Part shown: positions 1-53,635 of the stretch, in pieces
Layout of the letters: the number at the start of each line of letters is the position of its first letter
Numbering within the stretch: position 1 is the first letter of the stretch
Virus genome (UHGV): UHGV-1680239
Origin: a virus
Direction: 5' to 3' (one strand)
DNA length: 53,635 nt
Made by a program: the position numbers and the translations under genes
The notes under the pieces: model-generated
What the model was told of the DNA's origin: nothing
What the model saw: the letters and a program-made list of their open reading frames with translations, nothing else
Database searches by the model: none

Positions 1-1
1 A

Positions 2-214
2 GCCGTAGGGTCTATGATGAAATATCCAGACGGCGGGAGTGGATTAGATGGAGAAGAAGGTGAACGGTATTACACTGTAGATTATTCTGGTGTTACTGGC
101 TTGCTTGTTCAGGTAGCCAGAGAGTCAGACGACAGGATAACAGCACTGGAAGAAGAAAACGCAGAATTAAGACAAAGATTATCTGCAATTGAGGCGGCGC
201 TTGCGTCTAAATAA
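2..214 (+). CDS. 3' end of a gene that begins upstream of the window; C-terminal coiled-coil segment, function unassigned (possibly virion or tail-fibre related)
   Basis: Reading frame is open from the window edge to the stop at 212-214; heptad-like ALEEENAELRQRLSAIEAAL tail; followed by a terminator. Confidence 0.3.
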   Translation, partial: AVGSMMKYPDGGSGLDGEEGERYYTVDYSGVTGLLVQVARESDDRITALEEENAELRQRLSAIEAALASK

Positions 215-220
215 TATTAA

Positions 221-240
221 GGGGCCGAGCGCCCCGTTTT
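221..240 (+). terminator. rho-independent terminator
   Basis: GC hairpin GGGGCCGAGCGCCCC followed by a T-run immediately after the stop at 214. Confidence 0.6.
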
Positions 241-250
241 ATTGGGTGGG

Positions 251-541
251 ATGAAAATGGATATAACACCTTTCCTTCATGCACTTTGTGCTGTGGCTGC
301 GCAGGTACTGGTTGGTCTTTTTACCGGAAACTGGGCTTACGGGGCGATAGCCGGTTGTACATTCTTCATTGCGCGGGAACACACCCAGGCAGAATATCGC
401 TGGATTGAAATGTTCGGGCATGGCAAGCGTATGAATATGCCGTGGTGGGGCGGTTTTGATCTACGCGCGTGGGATGTAGCAAGCCTGATGGATTTTGCGA
501 TTCCACTTTTAGCGTGCACATTATTATATATTTTTATTTAA
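251..541 (+). CDS. small multi-pass membrane protein (holin-like candidate)
   Basis: Three hydrophobic segments in about 95 aa; sits at the head of the lysis cassette; start is ATG 251 or 257 (the track's TTG at 242 overlaps the terminator). Confidence 0.3.
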   Translation: MKMDITPFLHALCAVAAQVLVGLFTGNWAYGAIAGCTFFIAREHTQAEYRWIEMFGHGKRMNMPWWGGFDLRAWDVASLMDFAIPLLACTLLYIFI

Positions 542-722
542 TATAAGATTAACTGAGATATAGCTTACGCAAAGAAGGCAATAAATATAAAGAGAGATGT
601 TCTGAGGTAATTTATTGTTGGTGTTTAAGTTTATTTACAGATAGGTAAGTGCATACCTATATAAAAAAGATAAAATGTGATATAAATCCGCCATCCCGAT
701 TTGACTTTTCATGGAGGAAAAT

Positions 723-1046
723 ATGTCGAACGAGATGGCGGGCGTAACAACAGAGCAAGTTGAGCGCATTGCCGCGATCGTTGCTCGGGAGGTTGTCGGC
801 AAATTAGGTAAAGAGCTACGTGAAGAAATTGGCCAGGAGGTTAACGATCAGCTGAAAACCTACTTTGGTGATATGACCCCGGCGCAACATAGTATTCAAC
901 ACTCCAATCTGGACAAACTCCTTAACCGGTTGGACTCCATCTCAAGTGGGTTCTTTGGCGGCATTGTTTCTAAAATAACGTCGTTCATTATTACTGCACT
1001 GCTTTTGGGGTTAGCCGCGTATGGCGTAAAAAGTGGACTGCAATAA
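723..1046 (+). CDS. small protein with a C-terminal transmembrane anchor (lysis-cassette member; holin/antiholin candidate)
   Basis: GGAGG at 714-718 favours the ATG at 723 over the track start at 711; acidic N-terminus and one C-terminal TM helix. Confidence 0.3.
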   Translation: MSNEMAGVTTEQVERIAAIVAREVVGKLGKELREEIGQEVNDQLKTYFGDMTPAQHSIQHSNLDKLLNRLDSISSGFFGGIVSKITSFIITALLLGLAAYGVKSGLQ

Positions 1047-1059
1047 CAGGAGATCAAGG

Positions 1060-1752
1060 ATGAAGACTCCGAGAGGCATTCGTAATAATAACCCCGGTAA
1101 TCTTGATAAAGGATCACCGTGGCAAGGTCTGGTTGCGAATCCAGACGAACCGCGCTTTTGCACGTTTAAAGACCCTGTTTGGGGGATTCGCGCGCTGGCG
1201 GTGACTCTAATTACCTACCACGATAAACGTCGCGCAAAAGACGGCACAAGTATCGATACCATTCGTGAAGTTATTGAACGCTGGGCACCGCCGAATGAAA
1301 ACAATACTGACGCCTACATTAATGAGGTGTCTAAAGCCGTTGGTGTAACCGCAGACATGATCATCGATCTGCATGATTACGACATCCTTCGACCTTTGGT
1401 TGAGGCAATCATTCGCCACGAGAATGGCCGAGGCCCGCTAAAAACGCTGAACACCTGGTATGCAGCAGAAGTTATTGAGGAAGGTCTGCGTCGAGCTGGC
1501 GTTGTTAAGCCGGTGAAAACCGTGAAGGCTGTTCCTGTAACTAAAGAAACCGCAGGCGCAACTGTTACAGCAGGTATTGGTCTGGCGCAGCTGGCCGATG
1601 TTATGCCGCAGGTTTCCGCTGCTATGGATAAAGCACAAGGTCATATCTCTAGCGGGGATACAGTACGCATCATCTTCGGTATTGCCACTATTGTTGTGGC
1701 AGGATTCATTGCCTGGTCGCAGGTAAGAAAACACCAGAAAGGGATGGTCTAA
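1060..1752 (+). CDS. lysis-module protein, putative muralytic (endolysin-like) enzyme with C-terminal TM helix; family unassigned
   Basis: Position between membrane proteins and spanins; N-terminal RNNNPGNL motif that I associate with phage cell-wall-acting proteins but cannot place in a family; AGGAG RBS 7 nt before ATG 1060. Confidence 0.35.
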   Translation: MKTPRGIRNNNPGNLDKGSPWQGLVANPDEPRFCTFKDPVWGIRALAVTLITYHDKRRAKDGTSIDTIREVIERWAPPNENNTDAYINEVSKAVGVTADMIIDLHDYDILRPLVEAIIRHENGRGPLKTLNTWYAAEVIEEGLRRAGVVKPVKTVKAVPVTKETAGATVTAGIGLAQLADVMPQVSAAMDKAQGHISSGDTVRIIFGIATIVVAGFIAWSQVRKHQKGMV

Positions 1753-1753
1753 T

Positions 1754-2005
1754 ATGCTAGGCAGCCTGATGACAAAGCTAAAAGTTGCTTTGATTACGCT
1801 GGCTGCCGTTCTTTTCGTTCTGGTCGGCGCTTACACGATGGGCGGAAATGCGGCGCGACGAGCAATGGAAGAGAAGGCAAAACAGGAAGACAGGAAACGA
1901 CTTCAAAACACAGTGAAAGTGGTGAATGAGACGAGCAGTAAAATACGTCAGAAAGATGCTTCTGCCGTTCATCGTGAGTTGTATGATAAGTGGGTGCGTC
2001 ATTAA
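1754..2005 (+). CDS. i-spanin (Rz-like)
   Basis: N-terminal TM helix then charged coiled-coil periplasmic domain; immediately upstream of and overlapping a lipoprotein ORF. Confidence 0.55.
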   Translation: MLGSLMTKLKVALITLAAVLFVLVGAYTMGGNAARRAMEEKAKQEDRKRLQNTVKVVNETSSKIRQKDASAVHRELYDKWVRH

Positions 2006-2141
2006 ACCACAAACCACCAGCGTGTTGTTCTGCGATGGGGCTGAGCCTATCTATATCAGCAATAATGATGTAATGACTGAAGAAACCGAACGCCAAATCC
2101 TTTTTCACAATACGATGGGAGAGAGGGTTTGTGGTTGGTGA
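1956..2141 (+). CDS. o-spanin (Rz1-like outer-membrane lipoprotein), overlapping the i-spanin gene in another frame
   Basis: Internal start MLLPFIVSCMISGC gives a signal peptide with lipobox ISG-C; short mature part with a C-terminal Cys; overlapped Rz/Rz1 architecture. Confidence 0.5.
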   Translation: MLLPFIVSCMISGCVIKPQTTSVLFCDGAEPIYISNNDVMTEETERQILFHNTMGERVCGW

Positions 2142-2148
2142 TGTCGAA

Positions 2149-2170
2149 GTTCCCCTCAAATGAGGGGAAC
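2149..2170. terminator. hairpin between convergent genes (candidate bidirectional terminator)
   Basis: GTTCCCCTCAAATGAGGGGAAC palindrome between the Rz1 stop (2141) and the GNAT gene stop (2174). Confidence 0.35.
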
Positions 2171-2173
2171 ACA

Positions 2174-2695
2174 TTATTCTTCGAACAATTTTTCGATAGA
2201 TTTTGTAGGATAGAACAAAGAACGCTCGTTGTTACCAACCAGCTGGATAAAGCCTAAACTTTTATAAAACGCCTTGGCTTTGTCATTTAACGCCTCAACG
2301 AAAAGTCCATGAATGCCTACAGCAAGAGATGCATTGTACACAACGCGCATTGCATGTGTTACAAGCATTGAGCCAAATCCTTGACCTTGAAGAGACTTGT
2401 CCAAAGCCAGCCTACCCAAAGTAACACTTGGAACATTCCGATAAGGAACCTTCTTTTGTTTGCTTCTTGAAGGTAAGGACTCCTTTTCAAAACAACTACC
2501 TGACAAAGTGTAATACCCTAACACTTTTGGCCTTTCTTCTTGAGTGCAAAGCACATAAGCACGAAGAATTTTTCCCTCATGCTGCCTTTTTAAGTGGTTG
2601 ACTAAAAAGGCGTTTAGTGACTCTTCGCCGCAATCAAAACCGTTTAGATCATAATCTTTCTCTCCAGAGAAAATCTCTATCGTCGTATTGCTCAC
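2174..2695 (-). CDS. GNAT-family acetyltransferase toxin (TacT/AtaT/KacT-like)
   Basis: 173 aa; acetyl-CoA-binding motif LQGQGFGSML; lies 7 nt downstream of a DUF1778-type antitoxin gene; GTG start. Confidence 0.8.
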   Translation of the reverse strand: MSNTTIEIFSGEKDYDLNGFDCGEESLNAFLVNHLKRQHEGKILRAYVLCTQEERPKVLGYYTLSGSCFEKESLPSRSKQKKVPYRNVPSVTLGRLALDKSLQGQGFGSMLVTHAMRVVYNASLAVGIHGLFVEALNDKAKAFYKSLGFIQLVGNNERSLFYPTKSIEKLFEE

Positions 2696-2702
2696 GAGTA
2701 AA

Positions 2703-2972
2703 CTACTCCATGCTTTTCAGACGATTAGCAGCTCGTTTCAGCTTATCGTTCGGTGCCGGAGGATTGCTTATAGCATCCATAACCAGATTCCAGGACTCTT
2801 CACTCAGAACCAGTCTTCGATGTTGTTCTATAACCTTTACGGCACGTTCAGATGCACTGCTAACCATAAACTGGGTTATGCTCTGGTTAGACATTGCGGC
2901 AGCTTCCTCGATGATGCTTTTATCGTCATCGGTTAATCTCAAATCGATGCGCTGCTTTTTCAGTGCGGACAT
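2703..2972 (-). CDS. DUF1778-type ribbon-helix-helix antitoxin (TacA-like)
   Basis: MSALKKQRIDLRLTDDDKSIIEEAAA... is typical of this antitoxin family; AGGGGGT RBS before the internal ATG (track ORF extends to 3044). Confidence 0.75.
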   Translation of the reverse strand: MSALKKQRIDLRLTDDDKSIIEEAAAMSNQSITQFMVSSASERAVKVIEQHRRLVLSEESWNLVMDAISNPPAPNDKLKRAANRLKSME

Positions 2973-3291
2973 TTGTACCCCCTGATGGCCTTTGATGTAG
3001 GAAGACCATCGCTCTCCTCTATTCAAACTGAGTTTTCGACTCAAAGATTACTTTAAAGGGCTATAGCCCATTATGTATGCGTCAACAAATTATGTACGGC
3101 ATAACACCGTACTTGTAATATAGAGGTCATTGTTACTTTTTTCAACAGACAAATACAAGCTATGATTGCCAATTGTTAATCACAACCTACCATTTAACCT
3201 TTACACCGCAGCCGTAGGCATTTAGGCTATATCACATATAAGAAAACAAGTTGTTTCAGACGATAATTATATACGCAAAGGGAACTCTCCA

Positions 3292-3960
3292 ATGACCAAG
3301 ATCTTTGTGGTTGGCGGCACAAAGGGCGGGCCTGGCAAATCCACCGTTGCCCAGCAAATTGCCGTTTGCCTGAAAGTCAAAAAGAAGAAGAAGGTTTATA
3401 TTACCGATATAGATATTCAGCGCACGACAACGAGCTGGTGTGAAGACCGTCGACAGAACGAAGACCTTGAGCTGATTCCTTTTGCATACGTTCAGGATGA
3501 CATCATTAAGCACCTAAAATCGCTTCAGGGTAGAGCTGAGTTTGTAGTGGTAGATGCTGGTGGCTTCGACTCCGAAATTCAGCGACAAGCGATGCTGATG
3601 GCTGACGTTATCATTATCCCGCTGCGTCCTAAGCGTCGTGATTTGAAATCTCTGCGTGACATCGATCCTATTATCGACAATGTTCGTAATGTAAACGATA
3701 AAGTGAAGGTCCGCGCGGTCATGAACCAGTGCCCGGCTTTGCCATCACAAGTGTCTCGCATTCTGGCGGCTAAAGAGATTGTTGAGACGTTTGGAATCGA
3801 GTCTGCGCCAGTCAATCTATATAACCGCAACGTCTATGATGATGCGGAAGAGTCTGGTCGTTCTATCTTTGAAATGACCGGTAGCGAGCGCGACAAAAAG
3901 GCGGAAGCCGAGTTTGAAGAATTTGTAGATTATCTGTTGAGTCTGGAGGAAGAAGAATAA
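3292..3960 (+). CDS. parA: ParA/Soj-family partition ATPase
   Basis: Deviant Walker A GGTKGGPGKST; 222 aa; followed by a small RHH-protein gene with overlapping stop/start. Confidence 0.85.
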   Translation: MTKIFVVGGTKGGPGKSTVAQQIAVCLKVKKKKKVYITDIDIQRTTTSWCEDRRQNEDLELIPFAYVQDDIIKHLKSLQGRAEFVVVDAGGFDSEIQRQAMLMADVIIIPLRPKRRDLKSLRDIDPIIDNVRNVNDKVKVRAVMNQCPALPSQVSRILAAKEIVETFGIESAPVNLYNRNVYDDAEESGRSIFEMTGSERDKKAEAEFEEFVDYLLSLEEEE

Positions 3961-4319
3961 TGTCCATGAAAATGGGTGACCTAGCAAAGCGCAAAGAGCC
4001 TGATGCACCGGCTAAGAACACAACTCCTTTGCGCCAACCAGTCAGACCACAGGGACGCCCGACTCGTGGCAAAGAGAAAATTAAAAGCCGCACAATGTCA
4101 CTGGAGGACGAATACTTCGAACTGCTGGAGATGATGAAGTTCATCCCTCGCTTCGAGAAGTTCACTCGTTCTGACGTGATTCGAGCAGCCATTTTCCATC
4201 TGGCAGAGAAGTCACCGCAGGAAATCGAGGACATCGTGAAATTGAATGAGGCGATCACCGCTGCCGATGTCACGATGCGTACCGATGAAATCAAACGAGA
4301 GTTGATGAAGAAAGGTTAA
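3960..4319 (+). CDS. small ribbon-helix-helix protein, probable centromere-binding partition partner (ParG-like)
   Basis: 119 aa, basic disordered N-terminus, RHH-like SLEDEYFELLEMMKFIPRF; translationally coupled to parA. Confidence 0.5.
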   Translation: MSMKMGDLAKRKEPDAPAKNTTPLRQPVRPQGRPTRGKEKIKSRTMSLEDEYFELLEMMKFIPRFEKFTRSDVIRAAIFHLAEKSPQEIEDIVKLNEAITAADVTMRTDEIKRELMKKG

Positions 4320-4322
4320 AAA

Positions 4323-4357
4323 TCATGCATTGGCGCGTACATTGCGCCAATGCATGA
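4323..4357. terminator. palindromic hairpin between convergent genes
   Basis: 13-bp perfect arms TCATGCATTGGCG / CGCCAATGCATGA; on the minus strand it is followed by a T-run, so it likely terminates the 4372..5139 gene. Confidence 0.4.
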
Positions 4358-4371
4358 CTACAGTGTCAGCT

Positions 4372-5139
4372 TTATGCCGCGCTAACACTATGTTCAGTCC
4401 TAACCACCCCAACCTTCACAAAAGGGCTACCGTAGCTTGGTGGCTTCTTGATTAATTTGCCTACATACAGTTTTCTAATATGCTCATCGGCTATTCTGCC
4501 AACAAATTCATAACGTTTTGTGTCGGGGCCAAGAGCTATATCCCTTGTAAAGTACTGCTGAGAACCGGCTTTGACCCAGCATTCAATCTGATAAACTTCC
4601 ATTATCAGCCCACCATATGTAGCGTAGGCATATTTGAGATTCTCGTCTCTTGGAACCTTTGCCCATACGCCACGCGTAGCTTCATATAATGCCAGAGCGG
4701 ACATTCCTGACTTGTAGGTGCTGTTTAGCAGGAAGGCAAGACCGGCGTGCTCAGGAGCAATTTCAGTTTCCTCTTGCAGCACTAAGTGATGGTAGGCGTC
4801 CAGTGATATTCTGCCCATCATGGAACCACTTCCTCGAACCTTATTCGTAAGCTCTCCGACCCCCATAAGGTCGATGCATGTCGCCTCAACAAGTTTGGCT
4901 GTGGTTTCATCCATACCATGACGAAGAATATCTATGCCTAATTTTTTATTAGCCAAAAGTTCTTTGATCCGCATGGATTTGGGAGAGTCATCGGGATACT
5001 TGATGTGATCGAGACAACGAGTCGATTTGCCTTTTCCTATGTAAAACGGTCTTTTCATCTTGTCTTCTGTATCATAGAGACAGTAAACATAGTATTTAGC
5101 CTTATCCAATGATCTCGCGTATACCGATAAATCGTCCAT
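4372..5139 (-). CDS. GIY-YIG nuclease-domain protein with uncharacterised C-terminal domain
   Basis: N-terminal YYVYCLYD...RPFYIGKGKSTR matches the GIY-(10-11)-YIG motif with the downstream Arg; about 150 aa of unassigned C-terminus. Confidence 0.55.
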   Translation of the reverse strand: MDDLSVYARSLDKAKYYVYCLYDTEDKMKRPFYIGKGKSTRCLDHIKYPDDSPKSMRIKELLANKKLGIDILRHGMDETTAKLVEATCIDLMGVGELTNKVRGSGSMMGRISLDAYHHLVLQEETEIAPEHAGLAFLLNSTYKSGMSALALYEATRGVWAKVPRDENLKYAYATYGGLIMEVYQIECWVKAGSQQYFTRDIALGPDTKRYEFVGRIADEHIRKLYVGKLIKKPPSYGSPFVKVGVVRTEHSVSAA

Positions 5140-5250
5140 TATTGCATCTCTTAGCTACTGACTAATGCGTTCTATTTTACACATAAGTTTTTAATCAATT
5201 TAACAGGCTCAAAGTGTAGAGCTTCTGGGCGTCTAAGACGACAAGTTATG

Positions 5251-5305
5251 CCTGCTTCTGTATATATAAATAATAAGTAACTTATTAAATATATACGGAA
5301 GCAGG
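5251..5305. repeat. 55-bp near-perfect palindrome with AT-rich centre (copy 1 of 2)
   Basis: CCTGCTTCTGTATATAT...ATATACGGAAGCAGG; the same element, with shared left flank, recurs at 51889-51947. Confidence 0.7.
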
Positions 5306-5413
5306 TCTTTTAAAAAGACACCACCAGAACAACTCCCTTCCGTTTCCACTTCCAAAAACTGCCACCAGTCGCTATCATCCGCTCATTGTGATAAGTAAGT
5401 AACTACCTACCAG

Positions 5414-6163
5414 GTGAGCCACATGAGCCAAATCTTTTTCGATACCATCGACAACGACCAGTACGACTTCATGACAGAGTGGAATACCGCTGTTATGGAC
5501 AAGTGGGTCGCTGAAAACATTGGTTTGTCGCGCTGTAAAGACGAGGCTGAACTCTTCGAGACGAAGTGGTTTGATTACCGCGACATGCATCCTCTCATGG
5601 CCACCTGTCTTTTTACGGAGGCATACAAACGTCAGTACTCAAATATCATGCTGACGCACGGTCGCGAACACTTTGAAACAGCTCCGTTCACCACCGGGTT
5701 AAAACGCCTGCCTTATCAGGAGTTGTCGACTGCCAATAAAACGTCGCTATGGAAAGCACGCCAGTTTGCGGATCGCTATTGCTGCTCATACGACTACTTT
5801 ATCTCCACCGTTCTTTCCGCAGCTGCACGACGGCTGTGGGACAAGCTGCCGCGCCCACAGCATTTGTGGCAGCCAGAACTGATTGAGATATTTGAAGAGA
5901 AATTAGCCAGACGCGCAACAACCCGTCTGGATGACTCTCTTGTTAGCTTTAAGCATATGGGAGACATGCAGTTCAACCCGATTCAGGAAAGCTATTTTGA
6001 GTGGATTCTAGAGCGTTTACGCACCATCCCCCGCAGCAAGCGCATACGCGCAATTTTCTCCGCTATCTGGCTAATGGAAATCGTTCCAGAGCGCCTTATT
6101 TCCGCCCACTTTCCAGAAGAACTGGAAGAAGCACGGCGGTTTATTGATCCCCTATCTAATTAA
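5414..6163 (+). CDS. hypothetical protein
   Basis: 249-aa ORF with no motif I recognise; GTG at 5414 or ATG at 5423. Confidence 0.5.
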   Translation: MSHMSQIFFDTIDNDQYDFMTEWNTAVMDKWVAENIGLSRCKDEAELFETKWFDYRDMHPLMATCLFTEAYKRQYSNIMLTHGREHFETAPFTTGLKRLPYQELSTANKTSLWKARQFADRYCCSYDYFISTVLSAAARRLWDKLPRPQHLWQPELIEIFEEKLARRATTRLDDSLVSFKHMGDMQFNPIQESYFEWILERLRTIPRSKRIRAIFSAIWLMEIVPERLISAHFPEELEEARRFIDPLSN

Positions 6164-6206
6164 CTAATACTAGAAAACAATTTGTTTAAAAAACAAAGGA
6201 AAGCAC

Positions 6207-7547
6207 ATGACCGAACTTTGCCATACAGGACGCGGGCTGTCCGAAGAGTTTGATGAAGATTTTCAGAACAGATTGACGGCCTATTTTTGTCGTGATCACG
6301 AGTTTCTTACTCGTGCTGGAGATCTGGTTGTACCTAACCAATTTGCCAATGCGGCCAATGCCATATTGGTTAATATGGTTTCGGGCTATTACCGTATGTA
6401 CAAGAGCGCGCCCTCTTCATCTGCGATTCTGGATATGCTTAAGCGTGCGAAACGCGATAAGACTATCCGTGAGGAACTATTCGCCGATGTTGTTGCTGCG
6501 TTTAAGCGCATCCTTGCAGAAAAATTGTCTGATACCTCGTACATGGTTGACCAGGTATCAACCTTCGCAAAAAGCGTAGCGTTTGATGATGCTCTGATTA
6601 AGGCTGCTGAACTGAAAGAGAAGGGCGACTTTCAGGGGGCGATGGCAATCATGGCCAAGGTTCAGCAGATTGGATCGAACGAAGCGACCGGAATCTATGA
6701 CTACTACACCTCCGCAAGTGAGCGATTGAAAGCGCGTGAATATGAGGCTTCAGAGGAGTATGTGCCAAACAGCATTACAACTGGACTCCCTCTGCTCGAT
6801 AGGTTGCTGTACCAAAAAGGCTGGGCGAAGCGTGAAATGGTGCTCTTCATGGGGTTCGCTAAATCCGGTAAATCGACCGCAATGGGTGAGTTTTCCATAA
6901 ACGCAACGCTTGCTGGCTACAATGTTCTGTATCTCTCGCTGGAGGTTCACACCACCATTTTATCCGACCGTTTTGATGCAAGATTGTCGGAGACAGAAAT
7001 GTCCAAGCTGGTGGAACGGCGCGATGAGGTTCATCGTAAGTTGGCAGAGTTGGGAGCCACGAAGGGGATTGGTAGTTTGTGGGTTGTTGAGCGTCCGTCA
7101 GGAAGTATGTCACCGGCAGATCTGGATCGTATGCTTAACAGCATGAAAGCCAATGGCATGGTGCCTGACATGGTTGTTGTCGACTATGCAGATTTGATGC
7201 GTGCCAGTTATGACCTTCGTGATGATCGCGCCAACATACGTAGTATCTATACCGACTTACGTGCTCTTTATGACAAACACAACGTTGCTGGTATCACGGC
7301 ATCGCAGACAAACCGTGAAGGTGGCGCGTCAGAAGTTGCCACAATGATGCACGCTGCCGACAACATCGAAAAAGTACGTATTGCTGACCTGGTAATAACG
7401 ATCAACAAAACCGAAGAAGAAGAAGCGAAAGGAGAGGCTCGTCTCTACTTTGCTGGTTCACGTAACCAGCAGGGAGGGATCAGCATTCGCGTTAAACAAA
7501 ACCTCGAACAAATGCGCTTCATTGAGCGAATCTTAGACGTTACCTAA
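6207..7547 (+). CDS. DnaB-like replicative DNA helicase (RecA-fold)
   Basis: Walker A GFAKSGKST in the C-terminal half, Walker B-like MVVVDYADLM; immediately upstream of the primase gene. Confidence 0.7.
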   Translation: MTELCHTGRGLSEEFDEDFQNRLTAYFCRDHEFLTRAGDLVVPNQFANAANAILVNMVSGYYRMYKSAPSSSAILDMLKRAKRDKTIREELFADVVAAFKRILAEKLSDTSYMVDQVSTFAKSVAFDDALIKAAELKEKGDFQGAMAIMAKVQQIGSNEATGIYDYYTSASERLKAREYEASEEYVPNSITTGLPLLDRLLYQKGWAKREMVLFMGFAKSGKSTAMGEFSINATLAGYNVLYLSLEVHTTILSDRFDARLSETEMSKLVERRDEVHRKLAELGATKGIGSLWVVERPSGSMSPADLDRMLNSMKANGMVPDMVVVDYADLMRASYDLRDDRANIRSIYTDLRALYDKHNVAGITASQTNREGGASEVATMMHAADNIEKVRIADLVITINKTEEEEAKGEARLYFAGSRNQQGGISIRVKQNLEQMRFIERILDVT

Positions 7548-7552
7548 AAAAT

Positions 7553-7577
7553 AAGCGTGGAGAACGCCTCCACGCTT
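7553..7577 (+). terminator. hairpin after the helicase gene (terminator or attenuator)
   Basis: 10-bp perfect stem AAGCGTGGAG/CTCCACGCTT with 5-nt loop, then a weak T-run. Confidence 0.4.
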
Positions 7578-7628
7578 GATTCATTGGTGAAACAACTTTT
7601 CTTTTGCCAAACCACAAAAGAAAAACAC

Positions 7629-8807
7629 ATGAGCCTTTATGTTATATCAACATTTAGGTTGGTCACAATATTGCCTATTAAAAGTGGAATTATCGTGAGC
7701 GAGCTGAAAGAGCTAATTACCGAATTAGATTTTGAACAATGGTTGGACACTGAAGGTATCGTTTATCGACGTGGAGGCGTGAGTGCTCGCGGTCGTGAAG
7801 TGAATATCAAGGAGTGTCCGGTATGCGGCAGCTCCAACTGGAAGGTATATTTCAATCTGACCAGTGGCGTCGGTAAATGCTTCGCTGGTGATCATCCCGA
7901 AGAGATTCAGTTCAATAAGCTGGTCTTCCTCAAGCACTACAGCGGCAAATCACGACGACAGTTCGAGGAATATGTGCAGAACGCCCTTCTTTCCCAGGGG
8001 TGGGCACCAAAGAAAGAAGAGATAGTGCTTGCAAGCACAGTCGAGTTAGAGGGACCACTTGCACTCCCTCGTCATTACGAACTTCCTATAGATGGCCGTC
8101 TTCCAGACTATCTGGTTGAACGAAACATATCGCCTGAAATGGCAAAGTATTTTGACCTACGATACTGCGTCGAAGGTAAGCACGCCTATGTAGATCCGTA
8201 TACAGATCAGGTTAAAGGACAGATATTCGATATGCGAATACTGATACCGGTTTACGATCTGGATGGGGTAATGAAGACATTTCAGGGACGAGACATTACC
8301 GGTACAGCAGAACGCCGCTACCTCTTTCCTATGCAGCTTCCAGCTTCAGGTAAGTTTCTCTACAACGGCCATAATGCAGTCGGCAAACAGACTGTAGTTG
8401 TCTGTGAGGGGGCGTTCGATGTTATGGGGGTTAAACGAGCTATTTTTGACGAAGAAACATTACGTGATTACGTGGAACCAATAGGAACGTTCGGGATGCA
8501 TCTATCTGGTAACACCACTCAGGATGCAGAAGATCAGTTAGGCGCGTTCCTGACGCTCAAGGCGCGTGGGTTACGTAATGTGATCATGATGTGGGATAGT
8601 GAAAAGCAAGCTATACGTAATACGATGGCCGCAGCCAGGCGACTGACCAGTATTGGTCTTAATGTCAAAGTGGCGTGTTTGGGCGAGGAAGGACTCGACC
8701 CGGGCGATGCAACGCCAGAGCAAATCATCAAAGCCTATTATCGGGCAAAACCGTATACCAAGCAGTTGGAGTTACAAAGCAAGGTTTTGGGCATTAAGGC
8801 TCTATGA
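7629..8807 (+). CDS. DnaG-type DNA primase (zinc finger plus TOPRIM)
   Basis: CPVCGSSNW...KCFAGDH zinc-binding motif; TOPRIM VVVCEGAFDV; the ATG at 7629 sits in the conserved AAAAACACATG context (track start 7557 lies inside the hairpin). Confidence 0.8.
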   Translation: MSLYVISTFRLVTILPIKSGIIVSELKELITELDFEQWLDTEGIVYRRGGVSARGREVNIKECPVCGSSNWKVYFNLTSGVGKCFAGDHPEEIQFNKLVFLKHYSGKSRRQFEEYVQNALLSQGWAPKKEEIVLASTVELEGPLALPRHYELPIDGRLPDYLVERNISPEMAKYFDLRYCVEGKHAYVDPYTDQVKGQIFDMRILIPVYDLDGVMKTFQGRDITGTAERRYLFPMQLPASGKFLYNGHNAVGKQTVVVCEGAFDVMGVKRAIFDEETLRDYVEPIGTFGMHLSGNTTQDAEDQLGAFLTLKARGLRNVIMMWDSEKQAIRNTMAAARRLTSIGLNVKVACLGEEGLDPGDATPEQIIKAYYRAKPYTKQLELQSKVLGIKAL

Positions 8808-8885
8808 TAACAATCACCTTTAAAATAAGTAGATGATTACTTATCTTTCTGTGAGAATACTTTCATCTGTTAGCTAGGAGTTGGT

Positions 8886-9662
8886 ATGAAAGACGAAATT
8901 CAGAAATTAGCCTGCGACATCATTGATAAAACTGGTTTAGAAATCAGCGAGAGCAATCGGCTAGACATCATTGAAAAAGCCGTAAAAACAGCAATGGATC
9001 ATATCGCCACTCGTTTGGTCGAGATCCCGCTACCAGGGCTACCTTATCTGAAAGTTGAGTTACACGTATGGGGTGAACCTTCTTGTTCACGGCGTTCTGC
9101 ATTAGTTGTTTTTATTAGCAAAGAAAACCCGCTCAGTCTTAAAGTGCAGGTTGGTGCATGGATGGATGGAAAAGTGATCTACACAAATACCGTTTTTTGT
9201 CTTTCAAACGACGAAACTATTGAAGCGGCCATTCAAGAAGCAGTTCTAGCAATGCGCAGCAGCGGTTTGATGAAGAATAACTACGAAGAGTACTTGCGTT
9301 CGATAAGTGGTGAAAAGACATTATCTCTGAAAGCAGATTTCGTTACCCCGAAAAATCTGTTGGAAGTCTTGCTTAATAAAGGGGCTAATGATGCCGTAAA
9401 TGTAATCAGAGAGAGTGAGTATGCGTCTCTTTGCGACATGTGCAAAAGCCAGTTGGATCTGGTGCATATCGTTATTGATGCTGGGAAGGCATGTGATGGC
9501 GTAATGGCGGAATTTGCTTGGAAGGTGGTCAGGATTGCTAACGAATTACCGATGATAGAGCAAGAGGCTAAATCATACGCCACCAATCATGTCACAGAGC
9601 TTCTTGCCCCCTATCGCTTAGAAAGCAATCAGAGCAAGATGATTAGCTGGGGAAGTTGGTAA
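8886..9662 (+). CDS. hypothetical protein
   Basis: 258-aa ORF with GGAG RBS; no recognisable motif. Confidence 0.5.
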   Translation: MKDEIQKLACDIIDKTGLEISESNRLDIIEKAVKTAMDHIATRLVEIPLPGLPYLKVELHVWGEPSCSRRSALVVFISKENPLSLKVQVGAWMDGKVIYTNTVFCLSNDETIEAAIQEAVLAMRSSGLMKNNYEEYLRSISGEKTLSLKADFVTPKNLLEVLLNKGANDAVNVIRESEYASLCDMCKSQLDLVHIVIDAGKACDGVMAEFAWKVVRIANELPMIEQEAKSYATNHVTELLAPYRLESNQSKMISWGSW

Positions 9663-9717
9663 TCTCTCCGCGCGTCGTTTTTTACGCAAATAACGATAGG
9701 TAAGTACAAGATTATTT

Positions 9718-10200
9718 ATGGCGGTAGTTGTGAAAGCTGATTTGTCAAAAATCCCTTCTATTTCAGGAAATAACGGTTATTCACTTCGTTGTGAGGAAGT
9801 AAAGATAAACGGTGAGTCGGCATATTGCAGCTATTCCGTTTGCCAGCACACCATTCTTGCCTTCAAAGAAAACCGTCTTCCTCGAACTTCTTTCCAGTCG
9901 TGCGCAACCGCTATTAAAGCAGGCAAATGCAAGGCGTTAAAAATGATGGTTGAAGAGATTCGTAAAGGAGAATCTCTGTATTTCGAAGATATGACCGCGC
10001 TCATTAAGGAGGTTGAAGAACGGAATAAACAAGCCAGAACTATAAAACGAAAACGTGACAGTGTAACGATTAATAGCATGGTTAAGAAGAGCACCACATC
10101 ACAAACAGCGATCACTGACGTGTATGCGGCGTTGCTTGAAGAAACAACAAAAGAAACACATGAGCAAATCGATCAACATATGGAGGCAAAACAACAATGA
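9718..10200 (+). CDS. hypothetical protein (Cys-rich N-terminal half, basic C-terminus)
   Basis: 160-aa ORF; stop overlaps the ligase start (ATGA). Confidence 0.5.
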   Translation: MAVVVKADLSKIPSISGNNGYSLRCEEVKINGESAYCSYSVCQHTILAFKENRLPRTSFQSCATAIKAGKCKALKMMVEEIRKGESLYFEDMTALIKEVEERNKQARTIKRKRDSVTINSMVKKSTTSQTAITDVYAALLEETTKETHEQIDQHMEAKQQ

Positions 10201-11519
10201 AAAAGTTGATCGCACTTAAGCATAAGCTGGACGAAATGAAAGCTATGGGAACCAATGCAAAAAAAGAGGCATTGGCCAACATGGATGACTTCGAGCAAAG
10301 CATGGTTTCATTGATGCTCAACCCTTTCATCCGTTTTGGGGTAAAGAAATACAAAGTGGCAGAGCCGCTTAGTGAGTCCATCCCAAGTGACGAAAAAGCC
10401 ATTGATGTACTGAATAAGCTGGCCTCTCGCGAGCTAACGGGGAACGCGGCAATAGCTGCTGTTGAGTCTATCGTGGCGTCAATGTGCGCCGATGGGCAGG
10501 ACGTGTTCCGTCGTTTCCTCTTAAAAGATCCGAAAGCTGGCGTTGGGATTAGCCTATGCAACAAGGTTTTTGAAAATCCCATTCCGAAATTTGAGGTGCA
10601 GCTGGCGTCACCGTATAAAGAAAAAGGCGACAAATACCCCTTCAAGCCAAATCCTAAAGCCAAATGGCCGATGATTGGCAGCCTTAAGCTCGATGGTTTG
10701 CGAGTAATTTGTGAGGTTATTGTTGACGAGGAAGAGGTGAACTTCCTTTCTCGTACTGGTAATCCAATCACGTCTCTCGATCACCTAAAGCCAGCCATGC
10801 TCGAATTAGGCAAACTTTCAGGCCACAAACACATCTTCTTCGATGGTGAAGGAACAGCCGGTTCATTTAACCAGTCCGTATCTGCATTGCGCAAAAAGAA
10901 CGTGCAGGCAATTGGCGCTATTTATCATGTTTTCGACTTCTTCCTACCGGAATGGCGGGCACAGGCTAAATCCAAAGAGTATGCAAAGACAGGTATGAAG
11001 CTGAAAGAGCGCCTGGCTATTCTCGTGGCGTTGTTCAAAAACGATCGCAGTGAAGACTACGCGCAAGACATTCACCTACATCCGTTCTACATCATCCATA
11101 GCCACGAAGACTTCATCGAACGCTTCATGAAACGCCTGGACGATAACGAAGAAGGGGAGATGGGCAAAGATCCGAACTCTGTTTACGAGTTTAAACGTAC
11201 CCGCAGCTGGTGGAAGTTAAAAGACGAAGATTCAGAAGATGGTGAAATTATCGACTTTGAGCCGGGCGACCCGGACTCTGGTTTTGCCAACACACTTGGA
11301 AAAATTGTTATTCGTCTTGAAAACGGCGTCATCGTTCGTGCGAGCGGCATTAAGCATAAATATCTGGACGAGATCTGGAACAACAAAGAGAAGTACCGTG
11401 GTCGTATTGTCGAGGTTCATTGTCACGAGAAAACACCGGACGGCAGCTTACGCCACCCACGACTGAAATGGCCGCGTTGCTTACGCGATACCGAAGATCG
11501 AATCGGAGATAAAGAATGA
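10197..11519 (+). CDS. ATP-dependent DNA ligase
   Basis: Adenylation motif I KLDGLR within SLKLDGLRVICE; 440 aa. Confidence 0.8.
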   Translation: MKKLIALKHKLDEMKAMGTNAKKEALANMDDFEQSMVSLMLNPFIRFGVKKYKVAEPLSESIPSDEKAIDVLNKLASRELTGNAAIAAVESIVASMCADGQDVFRRFLLKDPKAGVGISLCNKVFENPIPKFEVQLASPYKEKGDKYPFKPNPKAKWPMIGSLKLDGLRVICEVIVDEEEVNFLSRTGNPITSLDHLKPAMLELGKLSGHKHIFFDGEGTAGSFNQSVSALRKKNVQAIGAIYHVFDFFLPEWRAQAKSKEYAKTGMKLKERLAILVALFKNDRSEDYAQDIHLHPFYIIHSHEDFIERFMKRLDDNEEGEMGKDPNSVYEFKRTRSWWKLKDEDSEDGEIIDFEPGDPDSGFANTLGKIVIRLENGVIVRASGIKHKYLDEIWNNKEKYRGRIVEVHCHEKTPDGSLRHPRLKWPRCLRDTEDRIGDKE

Positions 11520-11731
11520 TCGTATTAAGTAAAAGGGAGAAAGAAACGCTTCATGAAATCAGTAAGTGGCCGGAGTTCCCTGAGTACTGGAAGCCTAAAA
11601 CGCGAGCTAAGTTAGAGCGTTTAGGGTTGGTTGCAAACGTTTCTGAAACGTGGTGCTCGGCCAACTACCAGTTAACTGATAAAGGGAAAGTATTGCTACA
11701 GCAATTAGTAGAATCAGGAGTGTTAAAATGA
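11516..11731 (+). CDS. small hypothetical protein (possible winged-helix fold)
   Basis: 71 aa; coupled to the ligase stop; wHTH-like KLERLGLV...YQLTDKGKVLL. Confidence 0.4.
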   Translation: MIVLSKREKETLHEISKWPEFPEYWKPKTRAKLERLGLVANVSETWCSANYQLTDKGKVLLQQLVESGVLK

Positions 11732-11880
11732 TTCCATACATCTCATTAGCTTTTATGGGTGGCTTCCTTATCGGCTTCGGCATCTGTCGTGATTTAATTA
11801 AGCAGGAACTTAAAACCAAAACACTGTGCATCGGAAAGCGTGTGTATCGGGTAGTTCATGAAACAAAGGTTAGAAAATGA
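11728..11880 (+). CDS. small membrane protein (about 50 aa), not in the ORF track
   Basis: ATG 11728 overlaps the upstream stop, TGA overlaps the next ATG (11877); one predicted TM helix. Confidence 0.3.
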   Translation: MIPYISLAFMGGFLIGFGICRDLIKQELKTKTLCIGKRVYRVVHETKVRK

Positions 11881-12167
11881 GCAATTTAACTTCTTGGGAC
11901 TGGTTGTTGGCCACCTATTTCTTAGCGGCCGGAGTCGCATTCGCCTTTTACGTAGGTCAGTTAGTCGTAAAACTGTTGCTGATTAAATTTGCTAGTCATA
12001 AACGTATCGATGATGGTCTGTGGCGTCTTGGCACCCTGGTGGAAACTCGCTACGGGCAACTTAAGGAGAACGAAACCATTACTATCCAGGCGAAACGATT
12101 CACTGCCACCATCACAAGAACACCTAGTCGTAGAGTGGCCTTGATCAAAAAAGTCACAACCGAATAA
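11877..12167 (+). CDS. small membrane protein
   Basis: 96 aa with N-terminal TM helix; last gene before the tRNA island. Confidence 0.4.
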   Translation: MSNLTSWDWLLATYFLAAGVAFAFYVGQLVVKLLLIKFASHKRIDDGLWRLGTLVETRYGQLKENETITIQAKRFTATITRTPSRRVALIKKVTTE

Positions 12168-12556
12168 AAACATCATGATAAGTATTTACTTACTTATCTT
12201 TTATGTATAAGATGACTTTGTTTTCGTTGAGACGCGACTGTTTGAACTTAAATACAAGTGCAAACGAAGAAGTCTATCTGGCAGTAGCCTAATAAGCCAA
12301 ACACCAGCGAGGTCAGTTTCCAGCCTCGTTACCGAAATGGGACACACTGAGCGAGTGTGATTGCAGAACGCAGGAGGGAACATTCATGTTCCCTCCGATG
12401 AAGTAACAGAATGGGCGGTTGGTATATTTTCAACTCCATATGACTCCCGGATTCTTAGCCACTGACCGCCCATCCTGTTACGTCATTTTGTTCAATTATG
12501 TCGTTTATACTGGGTTAAAAAGCGGCGACGTAGCCCGGCTGGTATGGTTAGCCAGC

Positions 12557-12679
12557 ACACAACGTTGAGGCCATTACATTTTTATCAATTCTAAGGTTCT
12601 ATTCACAGAGATACCGGCGAGCGTTGATATGTAACATGTTGGGCAAACATTCAATCGGAGTAGTGGCCTCAACGTTGTG
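12557..12679 (+). repeat. long hairpin element A (16-bp perfect stem ACACAACGTTGAGGCC / GGCCTCAACGTTGTG enclosing about 90 nt)
   Basis: Shares the CACAACG...CGTTGTG stem ends with elements B-D in the tRNA island. Confidence 0.5.
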
Positions 12680-12945
12680 AAGACAGGATTGTTGTGTAGG
12701 TTTAACCACTGTTGCCATTGGTGCCTGTTTTCACAACAAATGATTCCATACATCACATTGTATAAATTATAAAGTAGGTGCTGTCCTCAGAAACATCATC
12801 TACTTAAAGATTTTGCCTTCTACTATTGAGCGAAGTCGAAAGCGTCTGGCACTAACGAAAAGTGCAAGTAGCGGTGCGTTTCCTGGCAGAAACTAAACCG
12901 TCGCGATTGGCACTGTTGAGTAATAAATACTGGCAGTGCTGAATT

Positions 12946-13020
12946 GATGGTGTAGCTCAGCGGTAGAGCAGTTGGCTGTTAACCAACTGGTCGGTGGTTC
13001 GAATCCACCCACCATCGCCA
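12946..13020 (+). tRNA. tRNA-Asn (anticodon GTT)
   Basis: Hand-folded cloverleaf: acceptor GATGGTG/CACCATC, D-arm GCTC-AGCGGTA-GAGC, anticodon loop CTGTTAA, T-arm GGTGG-TTCGAAT-CCACC, encoded CCA. Confidence 0.85.
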
Positions 13021-13025
13021 ATTTA

Positions 13026-13112
13026 GGGGAGTTAGTCCGTAGGGGCAGCGGGGTAGACTGTAAATCTACTGTCATTGCGACTCGGGTGGTTCGACTCCAT
13101 CACTCCCCACCA
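13026..13112 (+). tRNA. tRNA-Tyr (anticodon GTA), long variable arm
   Basis: Acceptor GGGGAGT/ACTCCCC, anticodon stem-loop GTAGA-CTGTAAA-TCTAC, T-loop TTCGACT, encoded CCA; D-arm geometry slightly atypical. Confidence 0.75.
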
Positions 13113-13116
13113 AATT

Positions 13117-13192
13117 GCCGGTTTAGCTCAGTTGGTAGAGCGCCTGCCTTGTAAGCAGGATGTCAGCGGTTCGATCCCGTTAACCGGCACCA
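13117..13192 (+). tRNA. tRNA-Thr (anticodon TGT)
   Basis: Acceptor GCCGGTT/AACCGGC, D-arm GCTC...GAGC, anticodon loop CTTGTAA, T-loop TTCGATC, encoded CCA. Confidence 0.85.
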
Positions 13193-13278
13193 ACACAACA
13201 GGTAAGAGCATTGGGCGAATCGGCGATACTGACCCACAAGCCCGTAAATCGATAGAGTCAGACCAGTGCTCTTACCGT
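13193..13278 (+). repeat. long hairpin element B, abutting the 3' end of tRNA-Thr
   Basis: Arms CACAACAGGTAAGAGCA / TGCTCTTACCGTTGTG with one bulge. Confidence 0.5.
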
Positions 13279-13333
13279 TGTGAGGAAGTGCAGCTCTTTG
13301 AAGCAACCAGAAGATAAGCATCTGGCTTCACAA

Positions 13334-13412
13334 CACAACGATAAGATCATTACGGTTAATCGTCGTTCATGTGCACAATGACTGGTCGAAAGGTAGTGAT
13401 CTTACCGTTGTG
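13334..13412 (+). repeat. long hairpin element C
   Basis: Arms CACAACGATAAGATCA / TGATCTTACCGTTGTG with one mismatch. Confidence 0.5.
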
Positions 13413-13512
13413 ATGAATGCACAGGCTGATGTGCCGCAACTACAGTAGTGCGCGCTTTGCGGGGCTTGCTACAACCCTGTGTCGGAGTTCAGCACCGACC
13501 ATCACAATAGCT

Positions 13513-13599
13513 GGAGAGTAGGGAGCATGGTGCTCAAGCGGTCTTGAAAACCGTCCCATTGCGCAAGCGATGATGGTTCGATTCCATTACTCTCCGCCA
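13513..13599 (+). tRNA. tRNA-Ser (anticodon TGA), long variable arm
   Basis: Acceptor GGAGAGT/ACTCTCC, anticodon stem-loop GCGGT-CTTGAAA-ACCGT, T-arm GATGG-TTCGATT-CCATT, encoded CCA. Confidence 0.8.
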
Positions 13600-13601
13600 G
13601 A

Positions 13602-13679
13602 CACAGCGTTGAGCGGTTTGGCCTTTTAATCACCCAGATTAAGACTCCGCTAACATAAACCAGACCGCTCAACGCTGTG
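13602..13679 (+). repeat. long hairpin element D, abutting the 3' end of tRNA-Ser
   Basis: 16-bp perfect arms CACAGCGTTGAGCGGT / ACCGCTCAACGCTGTG. Confidence 0.5.
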
Positions 13680-13754
13680 ATAGACAATTACGGCAGACGT
13701 TCTTAACCATAGCTTGCTAACATCCTAGCAACACTTTTTTTCAGCGCAAAATTC

Positions 13755-13777
13755 AAAGGGGCTTCGGCCCCTTTTTT
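13755..13777 (+). terminator. rho-independent terminator closing the tRNA island
   Basis: GGGGC-TTCG-GCCCC hairpin followed by TTTTTT. Confidence 0.65.
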
Positions 13778-13820
13778 GCAACTGAAAGAGTCAAGTCTAC
13801 GAACTTTGTAGGAAGAAATA

Positions 13821-14171
13821 ATGACCAGCAAAGATAACACACCACTAAAAGTCACCCCTGAACACATTGAACAACTCATTCAAAGTGAACATTATTTCAC
13901 TGCATATGATGCCAGCCACGGGGATAACTTCATCTCTGTTTACAATTCAAAAACAGATATCGACAAAGGTCATGAGTCGTTAAAACTCTTAACGTTCTGC
14001 GTTATGGTTCTCAAAAATGGATATACCGTAACGGGAAAATCTGCGTGCGTAAGACCAGAAATCTTCAACTTTGATGTTGGTCGCGAGTACGCTCGAAAAG
14101 ATGCTATCGATCAAATCTGGCCCCTGGAAGGCTATCTCCTGAAGCAAAAGTGGCATGAGGCAAAGCAATGA
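13821..14171 (+). CDS. hypothetical protein
   Basis: 116-aa ORF, stop overlapping the glutaredoxin start. Confidence 0.45.
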   Translation: MTSKDNTPLKVTPEHIEQLIQSEHYFTAYDASHGDNFISVYNSKTDIDKGHESLKLLTFCVMVLKNGYTVTGKSACVRPEIFNFDVGREYARKDAIDQIWPLEGYLLKQKWHEAKQ

Positions 14172-14413
14172 CGATCACTATCTACGGACGAGATAACTGC
14201 TCATACTGCAAACGTGCGGTCGAGCTGGCGAAGCAACTAAAGGGACATGGCTACGGTGATTATGAGTACATCGACATCACCACTGCCGGTATCGATAAGG
14301 AAAAACTTAGCGAAATTGTTGGTAAACCGGTAGAGACGATCCCCCAGGTGCTGATCGATGGCCAGCCGATTGGCGGATACACAGAATTTGCTGCTTTTGC
14401 GAGCACTCTGTAG
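14168..14413 (+). CDS. glutaredoxin (NrdH/Grx-like)
   Basis: 81 aa with active-site CSYC near the N-terminus and a thioredoxin-fold pattern. Confidence 0.8.
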   Translation: MTITIYGRDNCSYCKRAVELAKQLKGHGYGDYEYIDITTAGIDKEKLSEIVGKPVETIPQVLIDGQPIGGYTEFAAFASTL

Positions 14414-14508
14414 TACAATACGGCTCCTTTTGGGGCCATTTATTATTTGTAGCTTTCATCAGCACAGCGTACACTTAGTTACGAGCCATTGAGTAGTTAA
14501 GAGGTTTT

Positions 14509-15117
14509 ATGCGTTTAGAAAATTGCCTAGAAGATATGAGTGTCATTAGCAATGCCCTTGCTACTGTGACCTCTAACGCTTCACGCTTTTCAAACGCAAA
14601 GCCTACAGCTAAATCTGGGCGTGATTTTATTGAACCGCGTGGATATCGACGCTTCCGTGGCACGATGAAGCCCTCTGCGAAATTCACAGGATTCAAAACA
14701 CAAACCTATGTGAGCACTGCGGCTATTCCTGTTCAAGAGAACCGCGATGCGGCACAGCTGGCAAAGATTGAAAGCAAGCTCGCAGAATTGACGGCGAAAC
14801 ACGTTCGCTTAGCCCATGCCATCTCTGGATGGAAAGCGGAAAAGATTCGCAGCAACTTCGGTGAAAGTCGTTACGAAGAACTGAAGAACGTTGACCTGAC
14901 CATTCGTGGTTTGGAGGGATTCGTTAACAAGTTGATTCGCGACTCTGAGCAACCTCATCCATATTTGAAACGCTTGAGCGATTCTGTAACTGAGTATCGT
15001 TTAGCTATCTCTGATCTGCTATTGATTTTAAATCAGTGTTTTAACGACGTAAACGTCATCGAATCGCAGACTGGCCTCATTGATGAGGACGTCTTCGCCA
15101 ACTTCTCATTCCATTGA
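14509..15117 (+). CDS. hypothetical protein immediately upstream of a YafO-like toxin gene (candidate cognate antitoxin)
   Basis: 202-aa ORF with RBS; 9-nt gap to the next gene; not YefM/Phd-like by eye. Confidence 0.5.
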   Translation: MRLENCLEDMSVISNALATVTSNASRFSNAKPTAKSGRDFIEPRGYRRFRGTMKPSAKFTGFKTQTYVSTAAIPVQENRDAAQLAKIESKLAELTAKHVRLAHAISGWKAEKIRSNFGESRYEELKNVDLTIRGLEGFVNKLIRDSEQPHPYLKRLSDSVTEYRLAISDLLLILNQCFNDVNVIESQTGLIDEDVFANFSFH

Positions 15118-15126
15118 GGTTGAACG

Positions 15127-15537
15127 ATGAAGATCACATGGAACAGTGATAGTTACGCCCAATTTTTAAAGCCGACCTTCGATATAAAGCCTGACTTAGA
15201 GATTACGTTACTCAACGATTTCAAGTCGTTTAAACAAGGCATGTACCCAGCCATATTCGGCAAAGATGGCCCGTATACGGCTCCTGGTGCTATCGTGTCC
15301 TCCCGCGTCTATCACGTTCATCTCTTGTTCACGAAGCAAGAACGAACCAGCAGCCGCAGCAGATTCAATTGCACAAGCGACCGTGCACTCGTTTACAGTC
15401 AACATGCACATTTCCAAGATGTGTATAGCCTATTGGCAATCTCCCCTAACAACGCACATCAGTACGCGAAAGATCCAAAAATTATGGTCGATATCGCTGC
15501 CTACGCGGCCGCATTTCAAGCTCTCACTAACCCTTAA
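15127..15537 (+). CDS. YafO-like toxin (candidate ribosome-dependent mRNA interferase)
   Basis: 136 aa; segments FGKDGPYTAPG...VYHVHL and ALVYSQHAHFQDVYSLLAI...AHQYAKD resemble E. coli YafO as I recall it. Confidence 0.5.
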   Translation: MKITWNSDSYAQFLKPTFDIKPDLEITLLNDFKSFKQGMYPAIFGKDGPYTAPGAIVSSRVYHVHLLFTKQERTSSRSRFNCTSDRALVYSQHAHFQDVYSLLAISPNNAHQYAKDPKIMVDIAAYAAAFQALTNP

Positions 15538-15710
15538 CAATCATATTAATAACGCCTCAGAATTTAAATTCCTCCCTTAAATGATTCCATACCTACTATG
15601 TATGGAATCATTACTGAAAATGAGTTACTTTGACTCTTGATCCTATAAGAATCTATGCCTAATATACTGTTTACTTATACAGTACATCGGCGTAACTCGG
15701 TGATTGTCAT

Positions 15711-16814
15711 ATGAAAAATAGCTTTGACAGAGCACGCGCAGCGGAGAACACCTCAAAAGAGGCGATTGAGTATCTCGAAAGAGCATCTCAAATGCAGGCA
15801 GTTATGATCTCCCAGGTCAGCAATGACATGAGATTCTCGGACGCATTCATGTTATTCACTCGCTTATCTCTGCTGATAACCAGACGTCGGCCAGAGATCG
15901 CTGTTCATTGTATTTTGATACATGTTTTGCCGCACATTGCCGATGTAAAAGTAAGTGACATTAATAGGTTCATGGTGAACCAACTGGTCAACCCACTAAT
16001 ACTGGATGGCAAAATTGTTATGGGCCGCCGCGTTTTCTCTCTGATGAAGCAGTTCCTTAGCTGGTGTGCCTTCCAGGGGATGATCGACGTATCACCGTTA
16101 AACGATATGTCACTAAACAAAGTTGCCGGTGGCGCAAAGCCCACACCTCGCGAGCGGAAGCTGACCGACGCAGAGGTATGGGTGTTCTGGAATATCTGGG
16201 ACTACTTCAATGTGTGCGCAGGTACAAAATGGGCGGCCAGGCTATGTCTTGTATCCGCAAGACGACCTGATGAAGTACTGCGGGCTAAAAAAAGTGAGTT
16301 CAATCTTAAGCGTGGGGTTTGGAATCAAGGCAAAAGAAACAAGTCAGCACGTGAGCATTCGCTGCCTTTAAGCACATTAATGCGCACATGCATTGAAGAG
16401 TTGTTCGAATACGGTAAAGATAGCCAGTGGCTCGTTCCTTCGAATAAAAAAATCGGGAAAGACCTTCCTATGTCTAAAGTGGCAATAGCCCAGGCATTAC
16501 GTCGTATTCTGGAACGACCAGAACTGATGGAGCTTGAGCCATTTACACCCCGAGATTTGCGCCGTACTGCGCGTAGTTACTTCCCAGCATTAGGCATAAG
16601 CCAGGAGGTATCACGTAAAATCATGAACCACAGTCTTGAGGGGATAGATCGGGTCTACGACCGGCACGATTATATGGACGAGATGCGAGACGCCTTAGAA
16701 AGTTTCTCGACGTACATCGCATCAATCGTAGAGCAACCGGATTTAGACGAAATTGACCACAAATTTAAGGGAGATCGTCTATCAACAGAGCTTATTCGTG
16801 TAAATTTTTCATAG
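15711..16814 (+). CDS. tyrosine site-specific recombinase (integrase or resolvase)
   Basis: C-terminal catalytic signature PRDLRRTARS ... NHSLEG ... VYDRHDY (R..R, H..R, Y). Confidence 0.8.
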   Translation: MKNSFDRARAAENTSKEAIEYLERASQMQAVMISQVSNDMRFSDAFMLFTRLSLLITRRRPEIAVHCILIHVLPHIADVKVSDINRFMVNQLVNPLILDGKIVMGRRVFSLMKQFLSWCAFQGMIDVSPLNDMSLNKVAGGAKPTPRERKLTDAEVWVFWNIWDYFNVCAGTKWAARLCLVSARRPDEVLRAKKSEFNLKRGVWNQGKRNKSAREHSLPLSTLMRTCIEELFEYGKDSQWLVPSNKKIGKDLPMSKVAIAQALRRILERPELMELEPFTPRDLRRTARSYFPALGISQEVSRKIMNHSLEGIDRVYDRHDYMDEMRDALESFSTYIASIVEQPDLDEIDHKFKGDRLSTELIRVNFS

Positions 16815-17195
16815 AGACTTTATGGCCTCAACAACCTTTTGTGATGCGCCTTTCTCTTTACCGAATCGCTCGTTATATGCAGCAAGAACCTGTTTTTCGT
16901 CCTCGTTAAGAGGAGCAGTGCCTTCTTTGTATAAAAATGCTGCGAGTTCGGGTTGGCGTTCTTCCAGCACCATCATCATAAGACGACTTGGCTCAATACC
17001 CAGTGCCAGCGCCAGCGGACGAACCTTATCGATAGGCAAAGGAATTTTGCCGCTTTTAATTAAAGAAAGGTTGTTGGCGTTTTTATACCCAATTGTTTTG
17101 GCTATCTGGGCCTGGCTCATAGGTGAGGATTCAATCAACCCTGCGATAAAAGCAGCGTAGCGACTTTCTATAAATTCAATCTTGTTATCAGACAT
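16809..17195 (-). CDS. XRE-family helix-turn-helix transcriptional regulator (repressor-like)
   Basis: N-terminal HTH SQAQIAKTIGYKNANNLSLIKSGK; convergent with and overlapping the recombinase 3' end; divergent from a small ORF. Confidence 0.75.
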   Translation of the reverse strand: MSDNKIEFIESRYAAFIAGLIESSPMSQAQIAKTIGYKNANNLSLIKSGKIPLPIDKVRPLALALGIEPSRLMMMVLEERQPELAAFLYKEGTAPLNEDEKQVLAAYNERFGKEKGASQKVVEAIKSL

Positions 17196-17446
17196 GGTTA
17201 CAACCTTTGCGCGTTCAATTCTCTCTGGTAAGTGCTTACTGATATTACATCAAAGGTTAGGGTTGTAAAGCTATTATCATTTTTTTCGATAGGCACTTAA
17301 AAGACCGGTTAAAGGCCATTGCACGGAGAAAAATTAGCCCAAAATAGGTAAGAAAATCAACTTGCATATGATATGAATGTATTCAGTATTGATACAAATT
17401 TTAGTAGTATTCCTTACCATAGTATAAGTTAGAATGGATTGATTGA

Positions 17447-17659
17447 ATGAAAACCACTATTTCCAGCCTAATCGCTCTTGAGATCGGACACGTACAGAAA
17501 TTAGCTGATGAGTGTGTAGCTGACATCCTCACTGATCTACCGAATGAGCAGATTCAGGTTGGTGTGAATGACACAACTGGCTTTATATTCGAACTTAACA
17601 ACAAACGCTTCACGCTTCTCAATACCGGCTCCGGGTCTTTAGCCGTCAGAATCTGTTAA
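17447..17659 (+). CDS. small hypothetical protein divergent from the XRE regulator
   Basis: 70-aa ORF followed by a 9-bp-stem hairpin (17672-17704). Confidence 0.35.
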   Translation: MKTTISSLIALEIGHVQKLADECVADILTDLPNEQIQVGVNDTTGFIFELNNKRFTLLNTGSGSLAVRIC

Positions 17660-17757
17660 CCCCTCTTCTCCCTGCGCGAATGGCTTAGTTCCCTGTTCGC
17701 GCAGTGCTACATTAAACAAACTAGTAAATAATTTGTTTTCATAACAAAGGATTAGCC

Positions 17758-19866
17758 ATGTCTAAAAAACGTTCCATCAAAGAGGTTCAGGACTTCCGTG
17801 ACAGTGTAAAACGAGTAGTCGCTCTCCTTTCAGGTAAAAACATCCCTGTTGCAGAACGAGGGGACGACGCTTATGTACGCTATAACGATGATGGAGAGCC
17901 AATTCTCGTAAACATCCCATCAATCCCGGATAACGCAACACCGGCATTGATGAATGCTGTGCGCGGATTTCTCGATCATGAGGTTGCTCACATTTTGTTT
18001 ACCGATATTCGTGTGTCCAACAAAATGAGAGAAAAAGGACGCGTTCCTTCCTGGTCGCTATGGAATGCCTTAGAAGACGTGTTCATCGAGCGAAAAATGG
18101 GTCAGGTCTTTAACGGAACAAGACGTAATCTGATGGCAACTCAGCGCCTTATAATCGAAAAAGTCTTTAAACCAAAGGCTTCAGAGGCTATTGCTTATTG
18201 TGGCAAAGATCAGCGCGCGCTTTTTCTAAACTTCTTTCTCTGTCCGGTTGTAAGAGCCTGGGATGGCCAAGCACCGTTCGTAGATTTCATGGATGAATAT
18301 TGGCCTGTCATTGAGAAACCAATTTCATTATTAAAAGAACATGGTATCGATGTGGCCGTGCGTAACATGTCTTGCACCGAGGATTGTGTAAAGGTGGCTG
18401 CAACCATAGCTAAGATCCTCAAAGACACTGAAAGTGAAAGCAAAGGTAAGGAGTCAGCTCCGGGAAAAACTTCCGATCCTTCAGACGCTGACCAGACGGA
18501 TGCCTCTGGAGAAAATAATGAAGATAACGAAGATCATGAGACATCCTCAGCGTTAGATAATCACAAATCTATCAAACCAGAATCACACAGTAAGCACAAA
18601 CATGATAATAACGACAGTGATGATTCAGATAATTCTGAATCATCAGAGACAATATTCAATGATACAGAAAATGATAAAGAGGTATCAGATTCTGGTGCTT
18701 CTGATAACGCGGCGTCAGAATCATTTACCACTGACCACGAAAAAAGAAAATCGACAGAAGACGGCTCTTCAGACATACCAACTCCGTCAAAAATGAGTCT
18801 GGAAGAGGCTTTAGAGGAGTTGGATAGCATGGAAGATGAAGTCGGAGGCATGACAGAAGATGCGCTATCCGAAACGATTAAAAGCGAGTTAACAGAAAGC
18901 TCGAAAAGCGAATACAGGCCATACAATCGCTCATACGACTTCATCGGCTCGATTGATCAGGCAGAAGCCCATATCAAACGGCTTATTAAAACATTCTCCG
19001 ATATTGATTTAGGTGGATATCCAATCAGCCGTTATCGCATCGTTCCTGAAGGCAACCAACTCTTCGACAAATATATTGAAAAGCACCTTTCGTCAGGTGT
19101 TTCGTCGACGCTGGCAAAAGACCTGGAACGTGCAATAGCAAGCAGAAACAGAGTTCAGTTTATACCTGGCCAGCGTCGGGGGCGCATTCATGGTTCAAGT
19201 ATCTACAGATTAACAATGAATGATGATCGCGTGTTTCGTAAAAAAGAAGAATCTAAAGCCGTTAACGCCTGTGTTCAACAAGTGATTGATTTATCTGGTT
19301 CAATGAGTGGCGAAACGATAAAACTAGCTCTTGCAAGTGCATATACCATCGCCGATGCACTTGATCGAATAAATGTTCCCAACATTATCACCGGCTTCAC
19401 TACATTTGGCAGTCATATGGCAGCAGGAGAACTTAAGGCTATCAAATATGAGTTCTCTCGCTTTGAATCTTTAATGCTACCTATCATCAAAAATTGGAAT
19501 GAAAAAGCAAATTCTCGCGAAGTTCGCTCACGTATGGGGTGCGTAGGCTACACATTCCCACTTCTTAATAACGTGGATGGTGAAAGCATAGCCAGCCTTG
19601 CATCGTTATTTTCCGGTCGCATGGAGGACAGGAAGATCATGCTTGTTCTGAGCGATGGCGAGCCGTGGGCTGTTGGGAGAGGTTTTGACGCTCATTTGCG
19701 TTCGGTTGCGAAGCAAATTGAAACGCAGACTGACATTGATTTGATGGCAATTGGCATCATGACTGACGCACCGGAGAGATTTTACTCAAATCATGCCCTG
19801 GTAACGAGCGTTGATAGTCTTGGTTCATCTGTAGTTACTGAACTATCTCGTATCATTTTGAAGTAA
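17758..19866 (+). CDS. CobT-like von Willebrand factor A (vWA) domain protein with long acidic Ser/Asp/Glu-rich linker
   Basis: MIDAS motif DLSGSMSG in the C-terminal domain; low-complexity acidic region over about 18420-18900; followed by an AAA+ ATPase gene. Confidence 0.65.
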   Translation: MSKKRSIKEVQDFRDSVKRVVALLSGKNIPVAERGDDAYVRYNDDGEPILVNIPSIPDNATPALMNAVRGFLDHEVAHILFTDIRVSNKMREKGRVPSWSLWNALEDVFIERKMGQVFNGTRRNLMATQRLIIEKVFKPKASEAIAYCGKDQRALFLNFFLCPVVRAWDGQAPFVDFMDEYWPVIEKPISLLKEHGIDVAVRNMSCTEDCVKVAATIAKILKDTESESKGKESAPGKTSDPSDADQTDASGENNEDNEDHETSSALDNHKSIKPESHSKHKHDNNDSDDSDNSESSETIFNDTENDKEVSDSGASDNAASESFTTDHEKRKSTEDGSSDIPTPSKMSLEEALEELDSMEDEVGGMTEDALSETIKSELTESSKSEYRPYNRSYDFIGSIDQAEAHIKRLIKTFSDIDLGGYPISRYRIVPEGNQLFDKYIEKHLSSGVSSTLAKDLERAIASRNRVQFIPGQRRGRIHGSSIYRLTMNDDRVFRKKEESKAVNACVQQVIDLSGSMSGETIKLALASAYTIADALDRINVPNIITGFTTFGSHMAAGELKAIKYEFSRFESLMLPIIKNWNEKANSREVRSRMGCVGYTFPLLNNVDGESIASLASLFSGRMEDRKIMLVLSDGEPWAVGRGFDAHLRSVAKQIETQTDIDLMAIGIMTDAPERFYSNHALVTSVDSLGSSVVTELSRIILK

Positions 19867-19961
19867 TTAAAACAGCCTTAATGATAAGTAACTACTTACC
19901 ATAGTTAATGGTATATTTATATAAGAACTTGAACGCTCATTAGAGAACAAAGGAAAAGCGC

Positions 19962-21197
19962 ATGACTACTACTGCACTGCAAAATGATAAAAATCCTTCT
20001 GATTACCTTGTTTGCAAGTGGTGCGGCAAATCATTTCACTATTTTAAGTCCCATGTAGCCAATGGTAATTGCGAGGGCATTCCTGAGTCAGTAAAAGATG
20101 CCGATCCTGACACCGTACTGAAAATGTACACAACGCAGTTTCCAGATGAGCCAACGCTATCGAAAAAGGCACTTGATGCAATTCAAGCTAAACGTGCCGA
20201 GCAAAAAAGCGAAATGGCCAAATCTTCTGGCTTGACCAGTAACCCTGGCTACACAGGCACAGTTGAGTACAAGACAGATCTGGTCGCAGCTCACGAACTG
20301 CTAAACGTAACGGTGGAAGAACTCGGAACAAAACGTGGGACGCCGCTCATGGTTAGCGTCAACGTCAATACGCCGTATCCAGAGTTCGTTCCCGAAGTGA
20401 AGAAAGGCTACGTATATGGCGACTTCGAACTGATCAAAGATATTTTCATGATGCTTGAACTTGGCATACCTGGCTATTTGTGGGGTCATGCAGGAACAGG
20501 CAAATCGTCATTGCCTACACAGCTATGTGCTTTGCTCAATCGTCCGTTGATCCGTGCCCAACATACAGCATCAATGGAAGAGGCACATGTTACGGGGCAA
20601 ATTCTGGCGCGTGATGGCTCTACGTATTTCGAACCTGGCTTGCTTGCGCTCGCAATGAAGCATGGCTGGGTTTACCTCGCGGATGAATACGACTTTGCGT
20701 TTCCACAAATTCTTGGCGTGTATCAGCCAGTGCTGGAAGGTGAGGCGTTGGTCATCAAAGAGGCAACTCCAGAATGGCGTCGCATTACTCCGCATGAACG
20801 GTTTGCTTTCATTGGCACTGGCAACACAAACGGTTCTGGTGATGAAACCGGCTTGTACCAGGGTACAAACATCCAGAACGCCGCGAACTTTTCGCGTTTT
20901 GGCATCGTTTCAAATGTGAAATACATGAGCAAAGAGGCAGAGATCAACATGTTGATAAATGCCGGCATCGTGGATGAATACGCTGAAAAGATGGTTAAGT
21001 TTGCCGGTATCGTTCGCGATGGTTACGAAGAACACAACATCAGCCAACCGATTGGGCCTCGTGAGCTTTTGTTGTCGGCCAAGATTGGAATGATGCGAGG
21101 CGACTTTGTGACAGGTATTGAGCGTTCTTTCATTAACAAACTCCCTTCAGCTTCTGCACAAGCAGCTCGTGAAGTTGTTCAAAAAATATTTGGTTAA
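19962..21197 (+). CDS. CobS/MoxR-like AAA+ ATPase with N-terminal Cys-rich extension
   Basis: Walker A GHAGTGKSS, Walker B-like WVYLADEYD; partner of the upstream vWA protein. Confidence 0.7.
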   Translation: MTTTALQNDKNPSDYLVCKWCGKSFHYFKSHVANGNCEGIPESVKDADPDTVLKMYTTQFPDEPTLSKKALDAIQAKRAEQKSEMAKSSGLTSNPGYTGTVEYKTDLVAAHELLNVTVEELGTKRGTPLMVSVNVNTPYPEFVPEVKKGYVYGDFELIKDIFMMLELGIPGYLWGHAGTGKSSLPTQLCALLNRPLIRAQHTASMEEAHVTGQILARDGSTYFEPGLLALAMKHGWVYLADEYDFAFPQILGVYQPVLEGEALVIKEATPEWRRITPHERFAFIGTGNTNGSGDETGLYQGTNIQNAANFSRFGIVSNVKYMSKEAEINMLINAGIVDEYAEKMVKFAGIVRDGYEEHNISQPIGPRELLLSAKIGMMRGDFVTGIERSFINKLPSASAQAAREVVQKIFG

Positions 21198-21377
21198 TCG
21201 TGCGTAAAGGATGTTTCGGCTCTCTTATCGCTGCTTCTGAAACTGGTAAGGCTTGTCTGGTGTGTCCAGACAAGCCCGATTGTCACCAATCAGCAAAAGA
21301 AGTTGCGATTTCGATGCATGGGAAGTTTGTAGGCTTCCCCAATGACAAAATCCAAAAAACCAGAAAGGTAAAAACAC

Positions 21378-24300
21378 ATGAAGGCACTGATGGTTCGAAC
21401 TGACTTCTCACTTGGGGAGTCGGCTCTAAAAGCAGAAAACGCGGTGAAGATTGCCAGAGAAGCTGGCTACACCGCTGTAATTTCAGCAGATAGCATGAAT
21501 ATTGCGAGTGTTATTCCACTACAACGTGCCGCTGGTGACGACATGGCGGTTATTTGTGGTGTGAAACTAAACATTGTTGATGATCCCACATACGAGCACC
21601 GGGCTAAACTTGCTAAAGAATCTATGAGATGTATGGAATCATTAGAGCGGGGACGTAACTACTCGTTTACCGCTCTAATTAAAAATGAGCAAGGATATCG
21701 CGACATCTGCGAACTAATGACGGTGGCCAACACACGAGAACAGTTCTACTTTGTACCGCGTCTCTCGCTCGAACAGTTGGTTTCTACATATGCCAAAGGC
21801 AACATCATCCTGCTCACTTCCGACATCGGTAGCGTGTTCCAACGCAACGATTTTGCAAAAATCATAAGCTCACTGATTACAGCGGGCGGGAAAGACAACT
21901 TCTATAGCGTGGTTTATCCGCACCCTACCCCATTCTACGACCAGATTAACGTCCGGGCGATGAAAGTAGCCAGCGCACTGAAAATAGAGCCAGTAGCGTT
22001 TTATCCCGCTTATTACGAATCGATCGACGATGCTGACATTAAAGACATTGCGCACATGGTTACGAACAACATCAAAATCGACCAGCCGCATCGTCTGCGT
22101 ATCCCCCACCAGCGAGATAACGCCATCAATGGTCGTCGCCATCTCCTTGAGGCGCTTAAAGCCTTCTCCGTTCGCATGGATGTGCCGGTAACAGCTGCAA
22201 TGGCCTCAACAACGCAGGACTCCATTATCGATGCCTGCACATGGCGCTGGCATGAATTGCCACCAGCACTGCCCAAGATGGCAGACGACGAACCTGCAAC
22301 GCTGATGAAACTGGCTGTTGAAGGGCTGCGTAAACGTCTTACCACAAAAGAGTTTGGATACACACCACCTGCTTCTGAGAACAGGGTTTATGTTGAGCGG
22401 CTAAAGTACGAAATGGACACGCTGACTCGCCTGGGATTTTGTGGTTACTTCCTGATGGTACGCGATCTGATGAATCACAGCCGTGAAACTGGCATTCCTG
22501 TCGGGCCTGGTCGTGGTTCCTCTGCCGGTTCTCTGGTGGCGTGGTGCATAGGCATAACCAACGTCGACCCAATCCGTCACGGTCTTCTGTTTGAGCGTTT
22601 CATCAACCCTGAGCGTCTCGACTTGCCGGATGCGGACTTGGACTTCAGCCAGGCACGTCGCCATGAGGTGATCGAGTATCTGAATGAACGCTACGGCGAA
22701 GATTACGTTGCAGGCATTCCGAACTTCACCTATCTGGGCGCGGCATCTGCGCTGCGTGACACTGCACGTATTTACGGTGTCGATGCTGCGGATATGGCGG
22801 TATCCAAAGAGTTCAAGAATATGGAGGACGACAGCCTGTCTCTGGAAGAGCTGCGCGAACAACTGGCAAGTCTCGACAAATACGCAACAAAATATCCTGA
22901 TGCATTCAATGCAGCCTGCAAGTTACAAAGCCTTATGCGTGGCTTTGGTAGACATGCGGCAGGGATGATCGTAGCAGGTGTTCCTCTGACAGAACGTACA
23001 CCGGTTGAGCGCCGTGGTGACGCGCGTTGTATCGCATTTGACAAGCGTTACTGCGAGGCTATGGGCCTAATTAAGCTGGACGTGCTTGGCCTGGCAACTC
23101 TCGATTTGCTCGATAGTGCAAAACGCTACATAAAAGAGAACACAGGTGAAGATATCAATCTTGATGCCATTTCTCTTGAAGATCGCAAGGTGCTGGATGG
23201 TTTTGCTGCTGGGTACACTCAAGGTGTTTTCCAGCTTGAATCAGGCCCAATGCGCAAGCTGCTTAAAGATTTAGGTGGTGGAATTGAGCCAATGAGCTTT
23301 AAAACGGTCGTCGCTACAACTGCGCTCTTCCGGCCGGGGCCAATTCAATCAGGCATGTTGGATGACTATGTTTCTGTCGCCAAAGGCTTTATGACGCCGG
23401 AATCATTACACCCCGTTCTTGATGAACTTACCGCGGAAACAAATGGCGTGATTCTCTATCAGGAACAGACGATGAACGCGACTCGATTGCTTGCCGGCTT
23501 CACAATGGCTGAAGCTGACGCTGTGCGTTCCGCAATCGGTAAGAAGAACATGGAAAAAATGAAGAGCATGGGCGAGAAGTTCATCGTTCAGGCTCAAGCT
23601 GGCTGGATAGACGTTGAGCTGGAAGATGGCACTACACAGCGCATTCACCGTGCGGAACATTTTAAATGCGAAGACGGAACTCTGAAAACTGTCGAAGAGG
23701 CGTTGGAGCATGGAGTGAAGCTGCCAATGCCAGTTGTGCGCGTTACAACGTCACATCCAGGTCTGTCTGAGACGAAGGCAAAAGAGATATGGACTGCATT
23801 TGAGAAAAACGGAGCCTATCAGTTCAATAAATCACACTCCGTTGCTTATTCTTTAATCAGTTATCAGTCTATGTGGCTAAAGACGCACTACCCTGCTGAG
23901 TTCTTCGCAGCTGCGCTCACCATTCTGGGCGAGGATAAGCATCAGGGGCTGGTGAAGGATGCGCTGACCTATGGCATTCGCGTATTGCCACCAGACGTTA
24001 ATGTGTCATCTAACCGAATTGAGATCCGCACACTCGAAGACGGCAGTCAGGCACTGTATGCGCCATTCTCTGCTGTGAAAGGCTGTTCTGAAAATGGTTG
24101 TCAGGCAATTATGCGTGCGCGTGAGAAAGTTGGTGGCAAATTCGAGTCAGTGGCACAATTCGATGAAGCGGTCGAGAAGCGTGCATGTAACAGTCGTGTA
24201 CGCGAGTCGCTTCATAAAGTAGGGGCTTTTGCGTCAATTGAGCCAGGCAGTCTGCCAGCAACTGATCCTGAACGACTGCGCGACCAGGCTGAGCTGATGG

Positions 24301-24896
24301 GCAATCTCATCATTGACGCTGTTAAAGCATCACGTCCGTTCGAAATGAATCCTAAGCGTTCTGCCGAAATCAACGTACTCATGACACGTATGGCGGCTGA
24401 AATGGGCTTGGGTGAGGAGTTGATACGCCCGACTATTGGTATTAAACCCAAAATCATGATCATTCTGGACAATGCGAACGGCAATGACGCTCGTACCGGC
24501 TACTTCATGGAGAACGGATACGACGACTTTAAGGCAAAACTACTGACAGTTGGAGATCTGCGCATGGGCGATCTTTATGTCACGGGTGTTTGTAAGAAGG
24601 TTAAGGACAAAGAAAAAGACTACACCAAAGACGAGATCGGCCAGTTCACCGACTTTATGCGTGAAGAGATCAATCTGGTGCGTCCAACCTACATTTTGAC
24701 GTGTGGTAGTCGTTCAACCGCACTATTTAACAATAAGAGTAAACCATCAGATCTGATTGGTCGTAAGGAGTACTTCCCGGAGCTTGATGCAACCGTCTTC
24801 TACGGATTTAACCCGAATATCCTGTACTTCCGACCGGAAGAAGGAGAGCGACTGGAGGCCATTCTGGCTGATATCGCGGAGACGATAAATAAGTAA
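21378..24896 (+). CDS. dnaE: DNA polymerase III alpha-subunit-like replicative polymerase (DnaE-type, N-terminal PHP domain)
   Basis: 1172 aa; GPGRGSSAGSLVAWCIGIT and FNKSHSVAYSLISYQSMWLKTHYPAEF are hallmark DnaE segments; ATG in the conserved AAAAACACATG context. Confidence 0.9.
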   Translation: MKALMVRTDFSLGESALKAENAVKIAREAGYTAVISADSMNIASVIPLQRAAGDDMAVICGVKLNIVDDPTYEHRAKLAKESMRCMESLERGRNYSFTALIKNEQGYRDICELMTVANTREQFYFVPRLSLEQLVSTYAKGNIILLTSDIGSVFQRNDFAKIISSLITAGGKDNFYSVVYPHPTPFYDQINVRAMKVASALKIEPVAFYPAYYESIDDADIKDIAHMVTNNIKIDQPHRLRIPHQRDNAINGRRHLLEALKAFSVRMDVPVTAAMASTTQDSIIDACTWRWHELPPALPKMADDEPATLMKLAVEGLRKRLTTKEFGYTPPASENRVYVERLKYEMDTLTRLGFCGYFLMVRDLMNHSRETGIPVGPGRGSSAGSLVAWCIGITNVDPIRHGLLFERFINPERLDLPDADLDFSQARRHEVIEYLNERYGEDYVAGIPNFTYLGAASALRDTARIYGVDAADMAVSKEFKNMEDDSLSLEELREQLASLDKYATKYPDAFNAACKLQSLMRGFGRHAAGMIVAGVPLTERTPVERRGDARCIAFDKRYCEAMGLIKLDVLGLATLDLLDSAKRYIKENTGEDINLDAISLEDRKVLDGFAAGYTQGVFQLESGPMRKLLKDLGGGIEPMSFKTVVATTALFRPGPIQSGMLDDYVSVAKGFMTPESLHPVLDELTAETNGVILYQEQTMNATRLLAGFTMAEADAVRSAIGKKNMEKMKSMGEKFIVQAQAGWIDVELEDGTTQRIHRAEHFKCEDGTLKTVEEALEHGVKLPMPVVRVTTSHPGLSETKAKEIWTAFEKNGAYQFNKSHSVAYSLISYQSMWLKTHYPAEFFAAALTILGEDKHQGLVKDALTYGIRVLPPDVNVSSNRIEIRTLEDGSQALYAPFSAVKGCSENGCQAIMRAREKVGGKFESVAQFDEAVEKRACNSRVRESLHKVGAFASIEPGSLPATDPERLRDQAELMGNLIIDAVKASRPFEMNPKRSAEINVLMTRMAAEMGLGEELIRPTIGIKPKIMIILDNANGNDARTGYFMENGYDDFKAKLLTVGDLRMGDLYVTGVCKKVKDKEKDYTKDEIGQFTDFMREEINLVRPTYILTCGSRSTALFNNKSKPSDLIGRKEYFPELDATVFYGFNPNILYFRPEEGERLEAILADIAETINK

Positions 24897-24902
24897 TAAA
24901 GA

Positions 24903-24924
24903 AAACCCGCCAACTGGCGGGTTT
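24903..24924. terminator. bidirectional hairpin terminator
   Basis: AAACCCGCC-AACT-GGCGGGTTT between the dnaE stop and the minus-strand gene stop at 24927; T-run on the minus-strand side. Confidence 0.5.
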
Positions 24925-24926
24925 CA

Positions 24927-25490
24927 TTATGCGCATTTCGCAATATCCTTGCGGCGTTTAATCAGTTTCTCAGCAATTTGCTCTATTTCGTTGAAATCTT
25001 TCGAGACGCTGTTTCGAAGCGCCAGATTCCATTTACTCAAAGTTCGGGCATTTTGGACAATCTGATCGCCCTCTTTAAGTCGTCCGTTATCCATGAGCCA
25101 TTCAGCCACATCAGCCCAATCCCACAGAGGCGACTGGCCTTTTATGCGTTGTACAGGGCAAGGGAAGTCGCCGCTTCCGCGCTTACCGTCTTTGAGCAAC
25201 GCCACAGCCTGGCGAGACAGGTCTGTCAGTTCCGCGATATCGCTTAAGCCCACAAGAGCCGAGTCGACGGATTCAACAATTGCACCGATACCGGCTGATT
25301 CAATATTGTCGACCGCAGATGCGATAGCTGCATCAAGTGATTGTGCTTCGCGGTCAAATTCTACATAGACGGAGTTTCCATATGCGCAAATTAGCGCATC
25401 GTCACAGCCGTTTTGGTACAGCGCGTCTTCCAGTCCTTCCGTCTCATACGATACGCCTGAGAGCGTCAGAGTGAAGTTATAAAGCGCCAT
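24927..25490 (-). CDS. two-domain protein with C-terminal HTH-like region (candidate antitoxin/regulator; HicB-like is only a hypothesis)
   Basis: Internal ATG (MALYNF...) preferred over the track's TTG at 25526; lies 25-60 nt downstream of a 74-aa gene on the same strand. Confidence 0.4.
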   Translation of the reverse strand: MALYNFTLTLSGVSYETEGLEDALYQNGCDDALICAYGNSVYVEFDREAQSLDAAIASAVDNIESAGIGAIVESVDSALVGLSDIAELTDLSRQAVALLKDGKRGSGDFPCPVQRIKGQSPLWDWADVAEWLMDNGRLKEGDQIVQNARTLSKWNLALRNSVSKDFNEIEQIAEKLIKRRKDIAKCA

Positions 25491-25550
25491 AGTATTCCTT
25501 TGAAGATAGTTGGACAGTTTCTGCAAAAGGCGGCAATAGCCGCCTTGAAA

Positions 25551-25775
25551 TCATTTACAACGATCAACCATTCGTTTGATCTGTTTGGCATGGTTTTCGG
25601 GATTACCCGGAGTCGACCATACGCTCATTTGGTGAGTTTTGTGTTCACCTTCTGGATTACCGCATCTCAGTCTGCAAAAACAATGTGCAGCACCACCAGC
25701 TGCTACCCAGATCCAGCCTTTACTTAATGCATAGTCAATGGCTGCTTGAATATGCTTATTCGGATGTTGCTTCAT
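25551..25775 (-). CDS. small protein, HicA-like toxin candidate (weak)
   Basis: 74 aa; GW..G.AH ... SVWSTPGNPENHAKQIKRMV loosely resembles the YcfA/HicA pattern; upstream of the partner gene on the same strand. Confidence 0.35.
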   Translation of the reverse strand: MKQHPNKHIQAAIDYALSKGWIWVAAGGAAHCFCRLRCGNPEGEHKTHQMSVWSTPGNPENHAKQIKRMVDRCK

Positions 25776-26029
25776 TCGCCTCCGATAATAGTATTCTATT
25801 CACAGTGTTGACATCTGTCAACGGCGACTGAATTTCATCCGTTCATGCCATACCCCCATCCATCTCATGTATGTGACCTAAAGATGGTCAGCACAGCTTA
25901 CCAAAATAAGACAACTAATTATCTTCGGTGATCTCAATATTTTCCCCTGAACAAAGTTGACATGACGCCATAAACCCGTTCTCTGTTTGATATAATTGAT
26001 ACAGATTTTATAAGTAGGAACCTATTAGA

Positions 26030-26461
26030 GTGAACACTGATATTTTTTCTAAAATCATGGCCGATCTGGAGTTCGACCGCGACAACCTTGAGGAAGTATG
26101 GCGTAAACAGCCACGGCTTTTAATGGAGTATGGGTCAAAACTAGCGCAGGCAGATCGAGATGTCGCAGAGGCAAAACTTAACCTTGAAGCTGTTGAAGCA
26201 AAGCTATACGACACAGAGCGTAAGAACTTGAGTATGAACGGCATTAAGTTCAACGAGTCTGTACTGGACGCTAAGGTTAAAACAAACCCACAGTATCTGT
26301 CTAAACGGCAGAAGTTGGATGAAGCACGGCACATCGCAGACATATACAAACATGCTGTCGCCGCCTTTTCGCATCGCCGAGACATGATCGTTCAGGCGTC
26401 AAAGATGGCCATCGTTGAATTAGAGCGATTAGGCTCTGAACGCTTTATTACTCCCCGTTGA
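26030..26461 (+). CDS. hypothetical coiled-coil protein
   Basis: 143-aa ORF, GTG start, charged helical composition. Confidence 0.45.
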   Translation: MNTDIFSKIMADLEFDRDNLEEVWRKQPRLLMEYGSKLAQADRDVAEAKLNLEAVEAKLYDTERKNLSMNGIKFNESVLDAKVKTNPQYLSKRQKLDEARHIADIYKHAVAAFSHRRDMIVQASKMAIVELERLGSERFITPR

Positions 26462-26578
26462 TTTTTGATAGATAATAAGTAAGTACTGATCTATCATTTA
26501 ACAGCTCGAAAGAGCCACGAATGAACGAAAGCCCAACGCGCATAGCGCCATCGGCCAAATCACAACAAGGAGAAACAC

Positions 26579-27607
26579 ATGTCTAAGACATTACTTGATT
26601 TGCTTAACAAAACTCGTGAAGACATTGCCGCCAAACGTGGCAACAACGTTGATCTGACTCGCTTAAAAGACGGCGTCAACTATATCCGCATCTTCCCGAA
26701 TAAAGACGACCCAAACGGTAAGTTCTTCCAGACTTTCGGTATGCACTACGTTAAGTATCAGAACGAGGAAGGTAAAGAAGCAACCAACGCTTATATTTGT
26801 GAGCAACATACTCACGGTCGCGCTTGTCAGCTATGCGAAATGGTTATGGAAGGTCGCGCTCGTCACAAGGGTAACAAAGCAATGGAAGAACGCATCGGTC
26901 AAATGCGTGCCACTCCTCGCTACCTGGTCAACGGCATTCTTTCTGCTCGTGAGGATTTCGCAGATGCTGAGAAATGCCAGTTAATCGAGCTGCCGTCTAC
27001 TGTATTCGATGATATCTGCAAAGCAATCACCGAAGACATCGCTGATGATATCGGCAATCCACTGAGCAAAGAGGAAGGCTACGCATTCCTGATTAAACGT
27101 ACTGGCTCTGGTCGCGATACCAAATATGACGTCTCGCCTAAGCGTAAAGTCTACAAAGGCGATATCGAAGATAAATTCTGGAACACCCAGCATGATCTGA
27201 TCGCATACGCAAATCAGGCTGATGAAACTCGTCTTCTGTCGACAGTTCGCACTATGGGTCGTCTGATTGGCATCGCTGCACCAACTGCCGCAGCATCTGC
27301 ACCAGCAATTTCCTCAACCGCGAAAACATCGGCTGCGGCACTACCTGGATTTGGCTCTGTCACTGGTCATACGGAGGGTGCGACTGCTGTAGCAACCGCG
27401 CACACCCCAGCTTCTGAACCAACCAGTCTGGTTGATGAAGAAATCCTCCGTGCCGTTGAAACTGAATTTAAACCAGAAGCAAGTTCCGCTGCCGTTGCCG
27501 TATCAGTCAAAGAGTCTGAAGCAGTCGCAGCGACATCTGTAGCAGCCGCATCTGCGACGGAAGATGAAGGTCTGGATGACCTACTGAGAGAGCTGGACTC
27601 TCTGTAA
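26579..27607 (+). CDS. single-stranded DNA-binding protein, T4 gp32-like
   Basis: Zn-binding-like cluster CEQHTHGRACQLC, Ala/Ser/Thr-rich linker and acidic C-terminal tail EDEGLDDLLRELDSL. Confidence 0.7.
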   Translation: MSKTLLDLLNKTREDIAAKRGNNVDLTRLKDGVNYIRIFPNKDDPNGKFFQTFGMHYVKYQNEEGKEATNAYICEQHTHGRACQLCEMVMEGRARHKGNKAMEERIGQMRATPRYLVNGILSAREDFADAEKCQLIELPSTVFDDICKAITEDIADDIGNPLSKEEGYAFLIKRTGSGRDTKYDVSPKRKVYKGDIEDKFWNTQHDLIAYANQADETRLLSTVRTMGRLIGIAAPTAAASAPAISSTAKTSAAALPGFGSVTGHTEGATAVATAHTPASEPTSLVDEEILRAVETEFKPEASSAAVAVSVKESEAVAATSVAAASATEDEGLDDLLRELDSL

Positions 27608-27624
27608 TCCCATTACGTGACCAG

Positions 27625-27652
27625 TAAGGCGTCTACGGACGCCTTACTTTTT
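27625..27652 (+). terminator. rho-independent terminator
   Basis: GTAAGGCGTC-TACG-GACGCCTTAC then TTTTT; same stem family as the terminators at 31227 and 32364. Confidence 0.6.
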
Positions 27653-27667
27653 GGAAGGAATGTACCG

Positions 27668-28612
27668 GTGAATTATCTCTTCGTAGATGGCAATAGCCTT
27701 GGTTATTACCACCAACAATCTGACAAATTGCACAACGGCGAAATGGAAGTACAGGCTGCTTTCGGCTTTGTTAAGAACGTCCGTCGTTATGCCTCCATCC
27801 TCCATGCCCGACCTATGATTCTTTGGGATGGATTTAGTGACAAGCGTCGCGACTTTTACCCGGACTACAAAGCAAATCGCGACGACGATCCTGATATGAA
27901 AAAGATGAAGGAAGGCTTTGCTATCCAGAAGCCATACATCCTCAAAATGATGACCGCGCTTGGAGTTACCCAACTCATTGCAAAAGATGCAGAAGCGGAT
28001 GATCTGGCCGGGCTGCTGGTAGCCAGCATTGCACCGCAGCCAATCGTTGAACACATCTATCTGTTAACAGGCGATAGCGACTGGCTTCAGTTAGTTCGCG
28101 AAAACGTAAGCTGGGTAAGCCTGCGCGAAGACGCCAAAAACAAGCAGGTTAATTTTGAGCAATTTGCGGAGCTGACAGGATTCGCTACTCCTCGCGCATT
28201 TTTGGAAGCAAAAGCATTACAAGGCGATAAATCGGACAACATTAGCGGTGTTGGTGGCATTGGTGCTGGCGGTGCGAAAGAGCTGCTGCATGAATGGGGA
28301 AGTGTCGCAACGATGGTACGCGGCATCAACGACGGCTCAATCGTGGTTAATAAAGGGCGTCATAAGACCGCCTTCAACAAACTAGCGAAGAATGCCTTCA
28401 ACGAGAAAACAGGCTGTCGAATGCTCGAAGCGTTCAAGAGAAACATCACGCTAATGAACCTGATTGAGACGAAGTTTCCGCCTACCGAAATCGAAACAAT
28501 CAAAGGCAATCGTGACGTGAAAGCATTCGAGCAACTGTGCTACGAGCTGAATTTCCGTTCGTTCCTTGAAGATCTTGAAGTGTTTGTTCTTCCATTCGAA
28601 AGGTATTGCTAA
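27668..28612 (+). CDS. 5'-3' exonuclease / flap endonuclease (FEN, RNase H-like)
   Basis: N-terminal YLFVDGNSLGYY and H3TH-like GVGGIGAGGAKELL; GTG 27668 with GGAAGGA RBS is preferred because the track start 27617 lies in the terminator. Confidence 0.75.
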   Translation: MNYLFVDGNSLGYYHQQSDKLHNGEMEVQAAFGFVKNVRRYASILHARPMILWDGFSDKRRDFYPDYKANRDDDPDMKKMKEGFAIQKPYILKMMTALGVTQLIAKDAEADDLAGLLVASIAPQPIVEHIYLLTGDSDWLQLVRENVSWVSLREDAKNKQVNFEQFAELTGFATPRAFLEAKALQGDKSDNISGVGGIGAGGAKELLHEWGSVATMVRGINDGSIVVNKGRHKTAFNKLAKNAFNEKTGCRMLEAFKRNITLMNLIETKFPPTEIETIKGNRDVKAFEQLCYELNFRSFLEDLEVFVLPFERYC

Positions 28613-28878
28613 TGCTTAAATCGATTATCAATGGCGCTACAACCACCCCTGCCCAACTGGCAAAAGAGATTGTCTTTTATCACGGTGAGTACGCTGTCAT
28701 CGCACTGCCGTCAATTCTAGGCGCTGCCGGAATGAAAGCGACAGATCGCGAGTTTGGATTAGTCAGCGAGCAGGTCGTAAAAATCCTCGCTCGTGTATCC
28801 AGACTCCTTAATCACGATGCGATTGTATTCGACGAATCCGCCGCTTTAAAACGAATCAACGAAACAAAAGGAGCCTGA
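28606..28878 (+). CDS. hypothetical protein
   Basis: 90-aa ORF between the FEN and recombinase genes. Confidence 0.4.
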   Translation: MLMLKSIINGATTTPAQLAKEIVFYHGEYAVIALPSILGAAGMKATDREFGLVSEQVVKILARVSRLLNHDAIVFDESAALKRINETKGA

Positions 28879-28880
28879 TC

Positions 28881-31220
28881 ATGGCAAAAGGAAAATCCGC
28901 ACTGGCACTTGCTCTGAAAAAGAAAATCGGTAGCAACGACGAAATTCAGAAAGTAACTCATTGGATTGACACAGGCTTTCCTCCGTTAAACAAAGCTATT
29001 TCCGGTCGTTACGATGGCGGTTTCCCATGTGGTCGTATCGTCGAAGTATTCGGGCCGCCAAGCGCGGGGAAATGTGTTACCGCAGACACCATGCTGCTGA
29101 CGGAGCGTGGAATGGTAACAGTGAAAGAGTTGTTTGAGATTGAAGGGTACAAAGCGACATGCACTACTCGCGATGTAGAGCATAACGTTGGACTCATCAA
29201 TGAAAATGGCGTGATAGAGAAGACCTCACACCTGACATGGAACAACCGTCGCAAATTCAAGCGTATTAAGCTGGCATCAGGCGGTTATATCGAGGCTACG
29301 TTCCGTCACCCAATCCGTGTGGTTGACGACTTAGGTAATGTCGTCTGGCGACATGCTGAAAAAATCAGTGTAGGCGACACGATTCCTTCAATGGTTGGCA
29401 CACATCAATTCGGCGATCAGCACCTGGATGCCAATATCGCAAAACTGATGGGCTATTTAATTGCTGACGGATACGTGGCCTCTGAAAATTCAGTGAATTT
29501 TTCTAACACAGATCCTTTCATCAAGGATGAGTACTACCGCCTCATTTCGCTGGTATCAGACAAGATGCCAGTTACGAGAAAACATAACGGCTCGGAAGAC
29601 CATGTGCTGTTTAGCAAAGAGGTGCGTTCGCTGCTTTTTAAAGAATATGGTCTGGAGTATGAGAAAGCTGCTGGCAAGCAGGTTCCGTTGAGTGTGCGTC
29701 GCGCCAATAGCGAGGCTCAAATTGCATTCCTTCGCGGCTACTTTGAGCTGGAATGCCACGTCAATGATGGTCGCTGCATTGAGGTTGTGAGCGCGAGTGG
29801 GCTGCTGCTACAGCAAATTCGCCTCATGCTCCTGAATCTGGGGATTACGTCAACTGTCTCTGAAAAACACGTCGCGGGTTATGAAAATACATATTACCGG
29901 CTGTCATTCAGTGGCTCTAATTACGACCTTTTTCTGTCAACGATTGGTTTCGAATCTCCGGCACGTTTATCAGTGGCAACCAAACGGGACATTGGTTTTG
30001 ACCGCACTTACTCAGGCTATGTTCCGCACATCAGCGGCTTAGTGAAATCACTCTACGAGTCGCTCACCAAGACCACCCGTGAAGACTACGCTCTGGTAGA
30101 CCACGTTATTGGCCGCGGCGATCGTGTCGGAATAGACAAACTGCGAGAAATCTATGTCTCCTTCATTGGCAGAAAGAATCGTTTTAACGAGCATCTGTTT
30201 GCAGAACTGGCAGCGGTAATTGGCTCTAACTTGTTCTACGACGAAGTCGTGGCTATTGAGGAAGGTGAAGCACCAACGTTCGACGTAGCGATGCCGGAAA
30301 CACACTCTTTCTGGTCTAACGGGATTATCAGCCACAACACATTCCTTGCAACAGCAGCAATGATCTCCGCACAGAAACAAGATGGTCTGGCGGTATTCCT
30401 CGATCATGAGAACAGTTTTGACGTTGGCCTGGCTGTAGCCAATGGCCTGAACGCAGATGAGGATGACGGTCAGTGGGTATACAAGCAGCCAGATACCTTC
30501 GAAGACTCTGTAGAGTTGATCGGCACAATACTTAAATTGGTTCGTGATGAAGAGCTTATCCCCGAATCAGCACCTATCTGTATCGTGGCTGACTCTCTTG
30601 CGTCTATGGTTCCGAACTCCAAAGCCGAGAAGTTCGAAAAGATGGCTGAAGGCACTGCCAAAGACAAAGATCAGCTAAACATGAACGACAATACGGCACT
30701 GGCTCGTGCGACGAGTGCGAACTTCCCTACTCTGGCTTTGTGGGCACGCAAATACAACGCCTGCATCATCTTCTTGAATCAGGTTCGCACAAAAATCGGT
30801 GTAATGTTTGGCGACCCTACTACGTCGCCAGGTGGAGATTCACCGAAGTTCTACGCTTCTGTACGTATCCGTCTTGGTGCATCGGTGATGAAGGATGGTA
30901 AAGAGAAGATCGGCCAGGACGTAGGCGCAGAATGCATCAAAAACAAAGTTGCACCACCGTATGGCAAATGCACCTGGAAATTCTACTTCGATCCTACTCG
31001 TGGCCTCGACGTTATCGAATCGCTCGTCGAGTACATGCTGGAAGAAGGATACCTGCCAAAGAACGCCAGCGGGCGAGTTGAAATTGGTGACAAGAAATAC
31101 ACCAAATCGCAGATCGTCGAGATGTATCGGGAGAAGCCACTGGCTGAAATCATTGCGGCTTTGCAGGCAATCGACGACCGAAGAGCAAAAGACAACCCCA
31201 CCGAGTCAGTAGAAGAGTAA
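28881..31220 (+). CDS. RecA/UvsX-like recombinase precursor interrupted by an intein
   Basis: Exteins join as GPPSAGK|TFLATAA...; RecA-like FLNQVRTKIGVMFGDPTTSPGGDSPKFYASVRIRLG; 779 aa total, about 357 aa without the intein. Confidence 0.8.
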   Translation: MAKGKSALALALKKKIGSNDEIQKVTHWIDTGFPPLNKAISGRYDGGFPCGRIVEVFGPPSAGKCVTADTMLLTERGMVTVKELFEIEGYKATCTTRDVEHNVGLINENGVIEKTSHLTWNNRRKFKRIKLASGGYIEATFRHPIRVVDDLGNVVWRHAEKISVGDTIPSMVGTHQFGDQHLDANIAKLMGYLIADGYVASENSVNFSNTDPFIKDEYYRLISLVSDKMPVTRKHNGSEDHVLFSKEVRSLLFKEYGLEYEKAAGKQVPLSVRRANSEAQIAFLRGYFELECHVNDGRCIEVVSASGLLLQQIRLMLLNLGITSTVSEKHVAGYENTYYRLSFSGSNYDLFLSTIGFESPARLSVATKRDIGFDRTYSGYVPHISGLVKSLYESLTKTTREDYALVDHVIGRGDRVGIDKLREIYVSFIGRKNRFNEHLFAELAAVIGSNLFYDEVVAIEEGEAPTFDVAMPETHSFWSNGIISHNTFLATAAMISAQKQDGLAVFLDHENSFDVGLAVANGLNADEDDGQWVYKQPDTFEDSVELIGTILKLVRDEELIPESAPICIVADSLASMVPNSKAEKFEKMAEGTAKDKDQLNMNDNTALARATSANFPTLALWARKYNACIIFLNQVRTKIGVMFGDPTTSPGGDSPKFYASVRIRLGASVMKDGKEKIGQDVGAECIKNKVAPPYGKCTWKFYFDPTRGLDVIESLVEYMLEEGYLPKNASGRVEIGDKKYTKSQIVEMYREKPLAEIIAALQAIDDRRAKDNPTESVEE
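29073..30338 (+). mobile_element. intein (422 aa) with LAGLIDADG homing-endonuclease domain, inserted in the P-loop
   Basis: Begins with Cys after GPPSAGK, ends ...IISHN followed by Thr; LAGLIDADG-like blocks KLMGYLIADGY and FLRGYFELECHV. Confidence 0.75.
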
Positions 31221-31226
31221 ACACAA

Positions 31227-31249
31227 GGCGTCCACAGGACGCCTTTTTT
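31227..31249 (+). terminator. rho-independent terminator
   Basis: GGCGTCC-ACA-GGACGCC followed by TTTTTT. Confidence 0.65.
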
Positions 31250-31312
31250 ATCTCTTGAAAATATATAAGCACTTACTTATTATTTTCGCATAACAACCAC
31301 ATAGGAAAACAC

Positions 31313-31513
31313 ATGATCAAAATCTATCTATTGGCAGTAGCCACAGGCCTTTCAGTGGCTCTCATCTACGGTTTACTGGTTCCGTCGCTGATTTCTACCA
31401 AGAGTGATTTAGCCGTCATGTTTGGAGTTATCGTTGGTTTTGGTGCTCCTGTAATCGGTCTTATTGCTGGTCGTAAGTTTATCAACTCATTAATCAAAGC
31501 AAAGGGGAAATAA
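31313..31513 (+). CDS. small two-TM membrane protein (NfeD-like partner candidate)
   Basis: 66 aa, two hydrophobic helices; 3 nt upstream of the SPFH gene. Confidence 0.45.
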   Translation: MIKIYLLAVATGLSVALIYGLLVPSLISTKSDLAVMFGVIVGFGAPVIGLIAGRKFINSLIKAKGK

Positions 31514-31516
31514 GTA

Positions 31517-32347
31517 ATGAAGAAAGGTTTACTTGCAGTTGCTCTGGCGGCTATTTGCACAATGGGTCTTACTGGCTGCGATCGCGTGGAGCCTGGATAC
31601 GTTGGCATCAAAGTAAACAAATTAGGTGAAGACAAAGGGATTGGTGAAGTGGTTGGCGTTGGTCGCCAATGGACAGGTCTTAACACCGAACTTTACGTAT
31701 TCCCGACCTTCAAACAAATGAAGACCTACGACGAGCCGTTCACATTCCAGATGAGTGACGGTACTGCTATTGGTCACAAAATTGGCGTTGCGTATCTGGT
31801 TAATCGTGACAAGGTAACGACGGTGTTCCAGACCTATCGCAAAGGCGTAGACGATATCACCGAATCAGATCTGCGTCAGAAAATTGCCGACTCTCTAAAC
31901 CGTTTGGCCAGCCGTATGACCACTGACTCATTTATCGACGGTGGTAAGGCACAATTGCTGGACAACGCACTGAAAGATATTCAGAAAGAGATGTCTCCGG
32001 TTGGTATTGAGGTACTGAGCCTGTCATGGGTTGGAAAGCCTGATTACCCAAAAACTGTCATTGAATCTATTAACGCCAAAGTAACGGCTAACCAGCGTAC
32101 TCTGCAACGTCAGCAGGAAGTAGAACAACGTAAAGCTGAGGCGAATATGCTGCGTGAACAGGCTAATGGTGAAGCTGATGCTATCCGTGCTCGTGCGCAG
32201 GCAGAAGCAGATGCCATTCGTCTGCGCGGTGAAGCTCTGCGTCAAAACCCGAACGTTATGGAACTGGAAGCCATCAATAAATGGAATGGCCAGTTACCGC
32301 AGTACATGACTCAAGGGGCTAACACTCCTTTCATTACAGTGAAATAA
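31517..32347 (+). CDS. SPFH/band-7 (stomatin/prohibitin-like) domain lipoprotein
   Basis: Signal peptide with lipobox LTG-C; SPFH-like core then Ala/Glu/Arg-rich coiled-coil (AEANMLREQANGEADAIRARAQAEADAIRLRGEA). Confidence 0.65.
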   Translation: MKKGLLAVALAAICTMGLTGCDRVEPGYVGIKVNKLGEDKGIGEVVGVGRQWTGLNTELYVFPTFKQMKTYDEPFTFQMSDGTAIGHKIGVAYLVNRDKVTTVFQTYRKGVDDITESDLRQKIADSLNRLASRMTTDSFIDGGKAQLLDNALKDIQKEMSPVGIEVLSLSWVGKPDYPKTVIESINAKVTANQRTLQRQQEVEQRKAEANMLREQANGEADAIRARAQAEADAIRLRGEALRQNPNVMELEAINKWNGQLPQYMTQGANTPFITVK

Positions 32348-32363
32348 CTCCCCTAAAAAGTTC

Positions 32364-32388
32364 AGGCGTCCAGTTGGACGCCTTTTTT
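32364..32388 (+). terminator. rho-independent terminator
   Basis: AGGCGTCC-AGTT-GGACGCCT followed by TTTTTT. Confidence 0.65.
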
Positions 32389-32438
32389 ATCGCAATTATC
32401 TTATTAAGAAAACAATTTGTTTAAAAGGATAAGAAAAC

Positions 32439-32864
32439 ATGACAGCTATTAAGAAACTCTACGATGCCGCAAACGTGGCTCTGGATGTTATTGATGATGA
32501 AGTAGCAAAAGGCTTTCCTGAACCTGATTGGGCGCATCAGCTACGAAACGCTATCGCAGAAATGACCCCACCAGATCCAACCCCCGACGAGACAGACTGG
32601 CAGCGATTCATCCGTATGTACGCTCAGGAAATAGGTCCAACGCCAACGGCAGAGCAGGCAATGCTGCTGAAATACTTCAAAGAGGCGGGAGAGGATTTAC
32701 CAATTGATGACTCAGCATATTGGTTCCACTGCGCATGGCGTAAGTATGACGTGATATTCACACAAGGCATGGGAAGCAAAGATATGGTTGTGTGGCATCT
32801 ACTCCATATAGACACAGCCGTTGACAGAGTTATTGAACAGTTTTTCCCTAAACAAGAAGATTGA
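32439..32864 (+). CDS. hypothetical protein
   Basis: 141-aa ORF preceded by the conserved GAAAACAATTTGTTTAAAA leader motif and RBS. Confidence 0.5.
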   Translation: MTAIKKLYDAANVALDVIDDEVAKGFPEPDWAHQLRNAIAEMTPPDPTPDETDWQRFIRMYAQEIGPTPTAEQAMLLKYFKEAGEDLPIDDSAYWFHCAWRKYDVIFTQGMGSKDMVVWHLLHIDTAVDRVIEQFFPKQED

Positions 32865-32919
32865 TCGCCTATTCATAACTAACAAAATAAGTAAACACTA
32901 ACCACAAAAGGAAAAACAC

Positions 32920-33195
32920 ATGAGAGTTTTAGTTCGAATCGTTACCAGCACTGTCTATGACGTGTTTCCGCTTTTTATGGTCAAAGCCGATGGCCTTAAC
33001 GACGAAGAAACTGACGCGCTGATCCAGCGTATTCTCGTTGAATATACAGGTCATGACGCTGATTCAGTGATGGTTGATGATGATGGTGTTTGTTGGCATA
33101 ACGGCAACTGTTGGTACGTAGAAGAGACTCAACAAATCAGTGATGAAGATGCCGCACATCTTGAGCGTATTTTAAGCATCAGCACTTTTGAGTGA
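32920..33195 (+). CDS. hypothetical acidic protein
   Basis: 91-aa ORF with the conserved AAAGGAAAAACACATG start context. Confidence 0.45.
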   Translation: MRVLVRIVTSTVYDVFPLFMVKADGLNDEETDALIQRILVEYTGHDADSVMVDDDGVCWHNGNCWYVEETQQISDEDAAHLERILSISTFE

Positions 33196-33234
33196 GTTTA
33201 CAGTAAAATTTATATAAGTTAGTATCTACCTATC

Positions 33235-33414
33235 ATGAAGATTTTTATTGAATACTTGTTACTCATCGTGTCAATAGCTTTTGTCATCGACTGCATTTTC
33301 ACTGGTGTCATTCGTAAAGTCTTTTCCCCGGTGAACGACGTAGTCATAAACGCTTTGGCTATCGTGCTCGTATTTAATTCAGCATTTGATGTAATCAAAG
33401 AGGTGGCAGCATGA
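33235..33414 (+). CDS. small membrane protein (59 aa), not in the ORF track
   Basis: ATG 33235; two hydrophobic helices; stop overlaps the next ATG (33411). Confidence 0.3.
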   Translation: MKIFIEYLLLIVSIAFVIDCIFTGVIRKVFSPVNDVVINALAIVLVFNSAFDVIKEVAA

Positions 33415-33746
33415 AGGCCATCCCATTCGCGCTGTTGTTCCTTTCTTCGATCGTTGTGGCCGACACCACTGTTTATCAGTGTGAAATGTCTGTAGCCGAC
33501 GTTAAGAATGGCGCTCTTACCGACGTCATAAAAGCACCATATGGAGCGATGGTCGTAGACAGCGGCGACCAGTTCTATGTTGTGCGTGACGATCGAGTGT
33601 TGTCATCCCCATATCTCACAAATCGTAATGGCAAATTAACCGGCGTCGGAGAAGACCACTTCGTATACAACAAATACAAGGGCTTCTATGGCGTTCACGC
33701 TTCTCAGCAAAGCTACCTTTTCGATGACTGCAAGGAGGTTGGATAA
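33411..33746 (+). CDS. secreted/periplasmic hypothetical protein
   Basis: N-terminal signal peptide MKAIPFALLFLSSIVVA; 111 aa. Confidence 0.5.
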   Translation: MKAIPFALLFLSSIVVADTTVYQCEMSVADVKNGALTDVIKAPYGAMVVDSGDQFYVVRDDRVLSSPYLTNRNGKLTGVGEDHFVYNKYKGFYGVHASQQSYLFDDCKEVG

Positions 33747-33958
33747 TGGCATTAACACTGGCAGGTCTGGAAATCGAGAAAACAAGCGGCTACTGGCGTG
33801 CTAAGGGTTTCAAGCAGCCTGGCATTCTTGAGCGTCTGGAACGTGAAGATGGGTATATCGTCCACCAGCGGCGTGAATGGCGTATGTACGATCCAGAAAC
33901 AGGAAAACTGACTACAAAAGCCGGAACACTTTGGGGTCTGTTGAAGAAAATACACTAA
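33746..33958 (+). CDS. hypothetical protein
   Basis: 70-aa ORF coupled to the upstream gene (ATAATG overlap). Confidence 0.4.
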   Translation: MALTLAGLEIEKTSGYWRAKGFKQPGILERLEREDGYIVHQRREWRMYDPETGKLTTKAGTLWGLLKKIH

Positions 33959-33965
33959 TAGCACC

Positions 33966-34449
33966 AACCACTGCGGTGAGTAGTCTGCTCACCGCATTCG
34001 TATCCAGCTCATTATCCACTGTAGTCAGTAACAAAACCTTCCTACATATCTGCTAACCACTGTAGCGAGTAGACAGCCTTTCATTCGCATCAAACAACCA
34101 CTATGGTGAGTATTGGAGTGAGATGTCCAGCGGGTATCCACTATGGTGAGTAAGCCTTTGCTGTTTTCAGTGGATATCCACTCGCCACAGTGGATACGCT
34201 CAAAGATGAGGGCGACAACAACCACTATAGACAGTAAATTTTCCAAGATACCCAGTGACCACTAACCTCGCAGCCCTTGTTTCATCAGTGTTAGTGATCA
34301 CTAACATTTAATTCAGTATTTGCATTCTACTGCCTACAGTGGTTATCAACAGATAACGATACTCACTATAGTGGATAGCGAATTACAGATATAAGTAAGG
34401 CTCACTACAGTGGATAGTGAGCCTTACTACTAACTACAGTGGTTGGGCT
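33966..34449. repeat. iteron field downstream of repA (incA-like), about 10 copies in both orientations
   Basis: Repeated units such as AACCACTGCGGTGAGTAG, TATCCACTGTAGTCAGTAAC, AACCACTATGGTGAGTAT and their complements (CTACAGTGGATAG). Confidence 0.7.
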
Positions 34450-35503
34450 ATTTGCGAGTCTTTGCCTTGCGCAACTCTTCGAGAAGCGCCAGTTCTTCTT
34501 TACTCAACATGACCATTTTGCCTTCTTTTTCGTCAGGCACAACGTCGATAATGTCATCTTGATTCTCATCTGGGAGGCTATATTCCGTCTCATCATTATC
34601 GATTTTTGTTGATATTTGTGCCTGGCGTAACTTTGGCCGCCTATAGTGGATGACGAAGTAGACCGAGTTTCCGCGCTTAACTTCCGTGTAATCGAGATAT
34701 CCTATCTCTCGCAGCTGTTCCATAGCCTTTCTTACCGTCGCATTCTGAGTAATAGTGCGACTTGTTAGATTAAGTCTGGCGCGTAAACGGGCTAGTGATA
34801 TTGGTGCCGGATCAGGCGGCAAACTTTCAATAAAAGTATAAAGCGCCTGAGCGGATTCTTTTCTTGAGAGTTCGTTTATAGCCCGGAGTTGCAGAAGAAC
34901 CTTTTTGTCGAACTGGTAGAGTTCGAAAATCTTGGGATCTGCTTTCAGTTCGACCGTATCGTGCTTGACACTATATTTTGCCGTTTGCACAAGATGCGTT
35001 ACGTAAAACTCATCAGAGCCTTTGCTACGGAACGAGATGGTATTTGTGGCAATACGGCTTAGCGAACTGTCCAGGCGTTTGCGTAACTTCGCTGATGACC
35101 TGGCGGTCGGAATGCCACACAGCCTTACAAACTCAACGAACGGCAACGTGACAGTATCGCCAACGACCTTGTGTTTGGCAAACGCGTGGATTATTCCCAC
35201 CCACGTTTTAAAGTCGTTATCCATATCAAGCCGAAGGCCAGAGATCCTTATGTCTTCGTACCCTTCGGCTTTTGCCAGAGACAGCTGTTTGAGTTCAGCA
35301 GAGGCATCCATAGAGACCATTTGCCCCTTTCTTCCTCTGGATGTCGATTTCAGCGTCGGAACGAAGAGGCCCAGACGCATCAAAGCAACAGGCTGAACAG
35401 TGTTATTAGTGTTAGGAACCAACATAACAACTTCGCCTGTCTTTTTATCTGTTTCTGAAAATGCTTCAACGATCGCTATGTTTTTATTGCCGTTTTCGCT
35501 CAT
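34448..35503 (-). CDS. repA: iteron-binding plasmid replication initiator RepA (P1/RepFIB-like)
   Basis: 351 aa; [16 protein letters not shown] ... [25 protein letters not shown] resemble P1 RepA as I recall it; gene flanked on both sides by iterons. Confidence 0.75.
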
Positions 35504-35548
35504 TCCAAATGTCTCTTGTTATTCGACGGCTTTGGTGGCCTTTGCTGA

Positions 35549-35670
35549 TTACAGTGGATAGTAGCACTCATCACAGCGGTTATCCTACCGTCTATAGTGG
35601 TTTTTCTCCTCTCTATAGTGGTTGCTTTGCTCCCTATAGTGGATTATTCGCTCTCTATAGTGGATATCGA
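35549..35670. repeat. iteron array upstream of repA (incC-like), about 6 direct repeats with 21-bp register
   Basis: TATAGTGG cores at 35594, 35614, 35635 and 35656 (spacing 20-21 bp) plus two degenerate copies. Confidence 0.7.
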
Positions 35671-35699
35671 TCATGTCTGAAGGCAGATGGCACAACGGT

Positions 35700-35790
35700 T
35701 TGAGGTGGGCGGGGATCTTATTGGGTCTTTATGGGTCTCTTTGGTTCTCTTTGTGATCTGAATTACTGGATCGGGCCTGTGGATAAAAAT
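35700..35790. promoter_or_regulatory. GATC cluster with consensus DnaA box (origin-like segment 1)
   Basis: GATC at about 35714, 35755 and 35769; TGTGGATAA (complement TTATCCACA) at 35778-35786; AT-rich stretch and two 8/9 DnaA boxes follow to about 35930. Confidence 0.5.
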
Positions 35791-35946
35791 CAGAGGATTT
35801 CAAGAACAGGTAACTCTACTCTTCTGTGGATATTTAAGGACATAAGAATCATGACTAAGAGTAGAGTTTAAAATATATCTATGTATATCAGTATGTTAAT
35901 GAAGAATTAAGTCATTAAGTTATCCATAAAAGACAATGTGCTCTAC

Positions 35947-36050
35947 TCTCTACAGTGGATATATACAGCTCTCCAGAGTGGTTGTTTTACTCTTCATAGC
36001 GGTTATTCAGCTCTCTACAGAGGTTTCTTTGCTCTCCATAGTGGATGGCA
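35947..36050. repeat. second iteron array (5 repeats, 21-bp spacing)
   Basis: CTCTCTACAGTGGAT, CTCTCCAGAGTGGTT, TCTTCATAGCGGTT, CTCTCTACAGAGGTT, CTCTCCATAGTGGAT. Confidence 0.65.
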
Positions 36051-36085
36051 ACACCCTTTCAGACCAGTAACCGCAACGGCTAGAG

Positions 36086-36162
36086 GCGATCGGGGATCTC
36101 TTTGGATCTTCTATTTGATCTTACTTGGGATCTCTTATTTGGATCTATCCAGTGGATAACTG
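36086..36162. promoter_or_regulatory. six closely spaced GATC sites plus DnaA-box-like site (origin-like segment 2, P1 oriR-like)
   Basis: GATC at about 36088, 36095, 36105, 36117, 36129 and 36142 (roughly 7-13 bp apart); CCAGTGGATAAC (complement TTATCCACT) at 36149-36160. Confidence 0.55.
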
Positions 36163-36246
36163 GGATAAGTAAAACAGGCAAATGCAGATTAAGGTATGCC
36201 TAATGAGTTATCGTAGCATCGGCCAATAACTACTGAAAAAACGATT

Positions 36247-36891
36247 ATGGATCTAAAACGCACGCGCTGGGTTCGTCGTCTTGAGGACGGCTCCTACACT
36301 ATCGAATCAAATTCCAACCTGAATAAGCAGAAGTTACTTTGTGATATCTGCGGTATAGCGGCGAAGTGCCCGATCTACGAAACCAGAATTAAACTTGATA
36401 AGGCTGGTGTGAACTTTCATTTGAATAGTTGTATCAGGTACGTTCCATTGCTCGCATTTCGTAAACCGATCATCGGATTGGATGCGCCCTACTTCAACAC
36501 ACTCCGTTCAGGAGTAACGTGGCGAGATCGTTTATCACCAGACAAACTGATTTGCCTTGTATCCGCAGATACAGGAAAAATCATTCGTTTTGGGAAAGTA
36601 GACAAGGTTTACTCAGGCCCAGTTGACGAGATGTTGCGGAAACACAGCCGGTTTAATCACCTCTGCATGGGTGGTGAGAAAATCGAGAAGGTTGAAGAAG
36701 TGATCCGCAAATCCTACGGACACTTCCTGACCAAAGATAGCCTGCTCACTGCAATCTACATCAGACATGTAAAACGTGAGTTCGACCTTGAATACCATAG
36801 CGAAGAAGAACTGAACCTTGTCGATCCACGTCCTAAAGCTGGCGTCATAAGCATAAATGCAGCGCGTAAAAAGCCCACTGACGCGCTGTAA
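36247..36891 (+). CDS. hypothetical protein
   Basis: 214-aa ORF directly beside the origin region; no recognisable motif. Confidence 0.5.
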   Translation: MDLKRTRWVRRLEDGSYTIESNSNLNKQKLLCDICGIAAKCPIYETRIKLDKAGVNFHLNSCIRYVPLLAFRKPIIGLDAPYFNTLRSGVTWRDRLSPDKLICLVSADTGKIIRFGKVDKVYSGPVDEMLRKHSRFNHLCMGGEKIEKVEEVIRKSYGHFLTKDSLLTAIYIRHVKREFDLEYHSEEELNLVDPRPKAGVISINAARKKPTDAL

Positions 36892-37145
36892 CCCTCCAGA
36901 TCGTATATTGGCGTAGATAGAATCTACGCCCCCTCAAAATAGCTCTCATAGCGTTCTACAGTGATCCTGTCTTATTTTTAGTCATACAGACAAGCAAAGT
37001 TGCGCCACGATAAATAGGTATATACTTACTTATAAATTTTGTATATTAAGGCGCTCGTTTCATTCCTAACATACCGTTATGCATAGTTGTTTACCTCCTC
37101 ATTGCTCTTAGAATTTGTATCAAAATAACCACAAAGGAAAAACAC

Positions 37146-38231
37146 ATGACTTTGCCATACGGCGTCATTTCTGACTGCCACTACCACAAATGGGATGCGT
37201 TCTCCACGACGAACGCTGAGGGGCTTAACTCCAGACTTGAAATACAGTTGGAAGCAACGAAAGAAGCAGCCATCGCCATGAAGAAGGCCGGTTGTAAGTA
37301 CATGTTGGTTGCCGGTGATACATTTCACGTCCGAGGAACTGTGTCCCCTTCTGTTTTGCATTACGTAACTGAAACGTACAAGTGGATTATCAACGAGCTT
37401 GATCTGACAGTAGTAATGCTGGCCGGTAATCACGATCTTGAAACCAACGATTCAGTATATAGCGCCAACGCAGCAGCATCGCTGAGTTCTATCGGCGTGG
37501 TAATCGTATGTGGCAAGCGCCCACACTCAATAAAAATTGGCGATGTGACTGTCCACCTGATTAGCTGGCGTAACAATCATGCGGAGCTTATCAGCGATCT
37601 GAAAGCATTACGTAAGAGCGTAGAAGGTGATAATCATGACGTTGTTATCCATACATCCATTAACAAAGCCATTCCAACAATGCCTGACGTCGGTATCGAT
37701 GCGCAGGAGTTAAAGGATATCGGCTTTCGTCTCGTGCTTAGTGGGCATTACCACAACCACAAAGAGGTCATTCCTGGAGTTATCAGTGTCGGTGCACTGA
37801 CTCATCAAAATTGGGGAGATGTTGGATCTCTGGCTGGCTACATGATCGTAAACCCGGACGGCAGTTTCAGTCACTACGAAACCAGTGCGCCTAAATTCAT
37901 TAACCTGGAAGATGATGTTGCTGATGACCAAATTCGCGGCAACTACGTGCGTTTCCGCGCCGTAATTGAGAACGATGAAGAAGGCATTAAGTACCAGAAC
38001 ATCCTCAAAACAATGGGTGCAAAAGGTGTCGTGTGCAACTTCATCCGTAAGTCATCAATGATGGAAGGTACAGCCAGCACAACTGAAACCAGCAAAATCG
38101 ATAGCCTGGGAGAGTCGGTATCTGCTTATTGCAAGATTGTCCACGATACTGACGGCGGATTTGATCTGAGCAAATTGGATATTTTGTGTCAGGAAATCCT
38201 CACCGAAGCGGAGAGTTCGGAGGCTGTGTGA
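37146..38231 (+). CDS. Mre11/SbcD-like nuclease (calcineurin-type metallophosphoesterase)
   Basis: Phosphoesterase motifs DCHYH, GDTFH, GNHD, GHYHNH in canonical order. Confidence 0.8.
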   Translation: MTLPYGVISDCHYHKWDAFSTTNAEGLNSRLEIQLEATKEAAIAMKKAGCKYMLVAGDTFHVRGTVSPSVLHYVTETYKWIINELDLTVVMLAGNHDLETNDSVYSANAAASLSSIGVVIVCGKRPHSIKIGDVTVHLISWRNNHAELISDLKALRKSVEGDNHDVVIHTSINKAIPTMPDVGIDAQELKDIGFRLVLSGHYHNHKEVIPGVISVGALTHQNWGDVGSLAGYMIVNPDGSFSHYETSAPKFINLEDDVADDQIRGNYVRFRAVIENDEEGIKYQNILKTMGAKGVVCNFIRKSSMMEGTASTTETSKIDSLGESVSAYCKIVHDTDGGFDLSKLDILCQEILTEAESSEAV

Positions 38232-38460
38232 AGCAAAGTCGTTATGGGAGCTTTCGAGACTTTGCCATCACGATGAAAAGACTTGAACGAGGCCAGACGG
38301 TGATGTTTCACAAGCCCTACCCGCCACAAGGAAATCCCGTAGCGTTTTATCTTGGAAGGTTAACAAGAAAAGGCGTATTGAGGCGCAGATCCTTCCCGGC
38401 GCATACGGAGTTCAGATTGAAAGAAGGCCAAAAGCTAACACGCGGTATCAGAGGTGTTAT

Positions 38461-40377
38461 ATGAAGTTTTTAAAGCTCCAGGTTGAGAATTTTATGGCTA
38501 TCGCCAGCGCGGAGGTCGAGTTAGATCAGCGTGGTTTAGTGCTTATTCAGGGTGTTAATAGTGATGATAGTTCCGCATCAAGTAATGGCTCTGGAAAGTC
38601 AACTCTAATGAATAGCCTGATGTGGTGTCTTTATGGCGAAACAGCTCATGGTGTGAAGGGTGACGATGTGTTGTCTACCGACCATGAAAAGAACTGTCGT
38701 GTTGCAGTAACCATCGAGGATGAAGGCAAGAGATACGCAATCATTCGTCACCGTAAACATAAAGAGTTCAAAAATCGTCTTATCGTTCGTGGTGAAGATG
38801 GCGATATGACGAAAGGCAAAGATGCGCTGACGCAGGAGTTCGTCGAGCGTCTGATCGGTGCATCTAAAGAGGTTTTCATGGCTTCCATCTATGCGAGCCA
38901 AGAAGCTATGCCAGATTTACCTGGAATGTCCGACAAAAACCTCAAAACCATCGTAGAAGAAGCCGCTGGCGTTGACAGACTGACACGCGCCTACGCTATT
39001 GCTCGTGAGCGAGCTAATGCAGCTGCCGCACGTATGGATGTGGTTAAAACCAAATTGGAGTCGACAATCTCGACCATTGAGGCAACACAGTCAGAAATTG
39101 AGTCAGCGAAAGCCTCCTCTGAATCATGGGAGCAAGAGCGTTCTAAACGTTATGACGATGCCCTGGCTGGGCTGGCCAGTGCCGAAGTTGAGTTAACGGA
39201 AGTTGAACTTGAGATCCGCACTCTTCCCGAACAGATACGTGATACCGAGAAGGCAATCGAAAATGAGCGCAAAAAGTTAGCCTCAAAAGAAGAACATGAC
39301 GCCAAGTTGCTCAAAGTTCGTGGTGCGATAACTGATATTCGGGCAAGCATCAAAGCTACAGAAAATAGTCAGGCTGATGCAATGACCCGCGCGCGTAATT
39401 TTAAGACCAAAGCAGAAGAGGTTGGTACTAAAGTGGGATCACCATGCCCTACTTGTGGCAAAGCCTACTGCGAAGAAGATCTATCAACGGTGAAGGAGAG
39501 TTTCATTGAACAAGCACGTCAGGAAATTGGTCAGGCTAAGACACTTGCAGAGGCAATGGCTAAACACAAAACGAATCTTGAGAAAGCGTTAAGCATTGAG
39601 TCTGCCCTTGTTAAAACGACACCTGATGTAACGGCTATCATTGCCCGGATTGAAGAGCTTACGAAACAACTCTCATCTTTGCGTCATCGTGAGAAGGAGG
39701 TTGTTGCTATTGAGTCTCTTGTGACTCGTGCTCGTACTGAGGTCGATCGTATATCAAAAGAGATTAATCCGTTTATTGCTCTTATCGCCAGACACGAAGA
39801 TAACCTGGTATCCAGTAAGTCTACCTTCAAGTCCTTAAAAGATGAGTTGAAGGCTATTCAGGAACAAACGTTGCTATTGGAAAAAGCTCGTCAGGTCTAC
39901 TCTCCTGCCGGGGTGCGTTCTCATATTTTGACGTCTGTTACGCCTTTCCTGAATACACTCACAGCCGAATATCTCAATACGTTGTCTGACGGGAACATTA
40001 CTGCTGAGTGGTCGACGATGGATGTCACTAAAAAAGGTGAGTATCGCGACAAATTCAACATTAGTGTGCAGAAGAAAGGTTCAAGTAAGTCGTTCCAAAC
40101 CCTCTCTGGTGGTGAGAAGCGGAAGGTTCGCATTGCGTGTTCTTTGGCATTGCAGGATCTGGTTAGTAACCGGGCGAGTAAAAACATCGATTTGTTTATC
40201 GGCGACGAAATTGACGATGCACTCGATACAGCCGGTCTTGAACGCCTCATGGGTATTCTGGAGTCCAAAGCTCGCGAGCGAGGTACTGTGCTGATTATCT
40301 CCCATAAAGAGATGAAGTCATGGTTCAGGGAAACTATTACGCTGGAAGTTAAAGAGGGGCGCAGCTATGTCGTTTAA
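38461..40377 (+). CDS. SbcC/Rad50-like ATPase
   Basis: N-terminal Walker A GSGKSTLMNSLMWCLYG, long coiled-coil with CPTCGK zinc hook, signature LSGGEKRKV and Walker B LFIGDEIDDALD. Confidence 0.8.
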   Translation: MKFLKLQVENFMAIASAEVELDQRGLVLIQGVNSDDSSASSNGSGKSTLMNSLMWCLYGETAHGVKGDDVLSTDHEKNCRVAVTIEDEGKRYAIIRHRKHKEFKNRLIVRGEDGDMTKGKDALTQEFVERLIGASKEVFMASIYASQEAMPDLPGMSDKNLKTIVEEAAGVDRLTRAYAIARERANAAAARMDVVKTKLESTISTIEATQSEIESAKASSESWEQERSKRYDDALAGLASAEVELTEVELEIRTLPEQIRDTEKAIENERKKLASKEEHDAKLLKVRGAITDIRASIKATENSQADAMTRARNFKTKAEEVGTKVGSPCPTCGKAYCEEDLSTVKESFIEQARQEIGQAKTLAEAMAKHKTNLEKALSIESALVKTTPDVTAIIARIEELTKQLSSLRHREKEVVAIESLVTRARTEVDRISKEINPFIALIARHEDNLVSSKSTFKSLKDELKAIQEQTLLLEKARQVYSPAGVRSHILTSVTPFLNTLTAEYLNTLSDGNITAEWSTMDVTKKGEYRDKFNISVQKKGSSKSFQTLSGGEKRKVRIACSLALQDLVSNRASKNIDLFIGDEIDDALDTAGLERLMGILESKARERGTVLIISHKEMKSWFRETITLEVKEGRSYVV

Positions 40378-41110
40378 ATTAAGCCGCTCGCAGTTTTTGC
40401 AGGTATTTGCAGTGATGCAGTCGATAAAACTGATCAATGGGCATACTTCCAATGGTGCGGCTCCACGTATTCTGTGGGGCAGCAACAATATTGACGGAGT
40501 ACAATTCGCCGCGTTGCTTGGTCTAATATCCGAGACACCATTGATGCAAAGTTTGAAATCACTACCACCTGGATGTATTGCGCCGATCCTGATTAATCCT
40601 TTTGTTGAGGGGGGATATCTTCCCAACGTCGGGCCTGGGTTTATTGCATCCCATGAAACTGAAGATCTTAACATTAATAGCGAAGGGTTCTTTGGGGGAA
40701 TGGGTGCGCATCACTGTATGGCTTTCACGAACCTTATTCGACTTGCCAATAAGCGGGTGGATAGTTTGGCATCGCCAGGTGATGCTTTTACTGGTTTCCT
40801 TATCCAAAGGAGGGATAAAAAGTACAGTGCGGACAAACTACAGTTTGTTGGTAAGTATGGGGAAATGGTGGAAATCGAACTTCAGCTCCCTCATGTTTTA
40901 GCAAACGATAGTGCAGACAGTCGGAGGCTGTTGGGCATCATGCGTCATTTCATAGCAAGTGGCGTTAAACATGCCGTAGATAAACGTGTCACGCAGGAAA
41001 ATGAGTATTCAGACTTTGCAAACTATCCCCAACCAACGTTGCAAACGGCAATAGTAACCAATTCGTTGGAGGCGAGATTATTGGAAAACCCTATATGGGG
41101 AACATGGTAA
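40367..41110 (+). CDS. hypothetical protein inside the recombination operon
   Basis: 247-aa ORF overlapping the SbcC-like stop; no recognisable motif. Confidence 0.5.
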   Translation: MSFKLSRSQFLQVFAVMQSIKLINGHTSNGAAPRILWGSNNIDGVQFAALLGLISETPLMQSLKSLPPGCIAPILINPFVEGGYLPNVGPGFIASHETEDLNINSEGFFGGMGAHHCMAFTNLIRLANKRVDSLASPGDAFTGFLIQRRDKKYSADKLQFVGKYGEMVEIELQLPHVLANDSADSRRLLGIMRHFIASGVKHAVDKRVTQENEYSDFANYPQPTLQTAIVTNSLEARLLENPIWGTW

Positions 41111-41119
41111 GGAGACTAT

Positions 41120-41689
41120 ATGAGTAAAAAAATCAGCGTAGTTGGTGTTGATCCCTCAATGAGCAACTTTGGGCTTGCTGTGGGCACTTTAGACCTTGAA
41201 ACGGACGAACTTGAGATTCACGGCCTTACTCTTGTTGAGACTAAAGCGGGGAGTAACAAAAAGACCGTTCGTGTGAACAGTGACGATCTGCGCCGTGCCA
41301 GTGAAATATGGCGTGTTGCGAAGCCAATCATTGATAAGGCAAATATGGTTTTTTGTGAGCTACCGGTTGGGAGCCAAAACTCTCGTTCGCAGACGTCTTA
41401 CGGTATTTGCATCGGTGTACTTGCGTGCGTAGATAAGCCATTGATCCAGGTTACTCCAAACGAAATTAAACATTTTATCGGCAATAAACTTACAACATCG
41501 AAAGAAGAGATTATCCAGTGGGCTACGAAAAAACACCCTAAAGCACCGTGGCTGCGTCGTAAGCAATCTGGACAGGATGTTCTCGTGAACAAAAACGAAC
41601 ATTTGGCTGATGCGGTGGCTGCCATCCATACCGGTATGCAAACAGATCAGTTTCGCCAGGTGCGCGATGTTCTCAAGTCTCTCATTTGA
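41120..41689 (+). CDS. RuvC-like Holliday-junction resolvase
   Basis: N-terminal VVGVDPSMSNFGLAV with catalytic Asp, acidic residue in FCELPVG, C-terminal EHLADAVAAIHTG. Confidence 0.65.
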   Translation: MSKKISVVGVDPSMSNFGLAVGTLDLETDELEIHGLTLVETKAGSNKKTVRVNSDDLRRASEIWRVAKPIIDKANMVFCELPVGSQNSRSQTSYGICIGVLACVDKPLIQVTPNEIKHFIGNKLTTSKEEIIQWATKKHPKAPWLRRKQSGQDVLVNKNEHLADAVAAIHTGMQTDQFRQVRDVLKSLI

Positions 41690-41694
41690 TCTCA

Positions 41695-41723
41695 TTGATA
41701 GGTAAGTGCTTATCTATTAATAT
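41695..41723 (+). promoter_or_regulatory. sigma70-type promoter (TTGATA-17 bp-TAATAT) whose spacer is the recurrent palindromic motif
   Basis: TTGATA at 41695-41700, spacer GGTAAGTGCTTATCTAT, TAATAT at 41718-41723; a 7-bp hairpin (41724-41746) lies before the nrdA ATG. Confidence 0.5.
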
Positions 41724-41762
41724 GGGCCACTAAATATAGTGGCCCTCTTTATTTGGTGATAC

Positions 41763-44078
41763 ATGATAAGCATCGTAAAACGTAACGGCCAAACAGAGCC
41801 GTTATCCGAAGATAAATACAACCGCGTCGTAATGTATGGCGTAGAAGACATTCGTGGCGTAAGCGCATCCGCTGTAGCAATGGGAGCTGCGGCCAGCATT
41901 TTTGATGGGATTACCACCAGCCAGTTGCATGAGGCTTTGGTTAAATCTGCCGCTGATTTGATCTCACCAGAAGCACCAAATTACTCACAGGTGGCTGCCC
42001 GCCTGAACATTTTTAAAATTCGCAAAGATGCCTTCGGTCGTTACGACTATCCGAACTTCTACCAACACATTGTCAAGAACGTTAACAAGGGCGTTTATGA
42101 CAAGGATTTGCTGACACATTATTCATTTGAAGAGATCGAAGAACTCGGCAATTACATTAAGCCTAAACGTGACGATCTTTTTGGCTATGCAGCTACGGTG
42201 CAATTGCAAAGCAAATACCTCGTTCAAAACCGCGTTACTGGTGAGATTCATGAGGGGCCGCAACATATCTATATGCTGGTAGGCATGTGTCTGTTCCAGA
42301 ATTGGGAAGACGACTGCGCTGGCAAAACACGTATGGAGATGGTCAAAGGTTTCTATGACGTTACAAGTACGTTCAAACTGTCTCTGCCCACACCAATCAT
42401 GGCCGGCGTCCGTACTCCAACCCGTCAGTTCTCCAGTTGTGTGCTGATTGAGTCTGGCGATAGTCTGAAAGGGATTAGTGCAGCTTCAGCCGCAATTATC
42501 GACTACGTTTCACGTCGTGCTGGAATTGGTATTGGTTTTGGCCGTATCCGTGCGCTGGGCAGCGAGATCCGCAATGGTGAAGCCACACATACCGGAGTTA
42601 CTCCATTCCTGAAGCATTTCCAGACGGCTGTTAAATCTTGTTCGCAAGGTGGTGTTCGTGGTGGCGCAGCAACAGCGTTTTACCCGATCTGGCATCTTGA
42701 AGTTGAAAGTCTGCTGGTGGTGAAAAATAACCGTGGTATTGATGAAAACCGCGTTCGCCATCTTGATTACGGCGTCATGAGTAACCGTCTGATGTACCGT
42801 CGACTCGTCAGAAGCGAGAACATCACTCTGTTCAGCCCGCATGATGTGCCTGATATGTACGAAGCCTTCTTCACAGACCAGGATCTGTTTGAAAAGCTGT
42901 ACCATGAATACGAAGCCGATGATTCAATTCGCAAGAAGTCAGTACCTGCCATTGAGCTGTTCTCATCTCTGATGCAGGAACGAGCGTCCACGGGCCGAAT
43001 TTATATTGCGAACGTCGATCATATTAACGAGCATGGCGCTTTCATTCCTGCTCTTGCACCTGTTCGCCAGTCAAACCTGTGCATGGAGATCACTCTACCC
43101 ACTCGTCCACTGGCATTTACCGACGACCCGAACGGTGAGATCGCGCTTTGCACTTTATCCGCTTTTAACCTCGGAGCCATCCGTTCACTGGAGTCTCTTA
43201 AAGAGGTGGCGTTCTATGCCGTTGCTGCACTGGATTCGTTACTGGATTATCAAGACTATCCGATGGAGGCAGCCGAAGTGCCAGCCAAAGCTCGCCGTAG
43301 CCTGGGAATCGGTGTAACCAACTTTGCTTATTACCTGGCAAAGAATGGCGTTCGTTATTCTGATACCGCTGGCAATAAACTGGTGCATGAAACGTTCGAA
43401 GCTATCCAGTATTACCTTCTTGATGCCAGCTGCCGACTTGCTGAAGCAAAAGGTGAGTGTGACTGGTTTGAGCAGACCAAGTACGCAATTGGTCAGTTGC
43501 CGATCGACCATTATCGTTCTTCATTAGACGAAAGTGGCGAAACCAACTTTGAGTTAAAGATGCCGTGGGAAGAACTGCGTGAACGTATTGCAAAATACGG
43601 TCTTCGCAACTCCACACTGACGGCACAAATGCCATGCGAGACTTCCAGCCAGATCACTAATTCCACCAACGGCATCGAGCCGCCTCGTGGCCCGGTGTCG
43701 GTGAAATCTTCTAAGGACGGCATCGTTAAGATGGTCGTGCCTGAGTTTGAAAAACTGAAGGAACAGTATGAATACCTGTGGGATATGCCGGACAACCGCG
43801 GCTATCTGACAAAGGTGGCGATCATCCAGAAGTTCTTTGACCAGGCTATTTCAGCCAATACCAACTATGACCCTTCTCGCTTTGAAGGCGATAAAGTCCC
43901 AATGATGACGCTACTGTCAGATTTGCTTCTCGCCTACAAGATGGGAGTTAAAACGCTTTACTACCACAACACCAGAGATGGTGCAGGAAAGCGTGATGAC
44001 GACGAAGCGCAGAATCCACTTACGCAAGCTGTAGCCGTCGAGCCAGAAGATGAGTGCGACGGAGCCTGCAAAATCTGA
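41763..44078 (+). CDS. nrdA: ribonucleotide reductase class Ia large subunit
   Basis: 771 aa; N-terminal ATP-cone-like VKRNGQTEPLSEDKYNRVV; active-site block SNLCMEITLP; C-terminal Cys pair. Confidence 0.9.
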   Translation: MISIVKRNGQTEPLSEDKYNRVVMYGVEDIRGVSASAVAMGAAASIFDGITTSQLHEALVKSAADLISPEAPNYSQVAARLNIFKIRKDAFGRYDYPNFYQHIVKNVNKGVYDKDLLTHYSFEEIEELGNYIKPKRDDLFGYAATVQLQSKYLVQNRVTGEIHEGPQHIYMLVGMCLFQNWEDDCAGKTRMEMVKGFYDVTSTFKLSLPTPIMAGVRTPTRQFSSCVLIESGDSLKGISAASAAIIDYVSRRAGIGIGFGRIRALGSEIRNGEATHTGVTPFLKHFQTAVKSCSQGGVRGGAATAFYPIWHLEVESLLVVKNNRGIDENRVRHLDYGVMSNRLMYRRLVRSENITLFSPHDVPDMYEAFFTDQDLFEKLYHEYEADDSIRKKSVPAIELFSSLMQERASTGRIYIANVDHINEHGAFIPALAPVRQSNLCMEITLPTRPLAFTDDPNGEIALCTLSAFNLGAIRSLESLKEVAFYAVAALDSLLDYQDYPMEAAEVPAKARRSLGIGVTNFAYYLAKNGVRYSDTAGNKLVHETFEAIQYYLLDASCRLAEAKGECDWFEQTKYAIGQLPIDHYRSSLDESGETNFELKMPWEELRERIAKYGLRNSTLTAQMPCETSSQITNSTNGIEPPRGPVSVKSSKDGIVKMVVPEFEKLKEQYEYLWDMPDNRGYLTKVAIIQKFFDQAISANTNYDPSRFEGDKVPMMTLLSDLLLAYKMGVKTLYYHNTRDGAGKRDDDEAQNPLTQAVAVEPEDECDGACKI

Positions 44079-44083
44079 CATAT

Positions 44084-44115
44084 GGTGGGGTATATCCCCA
44101 CCTTATCTTTGATTT
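44084..44115 (+). terminator. rho-independent terminator after nrdA
   Basis: GGTGGGG-TATAT-CCCCACC followed by TTATCTTTGATTT. Confidence 0.55.
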
Positions 44116-44178
44116 GTAAGCCTTGTTTAAACACATAAGATAACAACTTGTTTAAACACATCAAAAAAGGAAAAACAC

Positions 44179-45321
44179 ATGTCATATTCAACGTTCCGTT
44201 TGGGTGCTAATGATGCAACCAAAGAGCCTATGTTCCTCGGACAATCTGTCAACGTGGCACGTTACGATCAGCAAAAATACCGTGATTTTGAAAAGTTGAT
44301 TGAACGTCAATTGTCTTTCTTCTGGCGGCCGGAAGAAGTTGATATTTCGAGCGATCGTATCGACTTCAACACGAAGCTGCGAGACCACGAACGTCACATT
44401 TTTCTGAGCAATCTCCGTTATCAAACGTTACTCGATTCAGTTCAGGGACGTAGCCCAAATGCAACGCTGCTGCCGCTTATCTCTATTCCTGAACTGGAAA
44501 CGTGGGTTGAAACATGGTCTTTCTCTGAGACTATCCATAGCCGCAGCTACACCCACATTATTCGTGGCATGGTGGACGATCCGAGCATTGTTTTTGACGG
44601 TATTGTTACGGATGAAGAAATCATCAACCGAGCGATCAGTATCTCTGCTGAATATGACAGGCTTTATGGGATGACCTGCGAGCGCCAGTCGTTAGGTGAG
44701 AAAGAGTTTGAACGTCTGTACGTAAATGAATATGGCTGGGAGCCATACCCTTTGCATCGTCAGCTTTTCCGCACGTTGGTGTCCATTAATGCGCTTGAGG
44801 CGATCCGTTTCTATGTAAGTTTTGCATGTACGTTTGCCTTTGGCGAACGGAAGTTGCTTGAGGGTAACACCAAAATTATGCGCTTTATTGCCCGTGATGA
44901 AGCTCTGCATTGCGAAGGAACTGAACGCATGATCCGCTTCATGCGTACCGGTCGCGAAGGTTTATTGTGGAAAGAGATTGCTGCTGATGAAGAAAACGTC
45001 ATTTACGACACCATGAAATCAGTCGCCGAACAAGAAATGAACTGGGCAGACTATCTCTTCAAAGACGGTTCGATGATTGGTTTAAACGCGGATATTCTGA
45101 AGACCTATGTAAAATACCGAACCAATCTGGCTATGAATCGTCTTGGCCTGAAGGCTTTATTTCCAGAAGTTACCACAGATCCGCTGGTCTGGATGAACAA
45201 GTGGTTGTTAACCGACACACTGCAAATTGCACCACAAGAGGCAGAGCAAAGCACATATCTGGTAGGTCAGATCGATTCTACCGTGGATAAGGCTTCTCTA
45301 AGCCAGTTTGCAGACCTGTAA
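44179..45321 (+). CDS. nrdB: ribonucleotide reductase small subunit
   Basis: 380 aa; di-iron/radical-site segments [14 protein letters not shown] and ALHCEG. Confidence 0.9.
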
Positions 45322-45398
45322 ACCGATACAAAGCATTATGTGGCCTGGCAACGCTGGGTCACAATGGATCACAAGAATTAAGAAGGAACAAAACTAGC

Positions 45399-46268
45399 AT
45401 GAACTTTACCAAACTGACTGACCACCTGAAACTTGCCACCGATCGACTCATTGGATTTAAGCCAGAACCATATGAGTTGCATGAAGGCCATGGTGTAGCC
45501 ACTGAAAGTATTTACAAGATGGTCGATCAGTTTCATGAACTCTTCCAGCATCCGAGACGCGTTATGCCGACACCAGAGCTGCTTCGTCTCCGTGCAAGCC
45601 TGATTCATGAAGAAGCTGTAGTGGAAGGGATTCCAGCCGCAATGAATGGGGATATTGAGCAACTGCTGGATGCAATGGCCGACTTTTTATACGTTGGTGT
45701 TGGTACGATGGTCTCCATCAAAGGTGGTATTTCTACCGGCATGACCTATTACACGCAGGAACAGAGCATTGATCGCTTTATGCAGACAATTTTTGTGCCC
45801 GGTAACACTGTTTTCGATGATATGGCAATGCCATTTCAGGAAGCTCGTGAGGCGTCATGTATGCTCGAAGAGCTGGCAGATAAACTTGAGAAGAAGGCTG
45901 TTAAGGATTCTGAGCTGATTCAGGAACTGCGCCGTGTAATGAACAAAATCTATGTGGCGTGCATGATGACTTATCGACTGGCTGATTTCCTCGGTATCAA
46001 TGTCGTCGAGCTGGTTGGCGAAATTCATCGGTCTAACATGACAAAATTATGGCCTGCTGATGTTGAGGAACGTCGCCAGGCTGTGGCCAACTGCAAATAC
46101 GACTCTTCAGATCTGGGATTCCGCCATGCTGATGGCACCGATAAGATGATCGGTTTTCGAATTTCCGATGGAAAGATTCTGAAGTCTCCAACCTATAGTG
46201 ATGTCGATTTATCCTCCTTTGTTGAGCAAGCTAAAGCCTCAGCAATGTACGGAATGATCAAAAAATAA
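45399..46268 (+). CDS. hypothetical protein (weak resemblance to all-alpha NTP pyrophosphohydrolases)
   Basis: 289-aa ORF; EE..E / D..AD-like acidic helices (LIHEEAVVE, LLDAMADFLYV); the assignment is tentative. Confidence 0.4.
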   Translation: MNFTKLTDHLKLATDRLIGFKPEPYELHEGHGVATESIYKMVDQFHELFQHPRRVMPTPELLRLRASLIHEEAVVEGIPAAMNGDIEQLLDAMADFLYVGVGTMVSIKGGISTGMTYYTQEQSIDRFMQTIFVPGNTVFDDMAMPFQEAREASCMLEELADKLEKKAVKDSELIQELRRVMNKIYVACMMTYRLADFLGINVVELVGEIHRSNMTKLWPADVEERRQAVANCKYDSSDLGFRHADGTDKMIGFRISDGKILKSPTYSDVDLSSFVEQAKASAMYGMIKK

Positions 46269-46335
46269 TTGTAGGTAGTTATCTATCTATGTATATTTAA
46301 CATGCGTAATAAAACTCTGGAATGACTATTCGTTT

Positions 46336-46361
46336 TGGTGGCCTATGGCCACCATTTTTTT
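46336..46361 (+). terminator. rho-independent terminator
   Basis: TGGTGGCC-TAT-GGCCACCA followed by TTTTTTT. Confidence 0.6.
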
Positions 46362-46438
46362 ATCTGTCTGGTCTTGTTCTCTCAATGAATGTAAACTCAC
46401 ATGATGAATAAGTAATTACTTATCTTTGTGAGGTTTTT

Positions 46439-47542
46439 GTGTCACTACTTTTGAATCGAGAGCATACGAACGGTCAGGTAACAAACGCATCGTATGCAAA
46501 AGTTATTGAGACGGTGCTTAAAAGCGGCGTGCAGGCTGATGATCGCACAGGCACTGGTACTTTAAGCACCTGCTACGTTCCCTCTTATTACATGCTTACT
46601 GGTGGGACTGTGCCGCTTATTTCTGGAAAGGCGGTAAATCTTAAGCCACTGCTTGTCGAACTTGAGTGGTATCTGAAAGGCACGGGCAACATCCAATTTC
46701 TCAAGGATAACGGCGTTAAGATTTGGGATGCATGGGCCGATGAGAATGGCGATTTGGGGCCGGTTTACGGTAAGCAGTGGCGTCGATGGGAAGATACCCG
46801 CATCGTGAGCCATAGTGAATATCTGAGCAAGATCGCTACTTTCCGTGAACGCGGGTACAAAGTCGAGGGATACCTGGGTATCAGTGAAGATCGCGTAGTG
46901 CTGTCCCGTGAAATCGATCAGCTACAGCGTATTGTCGATACACTGCGCACGAACCCTACCGATCGTCGCATCATGCTTAACGCATGGAACGTAGGCGAGC
47001 TTGAGGATATGAAACTGCCACCTTGCCACTTTGTCTTCTCTTTGTGGAGTCGTGAGCTGGATTTTGAAACCCGTTTAACGATGGCAACTGACATTGGTCT
47101 TCAACACAGTCGCCTCGGTTACGAGTCTATCTACACCAAGATGCTATACGATCTGGAGGTGGACGGCAGTGTTACTGAAGCTGAACTGGATGAACTTGGA
47201 ATCCCCAAACGCATCCTCAACTCCTGCCTCGTACAGCGTAGCGTAGACACTTTTGTTGGTATGCCATTCAATATTGCTGGCTATGGCATTCTCACTCATT
47301 TTCTCGCGAAGATTACGGGTCACATGGCCGGTGCATTTGTGCATTTTGGCTTTGACGTGCATTTGTACAACAACCACATGGAAGGTGTGTGTGAGCTAAT
47401 GAAACGACAGGCTCCAGAGCATTCAGATCCGGTCGTTATTTTCCCTCATGAATGGTCAGAGTTGGATGATTTCAAATGGGACGAGGTTTTAATTCTTGGC
47501 TATGACCCTCTATCGTGGATCAAGGTTCCAGTGGCGGTGTGA
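46439..47542 (+). CDS. thyA: thymidylate synthase (ThyA-type) with internal insertions
   Basis: DRTGTGTLS, RRIMLNAWN, PPCHFVF and C-terminal ...KVPVAV blocks; 367 aa versus about 264-290 typical; GTG start. Confidence 0.85.
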   Translation: MSLLLNREHTNGQVTNASYAKVIETVLKSGVQADDRTGTGTLSTCYVPSYYMLTGGTVPLISGKAVNLKPLLVELEWYLKGTGNIQFLKDNGVKIWDAWADENGDLGPVYGKQWRRWEDTRIVSHSEYLSKIATFRERGYKVEGYLGISEDRVVLSREIDQLQRIVDTLRTNPTDRRIMLNAWNVGELEDMKLPPCHFVFSLWSRELDFETRLTMATDIGLQHSRLGYESIYTKMLYDLEVDGSVTEAELDELGIPKRILNSCLVQRSVDTFVGMPFNIAGYGILTHFLAKITGHMAGAFVHFGFDVHLYNNHMEGVCELMKRQAPEHSDPVVIFPHEWSELDDFKWDEVLILGYDPLSWIKVPVAV

Positions 47543-47543
47543 T

Positions 47544-47957
47544 ATGGCAAGAGGTATGTATGTCTTATGCGAAATTGAAGGTGTGCTGGCAAATGCCAGC
47601 CATCGTAAATCAGTATCTGACGCGGATGCAGGCCAGCTCATTGCCGGTGATGAACTCATTTTCCCCACTAGCCGTATGTTGCGTGGTTTTGCTCGCTCAG
47701 GGGCTGAAGTGGTGCTTATCAGTAGCCGCTCTGAAACTCTTGAAGCGCCCACTAAACGATGGCTGAAAGATTTTGGCGTTGATTACGACTGGCTTTATCT
47801 CGTACCGAATGGCACCAGTTATGAGAAGCATATTAAGCGCACATTAGCGGAGCATAAAGGCGATCTGCTTATCGCTGCGCTGGTGCACGATCCTCGACTC
47901 CGTGCCGCTTTAGCCGACTCTCACCATCGACCGGTCATCTATGAGGTGAGCAAATGA
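47544..47957 (+). CDS. hypothetical protein
   Basis: ATG one nt after the thyA stop; stop overlaps the DHFR start; function unassigned. Confidence 0.4.
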   Translation: MARGMYVLCEIEGVLANASHRKSVSDADAGQLIAGDELIFPTSRMLRGFARSGAEVVLISSRSETLEAPTKRWLKDFGVDYDWLYLVPNGTSYEKHIKRTLAEHKGDLLIAALVHDPRLRAALADSHHRPVIYEVSK

Positions 47958-48430
47958 AGATGATCGCTGCTGTTGGCCGTAACTATGAGATCGGCATAGC
48001 GAATGAACTCCCCTGGCGTTGTTCTACCGATCTGAAGCTATTTAAGAGACTCACCAAAAACGCCACTGTCGTTATGGGGCGTAAAACGATGGAAAGTCTC
48101 AAACGCCCTCTTCCAGAGCGTCATAACCTCGTTTTGACGCGCTCTCATGGCTTTGTACCAAATGGATTCTACCCTGCTGGTGTGGATGATGTGTTGCGAT
48201 TACCAGAGCCTGTGTGGGTGATTGGCGGGGAACAAATTTACTCGCTATTCATGCCGCATGTTGAAGAGATTTGGCTCTCCCACATCGGCGTTGATGTACC
48301 AAACGCCGATGCATTCTTCCCGGCAAGCATGATGCGTAACTTAGGCTTTGTGCCTGTTGAAACAGCTTATACCCAACGAGCCAGCGAGGAAGAGCCTGGC
48401 TTTTCGCAGATCGTATACAGAAGGTCGTAA
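47954..48430 (+). CDS. dihydrofolate reductase
   Basis: 158 aa; N-terminal MIAAVGRNYEIGIANELPWR and a later Gly-Gly NADPH-binding pattern. Confidence 0.8.
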   Translation: MKMIAAVGRNYEIGIANELPWRCSTDLKLFKRLTKNATVVMGRKTMESLKRPLPERHNLVLTRSHGFVPNGFYPAGVDDVLRLPEPVWVIGGEQIYSLFMPHVEEIWLSHIGVDVPNADAFFPASMMRNLGFVPVETAYTQRASEEEPGFSQIVYRRS

Positions 48431-49074
48431 TGGATTACCGGATTGGGATCACTGGTGCTCAGGGCAGTGGGAAAACAACCCTGGCTAAATATATCGACAA
48501 ACATTACGGAATCCCTTACGTGGATGCTGGTGTCGGAAGTTTGATGAGCCGCCTCGGTGTTCGAGTAGGTGATTCTATGCCTCTATATGAGCGGCTTCAG
48601 ATTCAAATGGAAATAGCAAAGCATATAGAGCTACTTACGCGTGGTGTTGAAGGCTTTGTTATCGATCGCACACCTGCTGATGTTATGGCCTACACGTTGG
48701 ATTTGGTCGGCCATACCAATGAAGATCGGTGTATTGAGTTAGCCCTCGATATCGAAAAGTTTTGCCACAAAACTGCTATTTCAAACTTTAACGCCATTGC
48801 TGGCTTACGCCCGGGAGTCGCTCTCTCAGAGCGAGATTACTTGCGATCACAACGAGCATCATTAGACCGTCTGTATGTCGCTCGTATTGATGCGTTGATG
48901 TGCGGGGAACTGACAAAAATTCACCTGCATCCGCAAAGGGGAGATCTGCAAACCTTCGTCGTTTCCAACCGATATCGCACAGTTGAAGCAAGAGCCAGAT
49001 CAGTAATGAGAATGCTCGATAACGCGGTAGAAAAGATAGAAAACCTCTTCTGTGGCCGAGTGACCGTTCATTAG
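48430..49074 (+). CDS. P-loop nucleotide/nucleoside kinase-like protein (possible dNMP kinase)
   Basis: N-terminal Walker A GITGAQGSGKTT; about 214 aa; sits among nucleotide-metabolism genes. Confidence 0.5.
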   Translation: MDYRIGITGAQGSGKTTLAKYIDKHYGIPYVDAGVGSLMSRLGVRVGDSMPLYERLQIQMEIAKHIELLTRGVEGFVIDRTPADVMAYTLDLVGHTNEDRCIELALDIEKFCHKTAISNFNAIAGLRPGVALSERDYLRSQRASLDRLYVARIDALMCGELTKIHLHPQRGDLQTFVVSNRYRTVEARARSVMRMLDNAVEKIENLFCGRVTVH

Positions 49075-49135
49075 AAATTGTTCGCCTCTTCGACATTGCG
49101 ACAATAAAACTCTCAAAATGGGTTAAGGATAAAAA

Positions 49136-49555
49136 ATGTTTAGTGAAATGTTGCTTGAAGATGAACTGGATCGGAAAACAACAGAGGCTTTGATTCGTGT
49201 AGCGGACGAACATTCCCGGTCGCTTATGAGCGATCGAGAGGCTCGTCTGGCTATTCGTGCCATATTCGAAACTGTGCAGGGGCTTGTTGGCGCACAAGTA
49301 GGTGAAGCCATTAACATCGCCATGTCTCAGTTCAGTGAAGACAGTAAAAAGCCTCTGTTTCCTATGCATTTGATGCTGGCTGGTGGCACGGTGCTTTATA
49401 TCTCTGTTTGTCTGGATAGCAACCAAATCAACATTCTCAACACGGCGTCAGGTAAGTGGAAAGATCCGGTTGTCTGTGAAACCAGTGAAGAAACTTTGAA
49501 AAAAGCGGCTCAATTTGTACGTAGCGCACTACTTAAGGGCGCTAAGAAGTTGTAA
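49136..49555 (+). CDS. hypothetical protein
   Basis: 139-aa ORF with RBS. Confidence 0.45.
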   Translation: MFSEMLLEDELDRKTTEALIRVADEHSRSLMSDREARLAIRAIFETVQGLVGAQVGEAINIAMSQFSEDSKKPLFPMHLMLAGGTVLYISVCLDSNQINILNTASGKWKDPVVCETSEETLKKAAQFVRSALLKGAKKL

Positions 49556-49564
49556 GGAGTTCTG

Positions 49565-50122
49565 ATGACAACGATTGTTGCAGGCATCGATATCGAGTCT
49601 ACGGGACTGGATTTCCTTGCTGGTCATAAAATTATTGAAATCGCAATTACCCGCTATGAACTGGAGACACAGAGACATATTGATAGTCTGGAGATGCGTT
49701 TTAACCCTCGCAGAAACATAGATCCGAAAGCTCAAGCCGTTCATGGCATTTCATTGGAACAGCTCGCAGCTGAACCTTTGTTGTCAAATCATGCCAGCGA
49801 AATTGGCGCTTATATGGGGGCATGTAGTGCGTGGATTGCTCATAACGGCGAAGCGTTTGATATACCATTTATTCGACACGAGTTTTCAGGGTATGGAGTA
49901 AGACTGCCAGACGTTCCTGTTATAGATACTATGTTATCGGGATTGTGGGCCACAGAAGACGGTAAACGTCCACGCCTTGAAGAGTTGGCCTTCTCTCTTG
50001 GCTTTATATACGATCATGCCAAAGCACATAGTGCCTTATATGACACAAAATTAATGATGCAATGCTTCTTTAAGGCACGTAATAAGTACGGATTTTTTAA
50101 ATTACCCTCTGAAATTGTGTAA
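49565..50122 (+). CDS. DnaQ-like 3'-5' exonuclease (DEDDh; Pol III epsilon-like proofreading subunit)
   Basis: Exo I GIDIESTG, Exo II HNGEAFDIPFI, Exo III HSALYDT. Confidence 0.8.
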   Translation: MTTIVAGIDIESTGLDFLAGHKIIEIAITRYELETQRHIDSLEMRFNPRRNIDPKAQAVHGISLEQLAAEPLLSNHASEIGAYMGACSAWIAHNGEAFDIPFIRHEFSGYGVRLPDVPVIDTMLSGLWATEDGKRPRLEELAFSLGFIYDHAKAHSALYDTKLMMQCFFKARNKYGFFKLPSEIV

Positions 50123-50126
50123 AACA

Positions 50127-50165
50127 AAAGCCTACTTTAAAAAGTTTAAAGTAGGCTTTCTTTTA
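50127..50165. terminator. hairpin terminator after the exonuclease gene
   Basis: 12-bp perfect arms AAAGCCTACTTT / AAAGTAGGCTTT followed by a T-run. Confidence 0.5.
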
Positions 50166-50280
50166 AAGAACAGTCGCCTTTCAATCATTTCCTGCCTGTA
50201 TTTAATACTTTTCCGCCTGATAGGTTTAGTCAAAATGTAGCCATCGAAACGCAAATGTAACCAAACAGAAGGAGACTTAC

Positions 50281-51090
50281 ATGAGTTCGGTTGAAAATGT
50301 AATGACAAATGATGATCTGGACGAGCTGACAGCCATGTTGCAATCACTTGATGAACCAGTAAAAAAAGCTGCACAGGTTGAAAATACTGATGATATTGAC
50401 GATCTGCTGCTCGGCCTAGATGCTGGCGTAGCCATGAGTTCTGATGATGTTGCCGAAGAACTGTTCAATGAAGAAAAAGCAGGTGATTTCAGCTCTGCTT
50501 TAAATGAGTTGGAGTTAGCGCATGAGCCTATAAACGTAATTAACGCTGAAAGTGTTGAAGCTGCCGAAAACGAGCCAGAACAATTGGGATTTATTGAGGT
50601 TGAAGAGTGTGTTGAGGTTAATGATGAATTAAAAGTTCAACAGTCAAATGATAGCAATACAAATAAAAAAGCTCGTACTGCAAGAGGTCCTCGTTTTACT
50701 TTAAGTGATAAAGATGATTCGTTTTTCAATAAAGCGGGCTTAGAAAAAGATATTTTCTTAGACGCTTACGATAACGCGCCTGTCAAAGCAAAGGATAAGA
50801 TATTAAACCTTCTTAATTGGTTTAGCGGAGGTCCAGATATTAGTGTTTACACGGTAATTTCCATGAGACACCTTCTCACAGAAAAGAAGGCTACAAGTAA
50901 TAGTATTAAGATTGCTTTAATGAGCAATCCAGAAAAACCGTATCCGCTTAACACTGCGTCAACTCAGGCTGGGCAAATGATGGCTGTATTTCCAGCGACA
51001 AGAATTGCTGTTAGAGACGGTGGAAATCTAACATTGAACGAAGAATCACCGATCGTTAAGAAGTTTGTCGCGGAGTACACTATTGGATGA
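50281..51090 (+). CDS. hypothetical protein with strongly acidic N-terminal 100 aa
   Basis: 269-aa ORF; Asp/Glu-rich N-terminus; locally AT-rich DNA; just upstream of the Dam-type methyltransferase. Confidence 0.5.
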   Translation: MSSVENVMTNDDLDELTAMLQSLDEPVKKAAQVENTDDIDDLLLGLDAGVAMSSDDVAEELFNEEKAGDFSSALNELELAHEPINVINAESVEAAENEPEQLGFIEVEECVEVNDELKVQQSNDSNTNKKARTARGPRFTLSDKDDSFFNKAGLEKDIFLDAYDNAPVKAKDKILNLLNWFSGGPDISVYTVISMRHLLTEKKATSNSIKIALMSNPEKPYPLNTASTQAGQMMAVFPATRIAVRDGGNLTLNEESPIVKKFVAEYTIG

Positions 51091-51273
51091 CGTTCCCCTA
51101 CTGAAAATAAAGCCCATAGAGAGCTTTATATTGCTGGGTAAGCCAATCACATACCCAGCACCACAAAAACGCGCCAGAGAGCTTCTCGTTTGCATTTCTG
51201 GCGCGTTTTATTTGATTGCCAGACATAAAATCAAATGCAAAAATAGGTAATCACTTACCTATCGAGAAAGAAG

Positions 51274-51867
51274 ATGATTGCAGCCGAAAAAATCAAACAG
51301 CGAAAGCGCGACAACTCTCTTCGTGACCTCTGGAGAACACCTGACTGGCTGTTTTCTGCCATTCAACGTTATCTTGGGGTGACATTTGATGTTGACGTTG
51401 CCTGCAACAAGGACAATGCAAAGCTGCCTAATTTCATAGGCGTTGAGCGTGATGCTTTGAAATCTGAATGGGGACAGCCAGGTACAATTGCCTTCCTCAA
51501 TCCCCCCTACTCCAAAATCTCCCCCTGGATTGATGCGGCTATACGTGAGCAGGCTCGCGGAGTTACAACAGTGATGCTAATTCCTCAATCCCTAGATACA
51601 AAGTGGTATGAGCGTGCAACAGAGTGTGCGAATGAGACGATTATTCTGTCTGGTGGCCGCGTAGCGTTTGTCGAGCCTGACGTCAATCTGGGTCAGGTAG
51701 AAGTAAACATCAACCCAGGTGGCAGTATGCTCGTTGTTTTTCGAGGATTCTGTCAGGACGCTGGGCACTCTATAAGCAAGATCCCTTTGGACGTCATGAA
51801 AAGTCTGGGAGGGTATGATCCTGCGAATGTGATCAGGAAAAAAAGACCATCAAAGAAGGCTGCTTAG
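51274..51867 (+). CDS. phage-type DNA N6-adenine methyltransferase (Dam-like)
   Basis: Catalytic NPPY within FLNPPYS; N-terminal WRTPDWLF typical of small phage Dam-family enzymes. Confidence 0.8.
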   Translation: MIAAEKIKQRKRDNSLRDLWRTPDWLFSAIQRYLGVTFDVDVACNKDNAKLPNFIGVERDALKSEWGQPGTIAFLNPPYSKISPWIDAAIREQARGVTTVMLIPQSLDTKWYERATECANETIILSGGRVAFVEPDVNLGQVEVNINPGGSMLVVFRGFCQDAGHSISKIPLDVMKSLGGYDPANVIRKKRPSKKAA

Positions 51868-51888
51868 TTTGTTCTGGCGTCTGTAATT

Positions 51889-51947
51889 AGCCTGCTTCTG
51901 TATATATAAATAACTACATATTAATTATTAATATACGGAAGCAGGCT
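51889..51947. repeat. palindromic element, copy 2 of 2
   Basis: AGCCTGCTTCTGTATATATAAATAA...ATATACGGAAGCAGGCT; shares stem and left flank (CTGG(G)CGTCT) with the element at 5251-5305. Confidence 0.7.
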
Positions 51948-52028
51948 GTTTTGTATCAGAGACTCCAGACCTGAACATCACTACAGAATCCACTAGAACC
52001 CCTTCCCAGACGCTTTAAAATCGATTTT

Positions 52029-52283
52029 ATGAATCACTTTAAGGAAACTAACATGTCATACCCGACTAATGTCGTTGCGCTCGTAGAGAGCGATTTTCTG
52101 GCCCAGGCCCGTGAAATGATGAAAGATCGCGAGCAGGCTTTCAACTTGTACGAATGGGCAATTAAGTGCTTGCATCTTGGGGAGCATCGCGAACTTGTTG
52201 AACAGCTTTTAGGTGAGTTGATTAACGAGGTGTTTGCCTTGAATGTTCAACTACATGGTCGAGAAAATAATCAATCGAAATGA
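52029..52283 (+). CDS. hypothetical small protein
   Basis: 84-aa ORF (internal ATG at 52053 is also possible). Confidence 0.4.
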   Translation: MNHFKETNMSYPTNVVALVESDFLAQAREMMKDREQAFNLYEWAIKCLHLGEHRELVEQLLGELINEVFALNVQLHGRENNQSK

Positions 52284-52868
52284 TAGATAAGTACAAACTA
52301 TTCATAAAGTGAATTGTAAGTGCTAAGATCTGATAGTTTCCAGTCGTAGACTGGAGACTCGACCTGATGGGTGGGGGATAGCGTCACTGGCGTCAGGTTT
52401 AAAAAAGCTCACTACCAGCGTAGAACCGGCACCGTTTAGGGGTTGGGGAAGGGGGAACCAAAGTGGGCAGAGAGAAGGGTCACTTTATGATTGTCGAGTC
52501 TGGAGTGTTTAGAGAGGTTGAATCCAGTGCTCCCCTTCATAAAGTGTGGGAAGATCTCGGTTCTGGGGTGCTGTCATCCATAACTTCCCAAGTCTAAGCT
52601 GGCAGTAGACTTAGGCCATAACTTTTCAGGTTATGAAACGACCAGGTTGGTGAGGGATTTTTATACTCACCTCCCTGGGAGAGTATTACCTGAAAAGACA
52701 ACCTCTCACTTCGTTCGAGGTGAACTTCACTCACTTCGTTCGTTCAGTTCAGGTTTATAAAAACCTGTTCTGGGAAGTAATTTGTTTATTTTAATAATTA
52801 TTAACACGCACGCGTGTGCGCACGCGCGAGGAAAAAAAATCGGCGCGGCGCTTGATTCAGGAGTTTAT
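52284..52868 (+). other. ORF-free, GC-richer structured region (candidate non-coding RNA locus)
   Basis: No ORF of 60 aa or more on either strand across about 580 bp; several local and long-range complementarities, G-tracts, and an alternating purine-pyrimidine palindrome. Confidence 0.3.
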
Positions 52869-53462
52869 ATGACGACGAAGACACCAGCCCGATCGCAAGC
52901 AAAAACTCGCAAAAAAGCCAAAAACAAAAATTCTCCCCGCACCAATTACACAACGCCTGTCGTAGAGTTCAATCCCCAGCTTAAAACCGTGAAAATCTTC
53001 AGTGATGGATCTTGCCTTAAAAATCCGGGTGGCCCGGGCGGTTACGGTATCGTTCTTCAGTATCGTGGAGAGGAACGCGAGTTCTCAGATGGTTTTCATA
53101 GCACCACCAATAACCGCATGGAGATGATGGGGGCACTTATCGGGCTGGAGCGTTTGAAATATCCATGCAACGTTATTTTACACTCTGATAGCCAGTATCT
53201 GAAAAACGGCATGACACTGTGGATGAAATGGTGGAAACGCAATGGATGGATGACTTCTGACAAAAAACCGGTAAAGAATGTTGATCTGTGGAAGCGTCTG
53301 GATGAGGCTGCAAGTCGACATAATGTTCGCTGGAAGTGGGTTAAAGGTCACGCCGGGCATCGTGAAAATGAAATATGTGATCGACTCGCGAAGATCGCAG
53401 CTTTTTCCGCAGCAGATATGCCTCACAAGAAAGATATTGGTTTTGTTTACAACAAACGGTAG
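52869..53462 (+). CDS. rnhA: ribonuclease HI with Lys-rich N-terminal extension
   Basis: [37 protein letters not shown] and [16 protein letters not shown] match RNase HI catalytic blocks; AGGAG RBS before ATG 52869 (track start 52782 is too far upstream). Confidence 0.85.
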
Positions 53463-53635
53463 GTAAGTGTTTACCTATCATTTTAAATCATGTATCTTAT
53501 CGGCGTCAGGATGACAATGTGTCGGTAAGACACAGTTCCAGGATGGAACGAGAAAGGCGGGGGGGGGGTTTCCCCCCCCAAACTTTTTTCCCCCGGGGGG
53601 GGGGGCCACACCCCCAGCAAACAACTCTTCCTTCC

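Follow-up and report, generated by a model that had tools for sequence, protein, structure and literature searches.

What a small membrane protein and an SPFH lipoprotein encoded side by side might do for the phage that carries them is the question raised by one locus of the viral genome UHGV-1680239, whose full stretch of 53,635 nucleotides was analysed here and is referred to as the window. SPFH proteins are universal membrane organisers. Their role in phages has been called unclear (PMC13239085, PMC7760394, PMC8540360), and our literature search found no functional study of the phage SPFH family and no description of its conserved partner. The window is an SSU5-like phage-plasmid, a common type of E. 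coli element, and the two genes are present in 5% of complete E. coli genomes; both are already annotated in databases.

The SPFH lipoprotein and its hairpin partner

The two genes lie 3 nt apart on the + strand. The upstream one (31313–31513) encodes a 66-aa two-TM hairpin protein, assigned from its ORF, hydropathy and phrog_1130, and the downstream one (31517–32347) a 276-aa SPFH/Band 7 lipoprotein, assigned from Pfam Band_7, phrog_200, AlphaFold and Foldseek; a GGGGAA Shine–Dalgarno sequence is located inside the end of the first gene. The first-pass annotation, made from the DNA letters, had described a 66-aa membrane protein and a 276-aa SPFH lipoprotein with a coiled-coil tail, forming a two-gene unit with its own terminator. 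Both ORFs proved exact, and the domain search, lipobox, modelled tail helix, 3-nt gap and downstream hairpin bear out the rest of that description.

For the 276-aa protein, a search with Band_7 (PF01145) gave a match with E 2.6e-30 and 106.2 bits against a cut-off of 23.6, covering residues 23–209 and profile positions 2–176 of 176, and the protein also matched phrog_200, labelled "lipoprotein" (E 3e-108). Its lipoprotein signal peptide (31517–31582, + strand), read from the sequence, consists of an MKK n-region, a hydrophobic h-region and the lipobox L-T-G-C (MKKGLLAVALAAICTMGLTG-C21), which fits the pattern [LVI][ASTVI][GAS]C and places Cys21 at 31577–31579 and the +2 Asp at 31580–31582. C21, D22 and R23 are each at least 90% conserved in close homologues, and the Cys is invariant among 44 diverse homologues, a set picked for having a lipobox. 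Among ~126 informative cluster representatives, the lipobox is present in 98 and replaced by a plain TM anchor in 28; close homologues with a lipobox carry Asp (93/98) or Glu (5/98) at +2. Asp at this position is an inner-membrane retention signal in Enterobacteriaceae, and a basic residue at +3 may weaken such retention (Lol avoidance). The +3 residue here is Arg, and so the protein may be sorted to the outer membrane.

The AlphaFold monomer model (pLDDT 77) contains strands at residues 20–95 and 164–176, helices at 97–162 and a further helix at 179–243. DSSP analysis of the model defines the latter as a single Ala/Glu-rich helix of 65 residues (32051–32245, + strand), part of which is matched by the prohibitin-2 coiled coil (residues 197–254) and, weakly, by Pfam Flotillin (residues 208–266, E 8e-4). 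On the basis of this model, the helix would be the counterpart of the coiled-coil helix that forms the wall of SPFH cages. Foldseek returned a probability of 1.0 to cage subunits of HflK/HflC, erlin, prohibitin, stomatin, flotillin and QmcA, with HflK/HflC first; HflK/HflC also led the sequence matches to solved structures and to NCBIfam models. Beyond the long helix lies a conserved C-terminal motif, A-I-N-K-W-N-G-Q-L-P-Q-Y-M (residues 252–264; 32270–32308, + strand). In 44 homologues with identities as low as 30%, W256 never varies and G258 and P261 are each at least 90% conserved. This motif may have a role in cap formation or serve as an interaction site. Database records of SSU5, Cyrano, P88, phiP27, RCS47 and hundreds of plasmids label the phage SPFH protein variously as "SPFH domain-containing protein", "lipoprotein", "putative serine protease" or "stomatin-like protein"; the serine-protease label is an inherited error.

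The 66-aa partner has hydrophobic segments at approximately residues 4–24 and 33–53, with Kyte–Doolittle 19-residue means of 2.1–2.4, and ends in a Lys/Arg-rich 13-residue tail. It matches phrog_1130 (E 2e-25), a "membrane protein" family filed under "moron, auxiliary metabolic gene and host takeover", and its gene is often left unannotated, as in phiP27 and RCS47. The predicted topology is N-in/C-in, with P24-S-L-I-S28 as the periplasmic turn. Across 28 diverse partners, P24 is invariant and S28 at least 90% conserved, while TM residues drift; conservation thus sits in the periplasmic turn at the end of TM1, outside the TM helices.

Cassette boundaries and expression

Alignment with related elements showed that the two genes form a discrete insertion of ~1.14 kb, lying between a recA-like gene upstream and a DUF7238 gene downstream and absent from Klebsiella relatives. 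Its edges are marked by a duplicated hairpin: the GGCGTCC/GGACGCC stem occurs twice in the window, and both occurrences flank the SPFH cassette. The left copy, GGCGTCC-loop-GGACGCC plus a T-run (31225–31254, + strand), is the upstream terminator of the recA-like gene (terminator scan and folding, −14.7 kcal/mol, z −6.95). The right copy (32364–32392, + strand), found by terminator scan, is the intrinsic terminator of the cassette itself, an 8-bp GC-rich hairpin followed by a T-run (−15.1 kcal/mol, z −4.2), and is supported by alignment with both SSU5 and the empty site. Cassette-less Klebsiella phage-plasmids carry one hairpin copy, the empty site being that of Klebsiella phage ST13-OXA48phi12.3.

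Directly after the left hairpin, a promoter scan identified a sigma70-type site, TTGAAA-17-TATTAT (31255–31283, + strand), agreeing with consensus at 10/12 positions. Its spacer holds the near-palindrome TAAGCACTTA, the SSU5 counterpart of which is TAAGTACTTA. SSU5 keeps both hexamers and their spacing, where the surrounding DNA is only ~78% identical, and the site probably acts as a promoter. A horizontally mobile, self-contained accessory unit comprising promoter, two genes and terminator is the best explanation of this arrangement. Morons, as defined for HK97/HK022, are autonomous promoter–gene–terminator insertions. The cassette resembles them in having its own promoter-like site and terminator, in its position between two conserved genes at a terminator, and in its insertion polymorphism, being present or absent in closely related phages; it differs in that no constitutive prophage expression of the cassette was seen in one data set, that of Cyrano, and in that P88 and phiP27 carry the pair within operons of the early lytic phase.

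Cyrano, whose host is E. coli LF82, carries a cassette near-identical to that of the window. In its RNA-seq data, expressed as log2(5+fpkm), CYRAN_56/57 stand at 2.3–4.3 in LB and at 7.3–7.7 in macrophages at 6 h, whereas the flanking RecA gene and CYRAN_58 stay at ~4 across those conditions (PMC9928086 S1 Table). The homologous cassette is thus induced ~10- to 40-fold in macrophages with its neighbours flat; it is at background level in LB lysogens and absent from the list of 13 morons in that study, and several Cyrano structural genes are also up at the same macrophage time point (PMC9928086). Transcription of the cassette in this near-identical element is therefore conditional and independent of the flanking genes.

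Conservation and fusion of the pair

Four phage records and 181 plasmid records carry the pair with a DNA identity of ≥94%. Homologues occur in 377 phage records, many of them of virulent groups, with N4-like, Mydovirus, jumbo and phiCbK-like phages among them. The SPFH protein retains 77% identity between unrelated phages and 60–69% identity to its counterparts in virulent phages that infect other hosts. The partner adjoins the SPFH gene in SSU5, P88, phiP27, RCS47, N4-like S6 and Mydovirus KpS8; pairs are found in P2-like, P1-like, Stx, N4-like and Mydovirus phages. The two genes overlap or are adjacent in P88, phiP27, RCS47, S6 and phi1026b (gp49 of the last matching the partner only weakly, E 0.009), and in P88 and phiP27 they are embedded in early lytic operons. 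The partner is also present at Sutterella, Dependentiae, Methylumidiphilus, Bacteroidales and Caulobacter loci. Caulobacter chromosomal pairs adjoin lgt, proC, histidine kinase and aminotransferase genes, these neighbours being counted only where confirmed by Pfam, as the ORF caller gave spurious antisense ORFs in high-GC DNA.

Distant partners were located by position and with a home-made HMM, a word-index search with the 66-aa protein having given close relatives only; the related-locus search was built on a 10-sequence alignment. Of 89 non-redundant loci, 45 gave an HMM match immediately in front of the SPFH gene, against one match in 24 times more control sequence, that single match being an IS1-split pair. 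Conservation of the pair is far beyond chance. The partner is missing beside some homologues, including that of Pseudomonas phage MHN1 and those at many Phenylobacterium/Caulobacter loci, and is therefore not obligatory for the whole SPFH family.

In 13 representatives, about 9% of the 50%-identity clusters, the hairpin is fused to the SPFH protein in the order TM1–turn–TM2–basic linker–TM3/lipobox–SPFH. Judged from sequence, this arrangement agrees with an N-in/C-in hairpin and a periplasmic SPFH domain, and both the TM-anchored and the hairpin-fused arrangements would hold the SPFH domain at the cytoplasmic membrane. An AlphaFold model of a natural fusion, built with SPFH homologues only, showed three N-terminal helices with the hairpin region at pLDDT 45–60, and so appears consistent with the topology and adds little. 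A block alignment of the fusion P0021 was discarded, as MAFFT had put the small proteins onto the signal peptide. The pairing of the two genes is real and old, and its conservation across unrelated phages and bacteria, together with the natural gene fusions, supports the view that the two are functionally paired.

Function of the pair and comparison with known systems

The reading that we favour, with a probability of about one-half, is that the pair forms an SPFH cage of the inner membrane that faces the periplasm, has the hairpin protein as a dedicated subunit and acts on a conserved host membrane process. The 276-aa product would be exported, lipid-modified at Cys21 and kept in the inner membrane through the acidic +2 residue, leaving its SPFH domain in the periplasm. 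Through its long C-terminal helix it would then most likely assemble into a ring- or dome-shaped oligomer fencing off a patch of inner membrane, as modelled on HflK/C, prohibitin, erlin, stomatin and flotillin; the model here is of a monomer, and cage formation is suggested by the architecture shared with solved cages. The 66-aa protein would be a dedicated subunit, its P-x-x-x-S turn docking under the SPFH domains and giving a lipid-anchored cage a transmembrane footing. Such a hairpin, although an unrelated protein, would do the job of the TM anchors of HflK/C or of the membrane part of NfeD partners. Since the pair is highly conserved, is carried by virulent as well as temperate phages and has bacterial counterparts in a housekeeping context, we infer that it is directed at the host and not at rival phages, acting on a conserved process of the inner membrane while the phage develops or the envelope is under stress. 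Membrane-protein quality control of the FtsH/HflKC type would be the likeliest single target.

A bolder form of this idea, which we regard as improbable, would make the pair a portable version of HflK/C borne by phages. The SPFH protein would build a homo-oligomeric dome in the periplasm, complete with a hairpin subunit of its own, and the dome would capture a conserved machine of the host inner membrane (FtsH most plausibly, or some other factor for quality control or insertion), thereby altering how stable membrane proteins of the phage or the host are during infection. It would then be a host-takeover device used by temperate and virulent phages alike across many diderm hosts, drawn from a so far undescribed bacterial SPFH–hairpin module.

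T4 Imm/Sp, T5 Llp, phi80 Cor and P22 SieA are exclusion proteins that block envelope steps of incoming phages, and exclusion systems are usually made up of a lipoprotein together with a small membrane protein. The first-pass annotation had raised superinfection exclusion, alongside lysis timing, as a possible role. In such an exclusion or anti-phage defence system, the lipoprotein and small inner-membrane protein would block DNA entry or another envelope step; we consider this reading doubtful. It would fit the moron and host-takeover category of the partner PHROG, the presence or absence of the accessory cassette among related phage-plasmids, and the position of virulent-phage copies in regions of N4-like and 45-kb Pseudomonas podoviruses that we take, from the known genome layout, to be early/middle; moreover, in Vi01-like phages the SPFH gene adjoins a gene annotated "superinfection exclusion protein" (PMC3220722). 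However, PADLOC-DB 2.0 gave no defence-model match at E ≤ 1 for either protein of the pair, or for the downstream DUF7238 protein. The background expression in Cyrano LB lysogens, where the genes are not among the listed morons, the SPFH identities, which are unlike those of fast-evolving exclusion proteins, and the housekeeping chromosomal contexts of the homologous Caulobacter pairs likewise lean against a classical prophage exclusion gene. The macrophage induction of the Cyrano genes, independent of their neighbours, would suit lysogenic conversion, whereby a prophage-borne pair stabilises the envelope under host stress, or a surface or vesicle lipoprotein alters virulence traits. A P. multocida prophage protein described as "HflK/C-like", PM0222, was found in outer-membrane vesicles, and strains lacking it were attenuated in virulence and altered in capsule, adhesion and serum resistance (PMC9872710); stress tolerance in E. 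coli reportedly depends in part on HflKC (PMC10434171). If PM0222 is a relative of the phage SPFH protein, its vesicle location would count against an inner-membrane cage. The Cyrano structural genes rise at the same time point, and the cassette signal may therefore reflect partial phage derepression. The same module is found in strictly virulent phages (N4-like, Mydovirus, jumbo and phiCbK-like), where lysogenic conversion cannot be the selected function, and we rate this explanation as rather unlikely.

The remaining two alternatives turn on the identity of the small protein. In its size, two TM segments, predicted N-in/C-in topology and basic C-terminus, it is typical of class II holins and pinholins, and SPFH scaffolds restrict lateral diffusion and could thereby affect holin raft formation, so that the pair might govern lysis timing, a holin- or antiholin-like protein being delayed or sharpened in its triggering by the scaffold. 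Yet its PHROG match is not a holin, and the window locus, flanked by recA-like and DUF7238 genes, has no lysis cassette around it; in none of 8 phage contexts examined does the pair adjoin holin, endolysin or spanin genes, and Cyrano has its own holin–endolysin–Rz/Rz1 cassette ~30 kb away. A holin is also a poor fit to covalent hairpin–SPFH fusion, to chromosomal pairs in bacteria and to conservation concentrated in the periplasmic turn and not in the TM helices. The holin identity was rejected on context, fusion and conservation pattern, and a role in lysis timing appears very unlikely. Least credible is a canonical NfeD–SPFH operon with a reduced NfeD. The first-pass annotation had noted a resemblance to such operons, and this stands insofar as a membrane-protein gene is adjacent to and co-directional with the SPFH gene, with the QmcA–YbbJ complex (8z5g) among the structural matches. 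It fails for the partner itself: Pfam gave no family for the 66-aa protein at E ≤ 0.1, NfeD (PF01957) included. With 66 aa being too short to hold the C-terminal OB-fold, the likeness is one of analogy only, and NfeD membership was rejected in view of this and of the conserved motif that the partner family has of its own. QmcA, furthermore, reportedly faces the cytoplasm, whereas the SPFH domain here is predicted to be exported.

An inner-membrane cage with a hairpin subunit would be readily testable, as the system, an SPFH lipoprotein with a specific two-helix partner that is fused to it in some lineages and also found on bacterial chromosomes, comprises just two genes and 1.1 kb in easily handled E. 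coli elements and offers Cys21, Asp22 and partner Pro24/Ser28 as sites for point mutants. Capture of FtsH or a similar host machine by the cage would explain why such different phages retain the pair, and would represent a host-takeover mechanism of a new kind; a cage that does no more than stabilise membranes would make the pair an ordinary accessory gene set. In either case, annotation gains an overlooked small gene and a corrected "serine protease" label.

Among database families, the pair belongs to phrog_200 and phrog_1130, and nothing in its sequence sets it apart from these. HflK/HflC have historically been tied to phage biology through lambda CII stability, and share with the 276-aa protein an SPFH fold followed by a long wall helix; their SPFH domain faces the periplasm from the inner membrane, as that of the 276-aa protein is predicted to do. 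Orthology was rejected, with scores far under the equivalog cut-offs (TIGR01932 hflC, 30.2 bits against 134.4; TIGR01933 hflK, 18.7 against 159.4; residues 115–240 aligned) and a different gene organisation: here there is a single SPFH gene and no K/C pair, a lipid anchor takes the place of the N-terminal TM helix, and a separate two-TM partner is present. The similarity is remote, and a link to FtsH would be speculative. The SPFH–NfeD operons (QmcA–YbbJ, YqiK–YqiJ, FloT–YuaF and archaeal stomatin–STOPP) are alike in pairing an SPFH gene with a co-transcribed membrane-protein gene, the product of which would be expected in the membrane patch beneath the cage; the phage pair differs from them in that its partner is a hairpin with a P-x-x-x-S turn only, and in that its SPFH domain would be exported and not cytoplasmic.

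Organization and products of the cassette

The window comes from an E. coli phage-plasmid of the SSU5-like type. Its 1.25-kb cassette region shares 98.6% identity with Escherichia phage CMS-2020a and 94–95% with PhiR41_1 and with Cyrano, an SSU5-like phage-plasmid of E. coli LF82; 168 plasmids of about 107–113 kb match it at ≥95% identity.

The first-pass annotation had described a 66-aa membrane protein and a 276-aa SPFH-domain lipoprotein with a coiled-coil tail, encoded in a two-gene unit with its own terminator, and this description was borne out. The product of the partner gene (31313–31513, + strand; 66 aa) has hydrophobic stretches at about residues 4–24 and 33–53, followed by a basic tail, and matched phrog_1130 ("membrane protein," E 2e-25), with no match in Pfam or NCBIfam. 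The product of the SPFH lipoprotein gene (31517–32347, + strand; 276 aa) scored 106 bits with Pfam Band_7 (cut-off, 23.6) and matched phrog_200 ("lipoprotein," E 3e-108), and its N terminus, MKKGLLAVALAAICTMGLTG-C21-D-R, reads as a textbook lipoprotein signal. In the AlphaFold model (pLDDT 77), an alpha/beta SPFH domain is followed by one helix of the coiled-coil type (residues 179–243); beyond it lie a short helix and a tail modeled at low confidence. W256, G258, and P261 form a conserved C-terminal motif. Foldseek matched the model with probability 1.0 to subunits of every solved SPFH cage, with HflK and HflC on top, followed by erlin, prohibitin, stomatin, flotillin, major vault protein, and QmcA.

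A promoter-like site (31255–31283, +; TTGAAA-17-TATTAT) precedes the genes, and a terminator, detected by terminator scan and folding, follows them (32364–32392, +). Only 3 nt separate the two genes, and the Shine–Dalgarno sequence of the SPFH gene lies within the partner gene. Both share one reading frame, parted by TAA and one codon (31511–31516), where stop-codon read-through would recreate the architecture of natural fusions; the shared frame is probably a coincidence, because the genes of other phages overlap in different frames.

Pairing and distribution of the two genes

Pairing of the SPFH protein with the hairpin partner is real and old. In P88 (P2-like), the gene of a 67-aa membrane protein overlaps that of a 276-aa SPFH lipoprotein; identity to the window is 77% for the SPFH proteins versus 25% for the partners. 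In phiP27 and in RCS47 (P1-like), a two-TM ORF of 62 or 78 aa overlaps the SPFH start; the RefSeq annotation of both omits this conserved gene (phiP27 locus L005, 2762–2950; RCS47 locus L006, 2738–2974). For a wider survey, 160 loci from viral and genome collections were pooled with the earlier loci and the window, giving 89 non-redundant loci, and an HMM built from partner sequences was searched against the 720 nt directly upstream of the SPFH gene on the same strand (E ≤ 0.002). Hits were obtained in 45 of the 89 loci, compared with one hit in 24 times larger sequence of the same loci, and this single control hit was a pair split by an IS1 insertion. In a prophage copy on the E. coli ECMA0423 chromosome (L092, 4018–5828), IS1 (InsA/InsB ORFs, 4218–4915) lies between the partner and SPFH genes.

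Upstream hits included Sutterella, Dependentiae, Methylumidiphilus, Bacteroidales, and many Caulobacter loci; the SPFH proteins encoded there share only 27–50% identity with that of the window. The HMM also matched gp044 of the virulent N4-like Erwinia phage S6 (E 9e-15), gp225 of the virulent Mydovirus KpS8 (E 1e-12) and, weakly, gp49 of the temperate Burkholderia phage phi1026b (E 0.009); no partner was found with it in Pseudomonas phage MHN1. An alignment of 28 diverse partners, with a mean column identity of 30%, shows an invariant Pro24 and at least 90% conservation of Ser28; both residues lie at the predicted periplasmic end of TM1. The hairpin is fused to the SPFH protein in 13 of ~143 full-length representatives of 50%-identity clusters, where it precedes a third hydrophobic segment or lipobox and then the SPFH domain, and likewise in deltaproteobacterial and candidate-phyla-radiation loci. 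Two independent contigs carry a close-range fusion (database protein P0021, 347 aa). Because the family includes fused forms, the phrog_200 profile is 379 positions long, with the window protein at positions 80–359. Natural fusions and conserved adjacency are strong evidence that both proteins act jointly, probably at 1:1.

By tblastn, the SPFH protein was found in 377 of 50,697 phage records. Temperate carriers are SSU5-like, P1-like, and P2-like phages, Stx phages, and phi1026b; others are N4-like Schitoviridae, Mydovirus and related ~145-kb myoviruses, 340-kb jumbo phages, 45-kb Pseudomonas podoviruses, and Erwinia phiEa104-like, phiCbK-like, crAss-like, and Lak phages. Given this spread beyond temperate phages, any general function must serve a lytic cycle; the pair sits within early operons in P88 and phiP27. 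The family is not limited to phages: Caulobacter homologues with a partner fall into three synteny groups, with neighbors including lgt, proC, a histidine kinase, an aminotransferase, an M61 peptidase, and an ABC permease.

Insertion and transcription of the cassette

The stem GGCGTCC/GGACGCC followed by TTTTTTATC has only two copies in the 53.6-kb window, one after the recA-like gene and the other after the SPFH gene; SSU5 has the same arrangement of DNA hairpins and cassette. In SSU5-like phage-plasmids of Klebsiella, the recA-like gene and genes farther downstream are retained, but the cassette is missing. Their empty site has a single DNA hairpin; DNA on its left side aligns with the recA end, and DNA on its right side with the sequence beyond the second hairpin of SSU5 and the window. 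The cassette is therefore an insertion of ~1.14 kb comprising promoter, genes, and terminator, an anatomy classical for a phage moron. Its G+C content matches that of the window (46.6% versus 46.0%). The cassette is common, with matches in 283 of 5,426 complete E. coli genomes, at 198 plasmid and 101 chromosomal places.

The cassette is part of a variable region flanked by the recombination genes on one side and the plasmid replicon on the other. The RecA/UvsX-like recombinase gene (28881–31220, +; 779 aa) contains an intein that carries a homing-endonuclease domain of the LAGLIDADG type (Pfam RecA, Intein_splicing, LAGLIDADG_3); in SSU5 and the Klebsiella relatives it is intein-free (1,077 nt). 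Just 3' of the cassette, the gene at 32439–32864 (+) codes for a protein of the DUF7238 family (Pfam E 5e-38), which falls in phrog_1451 (unknown function), and farther downstream lies a RepA-type replication initiator gene (34448–35503, −; Rep3_N/Rep3_C, phrog_775). In one database protein (P0018), SPFH residues 1–226 are joined to the DUF7238 protein, a chimera that apparently arose by a deletion spanning the cassette terminator. About 700 nt 3' of a P1-like cassette copy is a Tad2-like (anti-Thoeris) gene (L171, 4729–5304), indicating an accessory-gene neighborhood.

Published RNA-seq of Cyrano in E. coli LF82, expressed as log2(5+fpkm), was consulted (PMC9928086, S1 Table). After overnight growth in LB, both the small gene (2.32/2.32) and the SPFH gene (4.3/3.0) were at background, and neither is on the authors' list of morons. 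After 6 h in macrophages, values were 7.6/7.7 and 7.25/7.4, with the neighbors unchanged (RecA, 4.06; CYRAN_58, about 4), so the unit is transcribed independently and conditionally. Some structural genes also rose at 6 h (PMC9928086); partial phage derepression is therefore inseparable from a stress response. In SSU5, the promoter spacer holds a perfect 10-bp palindrome, TAAGTACTTA (L004, 2371–2380; window counterpart TAAGCACTTA, 31267–31276), which may be an operator and as such would fit the conditional expression in Cyrano.

Predicted membrane location and possible function

Of 98 close homologues with a lipobox, 93 carry Asp at position +2 and 5 carry Glu; an Asp at this position acts in Enterobacteriaceae as the Lol-avoidance signal for inner-membrane retention. 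In roughly one in five distant family members, a plain TM anchor replaces the lipobox, and fused forms run TM1-turn-TM2-basic linker-TM3-SPFH. Taken together, these features point to an SPFH domain located on the periplasmic side of the cytoplasmic membrane. Two caveats apply. Arg at +3, the residue present in the window's protein, may weaken Asp+2 retention. In addition, a possibly related "HflK/C-like" SPFH protein of a Pasteurella multocida prophage (PM0222, OAZ06802.1) is reported to occur in outer-membrane vesicles, to activate TLR1/2, and to be required for full virulence (PMC9872710).

The protein shares the architecture of cage-forming SPFH proteins: an anchor in the membrane, then the SPFH domain and a long helix, and finally the conserved motif near the C terminus. 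It would homo-oligomerize into a ring or dome on the periplasmic side of the inner membrane, with the hairpin as a stoichiometric transmembrane subunit docked via its conserved turn; we put the probability of such a cage-plus-hairpin scaffold at about 0.5. The SPFH protein is far better conserved than the TM helices of its partner, is common to unrelated virulent and temperate phages, and has cellular counterparts, all of which suggests a conserved host inner-membrane process as a more likely target than a rival phage. FtsH-type quality control would be the leading candidate, since several SPFH proteins with known partners function together with a membrane protease and HflK/C are the nearest characterized relatives, although FtsH specifically is an unlikely guess.

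Superinfection exclusion and lysis timing had been raised in the first-pass annotation. The protein types fit exclusion or defense, and an "exclusion" gene adjoins the SPFH gene in Vi01-like phages (PMC3220722), but the cassette proteins had no PADLOC match, the cassette is silent in the Cyrano lysogen in LB, and the high conservation of the SPFH protein and its homologues in cells also weigh against this doubtful reading. A lysogenic-conversion or envelope-stress factor would account for Cyrano induction in macrophages and for the Pasteurella report (PMC9872710; a protein only possibly related) but leaves virulent phages unexplained, and we consider it rather improbable. Lysis timing is more improbable still: the hairpin resembles a class II holin, but gene context, hairpin–SPFH fusions, and the conservation pattern of the partner speak against it. 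The resemblance to NfeD–SPFH operons noted earlier holds in that a membrane-protein gene is paired with an SPFH gene; the partner, however, is not NfeD, its defining domain not being found, making a reduced NfeD operon very improbable.

The cassette genes are already annotated as SPFH proteins and as members of existing PHROGs, some SPFH genes being wrongly labeled "serine protease," and papers that mention phage SPFH genes call their role in phages unclear (PMC13239085, PMC7760394, PMC8540360). Our literature search found neither the conserved hairpin partner nor any fusion or cellular counterpart described. Ordinary in frequency, the system would be new in combining a lipid-anchored SPFH scaffold with a hairpin subunit that, unlike that of NfeD–SPFH systems, is not NfeD. 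The predicted orientation is that of HflK/C, whose SPFH domain is likewise periplasmic, and opposite to that of QmcA.

Follow-up and report, generated by a model that had tools for sequence, protein, structure and literature searches.

A P1/RepFIB-type replicon with a tandem duplication of its origin core in the phage-plasmid Cyrano and related plasmids

The region upstream of the initiator gene repA in the virus genome UHGV-1680239 is, by its sequence, a P1/RepFIB-type replicon in which the origin core is doubled in tandem. This layout is conserved over a clade of RepFIB-related replicons that includes phage-plasmids as well as ordinary plasmids, and the comparative data favour asymmetric roles for the two copies over two equivalent origins. 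We put at about 0.5 the probability that the copy farther from repA (distal) is a Dam/SeqA-gated origin and the copy next to repA (proximal) mainly a repA operator and control array, a reading built on sequence comparison and on analogy with characterised plasmids.

The stretch of DNA that was analysed (the window) is 53,635 nucleotides long, and 901 bases around its origin region are 99.9% identical to Escherichia phage Cyrano, the same element as the SSU5-like phage-plasmid pLF82 from E. coli LF82. Over its full length, the origin stretch also shares about 82% identity with Salmonella phage SSU5, Yersinia pestis pMT1 and plasmids of Salmonella and Enterobacter. With a repA product about 91% identical in amino acids and a colinear repA-ASCH intergenic region, the Cyrano replicon belongs to the SSU5/pMT1/pHCM2-type phage-plasmids. 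The gene adjoining the modules was identified as repA in the original prediction, and the open reading frame at 34448-35503 bears this out: its product matches the Pfam domains Rep3_N (42.2 bits, cut-off 22.4) and Rep3_C (22.5 bits, cut-off 21.1) and is 48.7% identical to P1 RepA, about 63% to the RepFIB RepA of pO157 and 91% to RepA of pMT1 and SSU5. Because repA lies on the minus strand and the next gene, which takes its ASCH name from the Cyrano record, on the plus strand, the duplicated modules fall in the repA-ASCH intergenic region. The features of the region, in window coordinates, are as follows.

33964-34446, six iterons on each strand: incA-like control field of 12 iterons, irregular spacing of 20-110 bp (weight matrix)
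34448-35503, minus strand: repA, Rep_3-family initiator, 351 aa (ORF list and Pfam)
34635-34653, plus strand: lone iteron within the repA coding region, 13.5 bits (weight matrix)
35543-35667, plus strand: proximal iteron array, six copies, spacing 22, 21, 21, 21, 21 (weight matrix)
35668-35711: proximal GC-rich spacer, GC 52-53%, aligns with the GC-rich spacer of P1 oriR
35712-35773: proximal heptamer-type repeats, three GATC and three degenerate units
35778-35786, minus strand: proximal DnaA box, TTATCCACA, perfect
35796-35943: AT-rich inter-module spacer, GC 20-23% at 35840-35930, with two DnaA-like boxes
35944-36048, plus strand: distal iteron array, five copies, spacing 23, 21, 21, 21 (weight matrix)
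36049-36087: distal GC-rich spacer (GC profile and alignment)
36088-36146: distal GATC repeat array, six Dam sites at 36088, 36095, 36105, 36117, 36129 and 36142
36151-36159, minus strand: distal DnaA box, TTATCCACT, one mismatch, followed by a decayed second box
36247-36891, plus strand: ASCH-domain gene

Genes for SbcD-like and SbcC-like nucleases lie just past the ASCH gene (37146-40377). The gene order Cra-like, repA, ASCH, SbcCD is common to Cyrano, SSU5, pMT1 and Klebsiella elements, and the insertions between ASCH and sbcD differ in pMT1 versus SSU5. Small open reading frames over the repeats, such as one of 73 aa at 35938-36159, were treated as spurious because they are made of iteron and heptamer repeats.

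In the direction of repA, each block consists of a DnaA box, heptamer-type repeats, a GC-rich spacer and phased iterons. The alignment of the two blocks begins at the first iteron and extends about 25 bp further than the DnaA box, with one extra iteron and one extra 10-bp unit in block 1 (the proximal one); the blocks are about 65-70% alike, and the spacing between the tandem copies is about 380-400 bp. A joint alignment of both Cyrano blocks with P1 oriR, the RepFIB origin of pO157 and the one origin of a Klebsiella SSU5-like plasmid showed homology at the base level across DnaA box, repeats and spacer. The two copies are thus paralogous. The original prediction had described two tandem modules with the same grammar upstream of repA and had called for alignment of the blocks to each other and to P1/RepFIB oriR; homology emerged from both comparisons. 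Its statement that P1 has one such unit also agrees with the annotated P1 record, in which a single oriR combines a DnaA site with five Dam sites and five incC iterons.

We consider it extremely improbable that the repeat is an artefact of assembly or a chance similarity without meaning. The three proximal GATC sites alone do lie within chance expectation, but iteron scores are far over background and the copies, only about 65-70% alike, are too diverged for a repeat that was collapsed or expanded. The layout is moreover unchanged over hundreds of independent assemblies and many genera, so the collapsed repeat that had been raised as a possible refutation is excluded.

Iterons were sought over the whole 53.6-kb window with a weight matrix of 19 nt that was derived from the upstream repeats. 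Because a matrix in strict 21-bp register was blurred by a register shift of 1-2 bp in block 2, the search was anchored on the core CTAYAGTGG. The predicted arrays in 21-bp register stood up in both blocks, with six proximal and five distal copies, all 11 facing one way; Tandem Repeats Finder and a repeat finder also reported 21-bp arrays at 35591-35667 and 35946-36044. The proximal array lies directly at the repA start, from -164 to -39 relative to the gene, and the only array of single-module relatives occupies the same repA-relative position. Downstream of repA the matrix found the 12 further iterons of the incA-like field, which score 17.7-23.9 bits, were absent from the training set and lie where the Cyrano record has no annotated gene (33964-34446). 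Apart from a lone copy within repA, no further iteron of at least 11 bits was found anywhere in the window with this matrix. The lone copy is located about 190 bp before the stop codon, and an equivalent copy is present in the Rahnella plasmid (locus L007, 2448-2466).

Both upstream arrays fit the independent consensus of the downstream iterons alike (19.2 versus 18.4 bits). This equal fit indicates that the upstream arrays share one predicted iteron specificity and that one RepA should recognise all three arrays, and so should serve both origin copies.

The clustering of GATC sites that had been predicted for each block was borne out for the distal block but not for the proximal one. The distal block carries six GATC in 58 bp (36088-36145) and is the sole spot in the window with at least four GATC per 60 bp; when GATC sites were placed at random, any cluster of at least five arose in 2.65% of simulations. 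The proximal block has three true GATC (35714, 35755 and 35769), which by themselves are not beyond chance, and three degenerate units, GGGTCT at 35723 and 35733 and GGTTCT at 35743. Together these form a 10-11-bp repeat series that can be aligned with the distal series, the heptamer-type repeats being units of 10-13 bp in the two copies. Where GATCC is expected, the decayed proximal units read GAACC and GACCC in Cyrano and Rahnella, and GTTCC in Pantoea and Xenorhabdus. Elsewhere in the window, three GATC fall inside 60 bp only near 51780.

A DnaA box was confirmed for each block. The proximal one, TGTGGATAA at 35778-35786, is the sole perfect TTATNCACA within the window, and the distal one, AGTGGATAA at 36151-36159, has one mismatch to TTATNCACA. 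Two more boxes with one mismatch (35825-35833 and 35920-35928) lie in the inter-module spacer, as had been described for an AT-rich separator with two further DnaA-like boxes, and its GC content falls to 20-23%. This gives four boxes per 750 bp, against 0.73 expected. Other lineages also carry a DnaA box beside the distal iterons on the side of the inter-module spacer, and two tandem boxes occupy the position of the distal box in P1 and in the Klebsiella and PhiR41_1 relatives. In the AT-rich spacer, TATCAGTATGTTA at 35886-35898 fits the IHF consensus WATCARNNNNTTR without a mismatch and is not conserved in pMT1 or SSU5.

The original prediction had called the duplication unexpected. It is no peculiarity of this element, and the layout is old and conserved across the clade. 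We retrieved from PLSDB 338 plasmids matching the intergenic region at E <= 1e-30. The region was colinear, meaning over at least 80% of its length, in 335 of these plasmids, which belong to ten genera and are mostly non-mobilizable and IncFIB-typed, and no natural deletion of one module was seen among the 338. In an alignment of eight sequences, each module pairs with its positional counterpart in SSU5-like elements and in two ordinary plasmids. The two modules are likewise present in Rahnella aceris pPlas1, a conjugative plasmid with a RepA 76% identical to that of Cyrano, and in Pantoea vagans pPV989-167 (RepA 70% identical).

A scan for RepA with one genome per species yielded 80 loci of 62-91% identity. 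We defined a two-array locus as one with exactly two iteron arrays in the same orientation no more than 1 kb upstream of repA, and 42 loci of this species-representative set, Cyrano included, fitted the definition. They occur in Kluyvera, Buttiauxella, Yersinia, Rahnella, Erwinia, Pantoea, Franconibacter, Phytobacter, Cedecea and Xenorhabdus. Only one module is present in more distant relatives, namely Pantoea megaplasmids (RepA 65-68% identical), pO157 and P1, and the Klebsiella SSU5-like elements have a single origin. The duplication is old and independent of the phage lifestyle. A phage-specific explanation, with one plasmid origin and one lytic origin, was rejected as a general explanation because the conjugative Rahnella plasmid and Pantoea plasmids carry both modules. 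A neighbour-joining tree of the approximately 120-bp DnaA-GATC-spacer segments did not discriminate among one duplication, several duplications and gene conversion; a single duplication event is the simplest reading.

The two copies differ systematically in their GATC repeats. The distal module has five or six GATC in 41 of the 42 two-array loci and the proximal module zero to five, mostly three or four. The distal count is the higher one in 41 loci, the two counts are equal in one, and in none is the distal count lower; these loci are related and not phylogenetically independent, so the asymmetry is a pattern and not 42 separate events. Entomohabitans, Scandinavium, Pantoea KPR_PJ, Franconibacter and Tolumonas no longer have any proximal GATC repeats; iterons alone persist beside repA, whereas the distal unit is complete. 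The distal GATC are invariant across SSU5-like, Rahnella and Pantoea sequences, and the intervening bases vary. A reverse case was observed at a second RepA locus of a Buttiauxella metagenome-assembled genome (L060, -440 to -39 relative to repA). Its distal module is decayed, with three widely spaced GATC and one iteron, and its proximal module holds a perfect DnaA box, four GATC and five iterons.

Among six SSU5-like elements, the two copies were similarly constrained. Mean pairwise identity was 93% for the proximal and 92% for the distal heptamer repeats, 92% and 85% for the DnaA box with its flank, and 87% and 91% for the iterons, compared with 71% for the AT-rich spacer, the least conserved part of the region, and 77-81% for the two gene leaders. 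Both copies are therefore under purifying selection in these elements. The constraint on the proximal copy, held even where Dam sites are missing, lowers our confidence in any reading of it as a relic, and its conservation together with the sole perfect DnaA box argues that it is no dead relic in the SSU5-like lineage. The proximal repeats at 35712-35773 are 93% conserved though half of them are without Dam sites, and the same GAACC and GACCC substitutions are found in Rahnella.

At the level of sequence, the Cyrano locus shares with P1 and RepFIB every hallmark except one. It has a Rep_3-family initiator homologous to the RepA of P1 and RepFIB, about five direct iterons set two turns (21 bp) apart just upstream of repA, DnaA box(es) on the outer side of the origin and a second iteron field downstream of repA (incA or E-K type). 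About five GATC heptamers with a GC-rich spacer are present in full in the distal copy and in part in the proximal one (three of six repeats). However, P1/RepFIB replicons have one origin core and Cyrano has two, and with two paralogous cores it is best regarded as a variant of this type rather than a plain member. The order in P1 is the same, from DnaA box(es) through five Dam heptamers, GC-rich spacer and five 21-bp iterons to repA and downstream control iterons. P1 differs in having one core instead of two in tandem, five iterons upstream and nine downstream of repA (six plus five and 12 in Cyrano) and a different iteron sequence, and the proximal Cyrano core keeps just three of six Dam sites. 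In the annotated P1 record the repA promoter, PrepA, lies inside the incC iterons next to repA, and the nine incA iterons follow downstream.

The RepFIB replicons of P307, F and pO157 have the closest characterised initiator (about 63% identical), and PLSDB types the Cyrano relatives as IncFIB. As in Cyrano, 21-bp iterons flank repA, with the upstream set linked to the origin and the downstream set to control (PMC11983097). The pO157 RepFIB likewise has a DnaA box, five GATC, iterons and repA. RepFIB differs from Cyrano in its single upstream module and in its iteron sequence, and the pO157 iterons reach just 11-13.5 bits with the Cyrano matrix.

In R6K (alpha, beta and gamma) and RK2, one initiator serves several site clusters or origins per plasmid. 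The distant R6K origins have one iteron or half of one and need the gamma array as their enhancer, and the extra oriV cluster of RK2 contains iterons only. Both Cyrano modules differ in being complete, paralogous origin cores, with five or six iterons, a DnaA box and heptamers each, so an organisation of the R6K type does not fit. In function, the closest parallel to an origin that has a control array beside it is chromosome II of V. cholerae, in which ori2-min, a P1-like iteron origin, has a second set of initiator sites beside it, ori2-inc (PMC6090056). Many ori2-inc sites contain GATC, and they regulate initiation by titration and handcuffing (PMC6090056). The likeness has limits: RctB and its sites are unrelated to those of Cyrano, the control region is no duplicate of the whole core and the 39-mers have no counterpart in Cyrano. 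In iteron origins generally, an opening region lies next to phased iterons and DnaA sites, and the DnaA sites of P1 are movable (PMC5043065).

The original prediction had offered separate origins or an extra copy-number control locus as possible meanings of the duplication. We regard the distal copy as the favoured candidate for the opening site because the full feature set needed by P1 oriR is kept there. RepA on the five phased iterons of the distal core (35944-36159) and DnaA at the flanking box(es) would open the Dam-methylated heptamers, and SeqA would sequester the core once it has fired. The GATC of the P1 core reportedly must be methylated and are bound by SeqA; in the P1 origin it is the hemimethylated core GATC that bind SeqA. 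Also in favour of a distal origin, the single origin of the Klebsiella and PhiR41_1 elements has a GATC and DnaA part homologous to the distal copy of Cyrano. The proximal copy (35543-35786), with a partly decayed opening element, would be mainly an operator that represses repA, and its six RepA sites may titrate RepA or pair (handcuff) with the origin and the downstream field. The incA-like field of 12 iterons would complete the replicon.

The expectation that the proximal array represses repA follows from its position abutting the gene, by analogy with PrepA inside incC in P1 and with RepFIB, in which the upstream iterons are tied to both origin and autoregulation and the downstream ones to control (PMC11983097). 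A promoter scan gave no convincing conserved sigma-70 promoter inside the proximal iterons, and the operator role thus rests on analogy. The matches obtained were weak and not conserved (TCGATA-16-AATAAT in the last proximal iteron and TTAACA-16-TATATT in the AT-rich spacer), and a copy of the P1 -10 hexamer, TAGGAT, is present between the fourth and fifth proximal iterons, with no credible -35. Three further observations speak against an operator role for the proximal copy and an origin role for the distal one. In the six SSU5-like elements the proximal heptamers and DnaA box are conserved as well as the distal ones, the P1 core itself tolerates one non-GATC repeat (AGGTCC) and the Buttiauxella locus decays the other way.

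Some of these observations would suit two working origins, both opened by RepA and DnaA and either redundant or condition-dependent, the main alternative, which we hold to be possible but rather unlikely. Both modules have a DnaA box, periodic heptamer-type repeats, a GC-rich spacer and a full phased array, their repeat regions are equally conserved in SSU5-like elements, and the 338 plasmids include no one-module deletion. Fewer proximal Dam sites would then mean less sequestration by SeqA or less need for methylation. Decay in opposite directions, in L060 on the one hand and in L032, L034 and L045 on the other, is as expected of duplicates that were once redundant. The proximal loss of GATC is, however, systematic and in one direction (41 of 42 loci), and several lineages have dropped the proximal opening element and kept the distal one. 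Single GATC mutations moreover inactivate the P1 core. For two origins, finally, Cyrano has a higher copy number than P1. Its measured value, 5.5 per cell (PMC9928086), may be related to the duplication.

The reverse assignment, in which the proximal copy is the origin, as oriR abuts repA in P1 and RepFIB, and the distal copy controls incompatibility or copy number by titration or handcuffing, seems improbable to us. The proximal array does lie at the same distance from repA, -143 to -39, as the sole array of single-module relatives, and the copy holds the only perfect DnaA box of the window. Extra iteron clusters also have precedents as control elements, in the additional oriV iterons of RK2 and in ori2-inc of V. 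cholerae (PMC6090056). But it is the distal copy that conserves the DnaA box and five or six Dam heptamers, which are lost proximally, and the single-origin SSU5-like relatives use a homologue of the distal GATC and DnaA segment. A titration locus needs neither a DnaA box nor Dam heptamers, and the reverse assignment therefore fits poorly.

It is conceivable, and again improbable in our view, that the two copies work as two gears of one origin, in which the Dam-rich distal copy is sequestered by SeqA and fires once per cell cycle and the proximal copy fires without full methylation or escapes sequestration. If so, one RepA could drive either tight maintenance or a relaxed multi-copy replication, the latter for example on entry into a new or dam-poor host or at induction.

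The assignment of the origin to the distal copy and of operator and control functions to the proximal copy would, if correct, be a natural subfunctionalisation of a replication origin and would change the design of copy number, incompatibility and curing cassettes for this group of replicons. In the curing of FIB replicons the choice of iteron set matters (PMC11983097). The replicon maintains the Yersinia pestis virulence plasmid pMT1, Salmonella Typhi pHCM2-type plasmids, the widespread SSU5-like phage-plasmids of E. coli, Enterobacter, Citrobacter and Salmonella, and many plasmids of Pantoea, Erwinia and Rahnella. Full-text literature searches, whose coverage did not extend to the original pMT1 sequence papers (Lindler 1998, Hu 1998), where an earlier mention is possible, returned no description of a duplicated origin for pMT1, pHCM2, SSU5 or related replicons. 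The proximal copies, with Dam sites going from six to three to none, and the one reverse case form a natural series with which the role of the Dam heptamers in P1-type origins can be probed.

A replicon swap was observed among the SSU5-like phage-plasmids, in which the gene neighbours are unchanged in Klebsiella pKPHS1-like elements and in E. coli PhiR41_1. Their Rep is only 50-53% identical to that of Cyrano and their iterons (ACCGCTGACAGCATAC) are unrelated, while a segment with the GATC repeats, tandem DnaA box and ASCH leader is 75-79% identical to the distal copy of Cyrano and adjoins the same ASCH gene (36058-36300 in the window, 3975-4200 in L004 and 4000-4220 in L005). The GC-rich spacer that separates the GATC repeats from the iterons contains the breakpoint of the swap.

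Follow-up and report, generated by a model that had tools for sequence, protein, structure and literature searches.

The ORF-free interval upstream of rnhA at positions 52284-52868 of UHGV-1680239 (the window, i.e., the whole 53,635-nt stretch of viral DNA analysed here) is under selection that keeps an RNA fold, not a peptide. On balance, we consider it somewhat probable that this interval is an independent + strand gene for a ~460-nt structured non-coding RNA, hereafter "type A", which ends at a U-tract and works in trans, either as a folded RNA or within a ribonucleoprotein. A non-coding RNA product had been proposed from the sequence alone, and is supported by ORFs that are not conserved, strand-specific covariation, a promoter followed by a 5′ hairpin, and a published transcript. 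The generic signs of a structured non-coding RNA gene, namely non-coding conservation, compensatory changes, strand asymmetry, a promoter, and a transcript, were all found at this locus.

Sequence similarity assigns the window to the SSU5 supercommunity of phage-plasmids and, within it, to the E. coli (pSLy3) type (type names as in PMC12977533), with region 52000-53000 showing 97% identity to Escherichia phages Cyrano, PhiR41_1, and CMS-2020a, 83% to Salmonella phage SSU5, and ~78% to Klebsiella phage-plasmids. The interval lies within a long co-directional block of nucleotide metabolism and replication genes, in the order thymidylate synthase, DHFR, ATPase, DnaQ-like exonuclease, Dam methylase, a 76-aa hypothetical protein, the gap, and RNase HI, and these plasmids also carry an IncFIB RepA replicon. 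As the original prediction had stated, no ORF of at least 60 aa is found between 52284 and 52868 on either strand: the longest ORFs inside it have 44-46 aa, and a 226-aa TTG ORF from 52782 is an upstream extension of rnhA, whose true start is the ATG at 52869. The interval is also GC-richer than its flanks (0.49-0.50 over 52300-52600 vs 0.37-0.46), has a strong positive GC skew with a G-rich 5′ half, and when folded as a whole against shuffles yields z = -5.7 on the + strand and -5.5 on the - strand. The main elements of the locus are as follows.

52053-52283, + strand: 76-aa "anchor" gene (phrog_5343), always immediately upstream of the RNA
52285-52306, no strand assigned: degenerate version of a 22-bp palindrome with the consensus GATAGGTAAGTnnTTACCTATC, a candidate operator overlapping the -35
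52301-52329, + strand: predicted sigma-70 extended -10 promoter (-35 TTCATA at 52301-06, 17-nt spacer, TG at 52321-22, -10 TAAGAT at 52324-29)
52335-52359, + strand: 5′-terminal stem-loop of 11 bp, at the predicted transcript start
52358-52781, + strand: conserved multi-helix RNA core, supported by identity, covariation, strand asymmetry, and broken ORFs
52781-52795, + strand: U-rich tract that follows the final helix and the invariant CTGGGAAGTAA (52770-80), a probable 3′ end or weak intrinsic terminator
52805-52851, + strand: conserved alternating-CG block (52805-31), with GCGCGAGG (52824-31), an A-run (52832-39), and GGCGCGGCGC (52842-51)
52869-53462, + strand: rnhA, encoding RNase HI with a basic N-terminal extension (Pfam RNase_H, E = 7.5e-44)

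A retron had been set aside for lack of a reverse transcriptase gene, and we reach the same view: the flanking genes encode Dam, the 76-aa protein, and RNase HI based on Pfam, and the Rfam retron families are unmatched. The words "Reverse Transcriptase 3" in the product name of CYRAN_82 appear to denote an RNase H-like domain, and the only Pfam match on its window homologue is RNase_H.

The constant partner of the RNA is the upstream 76-aa gene, not rnhA. In 80 of the 80 IMG/VR loci encoding the 76-aa protein, a structured RNA follows ~70 nt after its stop codon, and the same arrangement is found in 9 further divergent contigs. The downstream rnhA is usual but non-obligatory, being missing or replaced at three type A loci (L251, where an unrelated 200-aa gene follows the RNA; L258, where a Tad2-like gene does; and L261, where a truncated rnhA start precedes a reverse-strand UvrD-like gene) and at two loci of the type B described below (L167 and L170). 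Phages with distant RNase H genes have no comparable gap. The 76-aa protein has no Pfam match and only a function-less label as its PHROGs entry; its AF2 model consists of three helices (pLDDT 83), for which no significant fold match was found in the PDB and no resemblance to Rop was detected.

A blastn search detected the interval in 687 PLSDB plasmids from Klebsiella, Escherichia, Enterobacter, Salmonella, Citrobacter, and Cronobacter, almost all of them non-mobilisable and ~105-120 kb long. Of 5,426 complete E. coli genomes, 232 (~4%) also have it, with no RefSeq annotation beneath it. Across 62 distinct IMG/VR loci, mean pairwise identity over ~52360-52760 is 0.92-1.0, vs 0.80-0.87 for the 76-aa gene and rnhA; hence the core is more conserved than either flanking gene. 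Conservation begins abruptly at CTCGACC (52358) on the 5′ side, and the conserved unit is ~460 nt long, from 52335 to ~52795, with a separate GC/A-run element at 52805-52851. The upstream 76-aa protein also served as an anchor to recover more divergent loci: type A members next to anchor proteins 56-80% identical (L257, L251/252/258/259, L253, L255/256, L260, and L261, the latter from Buttiauxella) were placed in the same RNA family by nhmmer, with E-values from 1e-168 down to 1e-4.

One reading of this conservation is a small-protein gene, possibly a type I toxin-like mRNA, based either on the 44-aa CDS annotated in Cyrano as CYRAN_81 (window 52463-52597), which is on that phage's list of expressed "morons", or on another short ORF. 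We consider this reading extremely improbable. Despite ~90% nucleotide identity, frameshifts interrupt the 44-aa ORF in the Klebsiella group (L062 and others), L069/L068, L034, and L014, as does a stop codon in L072; nearly all other small ORFs on either strand are likewise disrupted in some lineage. This includes all of the 22-46-aa ORFs relevant to a hok/sok-like type I toxin-antitoxin system, and a hydrophobic, toxin-like peptide is absent. A single 20-aa GTG ORF (52546-52608) is unbroken in all sequences, though the surrounding region is ~99% conserved, which makes this intactness uninformative, and its product is not hydrophobic. Small ORFs under 60 aa, flagged early on as worth a separate look, thus include no conserved protein-coding gene, as frameshifts or stops occur across lineages, and a peptide is disfavoured because the ORFs are broken.

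The pattern of substitutions instead follows RNA structure. RNAalifold applied to 50 distinct close sequences predicted 128 pairs in 17 helices, with 99.6% of cells being standard pairs. Double-change cells numbered 66, vs 17.8 in column shuffles (a level that 0 of 500 shuffles attained) and no more than 5 with partners slid by 1-3 columns. Among 11 diverse sequences, 30 of 104 predicted pairs displayed double changes, against 11.8 ± 2.5 in shuffles (0 of 500) and 2-4 with slid partners. Comparative folding, suggested alongside the original prediction, therefore reveals a multi-helix fold kept by compensatory changes above both shuffled and slid controls. The best-supported helices include the following.

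52361-52399, + strand: hairpin
52407-12/52463-68, + strand: helix
52426-33/52439-46, + strand: helix
52512-20/52699-707, + strand: long-range helix
52547-53/52584-90, + strand: helix
52566-70/52575-79, + strand: helix
52592-601/52606-16, + strand: helix with six co-varying pairs
52642-54/52666-78, + strand: helix
52745-72, + strand: 3′ hairpin

Within the 52547-52616 sub-domain, direct reading of L253 and L255 shows stems made of yet other sequences with complementarity retained, and a covariance model of this region (R1, 52543-52636) recovers all type A members at E ~1e-15 or lower (~1e-15 to 1e-16 for L253 and L255). The fold is ambiguous around 52617-52636, where two mutually exclusive pairings each have one compensatory change behind them.

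The same comparison bears on whether the interval acts as DNA, for example by binding proteins at clustered sites, by serving as an origin, or by directing packaging, with inverted repeats functioning at the DNA level and transcription being incidental. Very high conservation that includes apparently unpaired stretches would be compatible with this reading, as would the operator palindrome nearby and the direct repeat noted originally, which is confirmed as CTCACTTCGTTCG at 52705-52717 and 52730-52742, an exact 13-nt match 25 bp apart. On the other hand, compensatory changes preserve pairing rather than sequence, a transcript accumulates, and the same structure that is 99.6% paired on the + strand is only 88.0% paired on the - strand, with 744 G.U cells vs 3 A.C cells and 16 of 128 pairs being predominantly G.U. 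This strand asymmetry and G.U excess, unlike what would be seen in a double-stranded site or a cruciform, indicate that the functional molecule is the + strand RNA, not duplex DNA, so that a DNA-level element is disfavoured and, in our view, very unlikely.

Two other structural features proposed from the window sequence fared less well across relatives. The long-range complementarity between 52355-52364 and 52493-52502 is present here, as 52350-52363/52493-52506, with its 5′ arm mostly inside the lineage-variable 5′ hairpin, but it is not supported by covariation in divergent relatives: CTCGAC/GTCGAG becomes CTCGGC/GTCGAA in L251 and CTCGGT/GTCGAC in L253. The quadruplex potential at 52439-52470 did not hold up either, since most E. 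coli relatives have a broken four-G-run motif (GGTG, GTGAGC); instead of conserving G-runs, these positions sit in a helix with wobble and compensatory changes. A role as a CsrA sponge was also set aside, as the few GGA motifs seen by eye in loops were too weak a support.

Upstream of the core, the -35, the TG, the -10, and the 17-nt spacing of the putative promoter are retained across all lineages (including L251, L253, L255, L257, and type B) despite diverged surroundings, with the -35 varying between TTCATA, TTTAAA, and TTTACn and the -10 between TAAGAT, TAAAAT, TAGAAT, TACAAT, and TAACAT. In a simple consensus promoter scan, this promoter scores below threshold. We infer a transcript start at ~52335-52337, which would place the 5′ stem-loop at the very beginning of the RNA. 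A tight hairpin had been noted here at 52340-52354; it exists, and is bigger than claimed, with 11 bp joining 52335-52345 to 52349-52359 (-14.8 kcal/mol). Its sequence differs in each lineage, and 14 of 14 versions tested fold, at -6 to -17 kcal/mol. The core of the palindrome that overlaps the -35, or lies just upstream of it, occurs 13 times in the window vs 1.3 expected, all copies being intergenic and ~23 nt upstream of an extended -10, and we read them as a candidate dispersed operator/promoter family. The copy at the RNA promoter has stayed whole (GGTAAGTACTTACC) in the SSU5, Enterobacter, and Klebsiella lineages, and a degenerate form of it is found in that of E. coli.

Evidence for a transcript, which the original prediction had yet to obtain, comes from published RNA-seq of the LF82 lysogen of Cyrano, the 97% identical phage, which shows accumulation at the homologous position. 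There, CYRAN_81 was listed among "morons" at 12-fold above the Cyrano background in LB, with log2 values of 6.8-6.9 in LB, 9.0-9.3 in B1, 8.2-9.0 in MB1, and 10.3 in macrophages at 6 h, while its neighbours reached 3.1-5.8 (CYRAN_80) and 2.6-5.0 (the RNase H gene) (PMC9928086, Table 1 and Table S1). In this table, which gives neither strandedness nor transcript ends, reads at the RNA are 12-40x those of the neighbours, with rnhA at background and the 76-aa gene poorly expressed in the lysogen. Because the level of CYRAN_81 far exceeds that of both neighbouring genes, a transcript over the core accumulates independently of both. The two outcomes named beforehand as refuting an RNA product, a conserved small protein-coding gene and a missing transcript, are thus both contradicted.

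The mechanism we favour for the type A RNA would start at the operator-overlapped extended -10 promoter and proceed through the 5′ stem-loop and a multi-domain core closed by long-range helices to the U-rich end, with transcription presumably terminating before rnhA and the product functioning in trans, either as a folded RNA or within a ribonucleoprotein; the 76-aa protein inherited with it would be the first candidate partner. Near-total nucleotide constancy, loops included, would be explained by sequence-specific recognition. The operator suggests that the RNA may belong to a repressor-controlled early programme in most lineages, and its degeneration in the E. coli lineage would explain RNA expression in lysogens. 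Several observations weigh against a stand-alone trans-acting RNA. All close lineages have a U-rich run after GGGAAGTAA, but the tract at 52781-52795 was not called in a terminator scan and is not a canonical terminator; the 76-aa protein combines an uninformative fold comparison with low expression in the lysogen; and no antisense target of at least 12 nt was found in 88 kb of phage genome, where only chance 11-mers occur. The conserved GCGCGAGG/A-run beyond the U-tract is also not accounted for by this model. Finally, a promoter is not evident between the RNA and rnhA, so that rnhA would be reached by read-through, which blurs the distinction between gene and leader.

This last point leads to the possibility of a cis-acting leader or attenuator, in which alternative pairings would control read-through into rnhA and the following early genes, with most lysogen transcripts stopping at the U-tract. 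The RNA has the same orientation as rnhA, for which a separate promoter is not recognised within 52782-52868, and high leader reads combined with low gene reads match premature termination. The mutually exclusive pairings around 52617-52636, both with compensatory support, and the duplication of TGGGAAG would also fit such a switch, but a terminator switch in which CTTCCCA would pair with the second, downstream TGGGAAG is not supported by L251 and L258 and was rejected. The gene that follows the RNA, moreover, is not constantly co-directional, as would be expected for a riboswitch or attenuating leader: the RNA is kept, with compensatory changes, before an opposite-strand gene in L261, L167, and L170, and before an unrelated gene in L251 and L258. 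With ~460 nt and at least 15 helices, it also far exceeds known leaders. We disfavour a cis leader and consider it improbable, given that the RNA is retained where no co-directional gene follows.

The main rival to a trans-acting RNA is an RNA-primed replication origin, which we consider rather unlikely overall, and in which the transcript would be a pre-primer like ColE1 RNA II or the RNA-based origins of mycobacteriophages. The ColE1/pMB1 RNA II is a pre-primer processed by RNase H. By analogy, and with the same reservation, transcription here might read through the AT-rich spacer and form a persistent hybrid at the GC block, phage or host RNase HI might then cut at the GCGCGAGG/A-run and so prime DNA synthesis, and the operator might gate the origin to induction. 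Like RNA II, the transcript would be structured, ~500 nt long (here from predicted start to A-run), partly G-rich, and driven by its own promoter; in the present case the G-rich part is the 5′ half, the promoter is operator-linked, and the fold is conserved. The locus sits in a replication/nucleotide-metabolism module, and the RNase H gene is adjacent in most lineages. Furthermore, a GCGCGAG[GA] motif followed by an A-rich run beside a GC-rich stretch, which we take to resemble the ColE1 RNA/DNA switch GGAAAAACGCC, occurs 30-60 nt past the U-tract in type A loci except for the most divergent, L255/L256. This apparent cis motif is kept whatever gene follows, including at the non-rnhA loci L251 and L258, and has a single occurrence in the window; the A-run varies from 6 to 10 nt among near-identical plasmids. 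The origin model would thus account for the GC/A-run motif past the U-tract, the adjoining RNase H gene, and regulation through the operator, and the Cyrano copy number of 5.5 is also in its favour.

Unlike ColE1, however, these elements already possess the IncFIB RepA replicon, and the RNA core is separated from the proposed switch by the U-rich, terminator-like tract. An antisense RNA I-like promoter was not found on the - strand of the 5′ region in a consensus scan of 52335-52500, which is weak evidence, and the only nearby - strand promoter (52342 to 52313) points away from the RNA. Cumulative GC skew does not turn at the locus, rnhA is dispensable in some lineages, and neither sequence comparison nor Rfam links the RNA to those of ColE1. 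The precedent among phage-plasmids comes from mycobacteriophages with extrachromosomal prophages: non-RepA members have non-coding, lysogen-expressed regions that are necessary and sufficient for replication, and, as here, these are transcribed non-coding regions of plasmid-living phages whose versions differ by phage (Wetzel et al. 2020, PMC7157519). Those regions, shown to drive replication, adjoin parABS and replace repA (PMC7157519), whereas repA is present here, the RNA lies in an early DNA-metabolism block, and hosts and sequences are unrelated.

A second RNA occupies the homologous locus in pCAV-type Klebsiella phage-plasmids, where the anchor protein is 50% identical and rnhA 52% identical, and where the layout is alike, with a homologous promoter, a 5′ hairpin, and ~480 nt free of ORFs. 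This type B RNA folds with z = -6.5, and 11 of its 148 predicted pairs are compensatory across 7 sequences. At two type B loci (L167 and L170), rnhA is absent and a reverse-strand gene follows the RNA. No match between types A and B was obtained with nhmmer, and the covariance model R1, which covers one sub-domain, matches no type B locus at E ≤ 10. Judging from these comparisons, types A and B are apparently non-homologous structured RNAs. This raises the possibility, which we advance only tentatively, of a fixed "RNA slot" behind the 76-aa gene and an operator-controlled promoter in SSU5-supercommunity phage-plasmids. This slot would accommodate at least two non-homologous ornate RNAs of ~460-480 nt, each forming a particle with a co-evolving small protein, and their function might be one without described RNA precedent in such elements, for instance a repressor-gated switch of copy number or of lytic replication, or an RNA decoy against host defence.

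Looking the RNA up in Rfam, another step suggested with the original prediction, returned no curated family. Among the 4,227 models of Rfam 15, including ROOL, GOLLD, OLE, HEARO, RNase P, tmRNA, 6S, group I/II introns, CsrB, and RNAI, only microRNA-type noise was obtained at E ≤ 10 on 51850-53000, and nothing on the divergent members or type B; at gathering thresholds, the only matches in the window were 3 tRNAs, whose genes lie ~39 kb from the RNA locus. A self-splicing intron is similarly at odds with the unmatched intron models, with the upstream gene ending at a conserved stop, and with rnhA having its own SD and ATG. Among phage RNAs, the pRNA of the phi29 family is a structural RNA of ~120-174 nt encoded at the genome end with its own early promoter. 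The RNA described here is likewise a phage-encoded structural RNA with a promoter of its own, and pRNA relatives keep their role despite strong sequence divergence, but types A and B are two apparently non-homologous folds, and no link to packaging genes was seen. Phage-plasmids are also known to encode immunity or antisense RNAs, namely P1 c4 and the small processed RNA of N15 (cited in PMC7969092). These are, like the type A RNA, phage-plasmid non-coding RNAs expressed in lysogens in type-specific versions, but they are ~70-100 nt long and pair with a nearby target, whereas the type A RNA is ~460 nt long with no complementary target of at least 12 nt in 88 kb.

The closest resemblance is to the large "ornate" bacterial and phage RNAs ROOL, GOLLD, and OLE, whose function is unexplained (PMC12286853). 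Shared features are a length of several hundred nt, many helices, long-range closure, extreme conservation of unpaired nucleotides, and carriage by phages or prophages. Unlike these RNAs, whose Rfam models are unmatched here, the new one is found in Enterobacteriaceae phage-plasmids rather than in Firmicutes and in rumen and lake metagenomes, is not adjacent to tRNA genes, and has a constant 76-aa gene partner. No prior description was found in PMC, bioRxiv, or two genome-wide surveys of non-coding RNAs from the Breaker laboratory when looking for SSU5, pHCM2, or phage-plasmid non-coding, small, or structured RNAs. We rate it as a new RNA family within a known kind, that of large structured phage-borne RNAs of unexplained function, with two unusual features: it is tightly paired with a small-protein gene, and a non-homologous RNA occupies its place in pCAV-type plasmids.

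Large, highly structured non-coding RNAs lacking an assigned function are rare, and most come from organisms that are hard to handle. Here, the carriers are phage-plasmids of E. coli, Klebsiella, Salmonella, and Enterobacter, which are amenable to genetics and also matter clinically because SSU5-type elements carry resistance genes. Material at hand includes the cultured phage PhiR41_1 on MG1655, the studied lysogen LF82/Cyrano, and natural variants without rnhA or with a non-homologous replacement, which together make the function of the RNA directly testable. If it primed an origin, this would show how phage-plasmids move from replicating as low-copy plasmids to amplifying lytically; if it acted as a ribonucleoprotein or decoy, it would represent a new class in phage RNA biology. 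Whichever holds, a curated covariance model is warranted for the family, and the annotations of CYRAN_81 and of the extended SSU5_090 start need correction, as existing records either leave this region blank or call it a CDS.

A 22-bp palindrome, GATAGGTAAGTnnTTACCTATC, is present in 13 copies in the window, compared to 1.3 expected. Every copy is intergenic, with an extended -10 following about 23 nt further on. The pattern resembles that of a dispersed operator/promoter family in these phage-plasmids, much as C1 operators are scattered in P1.

Features in the window and at the homologous locus
Window 644, 5394, 12177, 17227, 19887, 26478, 26717, 37017, 41701, 46411, 51246 and 53462: 14-bp cores of the palindrome
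Window 52285-52306: degenerate copy of the palindrome
Window 53476-53560: stretch downstream of rnhA (the RNase HI gene), with an intact operator palindrome at its beginning, together with a TGTATCTTAT -10
Window 12946-13599: tRNA island, with Asn(GTT), Tyr(GTA), Thr(TGT) and Ser(TGA)
L164:3385-3863 (Klebsiella plasmid CP110724): type B RNA, about 480 nt, structured

In pCAV-type phage-plasmids, the locus homologous to that of the structured RNA upstream of rnhA in the window (type A) holds this type B RNA, which is unrelated to type A in sequence. Type B was also found in loci L165-L170, L243-L249 and L262, including two (L167 and L170) without rnhA downstream. For its fold, 148 pairs are predicted from seven sequences, and 11 of these pairs are compensatory.

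Two divergent relatives carry a Tad2-like (anti-Thoeris) gene immediately or shortly after the type A RNA (L251:4105-4416, L258:2432-2743), and the stretch that follows the RNA may thus be a variable accessory or anti-defence region. Separately, the phage-plasmid PhiR41_1 of Escherichia (L263:28059-30092) has, some 14 kb beyond the RNA, a full-length gene with the annotation methionyl-tRNA synthetase.

Downstream of rnhA, the TGTATCTTAT -10 is followed by a leader that is conserved and about 90 nt long, with a 9-bp GC hairpin at its end in relatives, and a similar leader is located after the RNA in L258. This leader may represent another small structured element. The last ~75 bases of the window (53561-53635) are a homopolymer-stuttered artefact, the true sequence being GGCGGCTGGCAATCGCCAGCCGCAACTCTTT, as in PhiR41_1 and Escherichia phage Cyrano. 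The ends of at least three IMG/VR contigs (L011, L026, L033) likewise fall no more than about 200 nt past rnhA. Upstream of rnhA, the A-run at 52832-52839, between the alternating-CG block and GGCGCGGCGC, has a length of 6 to 10 A in E. coli plasmids that otherwise hardly differ, a variation that could reflect slippage or a sequencing artefact.

Two public annotations at the locus are probably wrong, namely the CDS call CYRAN_81 inside the RNA (Cyrano OV696614 78657-78791, equivalent to window 52463-52597), and the start of the RNase H gene SSU5_090 (Salmonella phage SSU5, NC_018843 79147-79911), which precedes the conserved SD/ATG by ~150 nt, with the result that the annotated gene spans the CG block. 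Within the tRNA island, ARAGORN detected all four tRNAs, and Rfam three of the four at the gathering threshold.
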